54,195 bases of DNA, taken from an uncultured archaeon (lineage in GTDB: Archaea > Aenigmatarchaeota > Aenigmatarchaeia > Aenigmatarchaeales > Aenigmatarchaeaceae). The position numbers and the translations under genes are program-made. Positions within the stretch are counted from its first letter, which is position 1, and each line of letters begins with the position of its first letter. The notes under the pieces are model-generated. The model searched no databases, was not told the origin of the DNA, and saw only the letters and a program-made list of their open reading frames with translations. The stretch is taken from NCBI GenBank assembly GCA_964348065.1, contig CAYGBE010000092.1:1-54195 (forward strand), written 5' to 3'. Below, piece by piece: positions 1 to 54,195 of this stretch.

Positions 1-148
1 ATTAGCCCCAATTTCTCAGGATTATCCCCCACTTGAGGGCAGGTTAGCTACGTGTTACTGAGCAGTTCGGCGAGTCCAGATGACTCACGCCTTGCATAGA
101 TAAGCCGAAACCTGATAACGGTGACCTCCGGCAGGATCAACCGGAATT
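1..148 (-). rRNA. rrs: 16S (SSU) rRNA, 5' end only; the gene continues off the left edge
   Basis: The reverse complement of 121-148 reads AATTCCGGTTGATCCTGCCGGAGGTCAC, the canonical archaeal SSU 5' terminus. Further in is CTCAGTAACACGTAGCTAACCTGCCC. The stretch is GC-rich relative to its flanks. Confidence 0.9.
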
Positions 149-338
149 GTACAGGATACACACCCATCTCCCATATTTTTACAAGATTACATCTTTACTA
201 CATCAGCCAAAAAAAATTATTTCGACTTCATTTTTAGCCACATTTGAAATGGTTTTTCATTAAATGCAAATGCCAAATCCAAACCAACGCCAAAAATGTG
301 GCAATAAAAAGTATATATAAATAAATTTGTCATACTTT

Positions 339-1631
339 TTAAGCTTTTCGTTTTCTTCTTGATTTTCTTCTTGATTTTCTTCTTGATTTTTTAATAGGTT
401 CTTCTTCAAATTCTGGTTTTTTTCTTGATTTTTTCATGGGTCCTTCTTCAAATTCTGGTTTATAGAAAATTTTTACAAAAACTGTGGTAAACAAAACTGT
501 TAGAAGTATTATTATGAATGCCACATTTGAAAAAACTTCAGCATTTTCCATTCCATATATAAAAGGCATTTGAGCTAAAACAGCTGCTGCCAACCCTCTT
601 CCCATCATTGAACGCATTATATCTCTTTCAACCCTTGTAATAGTCATCTTGTATGTGCTTATTTGAATAGTGGCAATTCTCATAATTACTAAAATAACTA
701 AAAATAATAAACCATAAAGCAGAAATCTCACATTAAAGGTTGCTATTAAACCCAAGTAAACAAAGAAGAAAGATTTTATAAAGAATGTAATCTCGCTATG
801 AAATCTTTTTAATGTTTTATCAACTCTATATCTTTTTTTGAATTTTAACATGTTTGAAAAAGCATAACTATTGCCCAAAACTAAACCAAACATTAAAGCT
901 GATATTGCTCCGCTACCACCAATTGATTCTGCAAAAACATATAACAAAAATACCACAGCCAAAGTTAACATGTAGTCAAATCCTCTTCTTCTGATTTTAT
1001 CTAAAACAAAAAGCCAAATAATTCCAACTATTAAACCAACAACAATTGCAACAGAGTACATACTGGCTAAACTATTGGCCAAAGGAATTGTTGTTATAGA
1101 AGTCGCAGTAACTATTTGAATCAAAGCCATGGTAATAACAATTGCTATGGGATCTGACAAAATTGATTCTATTTTTAAAATAGTTTTAACTCCTTCTTTA
1201 ATTTTTAAAGGATCTACAATTGAAATAACAACAGCGCTACTTGTTCCACATATCATTGTACCTAAAATCAAAGATTCCATAAAACCAAACCCAAAAATAA
1301 AAATAGAAACAAGAGCAACTCCTCCTATTGACAAAAATATTCCAAGAAAAACAAGTAAAACTCCTCTAGAAATTTTATTAAGTATTTGATAAATATCCAT
1401 GTCCAAACCTGCATTAAAAAGAATTATTAAAAGTGCTATTGCACCAAGTAGTGGAGAGGCTGCAATAAAAATTGTTCTGTCTATAAGATTGAAAACAGGA
1501 CCCACAAGCAATCCGAATATTAATAACCAAACTACATCTGGTATTTTTGTTCTCTCAAAAATAAGAGAACCAACATAACCTAAAACTATTGTTATGCCAA
1601 AAAATGTTAGTATGCTTAAAGGCTCTATCAT
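339..1631 (-). CDS. Na+/H+ (cation:proton) antiporter, CPA1/NhaP-like, with a basic repeat tail
   Basis: 430-aa polytopic membrane protein. The N-terminus MIEPLSILTFFGITIVLGYVGSLIFERTKIPDVVWLLIFGLLVGP is typical of NhaP-type exchangers. ATG at 1629-1631. The C-terminal tail KKSRRKSRRKSRRK is encoded by tandem DNA repeats. Confidence 0.8.
   Translation of the reverse strand: MIEPLSILTFFGITIVLGYVGSLIFERTKIPDVVWLLIFGLLVGPVFNLIDRTIFIAASPLLGAIALLIILFNAGLDMDIYQILNKISRGVLLVFLGIFLSIGGVALVSIFIFGFGFMESLILGTMICGTSSAVVISIVDPLKIKEGVKTILKIESILSDPIAIVITMALIQIVTATSITTIPLANSLASMYSVAIVVGLIVGIIWLFVLDKIRRRGFDYMLTLAVVFLLYVFAESIGGSGAISALMFGLVLGNSYAFSNMLKFKKRYRVDKTLKRFHSEITFFIKSFFFVYLGLIATFNVRFLLYGLLFLVILVIMRIATIQISTYKMTITRVERDIMRSMMGRGLAAAVLAQMPFIYGMENAEVFSNVAFIIILLTVLFTTVFVKIFYKPEFEEGPMKKSRKKPEFEEEPIKKSRRKSRRKSRRKRKA
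355..461. repeat. In-frame tandem repeats at the 3' end of the antiporter gene (12-nt unit x3 at 355-390; 42-nt unit x2 at about 399-461)
   Basis: cttcttgatttt is repeated three times. ttcttcaaattctggttt occurs twice, 42 nt apart. Together they encode KPEFEE.P.KKSRK and RRKS repeats. Confidence 0.8.
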
Positions 1632-1668
1632 GAATATAGTATGTATTACTGGTATATAAAAAATTATT

Positions 1669-2499
1669 TTAAATAATTTTAGGAATGTTTTCTATCAAAT
1701 CAGTTGCCAACAAACCTTCTTTATATTTTTTAGAAGTCAGTTCTCCGGCTTTACCATTAATATAGGCAGCCGCACAAGCAGAATTAAAGACATCAATACC
1801 TCTAGCAAGCAATGCTCCGCAAATTCCTGTTAATGTATCTCCACATCCGCCTTTTGTCATGTAAGGAGCTCCGGTTTTATTTAATAAAATTTTATTTCCA
1901 TTTGAAACACTGTCAACATGACCTTTCAAAAGTATTAGACAATTTAATTTTTTTGCAAATTGTTTTACGAACTTTTTTCTTTCATTCAAGTTTTTTACTT
2001 CTATTCCTGTTAATGCTCTAAATTCATCAGCATGGGGTGTAAGAACACAATTTTTATTTATAACTTCTTTTTTCTTAGCAACAGCCCTAATTGCATCAGC
2101 ATCAATCACCATTGGTAAATCAATTTTTTCAACTAATTCATTAATTGCATCTAAAGTTTCTTTTTCTCTCCATAACCCAGGGCCTATTGCAACAGCAGTT
2201 GCCCTAACTTCGTTTATCAAAGAAATTATTTTTTCTGTATGTTCTTTTACTAGTTTATCACCTTCTAATGGCTCTGTTATAAGGTTTGGAGAAAAATTTG
2301 CAGCAACATCAGCAGCTCTTTTTGGACCTACTATATAAACTAAATCACAACCAGCTCTATAAGCAGCTAAACCAACAAAACAAGGAGAACCAGTATGTCT
2401 TTTGCTTCCTGATATTACAACTAATTTTCCAAATTGACCTTTATGACTCCAAACATTTCTTTTTCCATATATTTTTTTTAGAATATTCAAATGGGCCAC
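1669..2499 (-). CDS. nnrD: ADP-dependent NAD(P)H-hydrate dehydratase (YjeF C-terminal / carbohydrate-kinase family)
   Basis: Motifs HKGQFGKLVVISGS, AAYRAGCDLVYIVGP and MTKGGCGDTLTGICGALLA match the NnrD/YjeF-C family. The start is a GTG at 2497-2499. Confidence 0.8.
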   Translation of the reverse strand: MAHLNILKKIYGKRNVWSHKGQFGKLVVISGSKRHTGSPCFVGLAAYRAGCDLVYIVGPKRAADVAANFSPNLITEPLEGDKLVKEHTEKIISLINEVRATAVAIGPGLWREKETLDAINELVEKIDLPMVIDADAIRAVAKKKEVINKNCVLTPHADEFRALTGIEVKNLNERKKFVKQFAKKLNCLILLKGHVDSVSNGNKILLNKTGAPYMTKGGCGDTLTGICGALLARGIDVFNSACAAAYINGKAGELTSKKYKEGLLATDLIENIPKII

Positions 2500-2684
2500 C
2501 AGTTATTATAGATTAAAAACCCCTTAACTGCAAGAGCTGACAAAATTCCCATTAAAGTGCGAGTCCAAGGGTTTCCAATTTCTTTGTATTCAAAAATTAT
2601 AATAAATATTACAACCAGTGCAGCAGAAATCCAGTCAGTGGGCATTAATTTTTCTAAAAATTCATATGTACTCGTTATAGCCAT
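2487..2684 (-). CDS. Small two-TM membrane protein, unknown function
   Basis: 65-aa ORF with an ATG start and two hydrophobic helices. It overlaps the next gene by 13 nt, and no family was recognised. Confidence 0.35.
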   Translation of the reverse strand: MAITSTYEFLEKLMPTDWISAALVVIFIIIFEYKEIGNPWTRTLMGILSALAVKGFLIYNNWWPI

Positions 2685-2749
2685 AAAAGTAAAATAATTT
2701 TACTAGCTTAAAAAGATATTTTTTTAAATTTCACAGTTGTAATAGGTTT

Positions 2750-3346
2750 ATGGTTAAAAGAAAATCAAGCCTTTCAAAAGGATGGATAGCAGCGATAATC
2801 ATTGTAATAATAATATTGGCAATAATTGGATGGATATGGGGTTCTTACAACAACTTTATTATAATGACACAGAACATTGAAAACCAGTGGGGCAAGGTTG
2901 AAGTACAATATCAAAGAAGAGTTGATTTAATACCAAACCTTGTAAATTCAGCAACAGGCTACATGCAGTTTGAAAGATCTTTGCTTGAAGAGATTACATC
3001 TTTAAGATCACAATGGATGGCTGCAACTACTGTTGAAGACAAAGTGAATTTTGGAAATGCTTTAGATTCTGCTTTAGGAAGACTTTTAGTAGTTGTGGAA
3101 AATTATCCAGAATTAAAGTCAATACAAGCTGTTGAAGATTTAATGTTTGAAATAGCAGGAACAGAAAATAGGATTGCAGTGGAAAGATCTAGATACAATG
3201 ATATGGTAAGAAATTATAACATAGGAGTAAAAATGTTTCCATCAAACATACTTGCAAACATGTTTGGATTTGAAGAAAGATCATACTTCCAAGCAACAAC
3301 AGAAGGAGCAGAAACTGCACCAACAGTTAATTTAACAACTGCTTAA
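2750..3346 (+). CDS. lemA: LemA family membrane protein
   Basis: N-terminal TM followed by NQWGKVEVQYQRRVDLIPNLV and ENRIAVERSRYNDMVRNYN, both characteristic LemA motifs. It is followed by its usual TPM-domain partner. Confidence 0.85.
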   Translation: MVKRKSSLSKGWIAAIIIVIIILAIIGWIWGSYNNFIIMTQNIENQWGKVEVQYQRRVDLIPNLVNSATGYMQFERSLLEEITSLRSQWMAATTVEDKVNFGNALDSALGRLLVVVENYPELKSIQAVEDLMFEIAGTENRIAVERSRYNDMVRNYNIGVKMFPSNILANMFGFEERSYFQATTEGAETAPTVNLTTA

Positions 3347-3355
3347 GTGTTTTGA

Positions 3356-4174
3356 ATGAAAAAAGTTTTATGCATTGCTTTTCTAGTTTTTCTTTTATCT
3401 ATTAATATAGGCCTTTCTCAAGAGGTTCCCACCCTACAAAAATATGTAAATGATTTTGCTAATGTTTTAACTGAATCAGATGAAGCTAGAATTAATACCT
3501 TATGTGCAGAGATTGAAAAAAACTGGACAGTGGAGGTTGCTGTTTTAACTGTTGAAACAACTCAACCAATGTCCATTGAAGAGTATGCTGTTAAAACTTT
3601 TGAAAAAAACGGAATTGGAAAAAAAGATGTTGATAATGGATTATTAATAATAGCTGCAATACAGGACAGAAAGTGGAGATTTGAAGTTGGTTATGGATTA
3701 GAGCCTATTATTAATGATGCCAAAGCCGGAAGAGTTGGGAAAAACTATTTAACTCCATATTTCCAAGAAGAAAGATATGGAGATGGTTTATTTTATGCTG
3801 TTGATGCTATAGGTAAAGTTATTCAAAGCGGTGGAGACGATTCCTTTATTTCTGAACAAATAGATTATGAAGTTTTTATTCCAATAATAATTGGTTTAAT
3901 AATTTTTATAATAATAATTTTTTTAATTGTTGTTTCTATTTTTTCTGTGCCTAGATGTCCTAGATGTGGAACAAAGATGAAGTGCCATCCAAAAGGAGAT
4001 TATATTATTTGTGAATGTCCTAAATGTAAGAAAAAAGTTAAGAAGAAAAAAAAGAAAGGAGTTCCTTGGATTTTCTTTGTTGGAGGGTTCGCTGGACGTG
4101 GAGGAGGCAGTGGTGGTGGAGGTGGGTTTGGTGGAGGAGGAAGTGGTGGCGGTGGCGCATCAGGTGGATGGTAA
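3356..4174 (+). CDS. TPM-domain (YgcG-like) protein with TM, inserted CxxC..CxxC zinc ribbon and Gly-rich tail
   Basis: Signal peptide, then the TPM core (YVNDFANVL...GLLIIAAIQDRKWRFEVGYGLE), a TM helix, CPRCGTKMKC...CECPKCKKK and a GGGSGGGGGFGGGGSGGGG tail. Confidence 0.75.
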   Translation: MKKVLCIAFLVFLLSINIGLSQEVPTLQKYVNDFANVLTESDEARINTLCAEIEKNWTVEVAVLTVETTQPMSIEEYAVKTFEKNGIGKKDVDNGLLIIAAIQDRKWRFEVGYGLEPIINDAKAGRVGKNYLTPYFQEERYGDGLFYAVDAIGKVIQSGGDDSFISEQIDYEVFIPIIIGLIIFIIIIFLIVVSIFSVPRCPRCGTKMKCHPKGDYIICECPKCKKKVKKKKKKGVPWIFFVGGFAGRGGGSGGGGGFGGGGSGGGGASGGW

Positions 4175-4178
4175 GAAA

Positions 4179-4254
4179 TGAGCCTGGGGAGATTTGAACT
4201 CCCGACCTACTGGTCCGAAGCCAGTCGCTCTAATCCAAACTGAGCTACAGGCTC
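4179..4254 (-). tRNA. tRNA-Arg (anticodon UCG)
   Basis: The reverse complement folds as a cloverleaf: acceptor GAGCCUG/CAGGCUC, D arm GCUC..GAGC, anticodon stem ACUGG/CCAGU with loop CUUCGGA, T arm GGGAG-UUCAAAU-CUCCC, discriminator A. Confidence 0.9.
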
Positions 4255-4288
4255 AAATATTAATTGTTCCTGTATTTTTAAATTAGAA

Positions 4289-5671
4289 TTAAATTTTAAA
4301 TGGATATTCCCCAGTAAAACAACCTAAGCAAAGTTCTTTTCTAGGTTTTCCAATTGCCTCAACTAGCATGTTTATTGTCGGATACATCACAGAATCAGCA
4401 CCTATTTCTTTTGCAACACATTTTCCTATCTCCTTAACATTTTTTTCTTTATTATACTTGCTTGCAATAAAAGTTTTATGACCTTCATAAATATAATCTG
4501 GACATGTTGCAATTGAAGGAGGGGAACTTACTACATAATGGACCTCTTTTGCTCCTACTCTCCTACATGCTTTTGTATTTTGTCTTGAAACAGTAGATCT
4601 CATTATGCTATCTTCTGTAATAATTATTATTTGATCTGTAATGGAATCTTTAATCATAATAAACTTTATATCAGTCTCCGATTCTCTAAATAATTCATTA
4701 GGGCTTATGAAAGTTCTTATTGAAAAAACATTTCTCATTATAGACTCATCATATACCCAGCCTGATGCTTGAGCAAAACCCAATCCAACACCTCTTCCAG
4801 AATTTGGAGATGGAACAACTTTTCCTTTCTTAATTCCATCTTTTTTATAAAACTCGTAAATTTTTCTTCCCATTTCTTTTCTAAATCTATCAACACTTCT
4901 TCCTTCAATAACAGAAGCTCTACTAGCATAATAAACATACTCAAACGCGCAGTGTTTTGGTTCCGGTTTTAATAACTGTTCAAATTTAGGTTCTGGATCT
5001 TCTGGGTCAAATTCAATAAACTCTCCAGGTTTAACATCTCTTAAGAGTTCTGCATTGAGAGTATTAAATGCGACTGACTCAGAGGAGAGAAGATAAGTTC
5101 TTCCTAACCTTCCTATGCAATAAGGTTTCAATCCTCTTTTGTCTCTAATTCCTATTTCTCTAGTTCTTTTACCATCATTCAATAAAATTGCAGTGGAAAA
5201 ATATCCCTTATCTAAATCTTTCATTGTTTTTTCAGCAGCTTTATTTGTTTTTCCTGTTTCTACTAAATGTTTCAAAAATATTTTACCAAATAGTTCCGTA
5301 CTTTCTCTAGGATCAACATCATATTCGCTAAATTTATCTTGATCAAATAACTTTCCATCCATTACAACTGAGATTTTGAAATTACCGTCTTTTAATTCAA
5401 TAGGCTCTATATTTTCTTTATTTGTAACTTTAAATTTCCTAACTTGTCCAATAGAAGAATAATCAGAGGGGTTATCAAAAATTTTTAATATTTTCTCGTC
5501 AAAAATATTGGCTACATATCCTTCTTCTCTATATGTTCTAATTGAATTTTCTCCAGCAACTGTAATACCTCCAGATTCTTGGCCTCTAGTTTGTAAAATT
5601 CTAAGACCAACATATGTTGTATTTAAAACGTTTTGACCGTCAAAAGAATAAGTCCCAAAAACACCACCCAT
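4289..5671 (-). CDS. Amidophosphoribosyltransferase (PurF)-like protein lacking the N-terminal nucleophile Cys
   Basis: MGGVFG..YVGLRILQTRGQESGGI aligns with PurF CGVFG..YYGLHSLQHRGQEGAGI. A PRPP-loop-like IIITEDSIMRSTVS is present, as is the PurF C-terminal CLGCFTGEYP. The ATG is at 5669-5671, and the longer ORF in the track starts at a TTG. Confidence 0.75.
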   Translation of the reverse strand: MGGVFGTYSFDGQNVLNTTYVGLRILQTRGQESGGITVAGENSIRTYREEGYVANIFDEKILKIFDNPSDYSSIGQVRKFKVTNKENIEPIELKDGNFKISVVMDGKLFDQDKFSEYDVDPRESTELFGKIFLKHLVETGKTNKAAEKTMKDLDKGYFSTAILLNDGKRTREIGIRDKRGLKPYCIGRLGRTYLLSSESVAFNTLNAELLRDVKPGEFIEFDPEDPEPKFEQLLKPEPKHCAFEYVYYASRASVIEGRSVDRFRKEMGRKIYEFYKKDGIKKGKVVPSPNSGRGVGLGFAQASGWVYDESIMRNVFSIRTFISPNELFRESETDIKFIMIKDSITDQIIIITEDSIMRSTVSRQNTKACRRVGAKEVHYVVSSPPSIATCPDYIYEGHKTFIASKYNKEKNVKEIGKCVAKEIGADSVMYPTINMLVEAIGKPRKELCLGCFTGEYPFKI

Positions 5672-5701
5672 GCAATTAATACAATACAAAAAAATAAATG
5701 T

Positions 5702-6961
5702 TTATGGGTAAACCCTTGTCATTGTTCTGGGAAATGGAATTGTGTCCATTATGTGTTCTACTCCAGCAATCCACATTATTAGTCTTTCTATTCCTAAACC
5801 AAAACCAGAATGAGGAACTGTTCCATACTTTCTTAAATCAATATACCACTCGTAATGTTTTTTATCAAGTTTGAAAATTTTTATTGATTCCAAAAGTTCT
5901 TTGATATCATAAATTCTTTCACTTCCCCCAATTATTTCTCCTACTCCAGGAACAAGCAAGTCAGCTGCTAAAACAACTTTAGGGTCTTTAGGGTCTGGCC
6001 TCATGTAAAATGCTTTCATATCTCTTGGAAAATGAGTGAGAAATACTGGTTTGCTTCCTAATTTTTCTATTAACTCTCTTTCATCTTTGTCAGTTATATC
6101 ATGACCCCATTTTTTTCCTAATTTTTCTAATGCTTCTTTATATTTTATTCTTAAAAATGGTTTTTTCAATTCTTTTAATTCTGTTAAATCTCTTCCTAAT
6201 TCTTTTAATTCTTTTTCACAATGCTTTAAAACATGATCAACTACGTATAAAATCAAATCTTCTTCAAATTCTATTATTTCTTCATAATCCACCCAAGCAG
6301 CTTCTACTTCAGCTGTCCAATATTCTGCTATGTGTCTTTTTGTTCTTGATTTTTCAGCTCTAAAGGCTGGAGTGATAGTATAGATTTTTTCTAAAGTTTG
6401 TATCATGGCTTCAGCATATAGTTGCCAAGATTGGGAAAGGTATAATTCTTTATCAAAGTATTTAACTTCAAAAAGAGAAGAACCACCTTCACAGGCTGCT
6501 GTTGTAAATATAGGAGATTGAATTTCAAAAAAACCTCTTGAACGACAAAAATCGTCAATGGCTCTGAAAACCTCGCTTCTTATTTTAAAAATTCTTCTTA
6601 ATTTCTGAGACCTTATCCACAAATGCCTTACATCTCTTGTAAACTCTTCACTTAAATCCTTTGATATAGGAAATGTTTCTGCTAGTCCAATTATTTTTAA
6701 GTCTTTAACTTGAATTTCAAAACCACCAGGAGCCCTTTTATCTTCTTTGACAATTCCTAAAACTTGAATAGAAGATTCAACAGTGGTATCTCTTGCTTCT
6801 TCAATTCCTTTGCAGGCTAGTTGAATTATTCCTGTTGAGTCTCGCAAAATTAAAAAGACTATGTCTTTCTGGTCTCTTTTTCTATAAACCCAACCTCTTA
6901 ACCAAACTTCTTTTCCAGTTAAATCTCCTTTTAAAACATCTTTAATATGAATAAAATCCAT
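5702..6961 (-). CDS. asnS: Asparaginyl-tRNA synthetase (class IIb)
   Basis: N-terminal OB-fold region (VWLRGWVYRKRDQKDIVFLILRD), motif 2 FRAEKSRTKRHIAEYWTAEVEAAW and motif 3 GFGLGIERLIMWIAGVEHIMDTIPFPRT. The start was moved to the ATG at 6959-6961 to avoid overlap with the upstream gene. Confidence 0.8.
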   Translation of the reverse strand: MDFIHIKDVLKGDLTGKEVWLRGWVYRKRDQKDIVFLILRDSTGIIQLACKGIEEARDTTVESSIQVLGIVKEDKRAPGGFEIQVKDLKIIGLAETFPISKDLSEEFTRDVRHLWIRSQKLRRIFKIRSEVFRAIDDFCRSRGFFEIQSPIFTTAACEGGSSLFEVKYFDKELYLSQSWQLYAEAMIQTLEKIYTITPAFRAEKSRTKRHIAEYWTAEVEAAWVDYEEIIEFEEDLILYVVDHVLKHCEKELKELGRDLTELKELKKPFLRIKYKEALEKLGKKWGHDITDKDERELIEKLGSKPVFLTHFPRDMKAFYMRPDPKDPKVVLAADLLVPGVGEIIGGSERIYDIKELLESIKIFKLDKKHYEWYIDLRKYGTVPHSGFGLGIERLIMWIAGVEHIMDTIPFPRTMTRVYP

Positions 6962-6992
6962 ACTATCACTATCCTTATTTTTATATTTATTT

Positions 6993-7937
6993 TTATCCTC
7001 CTGGCAGTTTTGTAAATGGTGCTGCATCTTGAATATGTTCTAAACCACAAATGAATCTTGTTAATCTTTCTAAACCCAAACCAAAACCTGCAGTTGGCTT
7101 AACTCCTTTTTTTAATATCTCTAGATATAACTCAAATTTTTCAAGCTCTCCTGACTTTTTCAATTTTTCCAAAATCTTTTTATATTCAAATTCTCTTTCA
7201 CTCCCTGATATTGCTTCCCCAAATCCTTCAGGAAACAACAAATCAAAGCCAAGCTGAAAATCTCCATCATCCCTATCATAGAAACCTCTACTATCTTTGG
7301 GATAAAATTTTACAAAAAATGGTTCATCAAAATGCATGGAAATTGCTTTTTCAGCCTCCCATGGTAGTTCTTTGTCATAAGAAATTTTGAATCCTAGTTT
7401 TTTTGCTAAATCAACAGCCTCTTTGTGAGTTAATCTTTTAAATGGTAGACTTGGTACTTTGATATCTCTCCCTAAAATTCTTAGTTCTTTTTCACATTTT
7501 TCTTTTATTTCTGAAATAACAAATGAAATTAGTTTTTCCGCTAATCCCATTGCATCCTCATGGTCTTTTTCTGGTATTTCAACTTCTATTTGATAGAATT
7601 CTGATAAATGTCTTCCACTGTGTTTTGAAATCTCTGGTTCTTTTCTAGCACATGGACAAAATGAAAATATTTTACCTAAATGTGTTGCTAGTAAAGGCTT
7701 ATGAACTGTTAAAGCACTCATCAGACTATATGGTTTACCGTAAAAATCTATTTCAAAAAATTCTGCTCCTCTTATTCCTGGATCTGTAAATGGTTCAAAT
7801 AAAGGAGCTCTTATTTCTAAAAACTCTTCATCTTTTAAGAATTTTCTTATTGCATACATTATTTCTGACTGTATTTTTAAAACAGCCTTTGCTTTAGATG
7901 CTTCTAAAATTAGGTATGCCCTAATTTTGACCTTCAC
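6993..7937 (-). CDS. AsnRS/AspRS catalytic-core paralog without anticodon-binding domain (archaeal AsnA-type asparagine synthetase-like)
   Basis: 314 aa with class II motifs (SGRHLSEFYQIEVE; GFGLGLERLTRFICGLEHIQDAAPF) but no N-terminal OB fold. The GTG start overlaps the upstream stop as GTGA. Confidence 0.7.
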   Translation of the reverse strand: MKVKIRAYLILEASKAKAVLKIQSEIMYAIRKFLKDEEFLEIRAPLFEPFTDPGIRGAEFFEIDFYGKPYSLMSALTVHKPLLATHLGKIFSFCPCARKEPEISKHSGRHLSEFYQIEVEIPEKDHEDAMGLAEKLISFVISEIKEKCEKELRILGRDIKVPSLPFKRLTHKEAVDLAKKLGFKISYDKELPWEAEKAISMHFDEPFFVKFYPKDSRGFYDRDDGDFQLGFDLLFPEGFGEAISGSEREFEYKKILEKLKKSGELEKFELYLEILKKGVKPTAGFGLGLERLTRFICGLEHIQDAAPFTKLPGG

Positions 7938-8116
7938 CTTTCATATTCTTCACCTCTTAAAATTTTTTTAATTTTTATTAAAACTCGAGAATCTCCTCTT
8001 ATCTTTAACTTTTTTCTAATAGAAGCTGGTATTGTTATTCTTCCTCGATGATCAGAAATAGAAGTAAAGCTAAGGGATTCTATTTGCTCATATTTGTCCC
8101 AAATTTTGACGTCCAC
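7934..8116 (-). CDS. AbrB/SpoVT (MazE-like) swapped-hairpin DNA-binding protein
   Basis: 60 aa with GRITIPASIRKKLKIRGDSRVLIKI, the SpoVT/AbrB signature. GTG start, and a 4-nt overlap with the AsnRS paralog. Confidence 0.6.
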   Translation of the reverse strand: MDVKIWDKYEQIESLSFTSISDHRGRITIPASIRKKLKIRGDSRVLIKIKKILRGEEYER

Positions 8117-8218
8117 CCATTTATTTCACCTAATAGTAGTTACTAATAACTGGTATTTAAAACTATGTGGGTAAGGTTTTTATTTTTCATTTTGTAAATC
8201 TTTACTACTAGTGGTTTA

Positions 8219-9409
8219 ATGACAGAAGAAATAAGTAAATATTTTGGTTTTGTTAACAGAATTTTTGGGAACGTTTATAGCGTAGATCTTAAGGAAGTTA
8301 AGCCTTTCTATGAAAATCTTTGTGATTGTGATTGTTTAGTTTTGGCAGGGGCTGGAAGATCCTTTCGTTCAGCAAAAACTCCAGGAGGAGAAATGGCAAG
8401 GAACATGAAAGACAAAACCGTAATGAACTATAATGCTACTGGATTCCCTGGTTATACTTTACGTGATGGTGCTGAAAATCTTGAAAAACGGTACGACAGA
8501 ATTAATTTTTTAGTAGTTTCTAGAAGTGGGGAAACAAAAAAACCTAAAACTGCTGTAAATCATTTAGTTAAACACATCCAAAAAACAGGAAGTAAAAAAA
8601 TTAGTGTTAATGCTATTACAGCCAATGAAGATTCTACAGTCGGAAAAGCCGCTAGAAAATATGGTTCAGTGGTACTTTTAAAAGGTGTAGGAACTCCTTC
8701 TTCTGAAAGCAAAGAAAATAAGTTTCGTGAGCGCGGCATTTTATATGATGTTTTTGAACTTGGTGCTCTTTCTTCTCTTCAAATGCTTGCCCAAATGTTA
8801 TACGAGAAAGCTAATTATGATAGATTTCCCGCACTTGTTGAAGAAGAATTTTCTTTAATAGGAAAAACAGTTGATCACTGTGTTGATTCTAAATTTTGCA
8901 AAAATTTAATAGATGCTATAGAAGGTAATGCAAATGTTTATTGTGGAGGATTGGGAGGAGGTAATGAAGTTTCAGAAATGTCATCAATAAGACTTATGCA
9001 TTTAAAAAGAATTTTTGGAAGTCATGCATATACAATAGGAGAACCGAGTTGCGGCAATCCAGTAGCTAATGATGCTGTAATATTTACAACATGTTCTGGT
9101 GGAAAAATTTCTAGACCTGATGAAACAAAAGAGGAAATGTCTCCAATTATAGATTGGTTTGAAGATTTTGAAAAATTGGGAACAAAAATATTTACTATTG
9201 TAGGAAATGAAAATTCTCCAATAGCAAAAGCTTCAAAACATAAAGTAATAATAGAAGAGGAAATTAAACCAGGTCAACCAAGAAAATTTTATGAGAGAGC
9301 CGCTTATGTACATAGTACGTTTCCTGTTTCTCTTTGTGAAAGATGGATACAAAGAGGCCGTCAACTACCGCCAGAAATTTGGAAGTGGTATCACACAACT
9401 GCTGAATAA
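8219..9409 (+). CDS. SIS-domain sugar-phosphate isomerase-like protein (probably two SIS modules)
   Basis: LVLAGAGRSFRSAK and VVSRSGETKKP fit the SIS phosphosugar-binding pattern. Its 396-aa length resembles the isomerase half of GlmS or the PGI/PMI family. Confidence 0.55.
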   Translation: MTEEISKYFGFVNRIFGNVYSVDLKEVKPFYENLCDCDCLVLAGAGRSFRSAKTPGGEMARNMKDKTVMNYNATGFPGYTLRDGAENLEKRYDRINFLVVSRSGETKKPKTAVNHLVKHIQKTGSKKISVNAITANEDSTVGKAARKYGSVVLLKGVGTPSSESKENKFRERGILYDVFELGALSSLQMLAQMLYEKANYDRFPALVEEEFSLIGKTVDHCVDSKFCKNLIDAIEGNANVYCGGLGGGNEVSEMSSIRLMHLKRIFGSHAYTIGEPSCGNPVANDAVIFTTCSGGKISRPDETKEEMSPIIDWFEDFEKLGTKIFTIVGNENSPIAKASKHKVIIEEEIKPGQPRKFYERAAYVHSTFPVSLCERWIQRGRQLPPEIWKWYHTTAE

Positions 9410-9433
9410 ATAAGTTAATCAATTACTAAACGC

Positions 9434-9635
9434 GTAAAGTATCTGTCATCTTTTTTTGTCTTAAAACCTGTTTTTAGCCCCAGATGCCCCAAAACGAGAA
9501 AAATTTAATTTCTTAATAAAAATCTAATTTTTGAAAATTTTCAAAAAATTCAATAAAGCCTGTAAAGTATTGTAAAGTATTTTATAAAGTATTAACTTAT
9601 TTATTGTAAAGTATACGAATTATTCTATAAAGTGT
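9434..9635 (+). promoter_or_regulatory. Six direct copies of T[GA]TAAAGT[AG]T upstream of the AAA+/wHTH gene
   Basis: Copies lie at 9434-9442, 9561-9570, 9571-9580, 9583-9592, 9605-9614 and 9626-9635, all in the same orientation. Spacings of 10, 12, 22 and 21 nt are close to helical-turn multiples. The last copy ends 6 nt before the ATG. Confidence 0.6.
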
Positions 9636-9641
9636 GTTTGC

Positions 9642-10610
9642 ATGGCATGGTACAAGAGATATGGATGGTCATCCAACCCTTTTGAACTAGTTCCTATGCC
9701 AGACACTATTTCTGGAGTTCAAGAAATAAGGCAAGAAATCATAGAATACATCAATTCTGGCGATTGTTGCCTTTTAACTGGAGAAGATGGCATGGGAAAG
9801 ACTATTATATTAAAATGGTTGGAAAAATATCCATCTCCTAAAACTTTACCAATATATCTAAATACTTTAGGTATGAACCCAGATGAAGTATTGAAAATAA
9901 ACATAGATGAAATGATAAGAGAAAAATCAAAAGGAGGTTTTTTCGGAAAAAAGAAAAGAATTGTAATGCTTATTGATGATGCTAATTCTTTGCCACCTAT
10001 GATAGGAAGGTCTGTGAAAAGAAATTTTGATAACAAATTAATTCATTCTATTGTTCTGGCTTCTGATACAGATGAATTAAAAAATCTTGAAGGAAATCTT
10101 TTGGAATTAATAGGTGAGAGAAAAATAAAACTAAGACCATTAGCACTTGATGAAGCCAGAGAAATGATAAGTAAAAGAGTCAAACACGTTAATCCCTTTA
10201 AGCCTGATAGTTTAGAGCCAATATTCAAAAAAGCAGACCTTATTCCAAGAAAAATTTTAGAACTCTGTGAAATGATAGCAAGGGAAAACAAAGAAAAAAC
10301 TATAACTAGACACTTTGTTAAAAAATGTTTTGAGTACAAACCAGAAATTGAGATCAGTAAAACAGAGCTTTTTGATAGACTTTCGCCTTTGCAAAAAGAT
10401 ATTGTTAATATTTTAAAAATAGGAAATTTTACACCTAGTGAAATAGCTAAAAAGTTAAACAAACCAACAAAAACTATAACTTCCCAACTAGCTTATTTGA
10501 GTTTGAAATCTGGCATTGAACTAATGAAAAGAAAAGGAATAGAAAATCCTATTGTTGAAAAGATTTCTGAAGATTCTTCTGTTTATAGATTAACAGATGA
10601 AGTAAAATAA
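9642..10610 (+). CDS. AAA+ ATPase with C-terminal winged-helix domain (divergent Orc1/Cdc6-like or Arch_ATPase-like)
   Basis: Walker A LLTGEDGMGKT, Walker B IVMLIDDANS, a lid-like IKLRPLALDEAREMISKRV and a C-terminal wHTH LSPLQKDIVNILKIGNFTPSEIAKKLNKPTKTITSQLAYL. Confidence 0.6.
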   Translation: MAWYKRYGWSSNPFELVPMPDTISGVQEIRQEIIEYINSGDCCLLTGEDGMGKTIILKWLEKYPSPKTLPIYLNTLGMNPDEVLKINIDEMIREKSKGGFFGKKKRIVMLIDDANSLPPMIGRSVKRNFDNKLIHSIVLASDTDELKNLEGNLLELIGERKIKLRPLALDEAREMISKRVKHVNPFKPDSLEPIFKKADLIPRKILELCEMIARENKEKTITRHFVKKCFEYKPEIEISKTELFDRLSPLQKDIVNILKIGNFTPSEIAKKLNKPTKTITSQLAYLSLKSGIELMKRKGIENPIVEKISEDSSVYRLTDEVK

Positions 10611-10625
10611 TCTTTATAACAAAAA

Positions 10626-10925
10626 TTATATCCAACGTCTAACTTTCTTTTTATAATTAAAATACTTCTTACCAAAGATTCTTTTGAGATTTTTTTCTTC
10701 AAAAGGAATAAACATTAGCTCCATTAAAATTACAAATGCAATTGGAAATATAAATGTAATTAGGGTTCCATGATTAATTGCTATGCCTAATAGTATTGCA
10801 GCAAATCCCAGATATTGTGGATTTCTGCTAATGCTGAAAGGACCCGAAATTATCAATTGGGTAGGTTTTTCATATGGTTTTACTGTAGTTTTCTTTTTCT
10901 TTAACAAAAAATCAGCCCAAGACAT
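10626..10925 (-). CDS. Isoprenylcysteine carboxyl / phospholipid methyltransferase family, C-terminal half only (possibly a truncated remnant)
   Basis: SGPFSISRNPQYLGFAAILLG...IPFEEKNLKRIFGKKYFNYKKKVRRWI matches the catalytic C-terminal part of ICMT/PEMT proteins. The N-terminal TM helices are missing, and only 96 nt of upstream space remain. Confidence 0.5.
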   Translation of the reverse strand: MSWADFLLKKKKTTVKPYEKPTQLIISGPFSISRNPQYLGFAAILLGIAINHGTLITFIFPIAFVILMELMFIPFEEKNLKRIFGKKYFNYKKKVRRWI

Positions 10926-11021
10926 TTTTTCACAAACAAATGTGGTATCTTAAGATATCATCTTTAGAAAACATTCTATAAAAAAGTCAGTTTTGCATAT
11001 CTGAAGGAATTATTCAGGTTT

Positions 11022-11354
11022 TTATTCTTTTTTTTCTATGTTTTCACTAAAACTACTTGTAATATCAATAAATTTGCCTAATCCACCCAGAATACAAATC
11101 AGCAAATATAATTGAAATCTATGATATAACATAGAACGAAGTTGTGGTCTATTAAAACTTTTTGGAAATATTTTTTGTCCTTTTGAAAAAAACCCATAAT
11201 ATGCTTCTAAAGGTTCCATTTCACCTTGAAAAACTTGTTCAGCTAAAGTTTTCATAACTGACTGAAATTTTAATGAATTCTCTTTTTTTAGAAACTCTTC
11301 AATAGAAAGTTCAATTTCTTTAATTCTGTCATCCTGTTTTATCTTGTTTTTCAT
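11022..11354 (-). CDS. Hypothetical protein
   Basis: 110-aa ORF with an ATG start. It is the only long frame here, and no family was recognised. Confidence 0.4.
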   Translation of the reverse strand: MKNKIKQDDRIKEIELSIEEFLKKENSLKFQSVMKTLAEQVFQGEMEPLEAYYGFFSKGQKIFPKSFNRPQLRSMLYHRFQLYLLICILGGLGKFIDITSSFSENIEKKE

Positions 11355-11590
11355 TTTATCACTCTTTAAAAATTATCATTAGGGACTTAAATTATATGTA
11401 TATCCACTATTTATCATTTTTAAATAATGAACGCCCGAGGCATTTTCTTTATAACTTTTGTGGTGCCCGAATTTTCATTAATTAATAACAATAATTTTAT
11501 TAATAATTTTATTTATTGTTTTAGATGATAAAAAATATGGAATTATTTTTTCGAAAGATTTATATTCAACATGTAACAAATATTTAATCT

Positions 11591-11983
11591 ATGAAAGGTT
11601 TAAAAGGAATTGCACCCGCAATTATTATTATAGCTATTTTAGCAGCTGCAGGTATTGGTGTTGGAACGCCAGTAGCTATGGCAAGTATGCAACATAATGG
11701 TGATATGAAACTTACACCAGTAGATGCGCCTTACGGAATAATGAGAGCTGGTGAAGCTATAATGGGAGCGTTTCAACCAGATAAAGGAGCATGGAACGGA
11801 GAATTGATAAGAGTCAGAGAAATGGAAAAAACTGAATTGCAAAAAAGATGTCCCGAATGTAGAGAACAAATTCAACAACTTGAACAGGAACAAGTGAGAA
11901 TAAGACAACAGGAACAAGAAAGAGTTGCAACGGAGTCCCAAACACAAACAGGAACAAGCAAGCAAACAGGTACAGGACCTTAA
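11591..11983 (+). CDS. Membrane-anchored or secreted protein with Gln/Glu-rich coiled-coil tail
   Basis: The N-terminal hydrophobic helix GIAPAIIIIAILAAAGIGVG is followed by the C-terminal QIQQLEQEQVRIRQQEQER. No family was recognised. Confidence 0.5.
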   Translation: MKGLKGIAPAIIIIAILAAAGIGVGTPVAMASMQHNGDMKLTPVDAPYGIMRAGEAIMGAFQPDKGAWNGELIRVREMEKTELQKRCPECREQIQQLEQEQVRIRQQEQERVATESQTQTGTSKQTGTGP

Positions 11984-12013
11984 GGTGGACAGGAGCAAGG
12001 CGGCAAGTAGTTA

Positions 12014-12487
12014 TTAACTAAATGTTAATGATATCCAATCACCAACATAATGAGTTATAACTATAACTATTAATGCAATAATCAAGTGTTCTGAAATAAC
12101 CTTCCAAGCTTTTTCTTTTTGTTTCTTAGCAATTCTAAAACTAAGAATACCTATCATTAGAAGCCCCCAAAATGCACTCACCAAAATTGCTGTCAAAAGT
12201 TCAAACAGTAAGACTGGAACAATAAACATCAATGCAAAAAAGAATTTTGATAAAAAAGTGGAAATTGTTGATTCCCATATTTCCTTTGTCTTCTTTTTTT
12301 CTGACTCTTCAGAAATATGAATCCCTAGAGAATCTGAAAACGCATCTGCTATAGCTATTGTTAATATACCTCCAATAACTGCAAGTTTTGAGTGAGTTCC
12401 AGAATGTAAACCAACCATTAAACCTAGGGTTGTTATTATTCCAGAAGTTAAACCAAAACTAAATCCTATTTCAAATGGTTTTTTCAT
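12014..12487 (-). CDS. VIT1/CCC1-family (DUF125) membrane protein, putative Fe/Mn transporter
   Basis: GLMVGLHSGTHSKLAVIGGILTIAIADAFSDSLGIHISEESE and a multi-TM layout resemble VIT-family proteins. Confidence 0.65.
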   Translation of the reverse strand: MKKPFEIGFSFGLTSGIITTLGLMVGLHSGTHSKLAVIGGILTIAIADAFSDSLGIHISEESEKKKTKEIWESTISTFLSKFFFALMFIVPVLLFELLTAILVSAFWGLLMIGILSFRIAKKQKEKAWKVISEHLIIALIVIVITHYVGDWISLTFS

Positions 12488-12524
12488 ATCAATAGCTTAA
12501 TTATTGCCGACTTAAATAGTTGTG

Positions 12525-12596
12525 CGCCCGAGGCAGGATTTGAACCTGCAACCTTCTGCTTAACAGGCAGCTGCTCTTCCGTTGAGCTACTCGGGC
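12525..12596 (-). tRNA. tRNA-Asn (anticodon GUU)
   Basis: Reverse-complement cloverleaf: acceptor GCCCGAG/CUCGGGC, D arm GCUC-AACGGAA-GAGC, anticodon loop CUGUUAA, T arm GCAGG-UUCAAAU-CCUGC, discriminator G. Confidence 0.9.
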
Positions 12597-12729
12597 ATAA
12601 CTCAAAATATGTTCTAAGCATTTATAAAATTAATTGGGTAAAATGTTTCTAAGTAGTACGTCATACACCGTAACATTTAAATATATGTTTTACTCATTTT
12701 TAAGAGTAAAAAAAGGTGATTTTTTGGCT

Positions 12730-12918
12730 ATGGAAAAAAAAGCTATTAGAACGAGAATAAAACAACTTCCTTTAAATAATGGCGGAGAAAAAACCTATGT
12801 AATGAGAGTTATAGGTGGTCTTTGTGCAGACAAACCTGGTGGTTGTTCAACATGTCATGGTTTAAATGTGCCGAACTGTAGTAAAACTAATGATCGTACA
12901 CAAATAGTGTATCAATAA
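12730..12918 (+). CDS. Small Cys-rich protein (62 aa), unknown function
   Basis: An ATG at 12730 follows GGTGA (12714-12718), with a TTTAAATATA box at about 12675-12684 upstream. The Cys pattern is C-x7-C-x2-C-x7-C. The track ORF starts at an upstream TTG. Confidence 0.35.
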   Translation: MEKKAIRTRIKQLPLNNGGEKTYVMRVIGGLCADKPGGCSTCHGLNVPNCSKTNDRTQIVYQ

Positions 12919-13044
12919 TTTACCATTTTTCAGAAATTAAGCAAATTTTTCTAAATCTAACTTCTCATCACTCGATATTTTAACAGATATTTTTAAATAT
13001 AGATAAATTTATAAGTAAATTTCCAAATAGAATAAAATACCGTC

Positions 13045-13093
13045 GTTAATAATTCGGGCAAATTATTAACATTTACCTTTCGGGCAAAAGGTA
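13045..13093 (+). promoter_or_regulatory. Two adjacent hairpins / imperfect palindromes, each centred on CGGGCA
   Basis: The first is gttaataatt-CGGGCA-aattattaac (13045-13070, 10-bp stem). The second is taccttt-CGGGCA-aaaggta (13074-13093, 7-bp stem). Both lie about 150-200 nt upstream of ftsZ. Confidence 0.55.
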
Positions 13094-13194
13094 TTTTGTA
13101 ATTATAACCTACTGTGAGGTTTCTGTTTCTAAAAATAGTTATTGCGAAGATTTAAAAAGCATTTCGCGCTCACAAAATATATTTCCTAGAAAAC

Positions 13195-13209
13195 ATGTGC
13201 CCGGCACAT
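13195..13209. promoter_or_regulatory. Palindrome ATGTGCC-C-GGCACAT upstream of ftsZ
   Basis: 7-bp inverted arms around one central base, ending 36 nt upstream of the ftsZ ATG. It is a GC island in AT-rich spacer DNA. Confidence 0.45.
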
Positions 13210-13244
13210 ACTGTTCACAAAATAAGACTAAGAGGTGTTATATA

Positions 13245-14387
13245 ATGGAAACCATAATACAATCTGCTTTTAATAGAGCTTTTGGCAATGAAAAAACTGT
13301 TTCTCCTGGAGTCCAAGGAAGAATAGAAAAAATGGAAAATGTTGATTGGGAAGCAAGAGTTTCTGAAGAATTTGACATTCAAATGCACAAGGCAAAAATA
13401 ATGGTTGTTGGATGTGGAGGAGCTGGTTGCAACACTGTAACCAGACTAACAGAAATTGGAGCATCAGGAGCAGATATAATTGCAACAAACACTGATGCAA
13501 AGCACTTAGCAATAACCAAGGCTCATAAAAAATTGTTAATAGGAAAAGACACAACAAAAGGACTAGGAGCTGGAGGTTATCCTCAAATCGGAGAAAAGGC
13601 AGCCATAGAACAAAGAACACAAATTAAACAATTGCTGGAAGGAGTTGATCTAGTTTTTGTAACAGCTGGAATGGGTGGAGGAACAGGAACAGGTGGAGCT
13701 CCAGTTATTGCAGAAATAGCAAAGAGCTTAGGAGCAATCGTTGTTGGAGCAGTTACAATGCCATTTAAAATGGAAGGAACAAGAATTCAAAAAGCTGAAG
13801 ACGGATTGTCAAAACTAAGACAAGTAACAGACACAGTTGTTGTTATAGAAAACCAAAAATTATTAGAATATGCTGGTTCTATGCCATTAGCTCAAGCATT
13901 TGCACTAGCAGATGAGTTAATATCAATGATGATAAAAGGAATAACAGAAACCATAACAGTTCCATCATTAGTCAACTTAGACTTTGCAGACGTTAAAACA
14001 ATAATGAAGTGTGGTGGAGTATCAGCTATTTGCGTTGGAGAAAGCGATTCACAATCAAGAATAAAAGATGCTGTTCTAAAAGCTTTGAATCATCCGCTAT
14101 TGGAGGTTGATTACACAGGTGCTTTAGGAGCATTAATACATGTTATCTGTGGACCAGATTGCACATTAGCTGAGATCAACGAAGCAGGAGAACTAATATC
14201 AAAGAGATTATCAGCAGATTCACAGGTTATCTGGGGAGCTAGAGTTTTGCCAGAATATGCAGGAAAAGTTCAGGTCATTGCAATTGTTACAGGTGTTAAA
14301 TCACCATACATACTAGGACCTATCCAAAGAGAAGAAATAGCACAAGGAGTATCTAGTGAACTTGGAATACCAGTGATAATGAGGTAA
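13245..14387 (+). CDS. ftsZ: Cell division GTPase FtsZ
   Basis: Motifs [10 protein letters not shown], the tubulin signature [13 protein letters not shown] and [11 protein letters not shown]. The ATG at 13245 follows AGAGGTG (13231-13237). Confidence 0.95.
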
Positions 14388-14531
14388 TCAGCATGAAAAA
14401 AATGAGGGAAGTAAAAAAAGCAAAGGAAGATATTCCTTTCTTTTTGATTTTTTACTCAAAGAACAACTGACTTCCCCTTTTTCTTTTTCTTTTTTACAAA
14501 AAGTTAAAAATTCTGAATTCTTATTAATGTT

Positions 14532-15002
14532 ATGGAATTACAAATCAGAAAAGCAACAATTGAAGATCTGGATGTTTTACACGAATTTCATATAGGCCTT
14601 ATTGAATATGAATCAAATATAGATCCGCTTATCAATAAAACAGAAGAATTTTATGAAAAAGCAAAAAAAGATTATGAAGAAGCCTTAAAGAAAGAAGATC
14701 ACATGTTTCTCATTGCTGAAAAAAATGGAAAACCTGTAGGTTATGTTTATGGCTGGATTGAAAAACCTCCTGTTTGTTTCACTCCCAAGCTTAGAGGATA
14801 TCTTTGTGATGCTTTTGTAAAAGAGAAGTTCAGAGGAAAGAATATTGGAGAAAAACTTACTGAAGAGATATTGAAAATCTTTAAATCAAGAAATGTTTCT
14901 TGGGTTAAATTAGGTGTTTATGCAAAAAACATTAATGCAATAAATGTTTGGAAAAAACTAGGATTTGAAGATTACATTATTGAAATGACTAAAATGATTT
15001 AA
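14532..15002 (+). CDS. GNAT family N-acetyltransferase
   Basis: 156 aa with the acetyl-CoA motif FVKEKFRGKNIGEKLTEEI (R-x-x-G-x-G). Confidence 0.8.
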   Translation: MELQIRKATIEDLDVLHEFHIGLIEYESNIDPLINKTEEFYEKAKKDYEEALKKEDHMFLIAEKNGKPVGYVYGWIEKPPVCFTPKLRGYLCDAFVKEKFRGKNIGEKLTEEILKIFKSRNVSWVKLGVYAKNINAINVWKKLGFEDYIIEMTKMI

Positions 15003-16445
15003 TCACTCATATCTATAGATAACTGACATATTTCCGTTTTCTGGACACCTAAAAATAACTTCAAAACTAGAGTCCAAAATTTCCTTTATTTCTTTGTATT
15101 CTTGTATTGACAGGGGCATGTTAATGGTTGAGAAAAAAATATAAACAGGTCTTCCGCTATAGTAATTTTTTATTAAATTTCTAAGAGAATAAAAACCAAA
15201 TGGGTTTGGATAAAAATGCGTTTCTAGTTTTGTATAAAAGTAAATTATAGAAGATTCATCAGTGATCACTAAAGCATTTTTTTCAACGTCTTTTAAAAAA
15301 TAATTAGCTTCTAAAAAGCAAAGATGAGTCTGAGTATAAGATTTTTCAATGTTTTCATGAAACAAAGAAATTGTCCTATAAAGCAAAATAAGGGCCACTA
15401 AAATTACAATTATTTTAGAGTATTTTTTAAACTTGCTTAAAGCCACAGATGAAATTATTATTAAAGACGGTACCATTGGTAATAAAAATCTATCTTCTTT
15501 ATGTGACATAAGATGTACAAATATGAAAAATATGAAAAACCATAAAATTATTAAAATGGTTTGAGGTTTTTTCCTTAATTCTTTGTCTATAAAAATTAAG
15601 AACAAAGAAATTGGAAATAAAAGTGTTAAGATTGCAAACATTTGTCGAGAATGTTGGAAAAAGAAATCCCACGGCTGTGATCCACCCCAATAATCAGCTG
15701 CAATTCTTGCATGCGTAAACACACCAATAGGATTATTATAAGCTGAGATACCGTAAAAAAACAATGGAAGCAAAGAAATAATAAATATTGCAATACAAAA
15801 CCACAGATGTTTGTCTCTTAAGAAAGACAGGTTTCTATATTTGATTATTAAATAAAGTGGAAATATAATCAACAACCATAATGTTGTGTATCTTGCAAGT
15901 AAGGACAAAGCAATTGAAAATCCAAATAATAATTTATACTTATTTTCTCCTTTTTCAAACCCTTTCCAAAAAAACAAAAAAGAAAGTGTTAATAAAAATG
16001 TTGCAAAAACATCAGTCAAAATTTTGCCACTGAAAATAATATGCAAAGGCAAAAATGTTAAAAGAAGTGAAGAATACAAGGCTATTTTTTCATTGAACAG
16101 TTCTTTAGATAAGAAGTAAATAACAATAACTGTCAAAGCTCCTATTACTGGAATAAACAAACTAATAAAAATCTCAGAACTGCTTATAACATAAAACAAA
16201 GAAAGTGTATAAGGTAATAAAGGTGCTCTATAACCTGCGTTAGGCCAAGCAAAAGGAGGGTCTCCGGGTACAAAATCTGACCATTTTTTTCTGAAAGAAT
16301 AGTCTAATGGATCAAAACTCAGATCATAACCCAAATTTGCATAAACTGTTTCATCCCATATTTTTACAGGAGCAATAAATATTGCAACAATCCTAATGAA
16401 AAGAGAAATAATAAACAAGAGAATCAAAAGTTTTTTTGTATCCAT
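15003..16445 (-). CDS. Glycosyltransferase family 39 (ArnT/PMT-like, polyprenyl-phosphate-sugar dependent)
   Basis: 480-aa polytopic protein. A first-loop acidic motif (KIWDETVYANLGYD) and the overall topology are typical of GT-C GT39 enzymes. Confidence 0.7.
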   Translation of the reverse strand: MDTKKLLILLFIISLFIRIVAIFIAPVKIWDETVYANLGYDLSFDPLDYSFRKKWSDFVPGDPPFAWPNAGYRAPLLPYTLSLFYVISSSEIFISLFIPVIGALTVIVIYFLSKELFNEKIALYSSLLLTFLPLHIIFSGKILTDVFATFLLTLSFLFFWKGFEKGENKYKLLFGFSIALSLLARYTTLWLLIIFPLYLIIKYRNLSFLRDKHLWFCIAIFIISLLPLFFYGISAYNNPIGVFTHARIAADYWGGSQPWDFFFQHSRQMFAILTLLFPISLFLIFIDKELRKKPQTILIILWFFIFFIFVHLMSHKEDRFLLPMVPSLIIISSVALSKFKKYSKIIVILVALILLYRTISLFHENIEKSYTQTHLCFLEANYFLKDVEKNALVITDESSIIYFYTKLETHFYPNPFGFYSLRNLIKNYYSGRPVYIFFSTINMPLSIQEYKEIKEILDSSFEVIFRCPENGNMSVIYRYE

Positions 16446-16446
16446 T

Positions 16447-17529
16447 TTAAAACCTTTTTCTGAATATCCAAATTTTATTTCCTATGAAATTAATTGAAAG
16501 GGCTATTAGTATGGCCAAGAATTGGGAAAAAATATACCATAAATTAAAATACTCTACAAAAATGTAGAGGAAAATTAGATTAACACCTAGAGCAAAAAGG
16601 CTAATTATAAAAAATTGAGTGTATTGCTTTGTTAAAACTGATTTTTTCTTTGAATAGCTTTCAAAAGTCCAGAATTTATTCAAAATAAAATTGTTGGTCA
16701 CAGCAATAATAAAAGCAAAAATTGCTGAAAACAAATACCAAACATTCAAGAATTCGACTAGAAGAAAAAGAATAACCAAATTAATTATAGTTCCTACACC
16801 TCCAACCATACAAAATTTAATCAATTGACCTAAATTGGGTTTCTTATAACAAAACAAACCAAACAAATGCTTTAAGTAATTATAATATTCTTTAAAACTC
16901 AATTTGCTCTTGCCTTTTTTTCTGTCTTTAAAGACAAATGGAACTTCTATTATTTTGTTATATTTAGCTTTAACAATAAATTCTAAACATATTTTAAATC
17001 CTTTAGGATTGAATTTAATTCCTTGGATGCATTTGTTTTTAATTAAAAAGAACCCAGACATAGAATCTTTAACACTAGTAACTAACCTTGATAAGAAATT
17101 GGCTCCTTTTGACACACCCCTTCTATAGAAATTCCATCCAACAATCCCTCCTCCTTTTACATATCTGCTTCCAATCACAAAATCTGCATTTTCATTTTTC
17201 ATTACATCAAGCATCAAAGGTATTTTTTCTGGAGAATGACTTAAATCAGCATCCATAACACCAAGAATTTTTCCTTGCATTATTTTTAAACCATCTAAAA
17301 TAGCAGATGACAAGCCTGTTTTTTCTTTTCTTTGAAGAACTTTTAGATTTTTATATTTCTTTTTTAATTTTTCTGCTATCAAGCCTGTTCCGTCTGGAGA
17401 ATTGTCATCAACTACTATGACTTCTCCCTTTATTTTGTTTTTTCTAAAAGTTAAGAATATCCGTTTGAGTAAAGTAGTTATATTTCCTTTTTCATTGTAA
17501 GTTGGGATAATTATAGAAACTTCATTCAT
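16447..17529 (-). CDS. GT2 dolichyl/polyprenyl-phosphate glycosyltransferase (Dpm1-like) fused to a GtrA-like membrane domain
   Basis: VSIIIPTYNEKGNI, VVDDNSPDGT and MDADLSH define the GT2 part. The C-terminal four-TM region QLIKFCMVGGVGTIINL is GtrA-like. The start was moved to the ATG at 17527-17529, because the track start is a TTG. Confidence 0.8.
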   Translation of the reverse strand: MNEVSIIIPTYNEKGNITTLLKRIFLTFRKNKIKGEVIVVDDNSPDGTGLIAEKLKKKYKNLKVLQRKEKTGLSSAILDGLKIMQGKILGVMDADLSHSPEKIPLMLDVMKNENADFVIGSRYVKGGGIVGWNFYRRGVSKGANFLSRLVTSVKDSMSGFFLIKNKCIQGIKFNPKGFKICLEFIVKAKYNKIIEVPFVFKDRKKGKSKLSFKEYYNYLKHLFGLFCYKKPNLGQLIKFCMVGGVGTIINLVILFLLVEFLNVWYLFSAIFAFIIAVTNNFILNKFWTFESYSKKKSVLTKQYTQFFIISLFALGVNLIFLYIFVEYFNLWYIFSQFLAILIALSINFIGNKIWIFRKRF

Positions 17530-17567
17530 ACATAAAGATTTAGAAAACTTAAGTTTAAAAATATGTT

Positions 17568-18239
17568 TCAACCCTTTAATTTCACATAAGTTGGTTTATG
17601 CTCTTTCTGAATTTTTTCAATTAATAGAGTATTTCCAAAATTTTCAATATGAACAAACTCTTGTATGGAATGTCTAGCTGGAACACGGGTTTTTTCATCA
17701 GAATAACCTAAAGTTATTATTGCGCAGGGTCTAACATAATCTGGACACTTTAAAACCCTAGAAACCACCATTTCTGAAAAGGCCCCAACCCAACATGTTG
17801 CTAATCCTAAAGATTCAGCAGCCAAGAGCATGTTTTCAATTGCTGCAGCAACTCCTTGTATTCCATAAAGTTTCAAACCCCTTTGTCCATAAATTGCTCC
17901 TGCCAACCTCTCATTTGTAAAAGCAATTATAAAGACTGGAGCATCCAACATCCATTTTTGATTATAACATGCCTCAACTAAGTGTTCTTTTATTTTAGGG
18001 TTTCTCACAACAACAAATTCCCAAGGTTGGTAATTCCCACAAGATGGAGCATAACTAGCGGCCTCAAGAACTTTTAATATTAAATCCATACTAACTTCTT
18101 TTTTCTGATATCTTCTAACAGAGCGCCTAGTCTTAATTATAGAAATAACAGATTCTTCTATTCTTTTTTCTTCAATCTCTTCAGGAATTTCTATTTTCTT
18201 TTTTGTTTTACCAAGCTTAGTAATTGTCTTGAATGGCAT
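17568..18239 (-). CDS. Nitroreductase family protein
   Basis: RRSVRRYQKKEV..APSCGNYQPWEFVVV is the classical nitroreductase N-terminal motif. Confidence 0.8.
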   Translation of the reverse strand: MPFKTITKLGKTKKKIEIPEEIEEKRIEESVISIIKTRRSVRRYQKKEVSMDLILKVLEAASYAPSCGNYQPWEFVVVRNPKIKEHLVEACYNQKWMLDAPVFIIAFTNERLAGAIYGQRGLKLYGIQGVAAAIENMLLAAESLGLATCWVGAFSEMVVSRVLKCPDYVRPCAIITLGYSDEKTRVPARHSIQEFVHIENFGNTLLIEKIQKEHKPTYVKLKG

Positions 18240-18277
18240 AAAGATAATTAGATGATTATATTAAAAAAGTTTATATT

Positions 18278-18769
18278 TTAAATTGGTAATTCGCTCCACT
18301 TGTATTGTCTTGTAAATATGAAACTGCTCCAATTTTTTATTATTTTTGAAAACTTTGTTTTTATTGTATGTGAAATAAAGTCAAGCTCCTCAGGATCTTT
18401 AGCCCAAAAAGAGAATTTTAAATCAAAATCACCAGTTATTTTTTCAACAGAAGCAATATTTTTATGATCCATCAAATATTTGAAAAACTCGTTCCACTCT
18501 TCTTCTGTATAATTCCATGTTGATATCATTATAATAGCATAAATGTTATAACCAAACTTTTTTTTGTTAATTCTAACAGTAAATTTTTCAATAACGCCTG
18601 ATTTAATAAGTTTTCTTAATCTATATCTAACAGTTTCATGAGACAATTTAACTCTTTTAGCCAATTCTAAAATAGAAATTCTTCCCTCGTTTTCCAAAAT
18701 CTTGATAATTTCAATATCTTTCTTATCTATTTTGGCTTTTTCAGAATTTTTACCAATTTTTCGTCTCAT
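18278..18769 (-). CDS. Lrp/AsnC family transcriptional regulator
   Basis: An HTH (DIEIIKILENEGRISILELAKRVKLSHETVRYRLRKL) is followed by an RAM-like C-terminal domain. Confidence 0.85.
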   Translation of the reverse strand: MRRKIGKNSEKAKIDKKDIEIIKILENEGRISILELAKRVKLSHETVRYRLRKLIKSGVIEKFTVRINKKKFGYNIYAIIMISTWNYTEEEWNEFFKYLMDHKNIASVEKITGDFDLKFSFWAKDPEELDFISHTIKTKFSKIIKNWSSFIFTRQYKWSELPI

Positions 18770-18865
18770 ATTTACTATATTTAAGATATTTCTATATAAA
18801 TTTATCTATTATACATATATATATTGTATTTTATTTGAATATAACATAAAAAATGGTGATTTAAT

Positions 18866-19465
18866 ATGGTAAATTCAAAAATTTATGAAACTTTGGATGA
18901 AAGAATTAGAAAAATAAATGATTTTAAAAAACATGGTTTAGAGGGATTTGAAAATAGATTAAATGAAATATGGGCACACAAAGAAATTCAACCAATAAAA
19001 AAAAGAATTGTGAGAGATGATGATTATTCTGATTTAATATGGTTTGAAGGTCGTGTTACATATCATGTTGTTCACCCGCCTTTTAGTTTAGATTTACTTT
19101 CTGTAGAACCATTAAAGTTTGGAATAAAGGGAGGAGGAAGTGAGGTCAAGCTAAGAACAAGAAAAGAACCATTAGATTATTGGCAAGAAGATTGGGAAAA
19201 ATTATCTGATTTAAATATTTCTCAAAAAGATTTATCAATCCCATTTCCTCCAGAAATAATAGGAAAAGATATTTCAAGATCTATTAATGATATGGTTTAT
19301 TCAATTGAATATAAACCTCCAAAATATTTTATGGAATCTTTTGAAGGTAATTCATTTGGAGAAAAAGTTTATGATGCTCTTTTAAGTAGAAAAACTGTTA
19401 CCATACATCCAAATAGAAAAGTTGATAGAGAAATTTATGGTGAAGGTGTGTTTGATATAAGGTGA
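18866..19465 (+). CDS. Hypothetical protein
   Basis: 199-aa ORF with an ATG preceded by GGTGAT (18855-18860). No family was recognised. Confidence 0.5.
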   Translation: MVNSKIYETLDERIRKINDFKKHGLEGFENRLNEIWAHKEIQPIKKRIVRDDDYSDLIWFEGRVTYHVVHPPFSLDLLSVEPLKFGIKGGGSEVKLRTRKEPLDYWQEDWEKLSDLNISQKDLSIPFPPEIIGKDISRSINDMVYSIEYKPPKYFMESFEGNSFGEKVYDALLSRKTVTIHPNRKVDREIYGEGVFDIR

Positions 19466-19469
19466 TTTT

Positions 19470-19805
19470 ATGAAAATAAACAAAAATGATGTAAAACCAA
19501 TAGAAGATACTTGCGGTTCAATAAGAGAGCTTTACAAATCTGAAAAAATAAGCATCGCTTACGTAACTTTATTTGGAGAAGCAAAAGAACATACTCATAA
19601 AAAAATGGAAGAAGTTTATTACGTTGAAAGGGGAAATGGCCAATTAATTGTTGATGATGAGGTTATAGAACTTAAAGAAGGAGATTTAATCTCTATACAA
19701 CAAAATAGTTGGCATTATTTAAAAAATCTAGGAAAAAAACCTCTAGAAATAACAGTTACAAACTCTCCGCCATTTGACAGAAACGATGTAATCATGAAGT
19801 CCTAG
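19470..19805 (+). CDS. Cupin domain protein
   Basis: EHTHKKMEEVYYVERGNG...GDLISIQQNSWHYLKN fits the two cupin motifs. The ATG is preceded by AGGTGA. Confidence 0.7.
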   Translation: MKINKNDVKPIEDTCGSIRELYKSEKISIAYVTLFGEAKEHTHKKMEEVYYVERGNGQLIVDDEVIELKEGDLISIQQNSWHYLKNLGKKPLEITVTNSPPFDRNDVIMKS

Positions 19806-20742
19806 ACAAAATGCTTTCTAAAAGATCAGGAGTTGTTTCTGCTACCTCTCTTATCCAATATAAAGCATTGATTAATTTCTTATTTTTTGTTTCTTCTAAT
19901 ATTTTATTGACTCTATCCCTTATCTCTACTTTGTAATTAAAAACTCTTCTAGCTTTTTCTTCATTAAATTTAAAATAAATTAGTGACAAATCCTCAACCA
20001 TGTCTTTTAGATCTTCTATTAGTTTCAATATTCTCTCATCTTTTATCTTGTAATTAGCTAAACTTTTTCCCATTCTTGAAACATCATCAGAAAGATGTTC
20101 TATCAGAAAAACTTCTGAATACATTATTGGTATTTTTCTAAGTTCTATGTTTCCAGAAGGGTGTCTTAACTCTTTGTTTAACTTTCTTAAAAGCAAGTAT
20201 GTAAAACGGTTTACTGACATATCTCTGTCATGTAAAGCTTTTGCATCAGTGTTACCTTTAGTCTTTAAAACATCATCTATCATAGTTTTTATCAAAAGAA
20301 AACACCTTCTTAATATCTGATGAATGGGTTGTTCAGAGCTTACTCCTAGATCTTTTATTAAAAACATGTTTTCTGTTTGTGAAACAATCTCCATTCCTAT
20401 AAGATTCTTAACCCTTTCATTAATTTTATCGTAAAATTTGGTTGTGTCACACAAAACAGTTATCTCATCATAGCCCTTAATGTAACTAGCCTCTATTAAT
20501 CTTTGACCAAAGCTTGCTATGTATGGTTCTGACTCGTCTCTACGAGGTTCTTTTATATCTTTGATTCTTAGTGTTGTTCTAAGAGGCTTGAATTTATGTT
20601 TCTGGGTAGTTATGATTAATTTTGAATCACTTTCATCTACTTCTAATTCATCTCCTGGAGAAATTTCCTGTTCTTTGACCCATTTTGCTGGTAGAGACAT
20701 TACTAAGGTTGCTTTTCCCAGTTGTACAGCCTTTCTTTTCAT
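19792..20742 (-). CDS. AbrB/SpoVT-domain + PhoU-like regulator (archaeal phosphate-uptake-regulator type)
   Basis: The N-terminus KAVQLGKATLVMSLPAKWVKEQEISPGDELEV is SpoVT/AbrB-like. It is followed by about 230 aa of helical PhoU-like repeats. Confidence 0.7.
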   Translation of the reverse strand: MKRKAVQLGKATLVMSLPAKWVKEQEISPGDELEVDESDSKLIITTQKHKFKPLRTTLRIKDIKEPRRDESEPYIASFGQRLIEASYIKGYDEITVLCDTTKFYDKINERVKNLIGMEIVSQTENMFLIKDLGVSSEQPIHQILRRCFLLIKTMIDDVLKTKGNTDAKALHDRDMSVNRFTYLLLRKLNKELRHPSGNIELRKIPIMYSEVFLIEHLSDDVSRMGKSLANYKIKDERILKLIEDLKDMVEDLSLIYFKFNEEKARRVFNYKVEIRDRVNKILEETKNKKLINALYWIREVAETTPDLLESILSRTS

Positions 20743-20816
20743 GAAATATATATGTATAATTAAATATATATACTTTAAGGATTTAGTATATATTCTGTTT
20801 CTAAGATTATCTAAAT

Positions 20817-21596
20817 ATGAAAAAAATATTGCTTACTAATGATGATGGTATTGATTCCAAAGGTATGAGAGCTTTAGAACAAGCTGTAAAAGGATTAGGA
20901 AAAGTTTTCGTTGTAGCTCCAAAAAGAAATCAATCAGCTGCAAGTAGATCTTATACAAAAAGAAGATTTTTAGAAGTAGAAAGAAGAGAGAATTGCGATG
21001 GAATAGAAAGATATGCAATTGATGGAACGCCTGCAACATGTGTTCTAATAGCTGTTGAGAAGATCTTAAAAGAAAAACCAGATCTAGTTATATCAGGAAT
21101 AAATCTTGGAGAAAACATAGGAAGAACTTCCTATACAGCATCAGGAACCATTGGCGCTGCTTTAGAGGCCGCTACTACTTATGATGTTCCTGCTATTGCT
21201 GCTTCAATATTAATTCCAATGGAGCATCATGGGAATCATGATGATTTTCCTATAGACTTAACTATTGCTAAAAATTACATTAGAAAAATATCTAAGAATA
21301 TTTTGGAATCTCCAGATATTGGAAAAAATTTCGATGTACTCAATATTAACTTTCCTCTGCTATCAGAAGATAAAGGTTTTAGAATAACTGTTCCCAGTAA
21401 GAACAGGTTTCACTATTTCAACGTAATTGAGAAAGAGGGAAAGTATAAAATGTCTCTCAATGCTAAGATCGAGAATGAGGAAGAGAACAGTGATGTAAAA
21501 GCAGTTTTTGATGGAAAGGTATCAATCACACCACTTTCTTTTATTAGTAATAATGGAATTTCGATTGAAAAAATTGAAAAAATCTTAATGAGGTGA
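20817..21596 (+). CDS. surE: 5'/3'-nucleotidase SurE
   Basis: KILLTNDDGIDSKGMRAL and SGINLGENIG are SurE signatures. Confidence 0.9.
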   Translation: MKKILLTNDDGIDSKGMRALEQAVKGLGKVFVVAPKRNQSAASRSYTKRRFLEVERRENCDGIERYAIDGTPATCVLIAVEKILKEKPDLVISGINLGENIGRTSYTASGTIGAALEAATTYDVPAIAASILIPMEHHGNHDDFPIDLTIAKNYIRKISKNILESPDIGKNFDVLNINFPLLSEDKGFRITVPSKNRFHYFNVIEKEGKYKMSLNAKIENEEENSDVKAVFDGKVSITPLSFISNNGISIEKIEKILMR

Positions 21597-21601
21597 TAAA
21601 A

Positions 21602-21997
21602 ATGGTGAAAAATCCAGATTTAAAAAGAATAGGAAAGGACATATTTAGAAATCTTCTAACACCAGGTGTTGAAACTATGGTTGAAAGCATTGAATTACCT
21701 GAGGTGTTTGAACCTCTTAGGGAAACAATGAAATATGAAATAGCAGAACAATTAGCAGATTTTGCACAAGTACAAGTTGATGAAGATTATAGAATAAGAA
21801 TGATGATGGGAAACGGACTTGTCTATGTCTACGATTTTGAAAAACCAAATGAAGAAGAAATACCAACAAAAGATCTTTATAGAACAGCTATTCGAAATAC
21901 AGAGATGATGTATGAAAAATTTCCAGGACACTTTGAAGAAATCATTAAAAGGGGGATAATTAATAACAGATTTGGATATTATGTTACAGTAGTTTAA
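21602..21997 (+). CDS. Hypothetical protein
   Basis: The ATG at 21602 lies 5 nt after AGGTGA (21591-21596). The track start at 21593 is a GTG. No family was recognised. Confidence 0.5.
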   Translation: MVKNPDLKRIGKDIFRNLLTPGVETMVESIELPEVFEPLRETMKYEIAEQLADFAQVQVDEDYRIRMMMGNGLVYVYDFEKPNEEEIPTKDLYRTAIRNTEMMYEKFPGHFEEIIKRGIINNRFGYYVTVV

Positions 21998-22038
21998 CAA
22001 AGACAAACTTTATTTGTTTTTAATTACAGTTATAAATT

Positions 22039-23736
22039 ATGCAATACTCTGTTTTAGCAGATAATTATGAAAAACTAGAAAGCATTTCAGGTAAACTTGA
22101 AAAAACTCATATAATTTCTAAAATATTAAAAAAATGCTCCAAGGAAAATTTACCCAAAGTTGTTCTATTATTAAAGGGAAACGTGTTTCCTGCCTGGAGT
22201 GAAGAAGAACTAGGAGTTGCAAACCAATTAATGATCAAATCAATTTCAAAAGCTTATGGTATAAATGAAAAAGAGATTGTTAAAGAATTTAAAAAATCAA
22301 GGGACTTGGGATTAGTAGTTGAAAAGCTTTCTAAAACAAAAAAACAAACTACCCTAGGAAAAAGGGAATTAAACGTAGAAAAGGTTTTTGAAAACCTACA
22401 TTTAATAGCAAAACAAACTGGAAGTGGTTCTCAGGACAGGAAAATGAGCCTTATTGCAGAATTGTTAACACAAGCAAAGCCAAAAGAAGCAAAATACATA
22501 ACAAGAACTGTTTTGAGCCAGTTAAGAATTGGGGTAGCAGAAGGAATAATTAGAGATGCTATAGCAGAAGCTTTTGATATTTCTAAAAAAATTGTTGAAA
22601 ATGCTTGGTTTTTAAATCCTGACTATGGAGAAATTTCAAAAATAGCAAAAGAAAAAGGAGAAAAGGGATTGAAAAAAGTGAAAATAGAAATAGGAAGGCC
22701 AATAATGGTCTTGTTAGCAGAAAAGTCTCCTTCTTTAGAAGACGCTTTGAATTCTTTTGATGAACCTGCTTGTGAATACAAGTATGATGGAGCAAGAATG
22801 CTAATACATAAGAAAGACAATAAAATCTCAATATTTACAAGAAGGTTAGAAAACATAACCAAAGCATTTCCGGATGTTGTTGAAGTTTGTAAAAAGAGCT
22901 TGAAGGCTAAGAATTACATTGTGGATGGGGAAGGTTTAGCTATTGATAAGAAAACAGGAAAACCTCTACCTTTTCAAAGCTTATCTCAAAGAATAAAAAG
23001 AAAATATGATATAAAAGAAATGGCCAAAGAAATTCCTATAGAATTGAACCTGTTTGATATAATTTATTTAAATGGAAAAGAGCTTTTTGACTTGCCTTTA
23101 AAGAAAAGAAGAGAATTAGTAAAAAAAATAACCAAAAAAATACCTGGAAAAATACAATTAGCAGAACAATTGGTCACTAAAGATCTGAAAAAGGCTAATA
23201 AATTCTACAAAAAGGCTTTAAAAGAAGGACATGAGGGCTTAATAGTCAAGAATCTACAAGCAAAATACCAACCTGGAAGAAGAGTAGCAGGTGGTTGGCT
23301 TAAAGTTAAACCAGTTTTAGAATCTCTAGATTTGGTAATAATAGGAGCCACTTGGGGCACTGGTAAGCGCGCAGGATGGCTAGGATCCTTTATTTTGGCT
23401 TGTAGAGACCCTAATACAGGAGATTTTCTAGAATGCGGCATGCTGGGAACTGGAGTTAAGGAGAAGAAGAGTGAAAAGGGCGATATTACTTTTAAAGACC
23501 TAACTGAAATGTTAAAACCCTTTATAGATTCTGAAAAAGGAAATAAAATTAAAATAAAGCCCAAAATCGTAATAGAGGTGGCATATGAGGAAATACAAAA
23601 AAGTCCCACCTATTCTTCTGGCTATGCTTTAAGATTTCCAAGACTATTAAGAGTAAGATTTGATAAAGGACCTGGAGAAGTAGATAATTTAGATAGAATT
23701 GGAAAAATATTTAAAATACAAAAAGGTAGAAAATAA
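22039..23736 (+). CDS. lig: ATP-dependent DNA ligase
   Basis: Motif I EYKYDGARM (adenylation lysine), then DGEGLA, EGLIVK and LKVKP. The 565-aa length is typical of archaeal Lig. Confidence 0.95.
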   Translation: MQYSVLADNYEKLESISGKLEKTHIISKILKKCSKENLPKVVLLLKGNVFPAWSEEELGVANQLMIKSISKAYGINEKEIVKEFKKSRDLGLVVEKLSKTKKQTTLGKRELNVEKVFENLHLIAKQTGSGSQDRKMSLIAELLTQAKPKEAKYITRTVLSQLRIGVAEGIIRDAIAEAFDISKKIVENAWFLNPDYGEISKIAKEKGEKGLKKVKIEIGRPIMVLLAEKSPSLEDALNSFDEPACEYKYDGARMLIHKKDNKISIFTRRLENITKAFPDVVEVCKKSLKAKNYIVDGEGLAIDKKTGKPLPFQSLSQRIKRKYDIKEMAKEIPIELNLFDIIYLNGKELFDLPLKKRRELVKKITKKIPGKIQLAEQLVTKDLKKANKFYKKALKEGHEGLIVKNLQAKYQPGRRVAGGWLKVKPVLESLDLVIIGATWGTGKRAGWLGSFILACRDPNTGDFLECGMLGTGVKEKKSEKGDITFKDLTEMLKPFIDSEKGNKIKIKPKIVIEVAYEEIQKSPTYSSGYALRFPRLLRVRFDKGPGEVDNLDRIGKIFKIQKGRK

Positions 23737-23737
23737 G

Positions 23738-24067
23738 TTATTCAACTTTTTCTGGTATTTTTTTACTTAAATCAAATATTTGCCAGTCTTTATAATTCAA
23801 TTTAACAGCAAGAACTGGTTTTGCTTTACATTTCTTAGCAGCTCTTATTAATTCTTTAAATTGGTCTGAATGAAATTTAGAATAGTAGGCCTTTTTTCTG
23901 GATTTACATTCTATAAAATGTACTTTTCCATTTTTAACAGCAACTAAATCACAAATAGCTTCTCCTTTTAATCCAGAACCAGCAACTCTATGAACAACAA
24001 AACCTTTTTTTGTTAAGAACTCTAAAAATTCTCTTTCTCTTCTAGAACCCTTGGGACTTTTTGGCAT
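23738..24067 (-). CDS. hjc: Holliday junction resolvase Hjc
   Basis: GSRREREFLEFLTKKGFVVHRVAGSG...DLVAVKNGKVHFIECKSRK matches the Hjc nuclease core (E..D..E.K). Confidence 0.85.
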   Translation of the reverse strand: MPKSPKGSRREREFLEFLTKKGFVVHRVAGSGLKGEAICDLVAVKNGKVHFIECKSRKKAYYSKFHSDQFKELIRAAKKCKAKPVLAVKLNYKDWQIFDLSKKIPEKVE

Positions 24068-24127
24068 AATAATTTAATAATTCTGGAGATTAATAAGCTT
24101 AAATTATTTAGTATTTTATTTTAAAAC

Positions 24128-24844
24128 ATGGAAAATTCAGAATTTAAACCAGATTATAGAGAATTTGTATATTTTAAACAACTTAATTTCAGTATAGCTC
24201 CAAACATGGTTCCAGGTCCAAATGGTTTTTTTCTATCATTAGATTGGTTTGGAAGAAAAAGATTTCTTAAGCGTTTGGGATCTGATCATTATCGTTTGGC
24301 CTCTTTAAAAGAGCTTAATAAAGCTTTTGAATACTCATGGAAGTCTGAGTTTAGCCAAGTGGGAGTAAGTATGATAAACACGATTGAAGGTACTGATGAT
24401 ATTATGTGTTTTCCCGTAGACAGTTTTGGCCATTGGCAAAGATATATTGAACCAAGGCTGCAGGGTCGGTGGGATTACCCTGTGCTAATTCAAGGAGCTG
24501 ATGAAGAAAGAAGAGGCAGTAAAAATATTGTTAAAGGTGGAGAAAGAATTGAAATACCTGAATTTCCAACAAAGAGTGCAAGATTAAGAGAAAAAATAGA
24601 AGTGTTAGGATTAGCTAGAGGCACCAAAATAATTTATAGTGATCAATACGACGAGGAACAAAAAGGCGTAAAAAATTTGATTCGTGGAAACATGAGTGTT
24701 AACCCCAAAAATAGATACGTACTAGCAACTTTTTCTCCATGGCGTAGAATCGAAAGAATGGGTTTTCGTCTTTCTAGTAGTGAGCCAACAGACAATGTTG
24801 TAATAAAAAGATTTACTCTAGATGATTATCTTAAGAAAAGTTAA
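24128..24844 (+). CDS. Hypothetical protein (Trp-rich; visibly higher GC than its neighbours)
   Basis: 238-aa ORF with an ATG start, followed by the hairpin ggtccaac-N17-gttggacc (24847-24879). No family was recognised. Confidence 0.5.
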   Translation: MENSEFKPDYREFVYFKQLNFSIAPNMVPGPNGFFLSLDWFGRKRFLKRLGSDHYRLASLKELNKAFEYSWKSEFSQVGVSMINTIEGTDDIMCFPVDSFGHWQRYIEPRLQGRWDYPVLIQGADEERRGSKNIVKGGERIEIPEFPTKSARLREKIEVLGLARGTKIIYSDQYDEEQKGVKNLIRGNMSVNPKNRYVLATFSPWRRIERMGFRLSSSEPTDNVVIKRFTLDDYLKKS

Positions 24845-25038
24845 AAGGTCCAACACGTCACTGCTTGAGCCGTTGGACCAAGAATGAACTCAAAAGGGTA
24901 AAACAAATATTATATTTATTCATTTAAAAATTTTTAGATTCTGAAAAAAACATATCTTAGAGTAGGTTTATTAGTATCATTGATTCATCCTTAAAATGTA
25001 TTAACTGCTTTATAAATCCAAGTGACATTAATCTATAT

Positions 25039-26007
25039 ATGAAATCTGTAGTATTCATAATTTTAATTTTTTTGATAATACAAATACTGGGTCTTTATAT
25101 TGGAAATGGATATATAGAATACGTAAATCAGGCCATAGAAACTGGAGAAATAGAAAAAAAGCCAGAAATAATTGAAGGCGTAAGTCCAGAAAGGGCTGAA
25201 AATTCATTAATATTGTTTGGTTTTATAATAATTACCACAATATGCATCCTGTTAATAATTAAATATAAAAAATCTTTTCTAAGAGGCGTAGAAGCAATTG
25301 CTATTTACTTTCCATCATTAATAGCTTTTTTGTTTTTAATACCCTTTAGAATACAATCTATTTGGGAAAATTTTATTTTTAGCCTAATTTCACCGCTTTC
25401 GGGTTTCTTCTCATATTTCGGTTTTGTAGGAATTGTTTTTTTCAATATTTTACTTTTTGCTCTGACTCTAGTCTCTATATTTGCAATAATCTTAACTATT
25501 TGGAAAATTTCAAGACCCTCTATTACTAGCCAAAATATTGCAGCAATATTTTCTGGAGCAGGAGCAGGAGCTGCAATAGGAGCAACCCTAGGTATTGTTC
25601 CTTCTATAATATTCATAATGATTTTGTCTGTTTATGATGTTGTTTCGGTTTTTGTAACAAAACACATGGTTCAAATGGCCAAGGCAATAACAGAAAAACC
25701 AACGGCCTTTACAATTGCTGCACCCCATAGATTCAAAAAAGCTAAGTATATACCCCAAAAAGGAGCTAAGAAGAAAGTTCATGTGTTTCAATTGGGATTA
25801 GGAGACGTAATAATACCTTTGATGTTTTCTGTTTCTATTTTGAATAATTTTACAATATTCCACTCTGTAATAACAATGATTGGGTCAATGATAGGTTTAC
25901 TATTCTTAACATTTTACATCACAAGGAAACCTCAAGCTTTGCCTGCTTTGCCATTTGTTTGCACAGGCGCTTTAGCAGGATATTTGGTCTCATTGTTTGT
26001 TTTATAA
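25039..26007 (+). CDS. Presenilin / signal-peptide-peptidase family (A22) intramembrane aspartyl protease
   Basis: The catalytic motifs YD (SVYDVVSVF) and GLGD (LGLGDVIIP) are present, plus the PAL motif (ALPALPF), in a polytopic protein. Confidence 0.8.
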   Translation: MKSVVFIILIFLIIQILGLYIGNGYIEYVNQAIETGEIEKKPEIIEGVSPERAENSLILFGFIIITTICILLIIKYKKSFLRGVEAIAIYFPSLIAFLFLIPFRIQSIWENFIFSLISPLSGFFSYFGFVGIVFFNILLFALTLVSIFAIILTIWKISRPSITSQNIAAIFSGAGAGAAIGATLGIVPSIIFIMILSVYDVVSVFVTKHMVQMAKAITEKPTAFTIAAPHRFKKAKYIPQKGAKKKVHVFQLGLGDVIIPLMFSVSILNNFTIFHSVITMIGSMIGLLFLTFYITRKPQALPALPFVCTGALAGYLVSLFVL

Positions 26008-26874
26008 TTATTGGGTTTTTATTCCAATAGCCAAAGAATTTAATGTTTCTTCTACTCTTCTTTTATTAATGTTTTTCCCGCTTAACTTTTCGCTAACATT
26101 TCTACAAAATTCAAATCGTTCTATTGAATCAGGTATATTATCTCTCAATTTTCTTTCAATTGTATTTTCTAAAAAATATTTAGGAATATCATCTTTGCTT
26201 ACATCTTTGCCAAGAACCATACTTCTCACAATTCCAACGTGTGTCAAAGATGTATAAGGTGATTTCTGAGGTATTTTTATTACAACTGGAGCAGCACCAA
26301 CAAGTTGAACAACTGGTGGAAGATACACACCGCTTAAAACAGCTTGGACAATCACTTCGCCATTGTCAGACAATTCAGGATATTTATCAAAAACATCTCT
26401 AGACAGATTTAGAGCATTCTCTTCTATATTTCTGGCCCTAATTTTAGCGCTTTTAGATTTCAAAAATAAAGATTGATATATTTCGTTGCATGCTTCATCT
26501 ACATTATCTTCATTAAAAAACGATTGTGCCCTTTTCCTGTGTTTTAACTCTTGGTCATGTATTGTTCTTAATTCAGCAGCCTTTTCTTCTGAATGGGCTT
26601 CCAAAAAATGAAATTTTATTTCTTTTTCACATTCTCTAAACGAATCTATTAATGTTTTATGAAAATTGTAAAAAATACGTCCGCGTTTTAATTCCCTGTC
26701 TCCTCTTACAAGTTCTTTGTAATAACGTGTTAGATCAGCCAACTCTTTATAGGTTCTTCCAGGTTCTTGGGGAATGAAAACGTCTGGTTGAAAATTTCGA
26801 AAATCTCTAATAACAAATTCAGCATCTTTATCTGTTGTATGGGCATTATAAGAAACTATTAGTGTCTCAACCAT
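26008..26874 (-). CDS. Hypothetical protein, last gene of the CARF-HEPN-like operon
   Basis: 288-aa ORF with an ATG start, 6 nt downstream of the preceding gene. Its stop abuts the stop of the convergent presenilin gene. No family was recognised. Confidence 0.55.
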   Translation of the reverse strand: MVETLIVSYNAHTTDKDAEFVIRDFRNFQPDVFIPQEPGRTYKELADLTRYYKELVRGDRELKRGRIFYNFHKTLIDSFRECEKEIKFHFLEAHSEEKAAELRTIHDQELKHRKRAQSFFNEDNVDEACNEIYQSLFLKSKSAKIRARNIEENALNLSRDVFDKYPELSDNGEVIVQAVLSGVYLPPVVQLVGAAPVVIKIPQKSPYTSLTHVGIVRSMVLGKDVSKDDIPKYFLENTIERKLRDNIPDSIERFEFCRNVSEKLSGKNINKRRVEETLNSLAIGIKTQ

Positions 26875-26880
26875 ATTAGA

Positions 26881-27345
26881 TCACTTCTCCATTGCAAATG
26901 CATGTTTTTTCCAAAATTTTTCGTCTGTAAAATCAGGACAATATTCACCAGGAAAAATTGTACGAAAACCATGTTTTCCAGGCTTTCCTAAATCATCAAG
27001 AGGACCTGCAATTATAACTATCTGGTTAGTTGGTTTTCTTTTAACATTGTAAACAACATTTACAGAAACTTCATCACGAATCTCTTTTTTTACTTCAACC
27101 CCTTCTGGTAATTCATCTAACGAAACTACAGCATCTAAACCAATTGGATAAGGCATCTTGACTTCACGTACAAGCAATTCTCCAGAGTAATCTCCTATTT
27201 TTCCTAGAGCAAATTCTATTAATTCTTCAGGACTTGAAAAAGCTTCTTTATAAAAAACAGAACCTACTGCTGACTCACCAAAATGTCTTTCTTTCAAATG
27301 TTCCCTAAACTCGCTGTTTGTTTCGAATTTATAGTCCTTTAACAT
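26881..27345 (-). CDS. Hypothetical protein, third gene of the CARF-HEPN-like operon
   Basis: 154-aa ORF with an ATG start, 32 nt after the CARF-like gene. No family was recognised. Confidence 0.55.
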   Translation of the reverse strand: MLKDYKFETNSEFREHLKERHFGESAVGSVFYKEAFSSPEELIEFALGKIGDYSGELLVREVKMPYPIGLDAVVSLDELPEGVEVKKEIRDEVSVNVVYNVKRKPTNQIVIIAGPLDDLGKPGKHGFRTIFPGEYCPDFTDEKFWKKHAFAMEK

Positions 27346-27377
27346 TAATCACTAATAAGTAAGTAATATTTAAAAAC

Positions 27378-28808
27378 CTATCGCAATTTTAAGAATCTAT
27401 GACAATTTATTAGAGAATTAAAATCTTTTTCATATATCAAGCATAAATTTTTTAACAATTCTCTATTAATTTCTTTTAATTTTTCATAATTATTTTTACT
27501 AATAATCTGTACTCCATGGGCAATAAAAGAATAGTCTCGGAGCTTAATGCAATCTATAAAATTCTTTAAATCTTGTATAGTTTTTTCTTTCCAGATATCA
27601 TCTTCAATAGCAAAGAGTATTATATGGCCACTTTTTAATGCTGTTTGCAGTGGTAATGCCTTTTCCTCTTTGTAAATTTCTTTAGTTAATTCATCATATT
27701 TATTTCTGGTTTTTATATCCAAAAGGCTATAATCTGGAGATGATGAATCTATACCTATTTTTGCTAATCTATGTTGAGAAACTAGTTCAATGGCTCTATA
27801 AAACCTTGATACCGCATCCTCAAATTTATTTTGTTCAGCACGTCTTTGCGCATTACAAAAAATATCTGCTATTAAATGAGTGGACATATATTCATTTTTT
27901 AATGTATCTATCAACTTCTTATCAGAAAATTGAATCTTATTCAAATATCTTTGAGCAGTCAAATTCATCTTCAGCTGTTGAATATCTAAAGCCCTGACAT
28001 TGTACTGATTAATTTTATTTACAGCTCTTTCTAATATTGGCAAGGATGCCCTATAATTAAAAGAGTCCCAAAACATGTAGCTTTCAGATAGTAAAGATTT
28101 AACTTCAAATTCTCTTGGATCAGGAGCTTTTTTAATAATATCCCTAAAAAGCAAACTCGAGGAAAAATATCTATGATTGTTAAAGAGTTCGATGGCATAT
28201 GTTTGTTCCAAATCCCCGAAAATGTGCAGGGGATTTTTTAATTTAATTAATTTTTCTGTTCCAGGTTCACCTCTCTTTATGTCATCATACCAACCTTCAT
28301 CTATATGTATCAAATCACAACCAAAAAAATCTCCTACAATAGCAGCGCCAGCTGTCATTATTCTCTTTCCTCTAGTAAGGTCAACTGCTATTTTCTTTCC
28401 TTTGAATAAATACAATTTATTTTTAATCTTGCTGTAAACATCAGCTGCATCCATGGCTTTATACTCTATAACATCCTTCTCATATTGGCCCTGAGTAAGG
28501 CCTGTCATCTTTATTATCTTATCCAGAAAATATTTTTCTCCTTCTTTTGTGCAAAGAAAGTAAACCTTTTTCGGTTTTAAACCATTAATTAAAAGAATGT
28601 AATAAGAAGACTCTAGACCCATTGGTATAACAAGCAGATCATATTGTGGTATTTCCCCATTTTTTATCAATTCCTGAGTTTCTCTGGCAAATTTTCTTTC
28701 TATAAAGGGAAATATTTTTCCCCAATACAGCTTATCTGCTTCTTCTTTTCTCCCTTTTATCATTAATTCTTTCCATTCTTTTTTCAATGTATCAAAAGAA
28801 GAATCCAT
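27378..28808 (-). CDS. CARF-domain protein with C-terminal HEPN-like module (Cas02710/Csx1-like architecture)
   Basis: LLVIPMGLESSYY and VDLTRGKRIMTAGAA resemble the two CARF signatures. FEDAVSRFYRAIELVSQHRL and LRDYSFIAHG (R-x6-H) resemble the HEPN part. Confidence 0.6.
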   Translation of the reverse strand: MDSSFDTLKKEWKELMIKGRKEEADKLYWGKIFPFIERKFARETQELIKNGEIPQYDLLVIPMGLESSYYILLINGLKPKKVYFLCTKEGEKYFLDKIIKMTGLTQGQYEKDVIEYKAMDAADVYSKIKNKLYLFKGKKIAVDLTRGKRIMTAGAAIVGDFFGCDLIHIDEGWYDDIKRGEPGTEKLIKLKNPLHIFGDLEQTYAIELFNNHRYFSSSLLFRDIIKKAPDPREFEVKSLLSESYMFWDSFNYRASLPILERAVNKINQYNVRALDIQQLKMNLTAQRYLNKIQFSDKKLIDTLKNEYMSTHLIADIFCNAQRRAEQNKFEDAVSRFYRAIELVSQHRLAKIGIDSSSPDYSLLDIKTRNKYDELTKEIYKEEKALPLQTALKSGHIILFAIEDDIWKEKTIQDLKNFIDCIKLRDYSFIAHGVQIISKNNYEKLKEINRELLKNLCLIYEKDFNSLINCHRFLKLR

Positions 28809-28810
28809 AA

Positions 28811-29548
28811 TTATAATTTCTTACCAACTATTATTAACCTTTTTGTTTTTGCACTTATAGGCTCGCCTTTAAAACTACCAAAATTCTTTATAATTTTTAT
28901 TCCAACTTTTTCAAACATATTCTTTAACTCATGATAAGAATAAATCCTGCAAGAAATTTTCTTTTCTGAAATTTTTCTTTTATTTTTTGAAAGAAATGTC
29001 CATGTAGCATTTATTCTACTCGTTGAAAAATCAAATTTTCTTTCTTCTAAAAGATATCCGGGTTTTAATTTACTCAAACGGCTTTTTCTAAAATGTTTTA
29101 TTATGAAATCTCGATTAGAAACATCCATTATTATTTTGCCATTTTTCTTTAAAGCTCTAGCCATTTTTCTTAACACATCTAAGTTTTCATCATCAGAGAA
29201 GTAGCCAAAACTTGTAAAAAGATTGAGAACGACATCAAACTTATTTTTAAATTTTAATTTTCTCATATCGCCTTGCATGAATTTTGTTTTCAAACGGAAT
29301 TTTCTTGCTTTTTCTTTACATTGTCTTATGTATTCTCTTTTAAAATCGACTCCAACAACATTATATCCTCTTTTTGACAATTCTATTGAGTGTCTTCCTA
29401 AACCACACGCCAAATCTAGAATTAAAGCATTCTTAGGAATTTTTAGAATTTTTAAAATAAAATCTACTTGCTTTTTTGCTTTTCTTTCTTTATTTTTTAA
29501 ATCAAATTCTGAATAAGTTTTGTCAAAAAATTTTTGACACCATTTCAT
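28811..29548 (-). CDS. Class I SAM-dependent methyltransferase
   Basis: Motif I ILDLACGLGRH, with the acidic VGVDF and post-I/II elements (FDVVLNLFTSFGYF). Its stop lies 2 nt before the CARF-like start. Confidence 0.85.
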   Translation of the reverse strand: MKWCQKFFDKTYSEFDLKNKERKAKKQVDFILKILKIPKNALILDLACGLGRHSIELSKRGYNVVGVDFKREYIRQCKEKARKFRLKTKFMQGDMRKLKFKNKFDVVLNLFTSFGYFSDDENLDVLRKMARALKKNGKIIMDVSNRDFIIKHFRKSRLSKLKPGYLLEERKFDFSTSRINATWTFLSKNKRKISEKKISCRIYSYHELKNMFEKVGIKIIKNFGSFKGEPISAKTKRLIIVGKKL

Positions 29549-29579
29549 GTTTTAAATTTTAGAAATTAGGACTTAAATA

Positions 29580-29909
29580 TCACTCGTACTCACGCCATAC
29601 ATGTCCGCATCTTGTACATTTGAAAAATCTTGTTGGTGCCTCATCAGCAGCTCTCATTTGTTGCATCCACCAATAAGCTTCATTATTATCACATTCAGGA
29701 CATGGCACGTCTGTTTTTGGTAAGACATCAACTTTTGCTTTTTTACCAACAACAATTATTTTTCCCTTTTTATCTCCGCTATGAGCACTTATTTTAAATT
29801 TCTTTCCTTTAGAAGTTTTCTTTTTCCCACATCTTCTACAAACAAGAACAATACGATTACCAGATTTCTTTGGTTCCATTAATCCTCCGCATTTAGGACA
29901 GAATTCCAT
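29580..29909 (-). CDS. tfs: Transcription factor S (TFS / RpoM-like)
   Basis: An N-terminal Zn ribbon CPKCGG...CRRCG and a C-terminal ribbon CPECDNNEAYWWMQQMRAADEAPTRFFKCTRCGHVW with the acidic DE loop. Confidence 0.9.
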   Translation of the reverse strand: MEFCPKCGGLMEPKKSGNRIVLVCRRCGKKKTSKGKKFKISAHSGDKKGKIIVVGKKAKVDVLPKTDVPCPECDNNEAYWWMQQMRAADEAPTRFFKCTRCGHVWREYE

Positions 29910-29972
29910 TCAATACCCTTTTACTTTTATCTTTTATTTTGTATTCTAGGAACTATTTAAAACTATCGTTTG

Positions 29973-30422
29973 TTAACCAATGCCAGTAAAATCAACAAAT
30001 AATCTTTTTACCCAACCAAGAAGAGGAATTTTTAGAAAAGCTTTTCCATGAATATTATCCATAGGAATTACTCCCCACTTGCCTTCATCAGTCGAAGGAT
30101 TATTATCGCCTTTAGTTATTATACCTCCATCTCTTATTTCAACAACCCTATGAATTATAGGATATTTTTTGTCAGGAGAATCAAAAACAACAACATCACC
30201 AACTTCAATATTCTTTTCTCCATATACGATCATCATGTCTCCTCTGTAAAATGTTGGAACCATGCTATTTGAGAAAACAGCAACGACAGGAGTTTGAGTT
30301 GCTAAAACAAGACTCAAAGCAATGTTAACACCATAAGCAATTATAAAACCTAGAAAAAGATATACAACAACTCCAAACCAACCTTCAGTGTATTTATCCC
30401 ATAATTTTTTCATTTTACGCAT
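29973..30422 (-). CDS. Signal peptidase I, archaeal/ER type (S26B)
   Basis: SNSMVPTFYRGD (catalytic Ser), IIHRVV (His) and TKGDNN. The track start is a GTG, so the ATG at 30420-30422 was used. Confidence 0.8.
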   Translation of the reverse strand: MRKMKKLWDKYTEGWFGVVVYLFLGFIIAYGVNIALSLVLATQTPVVAVFSNSMVPTFYRGDMMIVYGEKNIEVGDVVVFDSPDKKYPIIHRVVEIRDGGIITKGDNNPSTDEGKWGVIPMDNIHGKAFLKIPLLGWVKRLFVDFTGIG

Positions 30423-31005
30423 GTCCAACTGATTCACCTAAAACAAACCCCGTGGCTATTAAATGAGCAACTCTTAAAGGCTCTGGTATTAAACTCATGG
30501 TTGAAGATTCTTTTATAACTTTGCTTGCATCATTTTTTTTAATTCCACAACATTGAAAACATATTCTTTTATTTTTTATGCTTGTCCAATATATTGGTCC
30601 TGCATCTTCCACACACTTTAATCTTTTTTTAGGATCTGGCATTTGTTTTAATACTGAAATAAATCTTTTTAAGTCTGGTTTTTTTCTATTAACCACAATT
30701 ACTGGTAATTTTGTTTTTTCATAAATTTCTTTTATGTTAACGGTGTTAAAGCCTGCAAATGTTATTCCATCAAGCATTATTATTCTTAGGTCTTTATGTT
30801 TGGTTTTTAAAATTTTTTCAATTATCTTTTCTGTTGCATCTAAACCGTCTATTTCTATTTCTGTTTTTAACAAACCATCTATGAATTGGCCTCCTCTAAA
30901 AATTACTCCAACAAGAACGTCTTTTCCTTTTGATTTAAATTTGAAAGGACCGTCATCCCATGCAACTATTCTTATTTCTTTTTTAATTGTTCTGAATCTT
31001 TGCAT
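30415..31005 (-). CDS. DUF99 (UPF0215) endonuclease V-like protein
   Basis: IRIVAWDDGPF...VLVGVIFRGGQFIDG is characteristic of the archaeal DUF99 family. Confidence 0.7.
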   Translation of the reverse strand: MQRFRTIKKEIRIVAWDDGPFKFKSKGKDVLVGVIFRGGQFIDGLLKTEIEIDGLDATEKIIEKILKTKHKDLRIIMLDGITFAGFNTVNIKEIYEKTKLPVIVVNRKKPDLKRFISVLKQMPDPKKRLKCVEDAGPIYWTSIKNKRICFQCCGIKKNDASKVIKESSTMSLIPEPLRVAHLIATGFVLGESVGHA

Positions 31006-31040
31006 TTAATTACCCTAAGTAATATAATTGTTTTCTAGCT

Positions 31041-31307
31041 TTATTTTTCTAAAGCTCTTTTAAATTCTTCTTTTAAATCTTCACATTGGCCCTCTAAAGA
31101 AGCAGAGGCTTTTTTTAAAAGTCTTTTTGGATTTCTTCCAATAATAACTAGCTTAGGATTTTCAATAAAAGGATGTTCTCTAACAGCAGCTGCTTTTCCA
31201 TTCTCTTCCCAAACCTGGGATGCCAGTAAATTTGTTATAGTTTCTGTTTCATCGTTAAATTCCAATAATAATTTTTCTTTCTCGTCTTCAAGAACTTTAA
31301 CATTCAT
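31041..31307 (-). CDS. rpoL: DNA-directed RNA polymerase subunit L (Rpo11)
   Basis: 88 aa. ETETITNLLASQV...REHPFIENPKLVI...NPKRLLKKASASL fits the RpoL/Rpb11 dimerisation fold pattern. Confidence 0.7.
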   Translation of the reverse strand: MNVKVLEDEKEKLLLEFNDETETITNLLASQVWEENGKAAAVREHPFIENPKLVIIGRNPKRLLKKASASLEGQCEDLKEEFKRALEK

Positions 31308-31329
31308 ACTATCACTATTTTTCTCATAT

Positions 31330-32679
31330 TTATTTAAAGCTTTCTATTAAAAACGTTTTAAACTTATTATAATCTTTGTCAAGATTTAAAACATATTCTT
31401 CTTTGTTTTCTAATCCTTTAAGACTTTCTGGAATTTCTGGTTTTATATTTATTGTTCTTTCTAATTCTTTAGGGAATTTTGCAGGATCTGCTGTTTCTAA
31501 AGAAACACAAATCAAGGAAGTTTTCTCTTTAGACAAGAAATCTTCTAAACCTGCCCAAGCAACTGCTCCATGGGGTTCTAATATTAGCTTGTACTTTTCA
31601 TAAGCATTTTTTATTGTTTCTCTTGTTTTTTCATCTGATATACTTACAGAAAACATATCTTTTCTAATCAAATCCATATCAGGTAATTTATGAATTATTC
31701 CTTTTTCATCCATTCTTCCTCCATACATTGTAACAATTCTTGCAAGATTGCTTGGATGTCCTACATTCATGGCATTGGATATACAAACCTTTGAGGGTCT
31801 TATTGGTTTATATTTTCCAGATTCTAAAAATATTGGAAATTCATTATTCTCGTTTACAGCAACAACAAATTTTTCTACAGGCAAACCCATTCTTTTTGCT
31901 ATTAATCCTCCTGTAAGATTTCCAAAATTACCACAGGGAACTGAAAAAATTATTTTTTTACCATTTCCTAATCTTGAATAAACATAAAAGTAATAAATAA
32001 CTTGAGGTAAAAGTCTTCCGAAATTAATTGAATTAGCAGAAGATAGATTCAGATGTTTTAAATCAGAATCAGCAAAAGCCCGCTTAACCATTGCTTGACA
32101 ATCATCAAATTTGCCATTAACTGCAATTGAAGTTACATTTTTTCCTAGAGTAGTCATTTGTTTTCTTTGTCTATTTGTTACTTCATTTTTAGGAAATAAG
32201 ACTACCACATCAATATTTTCTAATCCATAAAAAGCATTAGCCACAGCGCTGCCTGTATCACCAGACGTGGCAGTAAGAATTATTATTTCCTTGTCTTCTT
32301 CTTTTATGAAAAATTGTATTATTCTGCCTAACATTCTTGCTGCAAAATCCTTAAAAGAAGCTGTTGGTCCTTGACTTAATCTCATAACATAGTTATTTTC
32401 ATCCACTTTTTCTAATGGAATATCAAAATTATAAGCTTCATCTGTTATTCTTTTTAATTCTTTTTCTGGAATTTCCTCTTTCAAAAATTTGTTAGTAACA
32501 ATAAAGGCAATTTCTGCATATGTCATATTTTTCATAGAAAGTATTTCATCCAAAAATATAGATGGAAACTTATTTGGAATGTAAAGTCCTTTATCTGGAG
32601 CTTGCCCTTGAAGTATAGCTTCTCTAAAATTAACTAATTCTGAATTAAAGTTTGTACTGTAATACATTATTTTTGACAT
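31330..32679 (-). CDS. thrC: Threonine synthase
   Basis: The PLP lysine motif GPTASFKDFAAR, with TATSGDTGSA and a 449-aa length, is typical of long-form ThrC. Confidence 0.9.
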   Translation of the reverse strand: MSKIMYYSTNFNSELVNFREAILQGQAPDKGLYIPNKFPSIFLDEILSMKNMTYAEIAFIVTNKFLKEEIPEKELKRITDEAYNFDIPLEKVDENNYVMRLSQGPTASFKDFAARMLGRIIQFFIKEEDKEIIILTATSGDTGSAVANAFYGLENIDVVVLFPKNEVTNRQRKQMTTLGKNVTSIAVNGKFDDCQAMVKRAFADSDLKHLNLSSANSINFGRLLPQVIYYFYVYSRLGNGKKIIFSVPCGNFGNLTGGLIAKRMGLPVEKFVVAVNENNEFPIFLESGKYKPIRPSKVCISNAMNVGHPSNLARIVTMYGGRMDEKGIIHKLPDMDLIRKDMFSVSISDEKTRETIKNAYEKYKLILEPHGAVAWAGLEDFLSKEKTSLICVSLETADPAKFPKELERTINIKPEIPESLKGLENKEEYVLNLDKDYNKFKTFLIESFK

Positions 32680-32683
32680 ATAA

Positions 32684-33541
32684 TCATAATTTTATTTCAT
32701 CTGGATTTAATATAGGTTTTTTAAATTCTGTTCTGTTTTCTATAGCTATTCTTGGACAAGCAGTATTAATATAGCAATCCAAATCTAAACCTTCTAATTT
32801 TTCAGGTTTTATTTCATTAAAAACTAAGATGTAAGCTTTATTTCCTTTATTTTCTAATTTCTTTTCTATATTCTTTGCTAATTCCAAGTTTAATTGTCCT
32901 GGTTTTACAGAAACTAAGATTCCAAATTTCTTAGCATCTTTTGCTAAGGATATAGCAACATATTTTTGTTTTAAGAATTTTTCTTTTAAATCTTTTAAAT
33001 CAGTTATTTCATTTTTTTCAACATTCAAAACATAGATCGGCTTTTTTGTTTCCAAAGCAATTCCTAAAGGATGGAATTTTCCAGACCCTATATATAAAAA
33101 CGCATCAACTTCTTCTTCTATTTCTTTTGCCGAAGAAATATCACAACCTAGGATTTGTCCAGCGTAAAATTTTCCTTTACCTATTTTCACGTTTTTGCCT
33201 TTTTCTTCTAAGAATTCTTTAGCCTTTTCTAAAGAATCTAAGAATTGTAAAGTTGTTATTAAACCGATTTTTTCTTCTTTTATTTTGTTTATTTCCTTTT
33301 CTAAAACTGGGAGAGGATCATAATCTTCTCTTAATTCAACATATTCAACAGGAATATCTGTTTCAAGAATTTTTGAATGTCCATAATGTACTATCTTATC
33401 ACAACCAAGAAGTTTAGCTTCTTGAATAGCTAAATCACAGGCTCCAAAACAGCTTTCACAATCTATTAAAATATCTCCTAAATCATCAGCTATTTCTAAA
33501 ACCTTTCTTTTTAACCCATCAGGAACTTGTAAAATTTTCAT
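32684..33541 (-). CDS. dph2: Diphthamide synthesis 2-(3-amino-3-carboxypropyl)histidine synthase Dph2
   Basis: KILQVPDGLKRK, CFGACD and NTACPRI carry the three Fe-S cysteines of archaeal Dph2. The start was moved to the ATG at 33539-33541. Confidence 0.85.
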   Translation of the reverse strand: MKILQVPDGLKRKVLEIADDLGDILIDCESCFGACDLAIQEAKLLGCDKIVHYGHSKILETDIPVEYVELREDYDPLPVLEKEINKIKEEKIGLITTLQFLDSLEKAKEFLEEKGKNVKIGKGKFYAGQILGCDISSAKEIEEEVDAFLYIGSGKFHPLGIALETKKPIYVLNVEKNEITDLKDLKEKFLKQKYVAISLAKDAKKFGILVSVKPGQLNLELAKNIEKKLENKGNKAYILVFNEIKPEKLEGLDLDCYINTACPRIAIENRTEFKKPILNPDEIKL

Positions 33542-33602
33542 ATTAATGCTTAGAAGTAAAATTTTATAAAGTTTTAAAAGTGGGTTCTTACATATTTTAA
33601 AC

Positions 33603-33890
33603 ATGAAAAAGAAGCCAAAAACGAAAAAACATTGGATTGGTGGGGGCTCATTCATAGCTTCAGGCATAGTTGTTATACTAATCCCTGCAATACTTTATAT
33701 AATATTTGGTGATTTTACTGTATATCTACAAGAATGCTCAGTTTCATTTTCCACTATTGATATTGGTGGTATGACAACTAGTTGTATAGAATTAAGATTT
33801 ATCTATGTTCTATCATACTTCTGTTTGCTTTTTGGTTTGATCCTCATAATATTGGGTATTGCCAAAAAAATTATTGAAAGTAAAAAATAA
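33603..33890 (+). CDS. Small two-TM membrane protein (paralog 1)
   Basis: 95 aa with IGGGSFIASGIVVILIPAILYIIFGDF and a second TM. It is homologous along its full length to the C-terminal half of the next ORF. Confidence 0.6.
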   Translation: MKKKPKTKKHWIGGGSFIASGIVVILIPAILYIIFGDFTVYLQECSVSFSTIDIGGMTTSCIELRFIYVLSYFCLLFGLILIILGIAKKIIESKK

Positions 33891-33945
33891 TTTATCAAAA
33901 GCAAATTGAATTAGTTTTAAAAGCAGGTTCTTCCATATTTTAAAC

Positions 33946-34530
33946 ATGAAAAAGGAGAAAAAAGATAAGAAAAAGAAGGTTAAAAAGAAACCTAAAACTT
34001 TAAAGAAAGAAAAAATTAAGCCTGAAGAAAAGAAAGTTAAGAAGCCTGTTAAAGAAGAAGTTGAAGAACCAAAAATGGAAATAGTACCCGAATTTAATAT
34101 TGAAGAAATTAAAGAAGAAATTCCTGAAAAAAAAGTTGTAAAGGTTGAAAAACCAAAGATTGTGATAAAACCTAAGAAAATTAAAAAGATAAAGAAAAAG
34201 AAGGTTAAAAAGAAACCTAAAACTTTAAAGAAAGAAAAAATTAAGCCTAAGAAAAAAATCGGTGGGGGCTCATTCATAGCTTCAGGAATACTTAGTATAA
34301 TGGTTCCAGCAATATTTTACATTGTTTTAGGTGATTTTACTGCATTTATGGGAAGTTGTGGTTTGCCATTTTCTAGTGTTGATATTGGAAATGAAATGAT
34401 AGTTAATTGCACAGAATTAAGACTTGTTTTTGTGCTGTCTTTTCTTTTTGTATTTATTGGGTTAATACTTGTAGTTTGGGGCCTTGCCAAAAAAATTATA
34501 AAAATGAGAGAATCATCCAAAAATGTTTGA
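33946..34530 (+). CDS. Small membrane protein paralog 2 with a Lys/Glu-rich N-terminal extension
   Basis: It has the same IGGGSFIASG core as 33603-33890, preceded by about 100 aa of K/E-rich sequence that contains a 57-nt direct repeat and an 86-nt segment identical to part of 45009-47144. Confidence 0.6.
   Translation: MKKEKKDKKKKVKKKPKTLKKEKIKPEEKKVKKPVKEEVEEPKMEIVPEFNIEEIKEEIPEKKVVKVEKPKIVIKPKKIKKIKKKKVKKKPKTLKKEKIKPKKKIGGGSFIASGILSIMVPAIFYIVLGDFTAFMGSCGLPFSSVDIGNEMIVNCTELRLVFVLSFLFVFIGLILVVWGLAKKIIKMRESSKNV
33967..34248. repeat. 57-nt perfect direct repeat (33967-34023 and 34192-34248), period 225 nt, in frame
   Basis: aagaaaaagaaggttaaaaagaaacctaaaactttaaagaaagaaaaaattaagcct occurs twice. 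It encodes KKKKVKKKPKTLKKEKIKP. Confidence 0.85.
34111..34196. repeat. 86-nt segment identical, in inverted orientation, to 46804-46889
   Basis: A hand-checked base-by-base reverse complement shows identity. Both copies are coding and give KEEIPEKKVVKVEKPKIVIKPKKIKKIKK. Confidence 0.9.
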
Positions 34531-35268
34531 TATTATATTTATGTAATTGAAATTTTCTAGAAAACTAATTATTATAAATAAAAATGGCGTTGCCAAAAGC
34601 AAGAATAAAATAAAAAGTATTATTATAAAACCTCTTTTGCTCCTCTCTTCTCTGAAACCTAAGAATAAACCTGCTATCAAACCTCCTATATGAGAAATAT
34701 AGGAAACATTACTTGAAGCCTGGCCTGTTAAGACAAGCAAAAAACTTGTTATATTTATCAAAGTGTAAATTAAAGCAACCAACACAAGAGGTATAGGTAT
34801 CAAATAAGGATAAAATATAAATTCAAGGGGTTTTGTTATCATTGAAATTCCCATTAAACCAAAAATTCCTGCAGAAGCTCCGACAGTTGGTATTAAGAAA
34901 GGAGACATTCCCATTAAACCTGTTGCAAGGACAAAAAGGTCTGCAATAAAAGCTGATGCAAAGAACGCTAACAAAAATTTTTTTCTTCCAAGTTCTTGTT
35001 CAACAACTTTGCCAAAAAAATAGAGTGCTATTAGATTTAATACAAGATGCTCGGAATTGGCGTGAATAAATATAGAGGTTATAAAAACCCAGATTTTACC
35101 TTGTACTACATTTAAAAAAGAGAAACCATACTCATTAAAAACAGAATTTAAGAATTCATACCCATAATACCTTTCAAAGAAAATTTCTAAAATAAAAACA
35201 ATTAAACATAGTACAATGAAAAAATAAGTTAATTTTGGTTTTTCGTATCTTTTTACCATTTTAATCAT
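34513..35268 (-). CDS. Rhomboid family intramembrane serine protease
   Basis: GASAGIFGLMG (GxSxG catalytic Ser) and SHIGGLIAG (catalytic His) in a six/seven-TM protein. Confidence 0.85.
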   Translation of the reverse strand: MIKMVKRYEKPKLTYFFIVLCLIVFILEIFFERYYGYEFLNSVFNEYGFSFLNVVQGKIWVFITSIFIHANSEHLVLNLIALYFFGKVVEQELGRKKFLLAFFASAFIADLFVLATGLMGMSPFLIPTVGASAGIFGLMGISMITKPLEFIFYPYLIPIPLVLVALIYTLINITSFLLVLTGQASSNVSYISHIGGLIAGLFLGFREERSKRGFIIILFILFLLLATPFLFIIISFLENFNYINIISNIFG

Positions 35269-35635
35269 AAGGATGTTTAATTAATTTTTCAAATGGCATT
35301 TGTTCTCTTAATATTCCAATTGATAAACCATAATTTCTTGCCTCATTGAGCTTATCCAAACTATCACAAGAGAACTCAAATTGCTTGTTTTTGTAAATAA
35401 CTATCATTTTGTCTTCTTTGCAGACGTGAAGATAAAAATTATCTTTGATTGAAGAATGTGCCTTTTCTACAAAAACATCTTTTTTTTCATCATCTAATTC
35501 AATACAATGGAATGTAAAACTACCCCTTTGGCTTTCTTCTTCTAATGTTGTTTTTCTTGTTTTAACTATCTTAACTAGATCTAAAAGAGACTTATCATTT
35601 AAACTTTCTTCTATTATCACTCCTTTCCAAACCAT
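35261..35635 (-). CDS. Hypothetical protein
   Basis: 124-aa ORF with an ATG start, overlapping the rhomboid gene by 8 nt. No family was recognised. Confidence 0.5.
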   Translation of the reverse strand: MVWKGVIIEESLNDKSLLDLVKIVKTRKTTLEEESQRGSFTFHCIELDDEKKDVFVEKAHSSIKDNFYLHVCKEDKMIVIYKNKQFEFSCDSLDKLNEARNYGLSIGILREQMPFEKLIKHPYD

Positions 35636-35659
35636 ATCTATTATTACAATAACAGAATT

Positions 35660-37888
35660 TTAACCTTTTTCTATTTCAGAAACCCATCCTCTAACCTTGT
35701 CTATGGCATCAATATTAACAGACAGGGAATCAATTCCTGTTTTTACCAAGAATTCAACAGCATCTCTTCTATTACTTGGTAATTCACCACATATAGAGGA
35801 CTCAACATTGTATTTTTTACAAGTTTCAATAACATGTTTAAACAAGAATTGCATGGAAAGATGCATTTCATTAAAAATCTTTATCAAGTTTTCATTGTTC
35901 CTGTCAATTCCTAATGTAGTTTGTGTTAAGTCATTGCTTCCAAAAGAAGCAAATGCAATTCCTTCTTTACAAAATTCTTCTATTGTCAAAGCACATGCTG
36001 GTGTTTCAACCATTATACCAAAATTAGTAGGAGCATTAACACTTTGGGCAATTTCTTTTGCTTTTCTTAGTTCAGAAACGTCTATAATAAATGGCAATTC
36101 CCAAACAACATTATTCAAGCCCTTTTCATGCAATTGTTTTAGTGCTTCTAATTCACATTTCAAAATTTCAGGTTCATCAACACTTCTTCTTATTCCATGC
36201 CACCCAAGCATTGGATTGTCTTCTTCAGGTTCCTTTTCTCCACCTTGCATGTTTCTAAATTCATCTGTTCTTGCATCCAAGGATCTTACCCAAACCTCTT
36301 TTGGATAAAATGCTTGAGCAACCTTTCCAACACCATCAACAATTATTTCTATTAGCTCTACATGTTTCCCACTTCTTATATATTCTATAGGATGCATTCC
36401 AGCTTTTGTTAACATGTGCTCTAATCTTAGTAAACCAACACCGTCTGCATGTTTTGCCCTTTCAGCAGTTCCTGGAAAAGCTAAGTTAACTTTAACCTGA
36501 GTTCTTGTTTTTATCTTAAGTGCCTCTGCTTTTTTTTCTTTTATTTCAATTTCTCCAGAATAGATTTTACCATGAGTTGCGTCAATTGTTATTTTCATCC
36601 CATCTTTTAAAGTTTGGGTAGCTGTTTTTGTTGCAATTATGCATGGAACCCCTAATTCTCTAGAAACAATTGCAGCATGTGAAGTAATTCCTCCTTCGTC
36701 TGTAATAATTGCAACAGATTTTTCCATTGCAACAACAAAATCAGGGTTAGTCATCTTTGTTACAAGAACATCTCCTTTTTCAATTTTGTTTATTTCTTTT
36801 GGATCAAGAATAACTTTTACAATTCCAGTAGCAACTCCTGGTGAAGCCCCATAACCCTCTAGAATAGGAGTGCCTTTTACTTCTTCTGTTTCTTTTTCTT
36901 CTAAAATTGTTACAGCTCTTGTTTGAACAATATAAATTTTCCCTCTTTCCATTGCCCACTCAATATCTTCGGGAAAATTGTAATGCTGCTCTATTTTCTT
37001 GCAATAAGCAGCTAAAGCAACGACCTCATAATCAGACAAAACTTGTGCATCTACTCTATCTCTTTTTACTACCCGCTCAACATTCACTCCATATATGTCT
37101 CTTACAATTTCAGTTGCTTTTTTACCAATGTGTTTTTCTATAATTTCTCCTGTATCTTTATCAACTATGTATCTATCAGGTTCAACCTTTCCCTGAACAA
37201 GCGATTCTCCTAAACCCCAACAAGCTTCAATAACTATTTTTTTAGAACCTTTAACAGGATTAGTAGGATCAATTGTAAAAGCAACTCCTGCTTTTTCAGA
37301 GTTTATCATCCTTTGAACAATAACACCAATAGAAGTGTCTTGGGGTTGTTTATGTTTATGTCTATAGTAAATAACACGAGAAGTATAAAGAGAAGCCCAG
37401 CATTTTTTAATAGCTTCAATCAGTTTTTTCTCGCCTTTAACATTTAGAAAAGTTTCATATTGACCTGCAGAAGATGCTCCCTCTACATCTTCCATTGCTC
37501 CAGAGCTTCTAACAGCAACAAATGGCGTATCCATGGGTTTTACAAAATCCAGATCTACAGGCGGTCCACCATATAGTTTCTTGTAAGCATCAATTATTTG
37601 GTATTTCATTTTTTCAGGGATTTCAGCCCCTATTATCAATTCTTTAATCTTGTCTGAAGCATTGTTTAAAGAATCTACATCATCATAATTAATCTCTTTG
37701 ATTAGATCAAGTATTTTTTCTCTTAAATCATTGGACTTCAAGAATTCTTCATAGGCTTCTGTTGTTATAAAAAATGCTTCTGGTACAGGAAATTCAGCAT
37801 TTATTAGTTCTGCCAAATTTGCTCCTTTTCCACCAATTGTTTTAACATCCTCTTTTCCTAGGTTTTTTGGATCTAGAATGAACGACAT
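35660..37888 (-). CDS. ppsA: Phosphoenolpyruvate synthase (pyruvate, water dikinase)
   Basis: IGGKGANLAEL in the ATP-grasp N-terminus, the phosphohistidine motif GGITSHAAIVSRELGVPCI and the C-terminal PEP-utilising domain with GSNDLTQ. Confidence 0.95.
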   Translation of the reverse strand: MSFILDPKNLGKEDVKTIGGKGANLAELINAEFPVPEAFFITTEAYEEFLKSNDLREKILDLIKEINYDDVDSLNNASDKIKELIIGAEIPEKMKYQIIDAYKKLYGGPPVDLDFVKPMDTPFVAVRSSGAMEDVEGASSAGQYETFLNVKGEKKLIEAIKKCWASLYTSRVIYYRHKHKQPQDTSIGVIVQRMINSEKAGVAFTIDPTNPVKGSKKIVIEACWGLGESLVQGKVEPDRYIVDKDTGEIIEKHIGKKATEIVRDIYGVNVERVVKRDRVDAQVLSDYEVVALAAYCKKIEQHYNFPEDIEWAMERGKIYIVQTRAVTILEEKETEEVKGTPILEGYGASPGVATGIVKVILDPKEINKIEKGDVLVTKMTNPDFVVAMEKSVAIITDEGGITSHAAIVSRELGVPCIIATKTATQTLKDGMKITIDATHGKIYSGEIEIKEKKAEALKIKTRTQVKVNLAFPGTAERAKHADGVGLLRLEHMLTKAGMHPIEYIRSGKHVELIEIIVDGVGKVAQAFYPKEVWVRSLDARTDEFRNMQGGEKEPEEDNPMLGWHGIRRSVDEPEILKCELEALKQLHEKGLNNVVWELPFIIDVSELRKAKEIAQSVNAPTNFGIMVETPACALTIEEFCKEGIAFASFGSNDLTQTTLGIDRNNENLIKIFNEMHLSMQFLFKHVIETCKKYNVESSICGELPSNRRDAVEFLVKTGIDSLSVNIDAIDKVRGWVSEIEKG

Positions 37889-37949
37889 AGAATATATATG
37901 TTATAAAGTTCCTTAAATGTTTTTATTTTTAACTAAACATATATAGGGA

Positions 37950-38972
37950 ATGGAACTACTGGAAGTTGGTCTGCCTCAAAGGGTTATAATTGGATCTAAA
38001 GCCTTAGAAAAAGTTGGAAAACTTTGCAAAACATTGGGCTTAAAAAGTTCTGTTACTCTTTTTTCTGAGCCAAGTCTCATGAAAATTGCTGGTAGAAAGG
38101 TTTTTAAAATTTTAGAAGAATATGATTACAAAATTAAGATTAAAGATGTGCCTAAAAAAATCAATATGAACCAAATTGAAAAAATAGATTCTGATTTTAT
38201 TATTGGTGTAGGAGGGGGCAGAATAATCGACACTGCTAAAATGACTGCAAAAGTAAATGAAATACCATTTATTTCTATTCCAACAGCAATATCCCATGAT
38301 GGGATAGCAAGTAATCGTGCAGTCATAGATGTTTATAGTGCTCCGGCTGTAACACCTACTGCAATAGTCATTGATACAGACATTGTAATTAAATCCCCCT
38401 ATCGTCTAATAGCATCAGGAGCTGGAGATGTAATTGCAAAACTAACAGCAGTAGCAGACTGGGAACTTTCACATGAAATACATGGTGAATTTATTTCAGA
38501 ATATACAGCTACTATGAACAAAACTTCAGCAAATTTAATAATGGATTCTGCACAAGGCATAAAAAATCTTGAGAAAAAAAGTATAAGAAACCTTATAGAA
38601 GCTCTTGTATTTTCTGGTGTTTCTATGGCTATAGCAGGTTCAAGCAGACCTGCATCAGGTTCTGAGCACATGTTTTCCCATGCCTTAAAAATTTTATATC
38701 CTGAAAGAACAAGCCTTCATGGAGAGGAATGCGCTATTGGGACTGTTTTATGCTCTTATTTTCATGATATGGATTGGAAAAGGATTGTTAAAGCACTAAA
38801 GACTATTGGGGCACCGACAAATAACGAAGAAATGGGAGTGCCTAAAAATATAATAATAAAAGCTCTTTCTGAAGCAAAAAATATAAGAAGTGATAGATAT
38901 ACAATTTTACATTATAAAGATATAGACAACAAAATGGCTGAAAAGGCAGCAAAAGAGACTGGTGTGATATAA
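37950..38972 (+). CDS. egsA: sn-Glycerol-1-phosphate dehydrogenase
   Basis: The iron-ADH-like fold shows GVGGGRIIDTAK, SHDGIAS and SGSEHMFSHAL. The 340-aa length is typical of archaeal EgsA. Confidence 0.9.
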   Translation: MELLEVGLPQRVIIGSKALEKVGKLCKTLGLKSSVTLFSEPSLMKIAGRKVFKILEEYDYKIKIKDVPKKINMNQIEKIDSDFIIGVGGGRIIDTAKMTAKVNEIPFISIPTAISHDGIASNRAVIDVYSAPAVTPTAIVIDTDIVIKSPYRLIASGAGDVIAKLTAVADWELSHEIHGEFISEYTATMNKTSANLIMDSAQGIKNLEKKSIRNLIEALVFSGVSMAIAGSSRPASGSEHMFSHALKILYPERTSLHGEECAIGTVLCSYFHDMDWKRIVKALKTIGAPTNNEEMGVPKNIIIKALSEAKNIRSDRYTILHYKDIDNKMAEKAAKETGVI

Positions 38973-39009
38973 ATTTAAGTATATCTGTTATAATAAGGTT
39001 TGTATATTT

Positions 39010-39879
39010 ATGGAACAATGGAGAAAGTGGAAGCATATTACAAAGCTTGATCCTGATAAAATAATAACTCATGAGATTATAGAAGATATAATAGAAACTG
39101 GAACTGATGCAATAATGATATCAGGAACACAGAATATTACTAAAGGTAATGTTACTAATCTTCTTGAGATGCTAAAAGAGTATGATATACCAAAAGTTCT
39201 TGAACCTTCCACACCATATGGTCTGGTTTATAAAAATATTGATTGGTTGTTTGTGCCTTCTGTTTTTAACACATTTAATCCTCATTATATAAATGGTTTG
39301 CACAGAATATGGGTAAAATTACACAAAGATAAAATAGATTGGGACAAAGTTGTTCCTGAAGCATATATAATTCTAAATCCAAAATGTGCTGCAGCCAAAG
39401 TTTCTAAAGCTTTTGAAATGACTCTTGAAGGGTCTGTTGCAACAGCCATTTGTGCTGAGAGGTATTTTAACTTTCCAATAATCTACATTGAGTATTCTGG
39501 AATGTATGGCGACCCTAATCTTGTTGAAGCTGTAAAAGATTCCTTAACAAAAGCACATCTTTTATATGGCGGTGGAATAAACACCAAAGAAAAAGCAGAA
39601 GAAATGTCTAAATGGGCAACCATTGTTGTTGGAAATACAATATATGAAAATGGTACTCATTCTTTTATTGACACTGTACGTGGTCGTTTGTTAAGAGAAA
39701 TGTCTGACATACAAAGCAGGCTTGGAAAACTTAAAAGATTAAGAAGAAAATCAAAAAATGAAAAACCTGTAGAAAAGGCTGATGTAAAAAAATTTAGACC
39801 AAAACTTAGAGTTCCTTATTTTAGACGAAAAGAATCACCAGTAGAGGACAGAAAAAAAGCTAAGGAGAAAAGCTCCTAA
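39010..39879 (+). CDS. Geranylgeranylglyceryl phosphate synthase (PcrB/GGGPS family) with a basic C-terminal tail
   Basis: WKHITKLDPDK, TDAIMISGT, IYIEYSG, LLYGGGI and IVVGNTIYE match GGGPS. About 45 extra K/R-rich residues overlap the convergent transporter gene by 45 nt. Confidence 0.85.
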   Translation: MEQWRKWKHITKLDPDKIITHEIIEDIIETGTDAIMISGTQNITKGNVTNLLEMLKEYDIPKVLEPSTPYGLVYKNIDWLFVPSVFNTFNPHYINGLHRIWVKLHKDKIDWDKVVPEAYIILNPKCAAAKVSKAFEMTLEGSVATAICAERYFNFPIIYIEYSGMYGDPNLVEAVKDSLTKAHLLYGGGINTKEKAEEMSKWATIVVGNTIYENGTHSFIDTVRGRLLREMSDIQSRLGKLKRLRRKSKNEKPVEKADVKKFRPKLRVPYFRRKESPVEDRKKAKEKSS

Positions 39880-41163
39880 TAGAGCAAGTATTATTCCTAC
39901 TTTTATCATATCCTTAATATGAATATAACCTGTAGAATATGCCACTGCATTTGGAGGAGTTCCAATAGGAACTAGGAAATCTAAAGACACACTCATGCCT
40001 GCTAGTATTACTAAAATTCTTGTATCAACTCCAAGAGCTGTTGATAATGGTATTATTGCTGGTATAATAAAAGCTGCTGTTCCTGTATTGCTACTGAATA
40101 AAGTCATAAAAATACAAAACAATGATGTTAAAAACAAGATAATAAACAAGGGGTTTCCCATAATTATGTTTTTCATGAACTCTGCTATAATAACATTTAA
40201 GCCACTTGCTTCTATGGCTGAGCCTAGAGACAGACCACCACCTACTAGAATTAGTATGTCCCAATCAAATTTGCCAAAATCTTCTCTATTAAACATTTTT
40301 AAAGCATAGAACAAGACTATTGGAATCACAGCTACTAAAGCTATAGATATTCCATGCAATTCTGAACTTAACCAAAGAATGACTGTTGTTGCAAAAATTG
40401 CTAAAGTTTTTAGCTGATTTTTATTTAAAGAAATTTTCTTCTCTTTAACATGCAATTCTTTTATTTCTGGTCTATACACTAAAAGCAAAACAAACCAAGC
40501 AACAAACAAGAAAAGAATTGTGAAAGGTAGAGCATGATACATCCAATCAAGAAAAGATAGGGTTATATTTTCGTCAGTAAGAAATTTTACAGCCATTGCA
40601 TTTGGTGTTGTTCCAACAATTGTTCCCAAACCTCCAATGGTTGCTGCAAAGGCGATTCCTAAAACAGCAGCTTTTGCATAAGATGATTTAAAGGGTTTTA
40701 GTCCAGTATCTTTTAAAACAACTAATAATATAGGTATCATAACAGCTGAAGTTGCACTGTTGCTCATCCACATTGAAAGAAAAGCTGTTGCAATCATCAT
40801 TCCTAAAAGAAATCTTTTGGGACTAGTTCCGATTTTCATTACAAAAAAATTGGCTATTATTTCATCTAAACCATATTTTTGCAAAGAGTATGCCAAAGCA
40901 AATCCTCCCATTAGTAAAACCACAACTGGATCAAAAAATGGAAAGAAAACATCTCTAACACCAAAGTCAGCAAAAATAGCTAATGCTAATGGTATTAACA
41001 AAGATGTTACATATATGGGTATAACCTCTGTTAACCAAAGCATTCCTATTGTCACTGATATTGCAAGAACTATATTAGCTTGCTGAGGAATGTTTAAAGG
41101 CATTAGATAAAAGCATATTCCAAAAATAACAGAAAGTAAAAAGTAAACCACTGTTTTTTTCAT
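39835..41163 (-). CDS. DASS/SLC13-family anion (sulfate/di-tricarboxylate):Na+ symporter
   Basis: Two SNT-type hairpin motifs (MSNSATSAVMIPI and SSNTGTAAFIIPA) in a 442-aa polytopic protein. Confidence 0.8.
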   Translation of the reverse strand: MKKTVVYFLLSVIFGICFYLMPLNIPQQANIVLAISVTIGMLWLTEVIPIYVTSLLIPLALAIFADFGVRDVFFPFFDPVVVLLMGGFALAYSLQKYGLDEIIANFFVMKIGTSPKRFLLGMMIATAFLSMWMSNSATSAVMIPILLVVLKDTGLKPFKSSYAKAAVLGIAFAATIGGLGTIVGTTPNAMAVKFLTDENITLSFLDWMYHALPFTILFLFVAWFVLLLVYRPEIKELHVKEKKISLNKNQLKTLAIFATTVILWLSSELHGISIALVAVIPIVLFYALKMFNREDFGKFDWDILILVGGGLSLGSAIEASGLNVIIAEFMKNIIMGNPLFIILFLTSLFCIFMTLFSSNTGTAAFIIPAIIPLSTALGVDTRILVILAGMSVSLDFLVPIGTPPNAVAYSTGYIHIKDMIKVGIILALLGAFLLSFFSVLYW

Positions 41164-41171
41164 AATATTTA

Positions 41172-42194
41172 TTACTTTATCTTTAAAATAACTGTTTCAT
41201 CAGGAGTTAAGGCCTCATTATAAATTCTTACTGAGTCAATTGTAGCGTTCATGTGATAAGCATTTGGTAGTTCTTTTCCAATTATAACTTTTTCAGTGTT
41301 TGTGTCTATGTTTCCAGAAATACTCAGTGTTCCATCAGGAGTTCCATCGATGTATATCATAGTTCTTGATCCATCGAAGGTTAAAGCAACATGATGCCAG
41401 TTATTGTCGTTCAGAAGGTTCACAGTATCGCTGTTTTTTTGGTAATTTGTACTACTGATGTAAATATCTGTTCTGACTCTGTTGCCATTACCGCTATCCA
41501 TCTTTATCATCCTCCAAGCAAATTTTTTGTTTGCAATCATACCAAAGTCCCCTAATTTTGCAAACCTAACCCAAGCACTGACTGTAATTCTGTTAAAGTC
41601 GAGACTTGGTGAATCAGGTATTTCAACATAATCACTAGAAATACCGTCAAGATCTAAAGCTCTTCCAAATTTTCCATCAATCCATGTAGCTCCATATATC
41701 GTTCCATCATTTCCATATTTTGAACTATCGTAAGCAATTGTTCCAGAGCCTTCTTCAAAATCTAGAGCTAAAACAGCAGAATCTGGCAATTCTGCTTCAA
41801 ATCTCGCTGTTGTTTCTGTTTTAGGATTAACTATTTTTAGTGTATGATCTCCTATTGTTATTCCCCACAGAGGTATTGCTATTGTTGCTATTTCTTCCTT
41901 GTCTATTGATTCTGGGGTCATTGAAAAGTTGAATTTTTGGTTATCTATAAAGAGGTTTAAGGTATCATTGGTTAATACTCCTAATCCACAGTTTCTTATG
42001 TTTATTTCTCTAGAAGACATTGAAACTACTCTTATACAAGAAGTAAAAAGTCCGGTAACATGAGTAGTGGAAGCTGTTGCTGCTTGTGTTGTGGTTGAAA
42101 ATAAGCCTGAAAAGAAGGTAAAAAGAAGAGAAACTATTGCTACAACAATAACTACAAGAAGTATTATAGCTAGTAAGGTTGAGATGCCTCGCAT
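41172..42194 (-). CDS. Archaeal type IV pilin-like protein carrying a LamG/concanavalin-like domain
   Basis: A class III signal peptide MRGISTLLAIILLVVIVVAIV is followed by LamG-like LDFEEGSGTIAYDSSKYGNDGTIYGATWIDGKFGRALDLDG...TVSAWV...WHHVALTFDG...IDSVRIYNEAL. Confidence 0.65.
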   Translation of the reverse strand: MRGISTLLAIILLVVIVVAIVSLLFTFFSGLFSTTTQAATASTTHVTGLFTSCIRVVSMSSREINIRNCGLGVLTNDTLNLFIDNQKFNFSMTPESIDKEEIATIAIPLWGITIGDHTLKIVNPKTETTARFEAELPDSAVLALDFEEGSGTIAYDSSKYGNDGTIYGATWIDGKFGRALDLDGISSDYVEIPDSPSLDFNRITVSAWVRFAKLGDFGMIANKKFAWRMIKMDSGNGNRVRTDIYISSTNYQKNSDTVNLLNDNNWHHVALTFDGSRTMIYIDGTPDGTLSISGNIDTNTEKVIIGKELPNAYHMNATIDSVRIYNEALTPDETVILKIK

Positions 42195-42219
42195 AATAGA
42201 ATATTATTAAAGATATATA

Positions 42220-43398
42220 TTATCTTCTTCTATAATCATCCAACCATTTCAAGAAAGTCCTTTTTTCTATTTTTCTCATTTCCTTTTCTAGTTCTTTGGG
42301 AGAAACAGCAGCATAAAAATCCCTAATTTCTGGTTCTATTGTATCTACCACGATTATTCTAGCTTTTCTTAGGACCTCTTTTATCTCTTTATCAGTTTCT
42401 CCTATAACTACTTTTGGTTTTATAGAAGCTAAAACTTTTGCAGCTATTTTTGAAGGTCTAAAATTCTGTATCCAAACAACTTTGTTGTTTATATCAAAAT
42501 CCCTGTTAGCATTAACCATTTCTTCTTTAGTAAATTCGGGAATCATTATTACTGGCAATAAATTCTCATTTTTTATATCTCTTAATTCTTGTTCTCTTTC
42601 CAATTTTTCCTCGTAGGCTTTTTTAATGCTTTTTCCTTTGGCCAATTCAAATTTCAATTGTTTTATAAGAATGTCTCTTGATTTTATTTCTTTTTCCCTT
42701 AAAACCTTTTTTCTAGCGTCTTCATTTTTTTTCATTTGTTCTTCAAGATATTCCTGTTTTTGAACTTCCAAGTTTCTGATTCTTGTTTCAAGTTTTTCTG
42801 TATAAGCTTTTAGAATGTCGTATCTGCTTCTCTCTTCTTTTAATTTTTTCTCTAATTCTTTTACTCTCTCTTCCCAATCAATTTTAACTCTTTTAAAAAC
42901 AGGTTTTTTTTCTTCAATTTTTTTTGGTCTTACCTTGTCAATTGCCTCAGCAATGTTTTTTGCTTGTTTTCTAACTATCATTTCTTTTACTTTATCACTA
43001 TGCCTTGCTAGACCTAAAACATCTAAACTTCTATCTATTGTATTAAATTGAGAAGCATATAATTTGAAAGCAAATAATGATGCTGCTAAAGCATCTCTTT
43101 CATGAGTATCTTTCATGGAAATGTTAACAACCCTTTCTTTTTCCTCAATTGTTAAATCATGATCTGGACTAAATATTTTGGCATTAAAGGAGGAGGCTAT
43201 TTTTTTTATTTTATGAGGAACTTTTTTCTTGTCTGTAGCAATTATTAAAGGTCTTCCAAAAACTGTTATTCTTTTAATTATATGAGAAGATGAGAAGTGT
43301 TTCTTACTTCTCAAATATAAAAGATTTTTCTTAAGATCATGAATTGACAAACCGGTGGTTGTCCCTATGTCCAAACCAACGATCAAAGGTTTTGGCAT
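42220..43398 (-). CDS. DUF460-type protein (RNase H-fold / RuvC-like N-domain plus coiled coil)
   Basis: The N-terminus PLIVGLDIGTTTGLSIHDL (RuvC/YqgF-like acidic motif) is followed by a long K/E coiled coil. Confidence 0.6.
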   Translation of the reverse strand: MPKPLIVGLDIGTTTGLSIHDLKKNLLYLRSKKHFSSSHIIKRITVFGRPLIIATDKKKVPHKIKKIASSFNAKIFSPDHDLTIEEKERVVNISMKDTHERDALAASLFAFKLYASQFNTIDRSLDVLGLARHSDKVKEMIVRKQAKNIAEAIDKVRPKKIEEKKPVFKRVKIDWEERVKELEKKLKEERSRYDILKAYTEKLETRIRNLEVQKQEYLEEQMKKNEDARKKVLREKEIKSRDILIKQLKFELAKGKSIKKAYEEKLEREQELRDIKNENLLPVIMIPEFTKEEMVNANRDFDINNKVVWIQNFRPSKIAAKVLASIKPKVVIGETDKEIKEVLRKARIIVVDTIEPEIRDFYAAVSPKELEKEMRKIEKRTFLKWLDDYRRR

Positions 43399-43435
43399 AA
43401 AAATAATTATAAGCTTAAAGTGAAATATTTATCTT

Positions 43436-43960
43436 ATGGGAGACTCTAAATGGTATGTGATAACTGGAGCTCCTAGCTCAGGAAAAACAACAATAATTTC
43501 TCGATTATCAAAAATAGGTTATCACACGCTTTTTGAAGCAGCAAGGTTTTTAATAGATAAGGAAATTTCAGAAGGTAAGAGCTTAGAAGAAATTAGAATA
43601 GACGAAATAGATTTTCAAAAAAGGGTATTAGAAATGAAAATAAACCTAGAAGGTAAACTACCTAAAGATCAAATAGTTTTTATTGATAGGGGAATTCCTG
43701 ATACTGTTGCTTATTACCAACTTTATGGGTTTAATCCAAAAGAAATTTTAAAAGTTTGCCAAGAAAAAAAATATAAAAAAATATTTTTCTTAGAATCCCT
43801 GCCTTTTGAAAAAGACTATGCTAGAATAGAAGATGGGAAAACATCAAAAAGATTAAGCGAATTACTTAAGAGGGCTTATCTAGACTTAGGACACGAGGTT
43901 GTAGTTGTTCCTAATATGCCAATAGAAAAAAGAGTAAAATTTATTTTATCAAATTTATGA
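43436..43960 (+). CDS. P-loop ATPase/kinase (AAA_28 / NadR-C-like)
   Basis: Walker A VITGAPSSGKTT and Walker B-like IVFIDRG in a 174-aa protein. Confidence 0.65.
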   Translation: MGDSKWYVITGAPSSGKTTIISRLSKIGYHTLFEAARFLIDKEISEGKSLEEIRIDEIDFQKRVLEMKINLEGKLPKDQIVFIDRGIPDTVAYYQLYGFNPKEILKVCQEKKYKKIFFLESLPFEKDYARIEDGKTSKRLSELLKRAYLDLGHEVVVVPNMPIEKRVKFILSNL

Positions 43961-44599
43961 TTTGTACTTCTTTTCTAAAACTTTCTTAATTTTTTCAGCA
44001 ATTCCTTTTCCTATACCTTTTACTTCTTTTAATTCTTTTTCTGAAGCATTAAAAACATTCATAGGAGATTTAAAATGCTTTAACAATGCTTTGGCTCTTA
44101 CAACAGAAACATCTGGCAAACTAGAAATCAAATATTCTTGTTTTTCCTCTATAGTTTTTGGGACTTTCTTGTTTCTTAAAACAACCTCTCTTTTTTCTAG
44201 AATCTGTTCTCTTCTAGCAATCCAGTAGATTATACCAGCTGTATCAGCTATGTCTCTTGTCCAGATTATTGGGATTGACATATCAACAGATATTGCTGCC
44301 AGAGCTCCTCTGATTATGTTAGGTTGTAAAACTCCGTATAATGACTCTTCACCCTCTATTATTAGAACAGGTCTTTCAAAATTGTCTTTCATTGCTTTTA
44401 GCTGTTTGAAAAGTCTTTTATCAGTTATACTCTGAACAAAATCATTTACTAGCTTTCTTTCTATGGAAACCCTATCAGAAACAACAAAATCTCCATAAAG
44501 CAGCATCTTCTTTTGAACATCACAATCATATTGTTTGAAATACTCTAATATGCCATTATTAGCTTCTCTTGTATCAACAAAAATCAGAACTTCTTTCAT
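43955..44599 (-). CDS. xpf: XPF/ERCC4-type structure-specific nuclease with (HhH)2 domain (nuclease half of Hef)
   Basis: VDTRE, the ERCC4 motif GDFVVSDRVSIERKLVNDF and the C-terminal HhH VKGIGKGIAEKI. Confidence 0.8.
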   Translation of the reverse strand: MKEVLIFVDTREANNGILEYFKQYDCDVQKKMLLYGDFVVSDRVSIERKLVNDFVQSITDKRLFKQLKAMKDNFERPVLIIEGEESLYGVLQPNIIRGALAAISVDMSIPIIWTRDIADTAGIIYWIARREQILEKREVVLRNKKVPKTIEEKQEYLISSLPDVSVVRAKALLKHFKSPMNVFNASEKELKEVKGIGKGIAEKIKKVLEKKYKS

Positions 44600-44637
44600 T
44601 AGTTATATTTAAATAATGTAAATTTTTAAAACTAATT

Positions 44638-44744
44638 ATTGCCTAGAAGGAAGTTCAGGTATTAGATTTCAAGTCTTCGGACTCTGATTTCGGTGCGCCG
44701 TCTTGTACGGTCCTCAAAGATATCTGAACCTTGTACTAGGCAAT
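44638..44744 (+). ncRNA. Structured small RNA of unknown class (about 107 nt)
   Basis: The closing helix is AUUGCCUAG/CUAGGCAAU (9 bp). A second helix is GUUCAGGUAU/AUAUCUGAAC (44653-62 / 44720-29). Apical hairpins are AGUC-UUCG-GACU (44672-83) and CCGU-CUUGU-ACGG (44698-710). A TTTAAATA box at 44608-15 is centred about 27 nt upstream, and T6CT4 follows directly at 44744-54. The stretch is GC-richer than its flanks. Confidence 0.55.
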
Positions 44745-45008
44745 TTTTTCTTTTAGAAGTTAAATTGTATTTTTAATAACTTAATTAACACTTAACATCA
44801 ACAATCATCTTAGTTTAACAAATGACGAAATCTCATTTTTAGTCTCATTATTAAAAAATAGAATCTTCTGAATAAAATTTTCTAGTATTTTGTTTTTTCC
44901 GAAAAATAAAAGGAAAAAAGGAGGTATTTAGAATCTTGAAGAAAATCGAAAAATTGAATTTTATGTTTAGTCTCATTTTTTCTTAAATTTTCTTAGTAAT
45001 ATCAAGAA

Positions 45009-47144
45009 TTAAGACTGAGCCAAAGTTTTTTCTTCTTCCAAAATCTCATGAGATTGCTCTTTAATCTCATCTTCTGATGGAATTGAATAAAAACTTGTCC
45101 CATTTTTTTCTTCTTTTGTGACCAGCCCCTTTTCTCGCATTGTCCTGATCTTCCTAAAGAGCGTAGCTCTAGAACATATGTTTTTTCTCAAAACTTCTTC
45201 TTCCAAGGCTTTTGTTTCTATTGGGCCCTTTTCTTTTATGAGACTGAGAATAAGAGATGTATCAATCTTTCCTAAGGTCTGACCCAACCTTTTTTTGGTT
45301 CCTTCGTCTTTAGTAGCATGAATCTCAGTCTCTATTTCAAACCTGAGATTCCTAAGGATTCTTAGCACTTTACCCTCATAAGATTGCAATTGTTGTTTAA
45401 AATCTTCTTGTAGTTCTATTTGCTTGCTTACTCCATCCTGTATTACTACTATATTGTCTTTGTAAGTGTCTATTTTCTTGTCCAAAGCTAAGAAACATTG
45501 ACCTACAGCTGTTGATAATTTATCGAACTTTTGGTTTAGCTCTCCCACAGAAGAGCCTGTTAAGATTTTCTTATCTAGAACAATTTTTTTACCTTCTTTG
45601 TCTTTTCCCTTTCCTCCAAATAACCTAGCAAAAAGTCCAGGTTTATTTTGCTCTATTGTTTGCCTGATTTGTTCAGAAATTAATTGTTGCTGTTTGGCTA
45701 GCTGTTCTGTTATTAACTTGTCGATTTCTGGAGTGACTTGATCCATTAGCTTAGATGTTTGTGAGGGTACGGTCTGTTCTATTGATTGTTTGATTTGATT
45801 TATTAACTTGGTTGATTGAGATGTTAGTTGATCATCCATTGATCGTTCTATTTCTATGACAATTGGTTCTATAAGTTTGGCTGATTGGGAAGGTACTGAT
45901 TGCTCTATTGTTTGTCTGATCTGCTTAGATATCAATTGTTGTTGTTTAGTGGATTGTTCAGCTATTACTTTTGGGACAACTTGCTCTATTGCTTGTTGGA
46001 CATGTTCAGAAAGCGCTTCTGATTGTTTGATTGATTGTTCTTCTATTAGTTTTGTATATTGTTTTAAAATTGATTTTTTTACCCTTTTAACATAATTAGA
46101 AACAGCCTCTGATTGTTTGATTGATTGTTCTTCTATTGATTGCTCTATTTCTGGAATGACTTGCTCTATGAGCTTGGTTGATTGGGAAGGAAGTGATTCT
46201 TCTATTGTTTGTCTGACATGTTTAGAGACTAATTGCTCTATTTCTGGGATAACTTCTTCTATAAGTTTAGCTGATTGCGAAGGGATTGTTTGCCCTATTG
46301 TTTGCCTTATCTGTTTGGAAATTAACTGTTGTTGTTTAGATGTTTGAGATACTAGTTGATCGGATATTGATTGCTCTATTTCTGGGATAACTTCTTCTAT
46401 CAACTTAGATGTTTGTGAGGGTACGGTCTGTTCTATTGATTGTTTGATTTGATTTATTAACTTGGTTGATTGAGATGTTAGTTGGTCTGTTATTAACTTG
46501 TCGATTTCTGGAGTGACTTGCTCCATTAGCTTAGATGTTTGTGAGGGTACGGTCTGTTCTATTGATTGTTTGATTTGATCTGAAATTGTTTTTGATTGTT
46601 TAGTAGATTGTTTTTTTATTAATTCCTCTATTTCTGGAATGACTTGCTCTATGAGCTGGGTTGTTTGTGAAGGGAGTGATTCTTCTATTGTTCGTCTTAC
46701 CTGCTTAGATATTAGCCGCTGTTGCCTAGTTAATTGTTTTTTTATTAATTGTTCGGGAATAACTTGTTCAGTTTCTTTTTTTACTTTTTTAATTTTCTTA
46801 GGCTTCTTTATCTTTTTAATTTTCTTAGGTTTTATCACAATCTTTGGTTTTTCAACCTTTACAACTTTTTTTTCAGGAATTTCTTCTTTTACTTCCTCGG
46901 CCTTAACTTCGGGCATTATTTCTTTTTTCGGTTCTTCAACTTTTTCTACAGGTCTTACCTCTGCTTTTTGTTCAATCTCTGGTTCTCTTTCAAATATGTC
47001 TTCTTTCTTCTCTTTTTCAAAGAGTTCCTTGATTTCTTCCATTTTTTTCTTAATTTTTTCAGTTTCGTCTTCGTCTTTAGATTCTTCAGATTCCTCACTT
47101 TTTTCTTTTTTGTCTTTTTCCCAGAATTTAAGCTTTAGACCCAT
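45009..47144 (-). CDS. Mosaic-repeat protein: acidic/basic N-terminus, about nine 40-aa Gln/Ser/Glu-rich repeats, C-terminal winged helix
   Basis: The repeats have the form VIPEIEQ..Q.TSQSTKLINQIKQSIEQTVPSQTSKL. The C-terminus LILSLIKEKGPIETKALEEEVLRKNICSRATLFRKIRTMREKGLVTKEE is MarR/TrmB-like wHTH. Confidence 0.7.
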   Translation of the reverse strand: MGLKLKFWEKDKKEKSEESEESKDEDETEKIKKKMEEIKELFEKEKKEDIFEREPEIEQKAEVRPVEKVEEPKKEIMPEVKAEEVKEEIPEKKVVKVEKPKIVIKPKKIKKIKKPKKIKKVKKETEQVIPEQLIKKQLTRQQRLISKQVRRTIEESLPSQTTQLIEQVIPEIEELIKKQSTKQSKTISDQIKQSIEQTVPSQTSKLMEQVTPEIDKLITDQLTSQSTKLINQIKQSIEQTVPSQTSKLIEEVIPEIEQSISDQLVSQTSKQQQLISKQIRQTIGQTIPSQSAKLIEEVIPEIEQLVSKHVRQTIEESLPSQSTKLIEQVIPEIEQSIEEQSIKQSEAVSNYVKRVKKSILKQYTKLIEEQSIKQSEALSEHVQQAIEQVVPKVIAEQSTKQQQLISKQIRQTIEQSVPSQSAKLIEPIVIEIERSMDDQLTSQSTKLINQIKQSIEQTVPSQTSKLMDQVTPEIDKLITEQLAKQQQLISEQIRQTIEQNKPGLFARLFGGKGKDKEGKKIVLDKKILTGSSVGELNQKFDKLSTAVGQCFLALDKKIDTYKDNIVVIQDGVSKQIELQEDFKQQLQSYEGKVLRILRNLRFEIETEIHATKDEGTKKRLGQTLGKIDTSLILSLIKEKGPIETKALEEEVLRKNICSRATLFRKIRTMREKGLVTKEEKNGTSFYSIPSEDEIKEQSHEILEEEKTLAQS
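45706..46579. repeat. Long near-perfect in-frame direct repeats inside the 711-aa gene
   Basis: 45751-45830 equals 46405-46484 (80/80, offset 654). 45706-45799 equals 46486-46579 (93/94, offset 780). A further module at 46143-46174 equals 46626-46657 (offset 483). Confidence 0.85.
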
Positions 47145-47261
47145 TTTGATCGTTTTTTCTTTTTATCTTTTTTTCTTGAATATTTATATTGAGCCTTCCT
47201 AGCTCCTCCGCGTAATTTTCCCATAATATTGATATGTAAATACAGTATTAATAAATGTTAA

Positions 47262-48779
47262 TCAAATAAAGTCATCAATATTTTGTTGTTCTTTTTCATT
47301 TTTGTTTTGCATTTCTCTAAGAATTGATTTCATTTTTTTCTCTCTTCTATAAGCAGTCCAAAAATAGCCTTCGTCTCTTGTTCCTTTAGTTAGTAAGAAT
47401 ATTATTTTTCCAACTTTGGTTCTTCCAACTCTTCCTCTTCTTTTAATTGTTCTTATTTCAGAAGGAATTGAATCATAAAAAATAGCAATATCAGCAGAAG
47501 GTATGTGCAAACCCTCTTCTCCAATAGGACTTGTAATTAGACAATTGTAGTATCCTGCATTAAAATCTTTAATAACATCTATCTGCTCTTTTTGTGATAA
47601 CCCCCTTTCTCCAGCCTGACCAATTAAAATAACTGGTCTGCAAATTTCTTGAACCCTCTCATGAATGTGGTGTATGTTGTCTCTGAAATGAGAAAAAACA
47701 ATTATTCTAAAATCTTTATTTTTCCCAAACTCTCTTTCTAAAACTTCTTTTAACTCTGTTATTTTTGGATGTTCTTCAGCTTGCTCAATAATCTCCATTG
47801 CCTTAATAAAATTAAGGTCTTTCAAAACTCTTTTGTCTGACTTGGTTTTCTCTTGTTTAATTTTTTCTAAATAAATTTTTGTGGCCTTTACACTTTGGGT
47901 TTCTAAAAGTTCTAAAACATGCCAAATCTTAATTGCTTCAACTATCAAAGAAATCAAGTAAAACATGTAAGGTTTTCTGTTTGTTGAAATTTGTTTGCTA
48001 ACTTTTTTCTGAGTTTCTAACAATTCTCTTTTAGTTCTAATAAAAAATTTGTATTTTTTTAATTTTTCTAGTCTTTCTTTTAAGCCTGTTTTTAATAACC
48101 CTTGAGCCTCTTTCAGATCTTCAGTTAAATTGACTTTAACAAACTCTGTGTCAATTCCCTTTATATAGGGTTTGACGTCTCCGTCTAATTCTGTTCTTAT
48201 TTCAACAGAATCTATGAAAAGGTTTTTACAAATTTGTTCTATTTTTGTTTTTTCGCTTCCAGGAGAAGCTGTTAAACCCAAAATTCTTGGATGTTTTGCT
48301 TGTTGCATGTAAATTTTTGCAACAAAAGGATAAGAGTATCTTTTAACAGCACGATGAACCTCGTCCACAATCAATAAACTGAAATTAGACAAATCTAATG
48401 TTTCATCCCTTAAATCATGATCCAAGGTTTGTGGAGTCGCGCTTATGATTCTTGCATTTTTATATAAATCAAACCTTTTTCCTGGAGAAATTTTTCCTGT
48501 TAAAAGAATTATTTCTTCTTCTGGAATATTCATACATTCTCGAAAGGTTTTTTGATGCTGAGCACACAAAGGACGAGTGGGTGCTGTTATTAAAACTTTT
48601 GATTCTGGGTATTTTTCTAATCTATGAGCAGCTAATAAAATTGCTAGAGTTGTTTTTCCCAGACCTGTTGGTAAAACACAAAGAGTATTTCTTTTTGAGG
48701 ATGTATTTAGAATAGCTTCCTGGTATCTTCTAGATTCTATAGTTTCTTGTTTTATAAGAGGATGAATAACAAAAGGCAT
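47262..48779 (-). CDS. Hef/FANCM-type SF2 helicase (helicase half only)
   Basis: RRYQEAILNTS, motif I LPTGLGKT, motif II VDEVHR, TASPG and motif VI RRGRVGR. At 505 aa it ends before any ERCC4 nuclease domain. Confidence 0.85.
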   Translation of the reverse strand: MPFVIHPLIKQETIESRRYQEAILNTSSKRNTLCVLPTGLGKTTLAILLAAHRLEKYPESKVLITAPTRPLCAQHQKTFRECMNIPEEEIILLTGKISPGKRFDLYKNARIISATPQTLDHDLRDETLDLSNFSLLIVDEVHRAVKRYSYPFVAKIYMQQAKHPRILGLTASPGSEKTKIEQICKNLFIDSVEIRTELDGDVKPYIKGIDTEFVKVNLTEDLKEAQGLLKTGLKERLEKLKKYKFFIRTKRELLETQKKVSKQISTNRKPYMFYLISLIVEAIKIWHVLELLETQSVKATKIYLEKIKQEKTKSDKRVLKDLNFIKAMEIIEQAEEHPKITELKEVLEREFGKNKDFRIIVFSHFRDNIHHIHERVQEICRPVILIGQAGERGLSQKEQIDVIKDFNAGYYNCLITSPIGEEGLHIPSADIAIFYDSIPSEIRTIKRRGRVGRTKVGKIIFLLTKGTRDEGYFWTAYRREKKMKSILREMQNKNEKEQQNIDDFI

Positions 48780-48800
48780 AAAAATAATTAGATTAGAAAT

Positions 48801-50066
48801 TTAAGAACTTTTTTCTTTCAAAGAGACTGGTGATTCTCCTGCATGCCAGCTCTGTCTTGGTCTAACCTGAATATTAAAAATTCTTTCAGAATTGTCATCT
48901 AATATTAAAGCAGCACCTCTGGTTTTTGGAAGAGCTTGCAGTAATCTTCTTATATTAGACAAAAGGTATGTTTGCATTATGGCTGACAAGGCCTCCACAT
49001 CTGGTTTAGCTGTTAGTCTGTGTGATATAACCAAATCTGCCTGAGCCATTGCGTCCTCATGAATTTTGTTTGGTCTTTGTGTTATTAGAACTAAACTTAT
49101 ACCAGGTTGTCTTCCTTGTCTTAGCAATGTTAACAAATCGCGAGTGGCTGCTGTTTCTCCTTTTTCAGGCAAGTACTCATGAGCTTCATCTATTGTTATC
49201 CAAGTCATGGGAACTCTTTTAATGATTTCTCCTCCCATTAATGCCATCTCCTCTTCTCTTCTAGCAGATATTCTTGCTTGATAGATTTCTCTACAAAGAA
49301 TTCCTATCATTAAGCTTCTAACATGAGTACCTTGAAGAGAAACATCTAAAACAGTTACAACACCTGGTTCAAGAAATTTTTCTATAGATTCTGCCTCTCT
49401 AGAAAAAACACCCCATGCTTTAGCTGTTAAAAATCTATTTACCAAAGCTAATTTTTCTTTTTCATCTGCTCTTTTATCGTTTTCAATTTCATTGATTATA
49501 TCATCTATAGAGTAATTCTTCCCTTTTAATTTTTTTATTATCCTTTCTAACAGAATTCCCAAAGTTTCAAAAAGACTTATATTAAATGACAATCCCCAAT
49601 CCGCAGCTGATAAATCAGAAGGTTTAATTGAAAAAATCCCATCATAGGGAATTTCATATTTTTCATAATATGACTTTATTCCAATTGGTATTATGTTTTT
49701 TACTTCAAAGCCTTTTGGTTTTAAACCCCACTCATTTAATTGCATTAATTGTCTATCATTTGGATTTTTCATTGACCAGAAAATTCCCATTGTATCTATC
49801 AATAAACAAGATAAGTTTTGTTTTACATTTTCTGGCAGTTTTGTTATTTCCTCAGCTATAACTGCTGAAGTATAAGACTTTCCAGAACCTCTTTTTCCAA
49901 CAATAAGCACAACATGAGGTCTTAGAACATCCATTAATATAGGATTAGTTAAATGAAAATCAAAGCCCTTCCCAACAATATGTTTTCCCAAAGATATACA
50001 AGCTTTTTTACCATAAACCCTTAAATCCTCAGGTTCTCTTCCTATCACTATGTCCTCAACTACCAT
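48801..50066 (-). CDS. HerA/DUF87-like P-loop ATPase
   Basis: Walker A VGKRGSGKSYT and Walker B WITIDEAHEY, then GISLVLITQRP. It lies 21 nt upstream of the helicase gene. Confidence 0.7.
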   Translation of the reverse strand: MVVEDIVIGREPEDLRVYGKKACISLGKHIVGKGFDFHLTNPILMDVLRPHVVLIVGKRGSGKSYTSAVIAEEITKLPENVKQNLSCLLIDTMGIFWSMKNPNDRQLMQLNEWGLKPKGFEVKNIIPIGIKSYYEKYEIPYDGIFSIKPSDLSAADWGLSFNISLFETLGILLERIIKKLKGKNYSIDDIINEIENDKRADEKEKLALVNRFLTAKAWGVFSREAESIEKFLEPGVVTVLDVSLQGTHVRSLMIGILCREIYQARISARREEEMALMGGEIIKRVPMTWITIDEAHEYLPEKGETAATRDLLTLLRQGRQPGISLVLITQRPNKIHEDAMAQADLVISHRLTAKPDVEALSAIMQTYLLSNIRRLLQALPKTRGAALILDDNSERIFNIQVRPRQSWHAGESPVSLKEKSS

Positions 50067-50089
50067 GAAAAGAATTTAGTAAAAGTGAT

Positions 50090-50650
50090 TTATATAAACA
50101 AGCCAACAAAAGCTATACCAGTTATTACTAGCCATACTTTCATGTTCCAGAACATAATTTTAGAACCATCCATTGGTGGGATTGGCAATAAATTGAAAAA
50201 TGCTAAGAAGAATGATATTCTAGCAGTTAAGACAAGCAGATATAAAGGATAGATAAAATTCAGCAATAATAAAGAGATCGCCAGTACTATATTAATCAAA
50301 GGTCCTGCAAGACTTATTTTTGCGTACTGTTTTCTTGTTAAATGTGATATTCTAAAAGCAAATTTTTTCTTATAAGGCGTTATGAAAACTGCTCCAGGAG
50401 CAGCAAACACAAATCCTCCTGGAAGTAAGGCTGTTATTAAACCTAAAAAAAGACCTAAAGGCCACATTTTATATGCTGCGTCGCATCCATAATGCTGGGC
50501 TAGGAATTTGTGAGACATTTCATGAGAAAAGAAAACAACTATTACTACAAACAAAGTTATTGGTAATAAATTTATATTAAATGAGCTAAAGATCAAAGCT
50601 AATGCTAAAACTGATATTACCAAGTCTCTTATCTCATTTTTAGTAAACAT
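50090..50650 (-). CDS. M50 (site-2 protease-like) membrane metalloprotease
   Basis: HEMSHKF (HExxH) and NLLPIPPMDGSKI (NxxPxxxxDG) in a multi-TM 186-aa protein. Confidence 0.7.
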   Translation of the reverse strand: MFTKNEIRDLVISVLALALIFSSFNINLLPITLFVVIVVFFSHEMSHKFLAQHYGCDAAYKMWPLGLFLGLITALLPGGFVFAAPGAVFITPYKKKFAFRISHLTRKQYAKISLAGPLINIVLAISLLLLNFIYPLYLLVLTARISFFLAFFNLLPIPPMDGSKIMFWNMKVWLVITGIAFVGLFI

Positions 50651-50685
50651 AAAAATAATTGTTTATTAGAAAGATTTATTATTAA

Positions 50686-51015
50686 CTATTGAGAATTCTC
50701 AAGAAATCTTTTTTTAGCTTTTCTATATGCTTGAGCCCGTGATACATTTTCCTTTTCCATTATTTCTTTTACAACATCTTTTAGTTTTCCATAAATTTTC
50801 TTTCTTGGAAGATGTTTCTTTTTTTGAGATACGTTTTCAGATGTCTTATCTTCTATAATTATTTGTTCAGATATTTGAGACATCTCATTTTTAATAATTT
50901 TTTCTGGTTCTTTTAATTGAGATTTCTCATTTGAAGATGTCTCATTCAAAAATTTATTTATTTTTTCTATATGTTCTTGTGTTTCTCTTTTGTATTTTTT
51001 CCATAACTCTTCCAT
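50686..51015 (-). CDS. Hypothetical Lys/Glu-rich protein
   Basis: 109-aa ORF with an ATG start. No family was recognised. Confidence 0.45.
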   Translation of the reverse strand: MEELWKKYKRETQEHIEKINKFLNETSSNEKSQLKEPEKIIKNEMSQISEQIIIEDKTSENVSQKKKHLPRKKIYGKLKDVVKEIMEKENVSRAQAYRKAKKRFLENSQ

Positions 51016-51162
51016 GATAGAATTTAGTTTAACCTGCCTTTAAAATTTTCTGTTCTTGTTTACCCCATTATTTCTTATAGAAATTTTGTAAAAAATCATG
51101 AAAAAATGCTTAAAATATATTTTTCCATACCTAAATATTTTTAAATAGTGGTATCCATCTAT

Positions 51163-51182
51163 GTTAATCACATGTGATTAAC
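51163..51182. promoter_or_regulatory. 20-bp perfect palindrome GTTAATCACA|TGTGATTAAC, candidate operator
   Basis: It lies between an AT-rich TATA-like stretch (51133-51147) and the ATG at 51210 of the first wHTH gene. Confidence 0.55.
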
Positions 51183-51209
51183 ACATCTGCTAACCTACTT
51201 GGGGTACCC

Positions 51210-51428
51210 ATGAAAAAGAAGAACAACGTTAGAGAAAGAATTATAAAAATTCTTAGAAAACATCCAGAAGGACTTACAACTGTTGAGATCGCTGATAAGA
51301 TTGGGATGAGCAGACATGCTGTGACCAAGTATGTTTATCAGCTTCTAGGAGAAGGTTCGATACTTCAAAGAGAGGTTGGAACAGCCAAACTATGTTACTT
51401 GAAAGGTAAGAAATATGGAAAAAAATAA
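51210..51428 (+). CDS. Small winged-helix DNA-binding protein (paralog A)
   Basis: RERIIKILRKHPEGLTTVEIADKIGMSRHAVTKYVYQLLGEGSILQREVGTAKLCYL. The track start at 51174 is a GTG inside the palindrome, so the ATG at 51210 was used. Confidence 0.65.
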   Translation: MKKKNNVRERIIKILRKHPEGLTTVEIADKIGMSRHAVTKYVYQLLGEGSILQREVGTAKLCYLKGKKYGKK

Positions 51429-51618
51429 TTTTAAAAAAAGAATAATAAGCAATTTAGAAGTGCATCCAGAAGGTCTAACCCTACTTAACATAGCTGAAAA
51501 TACAGGAATCAATAGAATAACTGTTTCTAAATACGTTTTGGGGCTGGTTTCTGAAGGTTTAGTCTCTCAGAGAATAATAGGACCAGCAAAATTGTGCTAT
51601 TTGAGGTCAAGAAAATGA
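51415..51618 (+). CDS. Small winged-helix DNA-binding protein (paralog B)
   Basis: KKRIISNLEVHPEGLTLLNIAENTGINRITVSKYVLGLVSEGLVSQRIIGPAKLCYL is colinear with paralog A. It overlaps paralog A by 14 nt. Confidence 0.65.
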   Translation: MEKNNFKKRIISNLEVHPEGLTLLNIAENTGINRITVSKYVLGLVSEGLVSQRIIGPAKLCYLRSRK

Positions 51619-52325
51619 AATCAACAACAGGAAGAGCCAAAAATTTGATGATTTTCCTAGTAGTTTTTATAATTTCTATTTTTATTTTAAAGCAAGTTGG
51701 AATTGTAATAGCTCAAAACGAGTCTAATATAAGTGGATATGTAATATCTAATGTTTCTAATTTTACTGAAACAATTGATAATTTTTCTTTTAGAAATGAG
51801 ACATTTTCTTTTAATTTTACTGAAAATATAACAGAAAACATTACAGAAAATGTGACTTTAAATGAGACTGAGTTAAATATTACTGAAAATGTTACTGAAA
51901 ATGTTACTGAAAATATAACAGAAAATATTACTGAAAACGTGACTTTAAATGAGACATCTTCAGAAGATTTAATAATAAATGAAACTTTGGAAAATGAAAC
52001 TATTATTCCTAATGAAACAAATGAGACATCTCAAGAACCAGTTATTACAAATTTTGATATTAATCTTATTTATCCTCAGAAAATAACAAGAGGAGAAATT
52101 ATAAATGTAAAAGCAAGTGCAACTAATCTTGGTTCTACAGCTAGAAATGTTGTTCTTATTTGGAAATTACCAGATGATTTTGAAACAATTTCTGGATATT
52201 TGAAAGAATTTTGTGGAACTTTAGAGCTAAATGATGTTTGTAGTTCAGAAATTAGCCTAAAAACTAATTTCTCAACACCTCTTGGGTTAAATGAAATTAA
52301 AGTTGTGGTAAGCTATGAAGCATAA
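51615..52325 (+). CDS. Membrane-anchored surface protein with an N-glycosylation sequon array
   Basis: The ATG at 51615 overlaps the previous stop (ATGA) and follows GAGGT. A TM anchor is followed by NFTENITENITENVTLNETELNITENVTENVTENITENITENVTLNET. Confidence 0.65.
   Translation: MKSTTGRAKNLMIFLVVFIISIFILKQVGIVIAQNESNISGYVISNVSNFTETIDNFSFRNETFSFNFTENITENITENVTLNETELNITENVTENVTENITENITENVTLNETSSEDLIINETLENETIIPNETNETSQEPVITNFDINLIYPQKITRGEIINVKASATNLGSTARNVVLIWKLPDDFETISGYLKEFCGTLELNDVCSSEISLKTNFSTPLGLNEIKVVVSYEA
51813..51956. repeat. 12-nt-period coding microsatellite (ACTGAAAAYRTW-like) encoding N-[IV]-T-E repeats
   Basis: The 144 nt give 12 N-x-T sequons in 48 residues. There is a higher-order duplication of the ..NITENVTLNET block. 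Confidence 0.8.
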
Positions 52326-54195
52326 AGGATATTCAGGTCAAAGCCAGTTATTGATTCCATTACTCATAGTTCTAGGTTCTGTAGTAGCTTTTGCTGCAAA
52401 CACAACAATAGATGCTTTTAATTCAAGTTTAAATGGTTCTAACTCAACCATAAATGGAACTATTATAGGAATACCAGAAACAACAGAAAAGATCTTTCCA
52501 ATAGATGTCTGGGCTAACACTTCTATTAATCTTGAAATCGGTGAAAATCTGGTTAGAGCCACTCTAGTTCTAGATAATGGAGACCTCCTAGAAAATCAGC
52601 AAATTGATTTTTACTTGAATAATACTATTCTAGGTTCTGGCTTGACTAATCTTGAGGGGTTTGTTGACTTTCCTGTTTCTGATAATGGAACTTTAAAAGC
52701 TGCTTTCAATGGTGATTCTTCTTTGTTTTATAATCCTTCTGAGACTAAACTTGACATGATAAGGCCTGCAAACATAACATTTAATGAAACTGAGGAAAAT
52801 GTGACAACAGAAACTTTAGAAATAAGTTTTGATAGGAATTTGGATTGTCATAAATGTGGAAAACACAAAGTACCTCCATTAACTGACGTTAATATAACTA
52901 TAGAAGCTAGTGCATCTTCTGAAATAGACGGAACTTTAATTGATTATTATCCAAATGGGTGGTTTGTTGTTAATAGCAATGATGGTATTGTTAGTGAATA
53001 CAATTCAAGCTATAATAAAATAGAATGGGAGGTGCTAAATATAACAGAAGTTTCAAGACGGTATGTGTTAAAGAGTCCGCAGAGAACTTTGCCTCCTACT
53101 GATTATTATTTTCAATCTGAATTATTTGGTATTAAATCAGATTGGTGGAAAATAAAAGTGGCTGATCCTGAATTTAATACAACACTCTTCAATGATTCAT
53201 TTGAGACTTGGGCAACCAATTCAGACTGTAATGATGGTACACTTTGGGATGAGTGTGTTGATGCGGGAGCAGCAGGATACTTAAGAGGACACAGTGGAAC
53301 AGAATGTTATTCAAGTAAATGTTTAGAAATAGGGGAGGAAATTTGGACTAGCGGATACTTGTTAGAATGTATTAATTTAGCATCATACGCAACAGCTTAC
53401 CTAAATTTTTATTGGTCAACAAGTGAGCTTGATGCTGGAGAATATGGCACGATTAATATAAATGAAACAGGTTCTGGTTGGACAGAGATATTTGCCCAGA
53501 CTGATGATTCGAGTGTGACGTATGCAAGCCTTAATATAACAGACTATGTATCTTCTTACACTTGTATTAGATTAAATTCAAATGCTTCTTCAGGAAATGC
53601 AGAACAAATTTACTTTGACGAATTTGAGATAATCGGAGGGACTATAGATAGTACACCGCCGACCTTTAATATCAATAATTCTAATGCAAGTTCCATTAAT
53701 ATGGGTGATCCTGTTTTAATATATGCCAACTGGTCTGATGATTATAACTTAGGTTATGCTTGGTTATCAACTAATGAAACTAGTGCATGGGTTAATTATA
53801 CTGATGGAACTTATGGTTCTCCAATAGACATTAATTTGTCTGCTGGTGAGACCTGGAGTAATTTCACGTGGGATAATGATTCGTTCTCTGGAATCGTTGC
53901 TTGGAAAATATATGCTAATGATTCGGTTGGTAATGAGAATGTTACTGGTGAGGGAATAATTAATGTTACAGATAATACACCACCAACCTTTACAAATAAT
54001 AATTCTAACACAAGTCTCATTAGTTCAGGGGACCCTGTCTTAATATATGCTAATTGGTCTGATAATTTGGATTTAAATTATTCTTGGCTATCCACCAATG
54101 AAACTAGTGCATGGGTTAATTATACTGATGGAACTTATGGTTCTCCAATAGACATTAATTTGTCTGCTGGTGAGACCTGGAGTAATTTCACGTGG
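52315..54195 (+). CDS. Large secreted, sequon-rich surface/adhesin-like protein, 5' part (runs off the right edge); not in the supplied ORF track
   Basis: My hand translation from the ATG at 52315 stays open for 627 codons to the window end. The N-terminus MKHKGYSGQSQLLIPLLIVLGSVVAFA is signal-like, N-x-S/T sites are dense, and 108-aa tandem repeats sit at the 3' end. Confidence 0.7.
   Translation, partial: MKHKGYSGQSQLLIPLLIVLGSVVAFAANTTIDAFNSSLNGSNSTINGTIIGIPETTEKIFPIDVWANTSINLEIGENLVRATLVLDNGDLLENQQIDFYLNNTILGSGLTNLEGFVDFPVSDNGTLKAAFNGDSSLFYNPSETKLDMIRPANITFNETEENVTTETLEISFDRNLDCHKCGKHKVPPLTDVNITIEASASSEIDGTLIDYYPNGWFVVNSNDGIVSEYNSSYNKIEWEVLNITEVSRRYVLKSPQRTLPPTDYYFQSELFGIKSDWWKIKVADPEFNTTLFNDSFETWATNSDCNDGTLWDECVDAGAAGYLRGHSGTECYSSKCLEIGEEIWTSGYLLECINLASYATAYLNFYWSTSELDAGEYGTININETGSGWTEIFAQTDDSSVTYASLNITDYVSSYTCIRLNSNASSGNAEQIYFDEFEIIGGTIDSTPPTFNINNSNASSINMGDPVLIYANWSDDYNLGYAWLSTNETSAWVNYTDGTYGSPIDINLSAGETWSNFTWDNDSFSGIVAWKIYANDSVGNENVTGEGIINVTDNTPPTFTNNNSNTSLISSGDPVLIYANWSDNLDLNYSWLSTNETSAWVNYTDGTYGSPIDINLSAGETWSNFTW
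53773..54195. repeat. 324-nt (108-aa) tandem repeat in the surface-protein gene; 99 nt are identical between copies
   Basis: 53773-53871 equals 54097-54195 exactly (aatgaaactagtgcatgggttaattatactgatgg...cacgtgg). The preceding parts of each unit (PPTFN/PPTFT...GDPVLIYANWSD) are diverged. Confidence 0.85.

Follow-up and report, generated by a model that had tools for sequence, protein, structure and literature searches.

Background

Csm6 of Thermus thermophilus (TtCsm6, TTHB152; PDB 5FSH, 8JBB) is the best-studied member of TIGR02710, a family curated as CRISPR-associated. It is an RNase of CARF-6H-HEPN architecture that is activated by cA4, and the residues contacting this ligand have been described (PMC10897365). 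CRISPR systems are present in some DPANN archaea (PMC12669027). CARF domains also act outside CRISPR. In the RtcR-RtcBA system, the CARF domain senses tRNA halves with 2',3'-cyclic phosphate, ligands that come from metal-independent RNases (PMC7790460). RtcR itself is a bacterial transcription activator (CARF-AAA+-HTH) and not an RNase, and repair is carried out by RtcB and RtcA.

Several other systems combine RNA damage, RNA-end healing or ligand removal. The HEPN-type anticodon nucleases PrrC and RloC damage tRNA, and they are countered by 3'-end healing by T4 Pnkp/Rnl1. 'Swiss Army Knife' RNA-repair proteins were reportedly described by Burroughs and Aravind in 2016. Stand-alone ring nucleases (Crn1, Crn2/AcrIII-1 and Crn3/Csx3) are small, lie beside CARF effectors and produce A2>P by metal-independent 2'-OH transesterification. 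The HD domain of class II (bacterial) CCA-adding enzymes is said to have 2',3'-cyclic phosphodiesterase/phosphatase activity, a result ascribed to Yakunin et al. in 2004.

Here we have analysed a locus of four ORFs in a stretch of 54,195 nucleotides from an uncultured DPANN-type archaeon with a tiny genome; this stretch as a whole is called the window below. Its best explanation, to which we give a probability of about 0.55, is a pairing of a ligand-gated HEPN RNase, not linked to Cas10, with an enzyme for RNA 3' ends or 2',3'-cyclic phosphates.

Organization of the locus

The four ORFs lie exactly where the sequence-only reading had placed them, all on the minus strand and with gaps of 2, 32 and 6 nt in the order methyltransferase, CARF-HEPN, 154-aa and 288-aa gene (Table 1). 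In the assembly check, every gene junction is spanned by contigs from two independent DNA metagenome runs, and the window composition gives no compositional anomaly at the locus. A TATA-like TTTAAATA can be read at 27367-27374, 22-29 nt 5' of the ATG of the 154-aa gene. As the window has no excess of this motif (18 found vs 20 expected), its position in the spacer is compatible with, but is not evidence for, a possible separate promoter of that gene.

Table 1 Features of the CARF-HEPN locus, with positions in the window.
Feature	Positions	Strand	Details
Class I SAM methyltransferase ORF	28811-29548	minus	245 aa; Methyltransf_25 1.8e-22 (Pfam)
CARF-6H-HEPN ribonuclease ORF, TIGR02710 (Cas02710/Csm6-Csx1) family	27378-28808	minus	476 aa
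CARF domain	28224-28646	minus	~residues 55-195; D143-x-T145-x-G147-K-R149 loop
6H helical linker domain	28017-28220	minus	residues 197-264; Pfam Csm6_6H 46.8 bits (cutoff 27.6)
HEPN RNase domain	27453-27887	minus	residues 308-452; Pfam Cas_Cas02710 1e-26
Predicted catalytic R424-D425-x5-H431 of HEPN	27516-27539	minus	family conservation, TtCsm6 alignment
Spacer between CARF-HEPN and 154-aa gene	27346-27377	minus	32 nt
154-aa ORF, undescribed family, conserved CARF-HEPN neighbour	26881-27345	minus	154 aa
288-aa ORF, mostly helical protein	26008-26874	minus	288 aa

The CARF-HEPN protein

The 476-aa ORF had been taken for a Cas02710/Csx1-type CARF-HEPN protein because of four motifs, and all of them are present: LLVIPMGLESSYY (residues 58-70), VDLTRGKRIMTAGAA (residues 142-156), FEDAVSRFYRAIELVSQHRL (residues 329-348) and LRDYSFIAHG (residues 423-432), which contains R424-x6-H431. 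The profile searches agree with this assignment and give significant matches for both CARF and HEPN. That is, the ORF matches NCBIfam TIGR02710 with 150.7 bits (cutoff 83.9) over residues 72-453, the Pfam families Cas_Cas02710 HEPN (1e-26) and Csm6_6H (3e-12), and PADLOC CARF1--CARF_HEPN (6.6e-92). In the HMMER alignment, T. thermophilus Csm6 (5FSH) matches residues 58-455 with an E value of 5e-21, and the CARF-6H-HEPN architecture is common to both proteins over this range; the 476-aa protein has an extra N-terminal helical segment of ~55 residues. Homologues with 31-66% identity are found in DPANN MAGs (n=39). Considering a family match so far above chance, the profiles identify the 476-aa ORF as a genuine full-length Cas02710/Csm6-type CARF-6H-HEPN RNase.

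The R-x6-H motif stands at the same position as in TtCsm6. The homologues all have R424 and H431 (27/27), and most have D425 (24/27). These residues align with TtCsm6 R415/N416/H422, so the Asn of TtCsm6 is an Asp in 24 of the 27 members. With the catalytic residues intact, the protein is predicted to be a catalytically competent, dimeric Csm6-type ribonuclease.

The ligand pocket was mapped from the cA4 contacts of TtCsm6 (PMC10897365) via the HMMER alignment, together with family conservation. The family keeps the D-x-T-x-G-x-[KR] loop and most of the cA4 contacts. The equivalents of the adenylate-contacting residues (T87, E89, R149, K178/R179 and E185) are conserved, and the adenine and phosphate contacts are retained in the 476-aa protein. 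On the other hand, the TtCsm6 ring-nuclease pair T59/S60 is replaced by Leu/Glu (L65/E66 in the 476-aa protein); by this alignment, the CARF domain has lost the pair.

CRISPR context

The sequence-only reading had seen neither a cas gene nor a CRISPR array in the 54 kb, and the scans agree. TRF finds no CRISPR-like array in the window, Rfam detects nothing but an archaeal 16S end and two tRNAs, and Pfam reveals no cas genes, with only housekeeping families among the 30 largest other ORFs. Likewise, no cas gene lies within ~10 kb of the CARF-HEPN homologue in ~20 other distinct DPANN loci, one of which sits on a 740-kb contig (Ga0366824_1000001). All of these loci are surrounded by translation and housekeeping genes. 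Unlike TtCsm6, the gene has no type III cassette nearby in any of the ~20 loci, and its conserved neighbour is a non-Cas partner. As part of our preferred reading, the CARF-HEPN gene of DPANN archaea would be a chromosomal, vertically kept gene with no linkage to type III CRISPR-Cas.

The 154-aa partner family

The 154-aa and 288-aa ORFs had been reported as belonging to no recognised family, and Pfam, NCBIfam and PADLOC are indeed blank for both, as are PDB searches with either sequence. The supposed tie of the 154-aa ORF to the CARF-HEPN gene has turned out to be recurrent. A gene of the 154 family directly abuts CARF-HEPN in 12/20 informative loci (window included in the 12), and a reverse search from the 154 family again arrives beside CARF-HEPN. 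An adjacent 154 gene is absent in 6/20 loci, among them L001, L002 and L004, the three closest relatives of the window protein with long flanks. Across the 154-adjacent loci, identity between the CARF-HEPN proteins is only ~40-45%, and the genes are not always oriented alike. The two genes are convergent in most relatives and co-directional in the window; they are therefore separately transcribed in those relatives, and co-transcription of the pair is not supported. Except for the window and L030, the positive loci (10/12) come from MAGs labelled Woese-, Pace-, Nanoarchaeota, 'archaeon' or Methanosarcinales (L021), and their other neighbours, unlike the pair, are not conserved. The family is rare, with only 65 clusters among 1.84 billion representatives. 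Overall, the 154-aa ORF is not an orphan but a member of a previously undescribed family that is a recurrent neighbour of CARF-HEPN. We have also observed other weak synteny (an SPP gene), and related loci are often flanked by HicAB, VapBC and ParE toxin-antitoxin pairs.

The AlphaFold (AF2) model of the 154-aa protein has a pLDDT of 94.1. Its best Foldseek match is to chains D/B of 5E3E (prob 0.93/0.84), the toxin chains of the bacterial RNase A-fold protein CdiA-CT(Ykris) (PMC5435912). This is the sole structural neighbour, and the similarity is weak (TM 0.32-0.41, rmsd ~11 A, E 0.01). The model and the toxin share an N-terminal helix with an R-H motif, a second helix, a mainly beta body, T-x-[YF]-P near the sheet end and the lack of disulfides. 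RH21-F-(P)-G-S on helix 1 of the family corresponds to DRH175VGKT of the toxin, and [ST]129-x-[FY]131-P corresponds to T276-G-Y278-P. The family shows no detectable sequence homology to CdiA-CT(Ykris), nor has a sequence-profile link to any RNase family been found. H16, S29, P132, G133 and W145 are invariant and H21, T106 and H125 nearly so; compared with the toxin, H16, H125 and a C-terminal FW-x-HAF extension are additional. The family also differs from the toxin in being cytoplasmic, in lacking a CdiI-like immunity gene and in its fusion partners, which are enzymes of the RNA-repair type and not delivery domains.

In the closest relative, P0042 (59% identity), the 154 domain is fused to an archaeal CCA-adding enzyme; it is joined to HD in P0057, and to both 2H-SAK ('Swiss Army Knife') and HD in the 2427-aa P0099. 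At L004, the locus of the closest CARF-HEPN homologue, a CCA enzyme and an RNase Z-like MBL lie beside CARF-HEPN, and the CCA part of P0042 shares 49% identity with this CCA enzyme. Since the domain is fused to CCA-adding enzyme, HD and 2H, the role of the partner points to RNA-end processing. With the modelled fold, this makes the 154-aa protein a candidate RNase A-fold phosphotransferase whose substrates would be RNA 3' ends or 2',3'-cyclic phosphates.

The 288-aa protein and the methyltransferase

The 288-aa ORF had likewise been assigned to the module, and its family does recur beside a 154-domain gene. In L026, a homologue split over two ORFs (33-36% identity, E 4e-14 and 6e-23) lies directly upstream of the P0042 fusion gene. 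The place beside the 154 partner is taken in Woese-, Pace- and Nanoarchaeota by an unrelated 'N-domain' protein of ~270 aa, which is sometimes fused to the partner (N-C fusions of 404-457 aa). No homology between the 288-aa and N-domain families has been found, neither has a recognisable fold, and the single-sequence AF2 model of the 288-aa protein is unusable. In the clade to which the window belongs, the 288-aa protein is the second partner. In the preferred reading, the module would thus consist of CARF-HEPN, the constant 154-aa partner and a variable third component (the 288-aa protein here, the N-domain elsewhere).

The class I SAM methyltransferase was correctly recognised by the sequence-only reading, and its inclusion in a gap-free operon is where that reading fails. 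The links of the 154-aa and 288-aa genes recur in relatives, but a methyltransferase adjoins CARF-HEPN in no other locus; L002 and L007 have only generic class I methyltransferase matches, 2-6 kb away. Nor does gap-free spacing argue for an operon, since tight spacing is general in this genome. The same minus-strand run reaches as far as 33667 and takes in TFS-like, signal peptidase, DUF99 and threonine synthase genes. The methyltransferase is an unrelated neighbour of the conserved module.

Alternative explanations

The locus could encode an ordinary type III ancillary effector, that is, a Csm6-like RNase activated by cA4 from a Cas10 complex elsewhere in the genome, with incidental neighbours. 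The curation of TIGR02710 and its cA4-activated member TtCsm6 fit this, as do the largely conserved cA4-contacting residues, the occurrence of CRISPR in some DPANN archaea and the fact that the visible part of the genome is 54 kb. Nevertheless we regard it as unlikely, since ancillary CARF genes are defined by type III cassette adjacency and 0/~20 loci have a cas gene within ~10 kb, the conserved neighbour is non-Cas, and the ring-nuclease residues by which canonical Csm6 limits itself are lost. We also give very little credence to adjacency without function, in which the pair would be left over from an ancestral gene order around translation-related housekeeping genes of one DPANN lineage. 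The labels of the 10/12 MAGs, the frequent translation factors or ribosomal proteins nearby and the SPP synteny speak for it, but the pair stays while other neighbours vary. Its adjacency outlasts the orientation change in the window, partner fusion/fission and ~55-60% sequence divergence, and the same families are independently linked to the CCA enzyme.

A two-toxin or toxin-immunity cassette, with the 154-aa protein as toxic RNase, the 288-aa or N-domain protein as immunity or antitoxin and CARF-HEPN as second abortive-infection effector, is likewise improbable. In its favour, the one structure that the 154-aa model resembles is a contact-dependent-inhibition toxin, part of the domain occurs within very large multidomain proteins, and toxin-antitoxin pairs are common in the flanks; yet the domain and its supposed immunity partner form in-frame fusions, fusions to housekeeping-type RNA-end enzymes would be unexpected for a toxin, and there is no secretion/delivery domain, polymorphic-toxin context or PADLOC match. 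As for a self-contained signalling module of all four genes, with the ligand made by the unknown partners, co-directionality, the short gaps and the true linkage of the 154 and 288 families are in keeping with it. It is very unlikely, considering the absence of the methyltransferase from all other loci and the genome-wide tight spacing. Furthermore, no similarity to a nucleotide cyclase or polymerase is seen in either partner, and the associations of the 154 family point to RNA-end processing.

Proposed mechanism

Family membership, conserved motifs, absent cas neighbours, conserved adjacency, domain fusions and fold resemblance are what the analysis shows; the mechanism that follows, with the identity and source of the ligand, the RNAs that are cut and what the partners do as enzymes, is our inference. 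The CARF pocket would bind an adenylate-based ligand (cA4-like, A_n>P or an oligo-A RNA end) and so switch on the R-x6-H HEPN site, which would cut single-stranded RNA, quite possibly tRNA, leaving 2',3'-cyclic-phosphate ends. The 154-aa partner, as a metal-independent RNase A-fold phosphotransferase, would share the chemistry of these ends. Most likely it would trim or open 3' ends that carry a cyclic phosphate and thereby allow the CCA-adding enzyme to rebuild the tRNA, and the outcome would be damage and repair, a reversible brake on translation. Less likely, the partner may cleave the ligand in trans, substituting for the ring-nuclease activity lost by the CARF domain. The chemistry of Crn1, Crn2 and Crn3 suits an RNase A-type active site, and the CARF domain here lacks ring-nuclease residues of its own; however, the 154 family has no sequence or fold similarity to these enzymes, and a ring-nuclease role would leave the CCA/HD/2H fusions unexplained.

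The proposed module resembles RtcR-RtcBA in coupling a non-CRISPR CARF to RNA-end repair functions (PMC7790460), whereas here CARF and the damaging RNase are parts of one protein and the partner fold is unrelated. Like the class II CCA enzymes, P0042 combines a CCA-adding polymerase with a further domain, C-terminal in P0042; by analogy, its 154 domain could heal tRNA 3' ends ahead of CCA addition, although P0042 belongs to the archaeal class I enzymes and the appended domain has the 154-aa fold, not HD. The protein that carries 2H-SAK and HD beside the 154 domain recalls the Swiss Army Knife proteins and the PrrC/RloC-Pnkp/Rnl1 systems. In the latter, the nuclease and the repair enzymes come from genomes in conflict, those of host and phage, while here they are chromosomal neighbours in the same cell, with a CARF-gated nuclease. 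The pairing of CARF-HEPN with the 154 family thus hints at a CRISPR-independent RNA damage-and-repair switch in a DPANN-type archaeon.

A CARF-HEPN protein of the TIGR02710 family

CARF-HEPN RNases are viewed as downstream effectors of Cas10-made cyclic oligoadenylates. Judged by its profile matches, the 476-aa protein (CARF-HEPN) is a bona fide member of TIGR02710 (Cas02710), with a score of 150.7 bits where the curated cutoff is 83.9, and with residues 72–453 covering positions 5–382 of the 384 in the model. Pfam assigns the Csm6 HEPN domain (1e-26) and the Csm6 6H domain (3e-12), the Pfam CARF models score below cutoff only, and the CARF_HEPN/Csx1 profiles of PADLOC match at up to 6.6e-92. 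In addition, Thermus thermophilus Csm6 (TtCsm6; PDB 5FSH, 8JBB) aligns with residues 58–455 (E 5e-21). The catalytic R-x6-H motif, R424/H431, is the counterpart of TtCsm6 R415/H422 and is invariant in all 27 homologues aligned, where D425 is nearly invariant. These matches bear out the Cas02710/Csx1-type assignment made in the sequence-only reading.

We have mapped the ligand contacts via the published TtCsm6-cA4 structures (PMC10897365). The CARF pocket residues D143, T145, G147, R149, T87, E89 and E185 correspond to D131, T133, G135, K137, T81, E83 and E179 of TtCsm6. The adenine and phosphate contacts are kept, with T81, E83, K137, Y161, R172/R173 and E179 appearing as T87, E89, R149, H168, K178/R179 and E185; the position of H168 is Tyr in most relatives. 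Since these contacts are conserved and R-x6-H is intact, adenylate-type ligand binding and RNA cutting should have been retained. In TtCsm6, T59 and S60 position the nucleophile and the scissile phosphate in cA4 cleavage (PMC10897365). This ring-nuclease pair is L65/E66 in our protein, the first position being hydrophobic in 26 of 27 members, so the self-limiting ring-nuclease activity has probably been lost.

We have found 39 homologues (31–66% identity) in DPANN-type MAGs of Aenigmatarchaeota, Woesearchaeota, Pacearchaeota and Nanoarchaeota. Taken alone, the protein is already known in kind, and such homologues are automatically annotated as TIGR02710. Many homologues of CARF genes are also known outside CRISPR loci (PMC12669027).

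A genomic context without cas genes

The window, a compact piece of archaeal chromosome with a G+C of ~31%, contains two tRNAs and, at its edge, the 5' end of a 16S rRNA of archaeal type. It holds no CRISPR-like repeat array, and its 30 largest other ORFs are housekeeping genes with no cas gene among them (Na+/H+ exchanger, AspRS-type synthetases, FtsZ, DNA ligase, PEP synthase, DEAD helicase, GGGP synthase, G1P dehydrogenase, diphthamide and threonine synthases, HerA-like ATPase). The same holds beyond the window. A set of ~20 distinct CARF-HEPN loci, one of which is on a contig of 740 kb, is free of Cas10, Csm/Cmr and Cas1 genes over up to 10 kb per side; the genes found there instead include those for translation factors, ribosomal proteins, subunits of RNA polymerase and transporters. 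Overall, the orphan status claimed for the 54 kb holds locally, and also clade-wide across these loci.

A DisA-type diadenylate cyclase was considered as a ligand source and set aside, being near the gene in only two related loci. There it lies two genes upstream of CARF-HEPN, with Pfam DAC and DisA-linker domains and the DGA and RHR motifs; to find a synthase of cyclic di-adenylate close to an adenylate sensor is suggestive, but it is seen in a single lineage. Separately, one protein in the flanks of loci L012–L024 and L031 matches the PADLOC profiles CARF_m8, CARF3 and CasR (2.8e-10 to 8e-7), so in at least one of these genomes another CARF protein, of a different kind, is encoded close to the locus.

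The run of four genes in the window

The four minus-strand ORFs lie where they had been placed, with gaps of 2, 32 and 6 nt. All their junctions are spanned by contigs of two independent DNA metagenome runs, and therefore the gene arrangement is no assembly artefact. In RNA-seq runs the locus is not found. One contig of run X1 joins two 21-nt stretches and skips 2508 bases; it carries long unrelated sequence on both sides at a higher depth (12.7), and the most likely explanation is a k-mer shared by chance with another organism, not a deletion variant.

The tight minus-strand run continues past the methyltransferase through a TFS-like gene, a signal peptidase, a DUF99 gene, an 88-aa ORF, threonine synthase and diphthamide synthase, up to position 33667, so spacing alone says little. 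The 245-aa upstream ORF is a generic class I SAM methyltransferase, and in none of the other loci compared does a methyltransferase adjoin CARF-HEPN. The 154-aa gene is preceded by a TATA-like motif, which shows no statistical enrichment; an imperfect direct repeat, TTTAAAAACCTATCACAAT, overlaps this element and spans the CARF-HEPN stop codon and the spacer before the 154-aa gene.

A small protein family adjoining CARF-HEPN

The word-indexed search returned only self-matches for the 154-aa and 288-aa proteins, which proved to be a sensitivity artefact, as exhaustive HMMER and local phmmer searches found relatives. The 154 family is small, with 65 clusters at E < 1e-3 among 1.84 billion representative proteins. 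Over the CARF-HEPN loci, local phmmer places its members directly beside CARF-HEPN (E 1e-18 to 1e-33). The HMM census comprises 20 informative distinct loci, the window included. A 154-family gene abuts CARF-HEPN in 12 of them (window, L007, L013, L014, L015, L016, L017, L018, L019, L021, L024, L030); in two (L012, L022) only a gene for the N-domain, an associated protein of ~270 aa, adjoins it, and in the remaining six (L001, L002, L004, L006, L009, L020) neither is present beside it. Conversely, a metagenome scan seeded with the 154 family finds CARF-HEPN next to it in every contig with enough flank. Three further members, looked up separately, lie on contigs that are too short or in uninformative contexts.

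In relatives, the 154 partner is convergent to CARF-HEPN with touching or overlapping 3' ends, and is preceded by the N-domain gene or fused with it into proteins of 404–457 aa (N-C fusions). The adjacency outlasts a CARF-HEPN divergence of ~55–60%, altered gene orientation, and both the fusion and the splitting of genes, while the other neighbours are not conserved between loci; we take this as good evidence that CARF-HEPN and the 154 family are functionally linked.

Some loci deserve separate mention. Two tandem N-domain paralogues, a stand-alone copy and, after it, an N-C fusion, occur in L013 and likewise in L031. In L022 (a 402-kb Woesearchaeota contig), which lacks a 154-like gene and has only the N-domain partner adjacent, the CARF-HEPN gene is broken into two ORFs that overlap, which may reflect decay of this copy of the module or a frameshift introduced by sequencing. 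L001 and L002, both without the 154-family partner, carry PfkB-family (ribokinase-like) kinase genes beside or near CARF-HEPN, the match in L002 being faint.

The 288-aa protein matches no Pfam, NCBIfam or PADLOC family and no PDB entry, and its single-sequence AlphaFold2 model (pLDDT 38.9) is unusable. That it is a diverged N-domain member was rejected (HMM E 6.3, hhalign probability 0.2), and a TraB/ChaN-like identity, suspected from reading the sequence, was dropped with no tool result in support. A homologue (33–36% identity) lies, as two ORFs, immediately upstream of the 154-domain protein P0042 in locus L026, so that in the clade of the window the 288-aa protein is linked to the 154 domain. 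A stop interrupts this homologue, which resumes after 20 nt; the break may mark a pseudogene, a real division into two genes or an error of assembly. As to its role, we can only say that the 288-aa protein occupies the position held by the N-domain protein in other lineages.

The sequence-only reading had called the 154-aa and 288-aa ORFs unplaceable and had joined all four genes in one operon. The former stands as far as family databases are concerned, but both ORFs now have a place by their neighbourhood. From the quartet, the methyltransferase and the argument from spacing fall away, and the linkage of the 154-aa and 288-aa genes is kept.

A predicted RNase A-type fold

The 154 family has no match in Pfam, NCBIfam, PADLOC or PDB sequences. 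Even at E up to 10, none of 28 members hits Pfam. Pfam scans of the N-C fusion proteins also give nothing, and at E up to 1 the 154-aa and 288-aa proteins hit zero PADLOC families (known ring nucleases, Cas accessory and defence proteins). PDB profile searches with the 154 family, the N-domain family and the 288-aa protein gave noise or coiled-coil matches only. In the 154 family, H16, S29, F31, P80, P115, P132, G133, P137 and W145 are among the invariant residues, and H21, G28, T106 and H125 among the nearly invariant ones.

An AlphaFold2 model from the 28-sequence alignment (pLDDT 94.1, pTM 0.86) shows two helices at the N-terminus and then a body that is mainly beta. In a Foldseek comparison with the PDB a single outlier stands out, 5E3E (chains D/B, probability 0.93/0.84, E 0.011/0.029), with a geometrically poor match (TM 0.32–0.41); all other PDB matches have a probability of 0.13 or less, viral structures give nothing, and 5E3E is not retrieved by the sequence profile of the family. 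Chains D and B are the nuclease CdiA-CT(Ykris), which was the first member of the RNase A superfamily from bacteria and has the catalytic motifs 'DRH175VGKT' on helix alpha-1 and C-terminal 'T276-G-Y278-P', where Tyr is often Phe (PMC5435912). Matched by the quoted motifs alone, they resemble 'KRH21F(P)GS' in the predicted helix 11–21, which holds both H16 and H21, and '[ST]129-x-[FY]131-P132' on strand 125–132. The fold expected of this branch of the superfamily is kidney-shaped, with two sheets and N-terminal helices. Based on the Foldseek outlier and these counterpart motifs, we assign the family, with moderate confidence, to the RNase A-type metal-independent phosphotransferases as the best available fold assignment. 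The context is different from that of CdiA-CT(Ykris)-type polymorphic toxins, which have a delivery domain and a cognate immunity gene: 154-family members stand alone or are fused to the N-domain, CCA-adding enzyme, HD or 2H, and no immunity-like gene was recognised beside them.

Fusions and links to the CCA-adding enzyme

The closest relative of the 154-aa protein is P0042 (59% identity, 537 aa), in which an archaeal CCA-adding enzyme (NTP_transf_2, tRNA_NucTransf2, CAA_C; TIGR03671) takes up the first ~385 residues and the 154 domain the C-terminus. In P0057 the domain is joined to an HD/HDIG domain, and in P0099 (2427 aa) it is closely followed by a 2H phosphoesterase of the 'Swiss Army Knife' type and an HD domain. 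By domain content, these fusions point to RNA 3'-end work. Three short contigs link the genes: the window with CARF-HEPN, 154 and 288; L026 with the 288-like gene, then the CCA::154 fusion; and L004, where an RNase Z-like MBL protein and a CCA enzyme (49% identity to the CCA part of P0042) lie right beside the closest homologue of the window CARF-HEPN (66% identity). A HEPN-MNT (type VII) toxin-antitoxin system, in which a small HEPN toxin adjoins a minimal nucleotidyltransferase (MNT) antitoxin, was considered and rejected: no MNT gene lies beside the window CARF-HEPN, and the L004 nucleotidyltransferase is a three-domain CCA enzyme with an MntA-like match of only 9.6e-5, below cutoff.

Other features of the window

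Elsewhere in the window, two adjacent, slightly overlapping ORFs resemble class II (D/K/N) aminoacyl-tRNA synthetases; the shorter could be AsnA-like or a paralogous enzyme. The 711-aa ORF, without convincing family match, contains tandem repeats and is therefore an internally repetitive large protein. A 12-nt unit, AATATTACTGAA, recurs inside a 243-aa ORF with no family match, and a 316-aa protein is recognisable only in its N-terminal MazE/AbrB-type SpoVT domain (1.9e-7).

Coordinates of the features in the window and in related loci
Sequence	Position	Strand	Feature
Window	28811-29548	-	245 aa, methyltransferase
Window	27378-28808	-	476 aa, CARF-HEPN
Window	26881-27345	-	154 aa, 154 family
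Window	26008-26874	-	288 aa
Window	27369-27408		19-nt repeat, 2.1 copies, 80% match
Window	27397-27417, 29926-29946		Joined in run X1 contig
Window	5702-7027	-	441 aa, synthetase type with OB anticodon-binding domain
Window	6993-7937	-	314 aa, synthetase type, catalytic core only
Window	19792-20742	-	316 aa, SpoVT domain
Window	45009-47144	-	711 aa
Window	46139-46670		93-nt and 126-nt tandem repeats, ~77% identity
Window	51594-52325		243 aa
Window	51813-51937		12-nt unit, ~10 times
L001	11509-12492		PfkB-family kinase
L002	7548-8681		PfkB-family kinase
L013	7446-8192	-	248 aa, N-domain
L013	6194-7444	-	416 aa, N-C fusion
L015	2110-3216	-	DisA-type cyclase
L020	6555-7658	-	DisA-type cyclase
L022	9971-11110, 11068-11364	+	Split CARF-HEPN
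L026	3-305, 326-748	+	Split 288 homologue

A proposed mechanism and a possible Cas10-independent circuit

What the analysis shows is a Csm6-type RNase whose catalytic residues and ligand pocket are intact and which is free of cas neighbours, together with a conserved partner that has an RNase A-like model and fusions of the RNA-repair type. As the mechanism we propose that binding of an adenylate ligand would activate the HEPN site, which would leave 2',3'-cyclic-phosphate ends (>P); the 154 partner would heal or trim these, and the CCA-adding enzyme could then restore the tRNAs. We favour this role because of the CCA, HD and 2H fusions. Alternatively, the partner may cleave the ligand in trans, which is attractive because the CARF domain has lost T59/S60, but the fusions are then left unexplained. 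RtcR offers a precedent for a CARF domain outside CRISPR that is tied to RNA repair and RNA>P ligands (PMC7790460).

Going further, we put forward, at a probability of roughly 0.2, a Cas10-independent CARF circuit in DPANN archaea. RNA cleavage or tRNA 3'-end damage would give adenylate ends with a 2',3'-cyclic phosphate, which the new RNase A-fold family would make, trim or destroy and which would gate the chromosomal Csm6-type HEPN RNase. Translation shut-down and repair of tRNA CCA ends would be coupled in this way, and the symbiont might possibly read a cOA alarm of its host.

Several other explanations have to be weighed. CARF-HEPN may be an ordinary type III effector served by a Cas10 elsewhere in the genome, as its family would lead one to expect; with cas-free surroundings throughout the loci inspected, we regard this as unlikely. 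A toxin-immunity cassette would suit the toxin nuclease found by Foldseek, and appears improbable with no immunity-like neighbour recognised. That the synteny is non-functional seems quite improbable in view of an adjacency that has survived so much rearrangement. The original signalling operon of four genes has its confirmed gaps in its favour and the methyltransferase, absent beside CARF-HEPN in the other loci, against it, and is very improbable.

In the literature searched, we have found no description of the clade-wide, Cas-unlinked conservation of CARF-HEPN with a dedicated partner family in DPANN archaea, nor of the RNase A-like model of this partner and its fusions to CCA enzyme, HD and 2H; prior mention is possible for both, as the main CARF survey (Makarova 2020) was outside the search. 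In minimal genomes of host-dependent archaea, a CARF-HEPN clade has been kept, repeatedly beside a new small enzyme family and not beside cas genes (~20 loci); elsewhere this family is associated with tRNA 3'-end repair (CCA-adding enzyme, HD, 2H). The 154-aa domain and the ~270-aa N-domain are two uncharacterised families with genomic hooks for experiments. If the link is functional, archaea would provide a testable case in which CARF signalling works outside CRISPR immunity, a counterpart to the bacterial RtcR at the level of the effector. The suggested physiological RNA target would be tRNA ends, and the RNase A fold would probably gain a branch that is neither vertebrate nor a toxin. If true, the proposed circuit would mean that the second-messenger machinery of CRISPR is put to housekeeping or stress purposes, and that the RNase A fold has a new branch in archaea.
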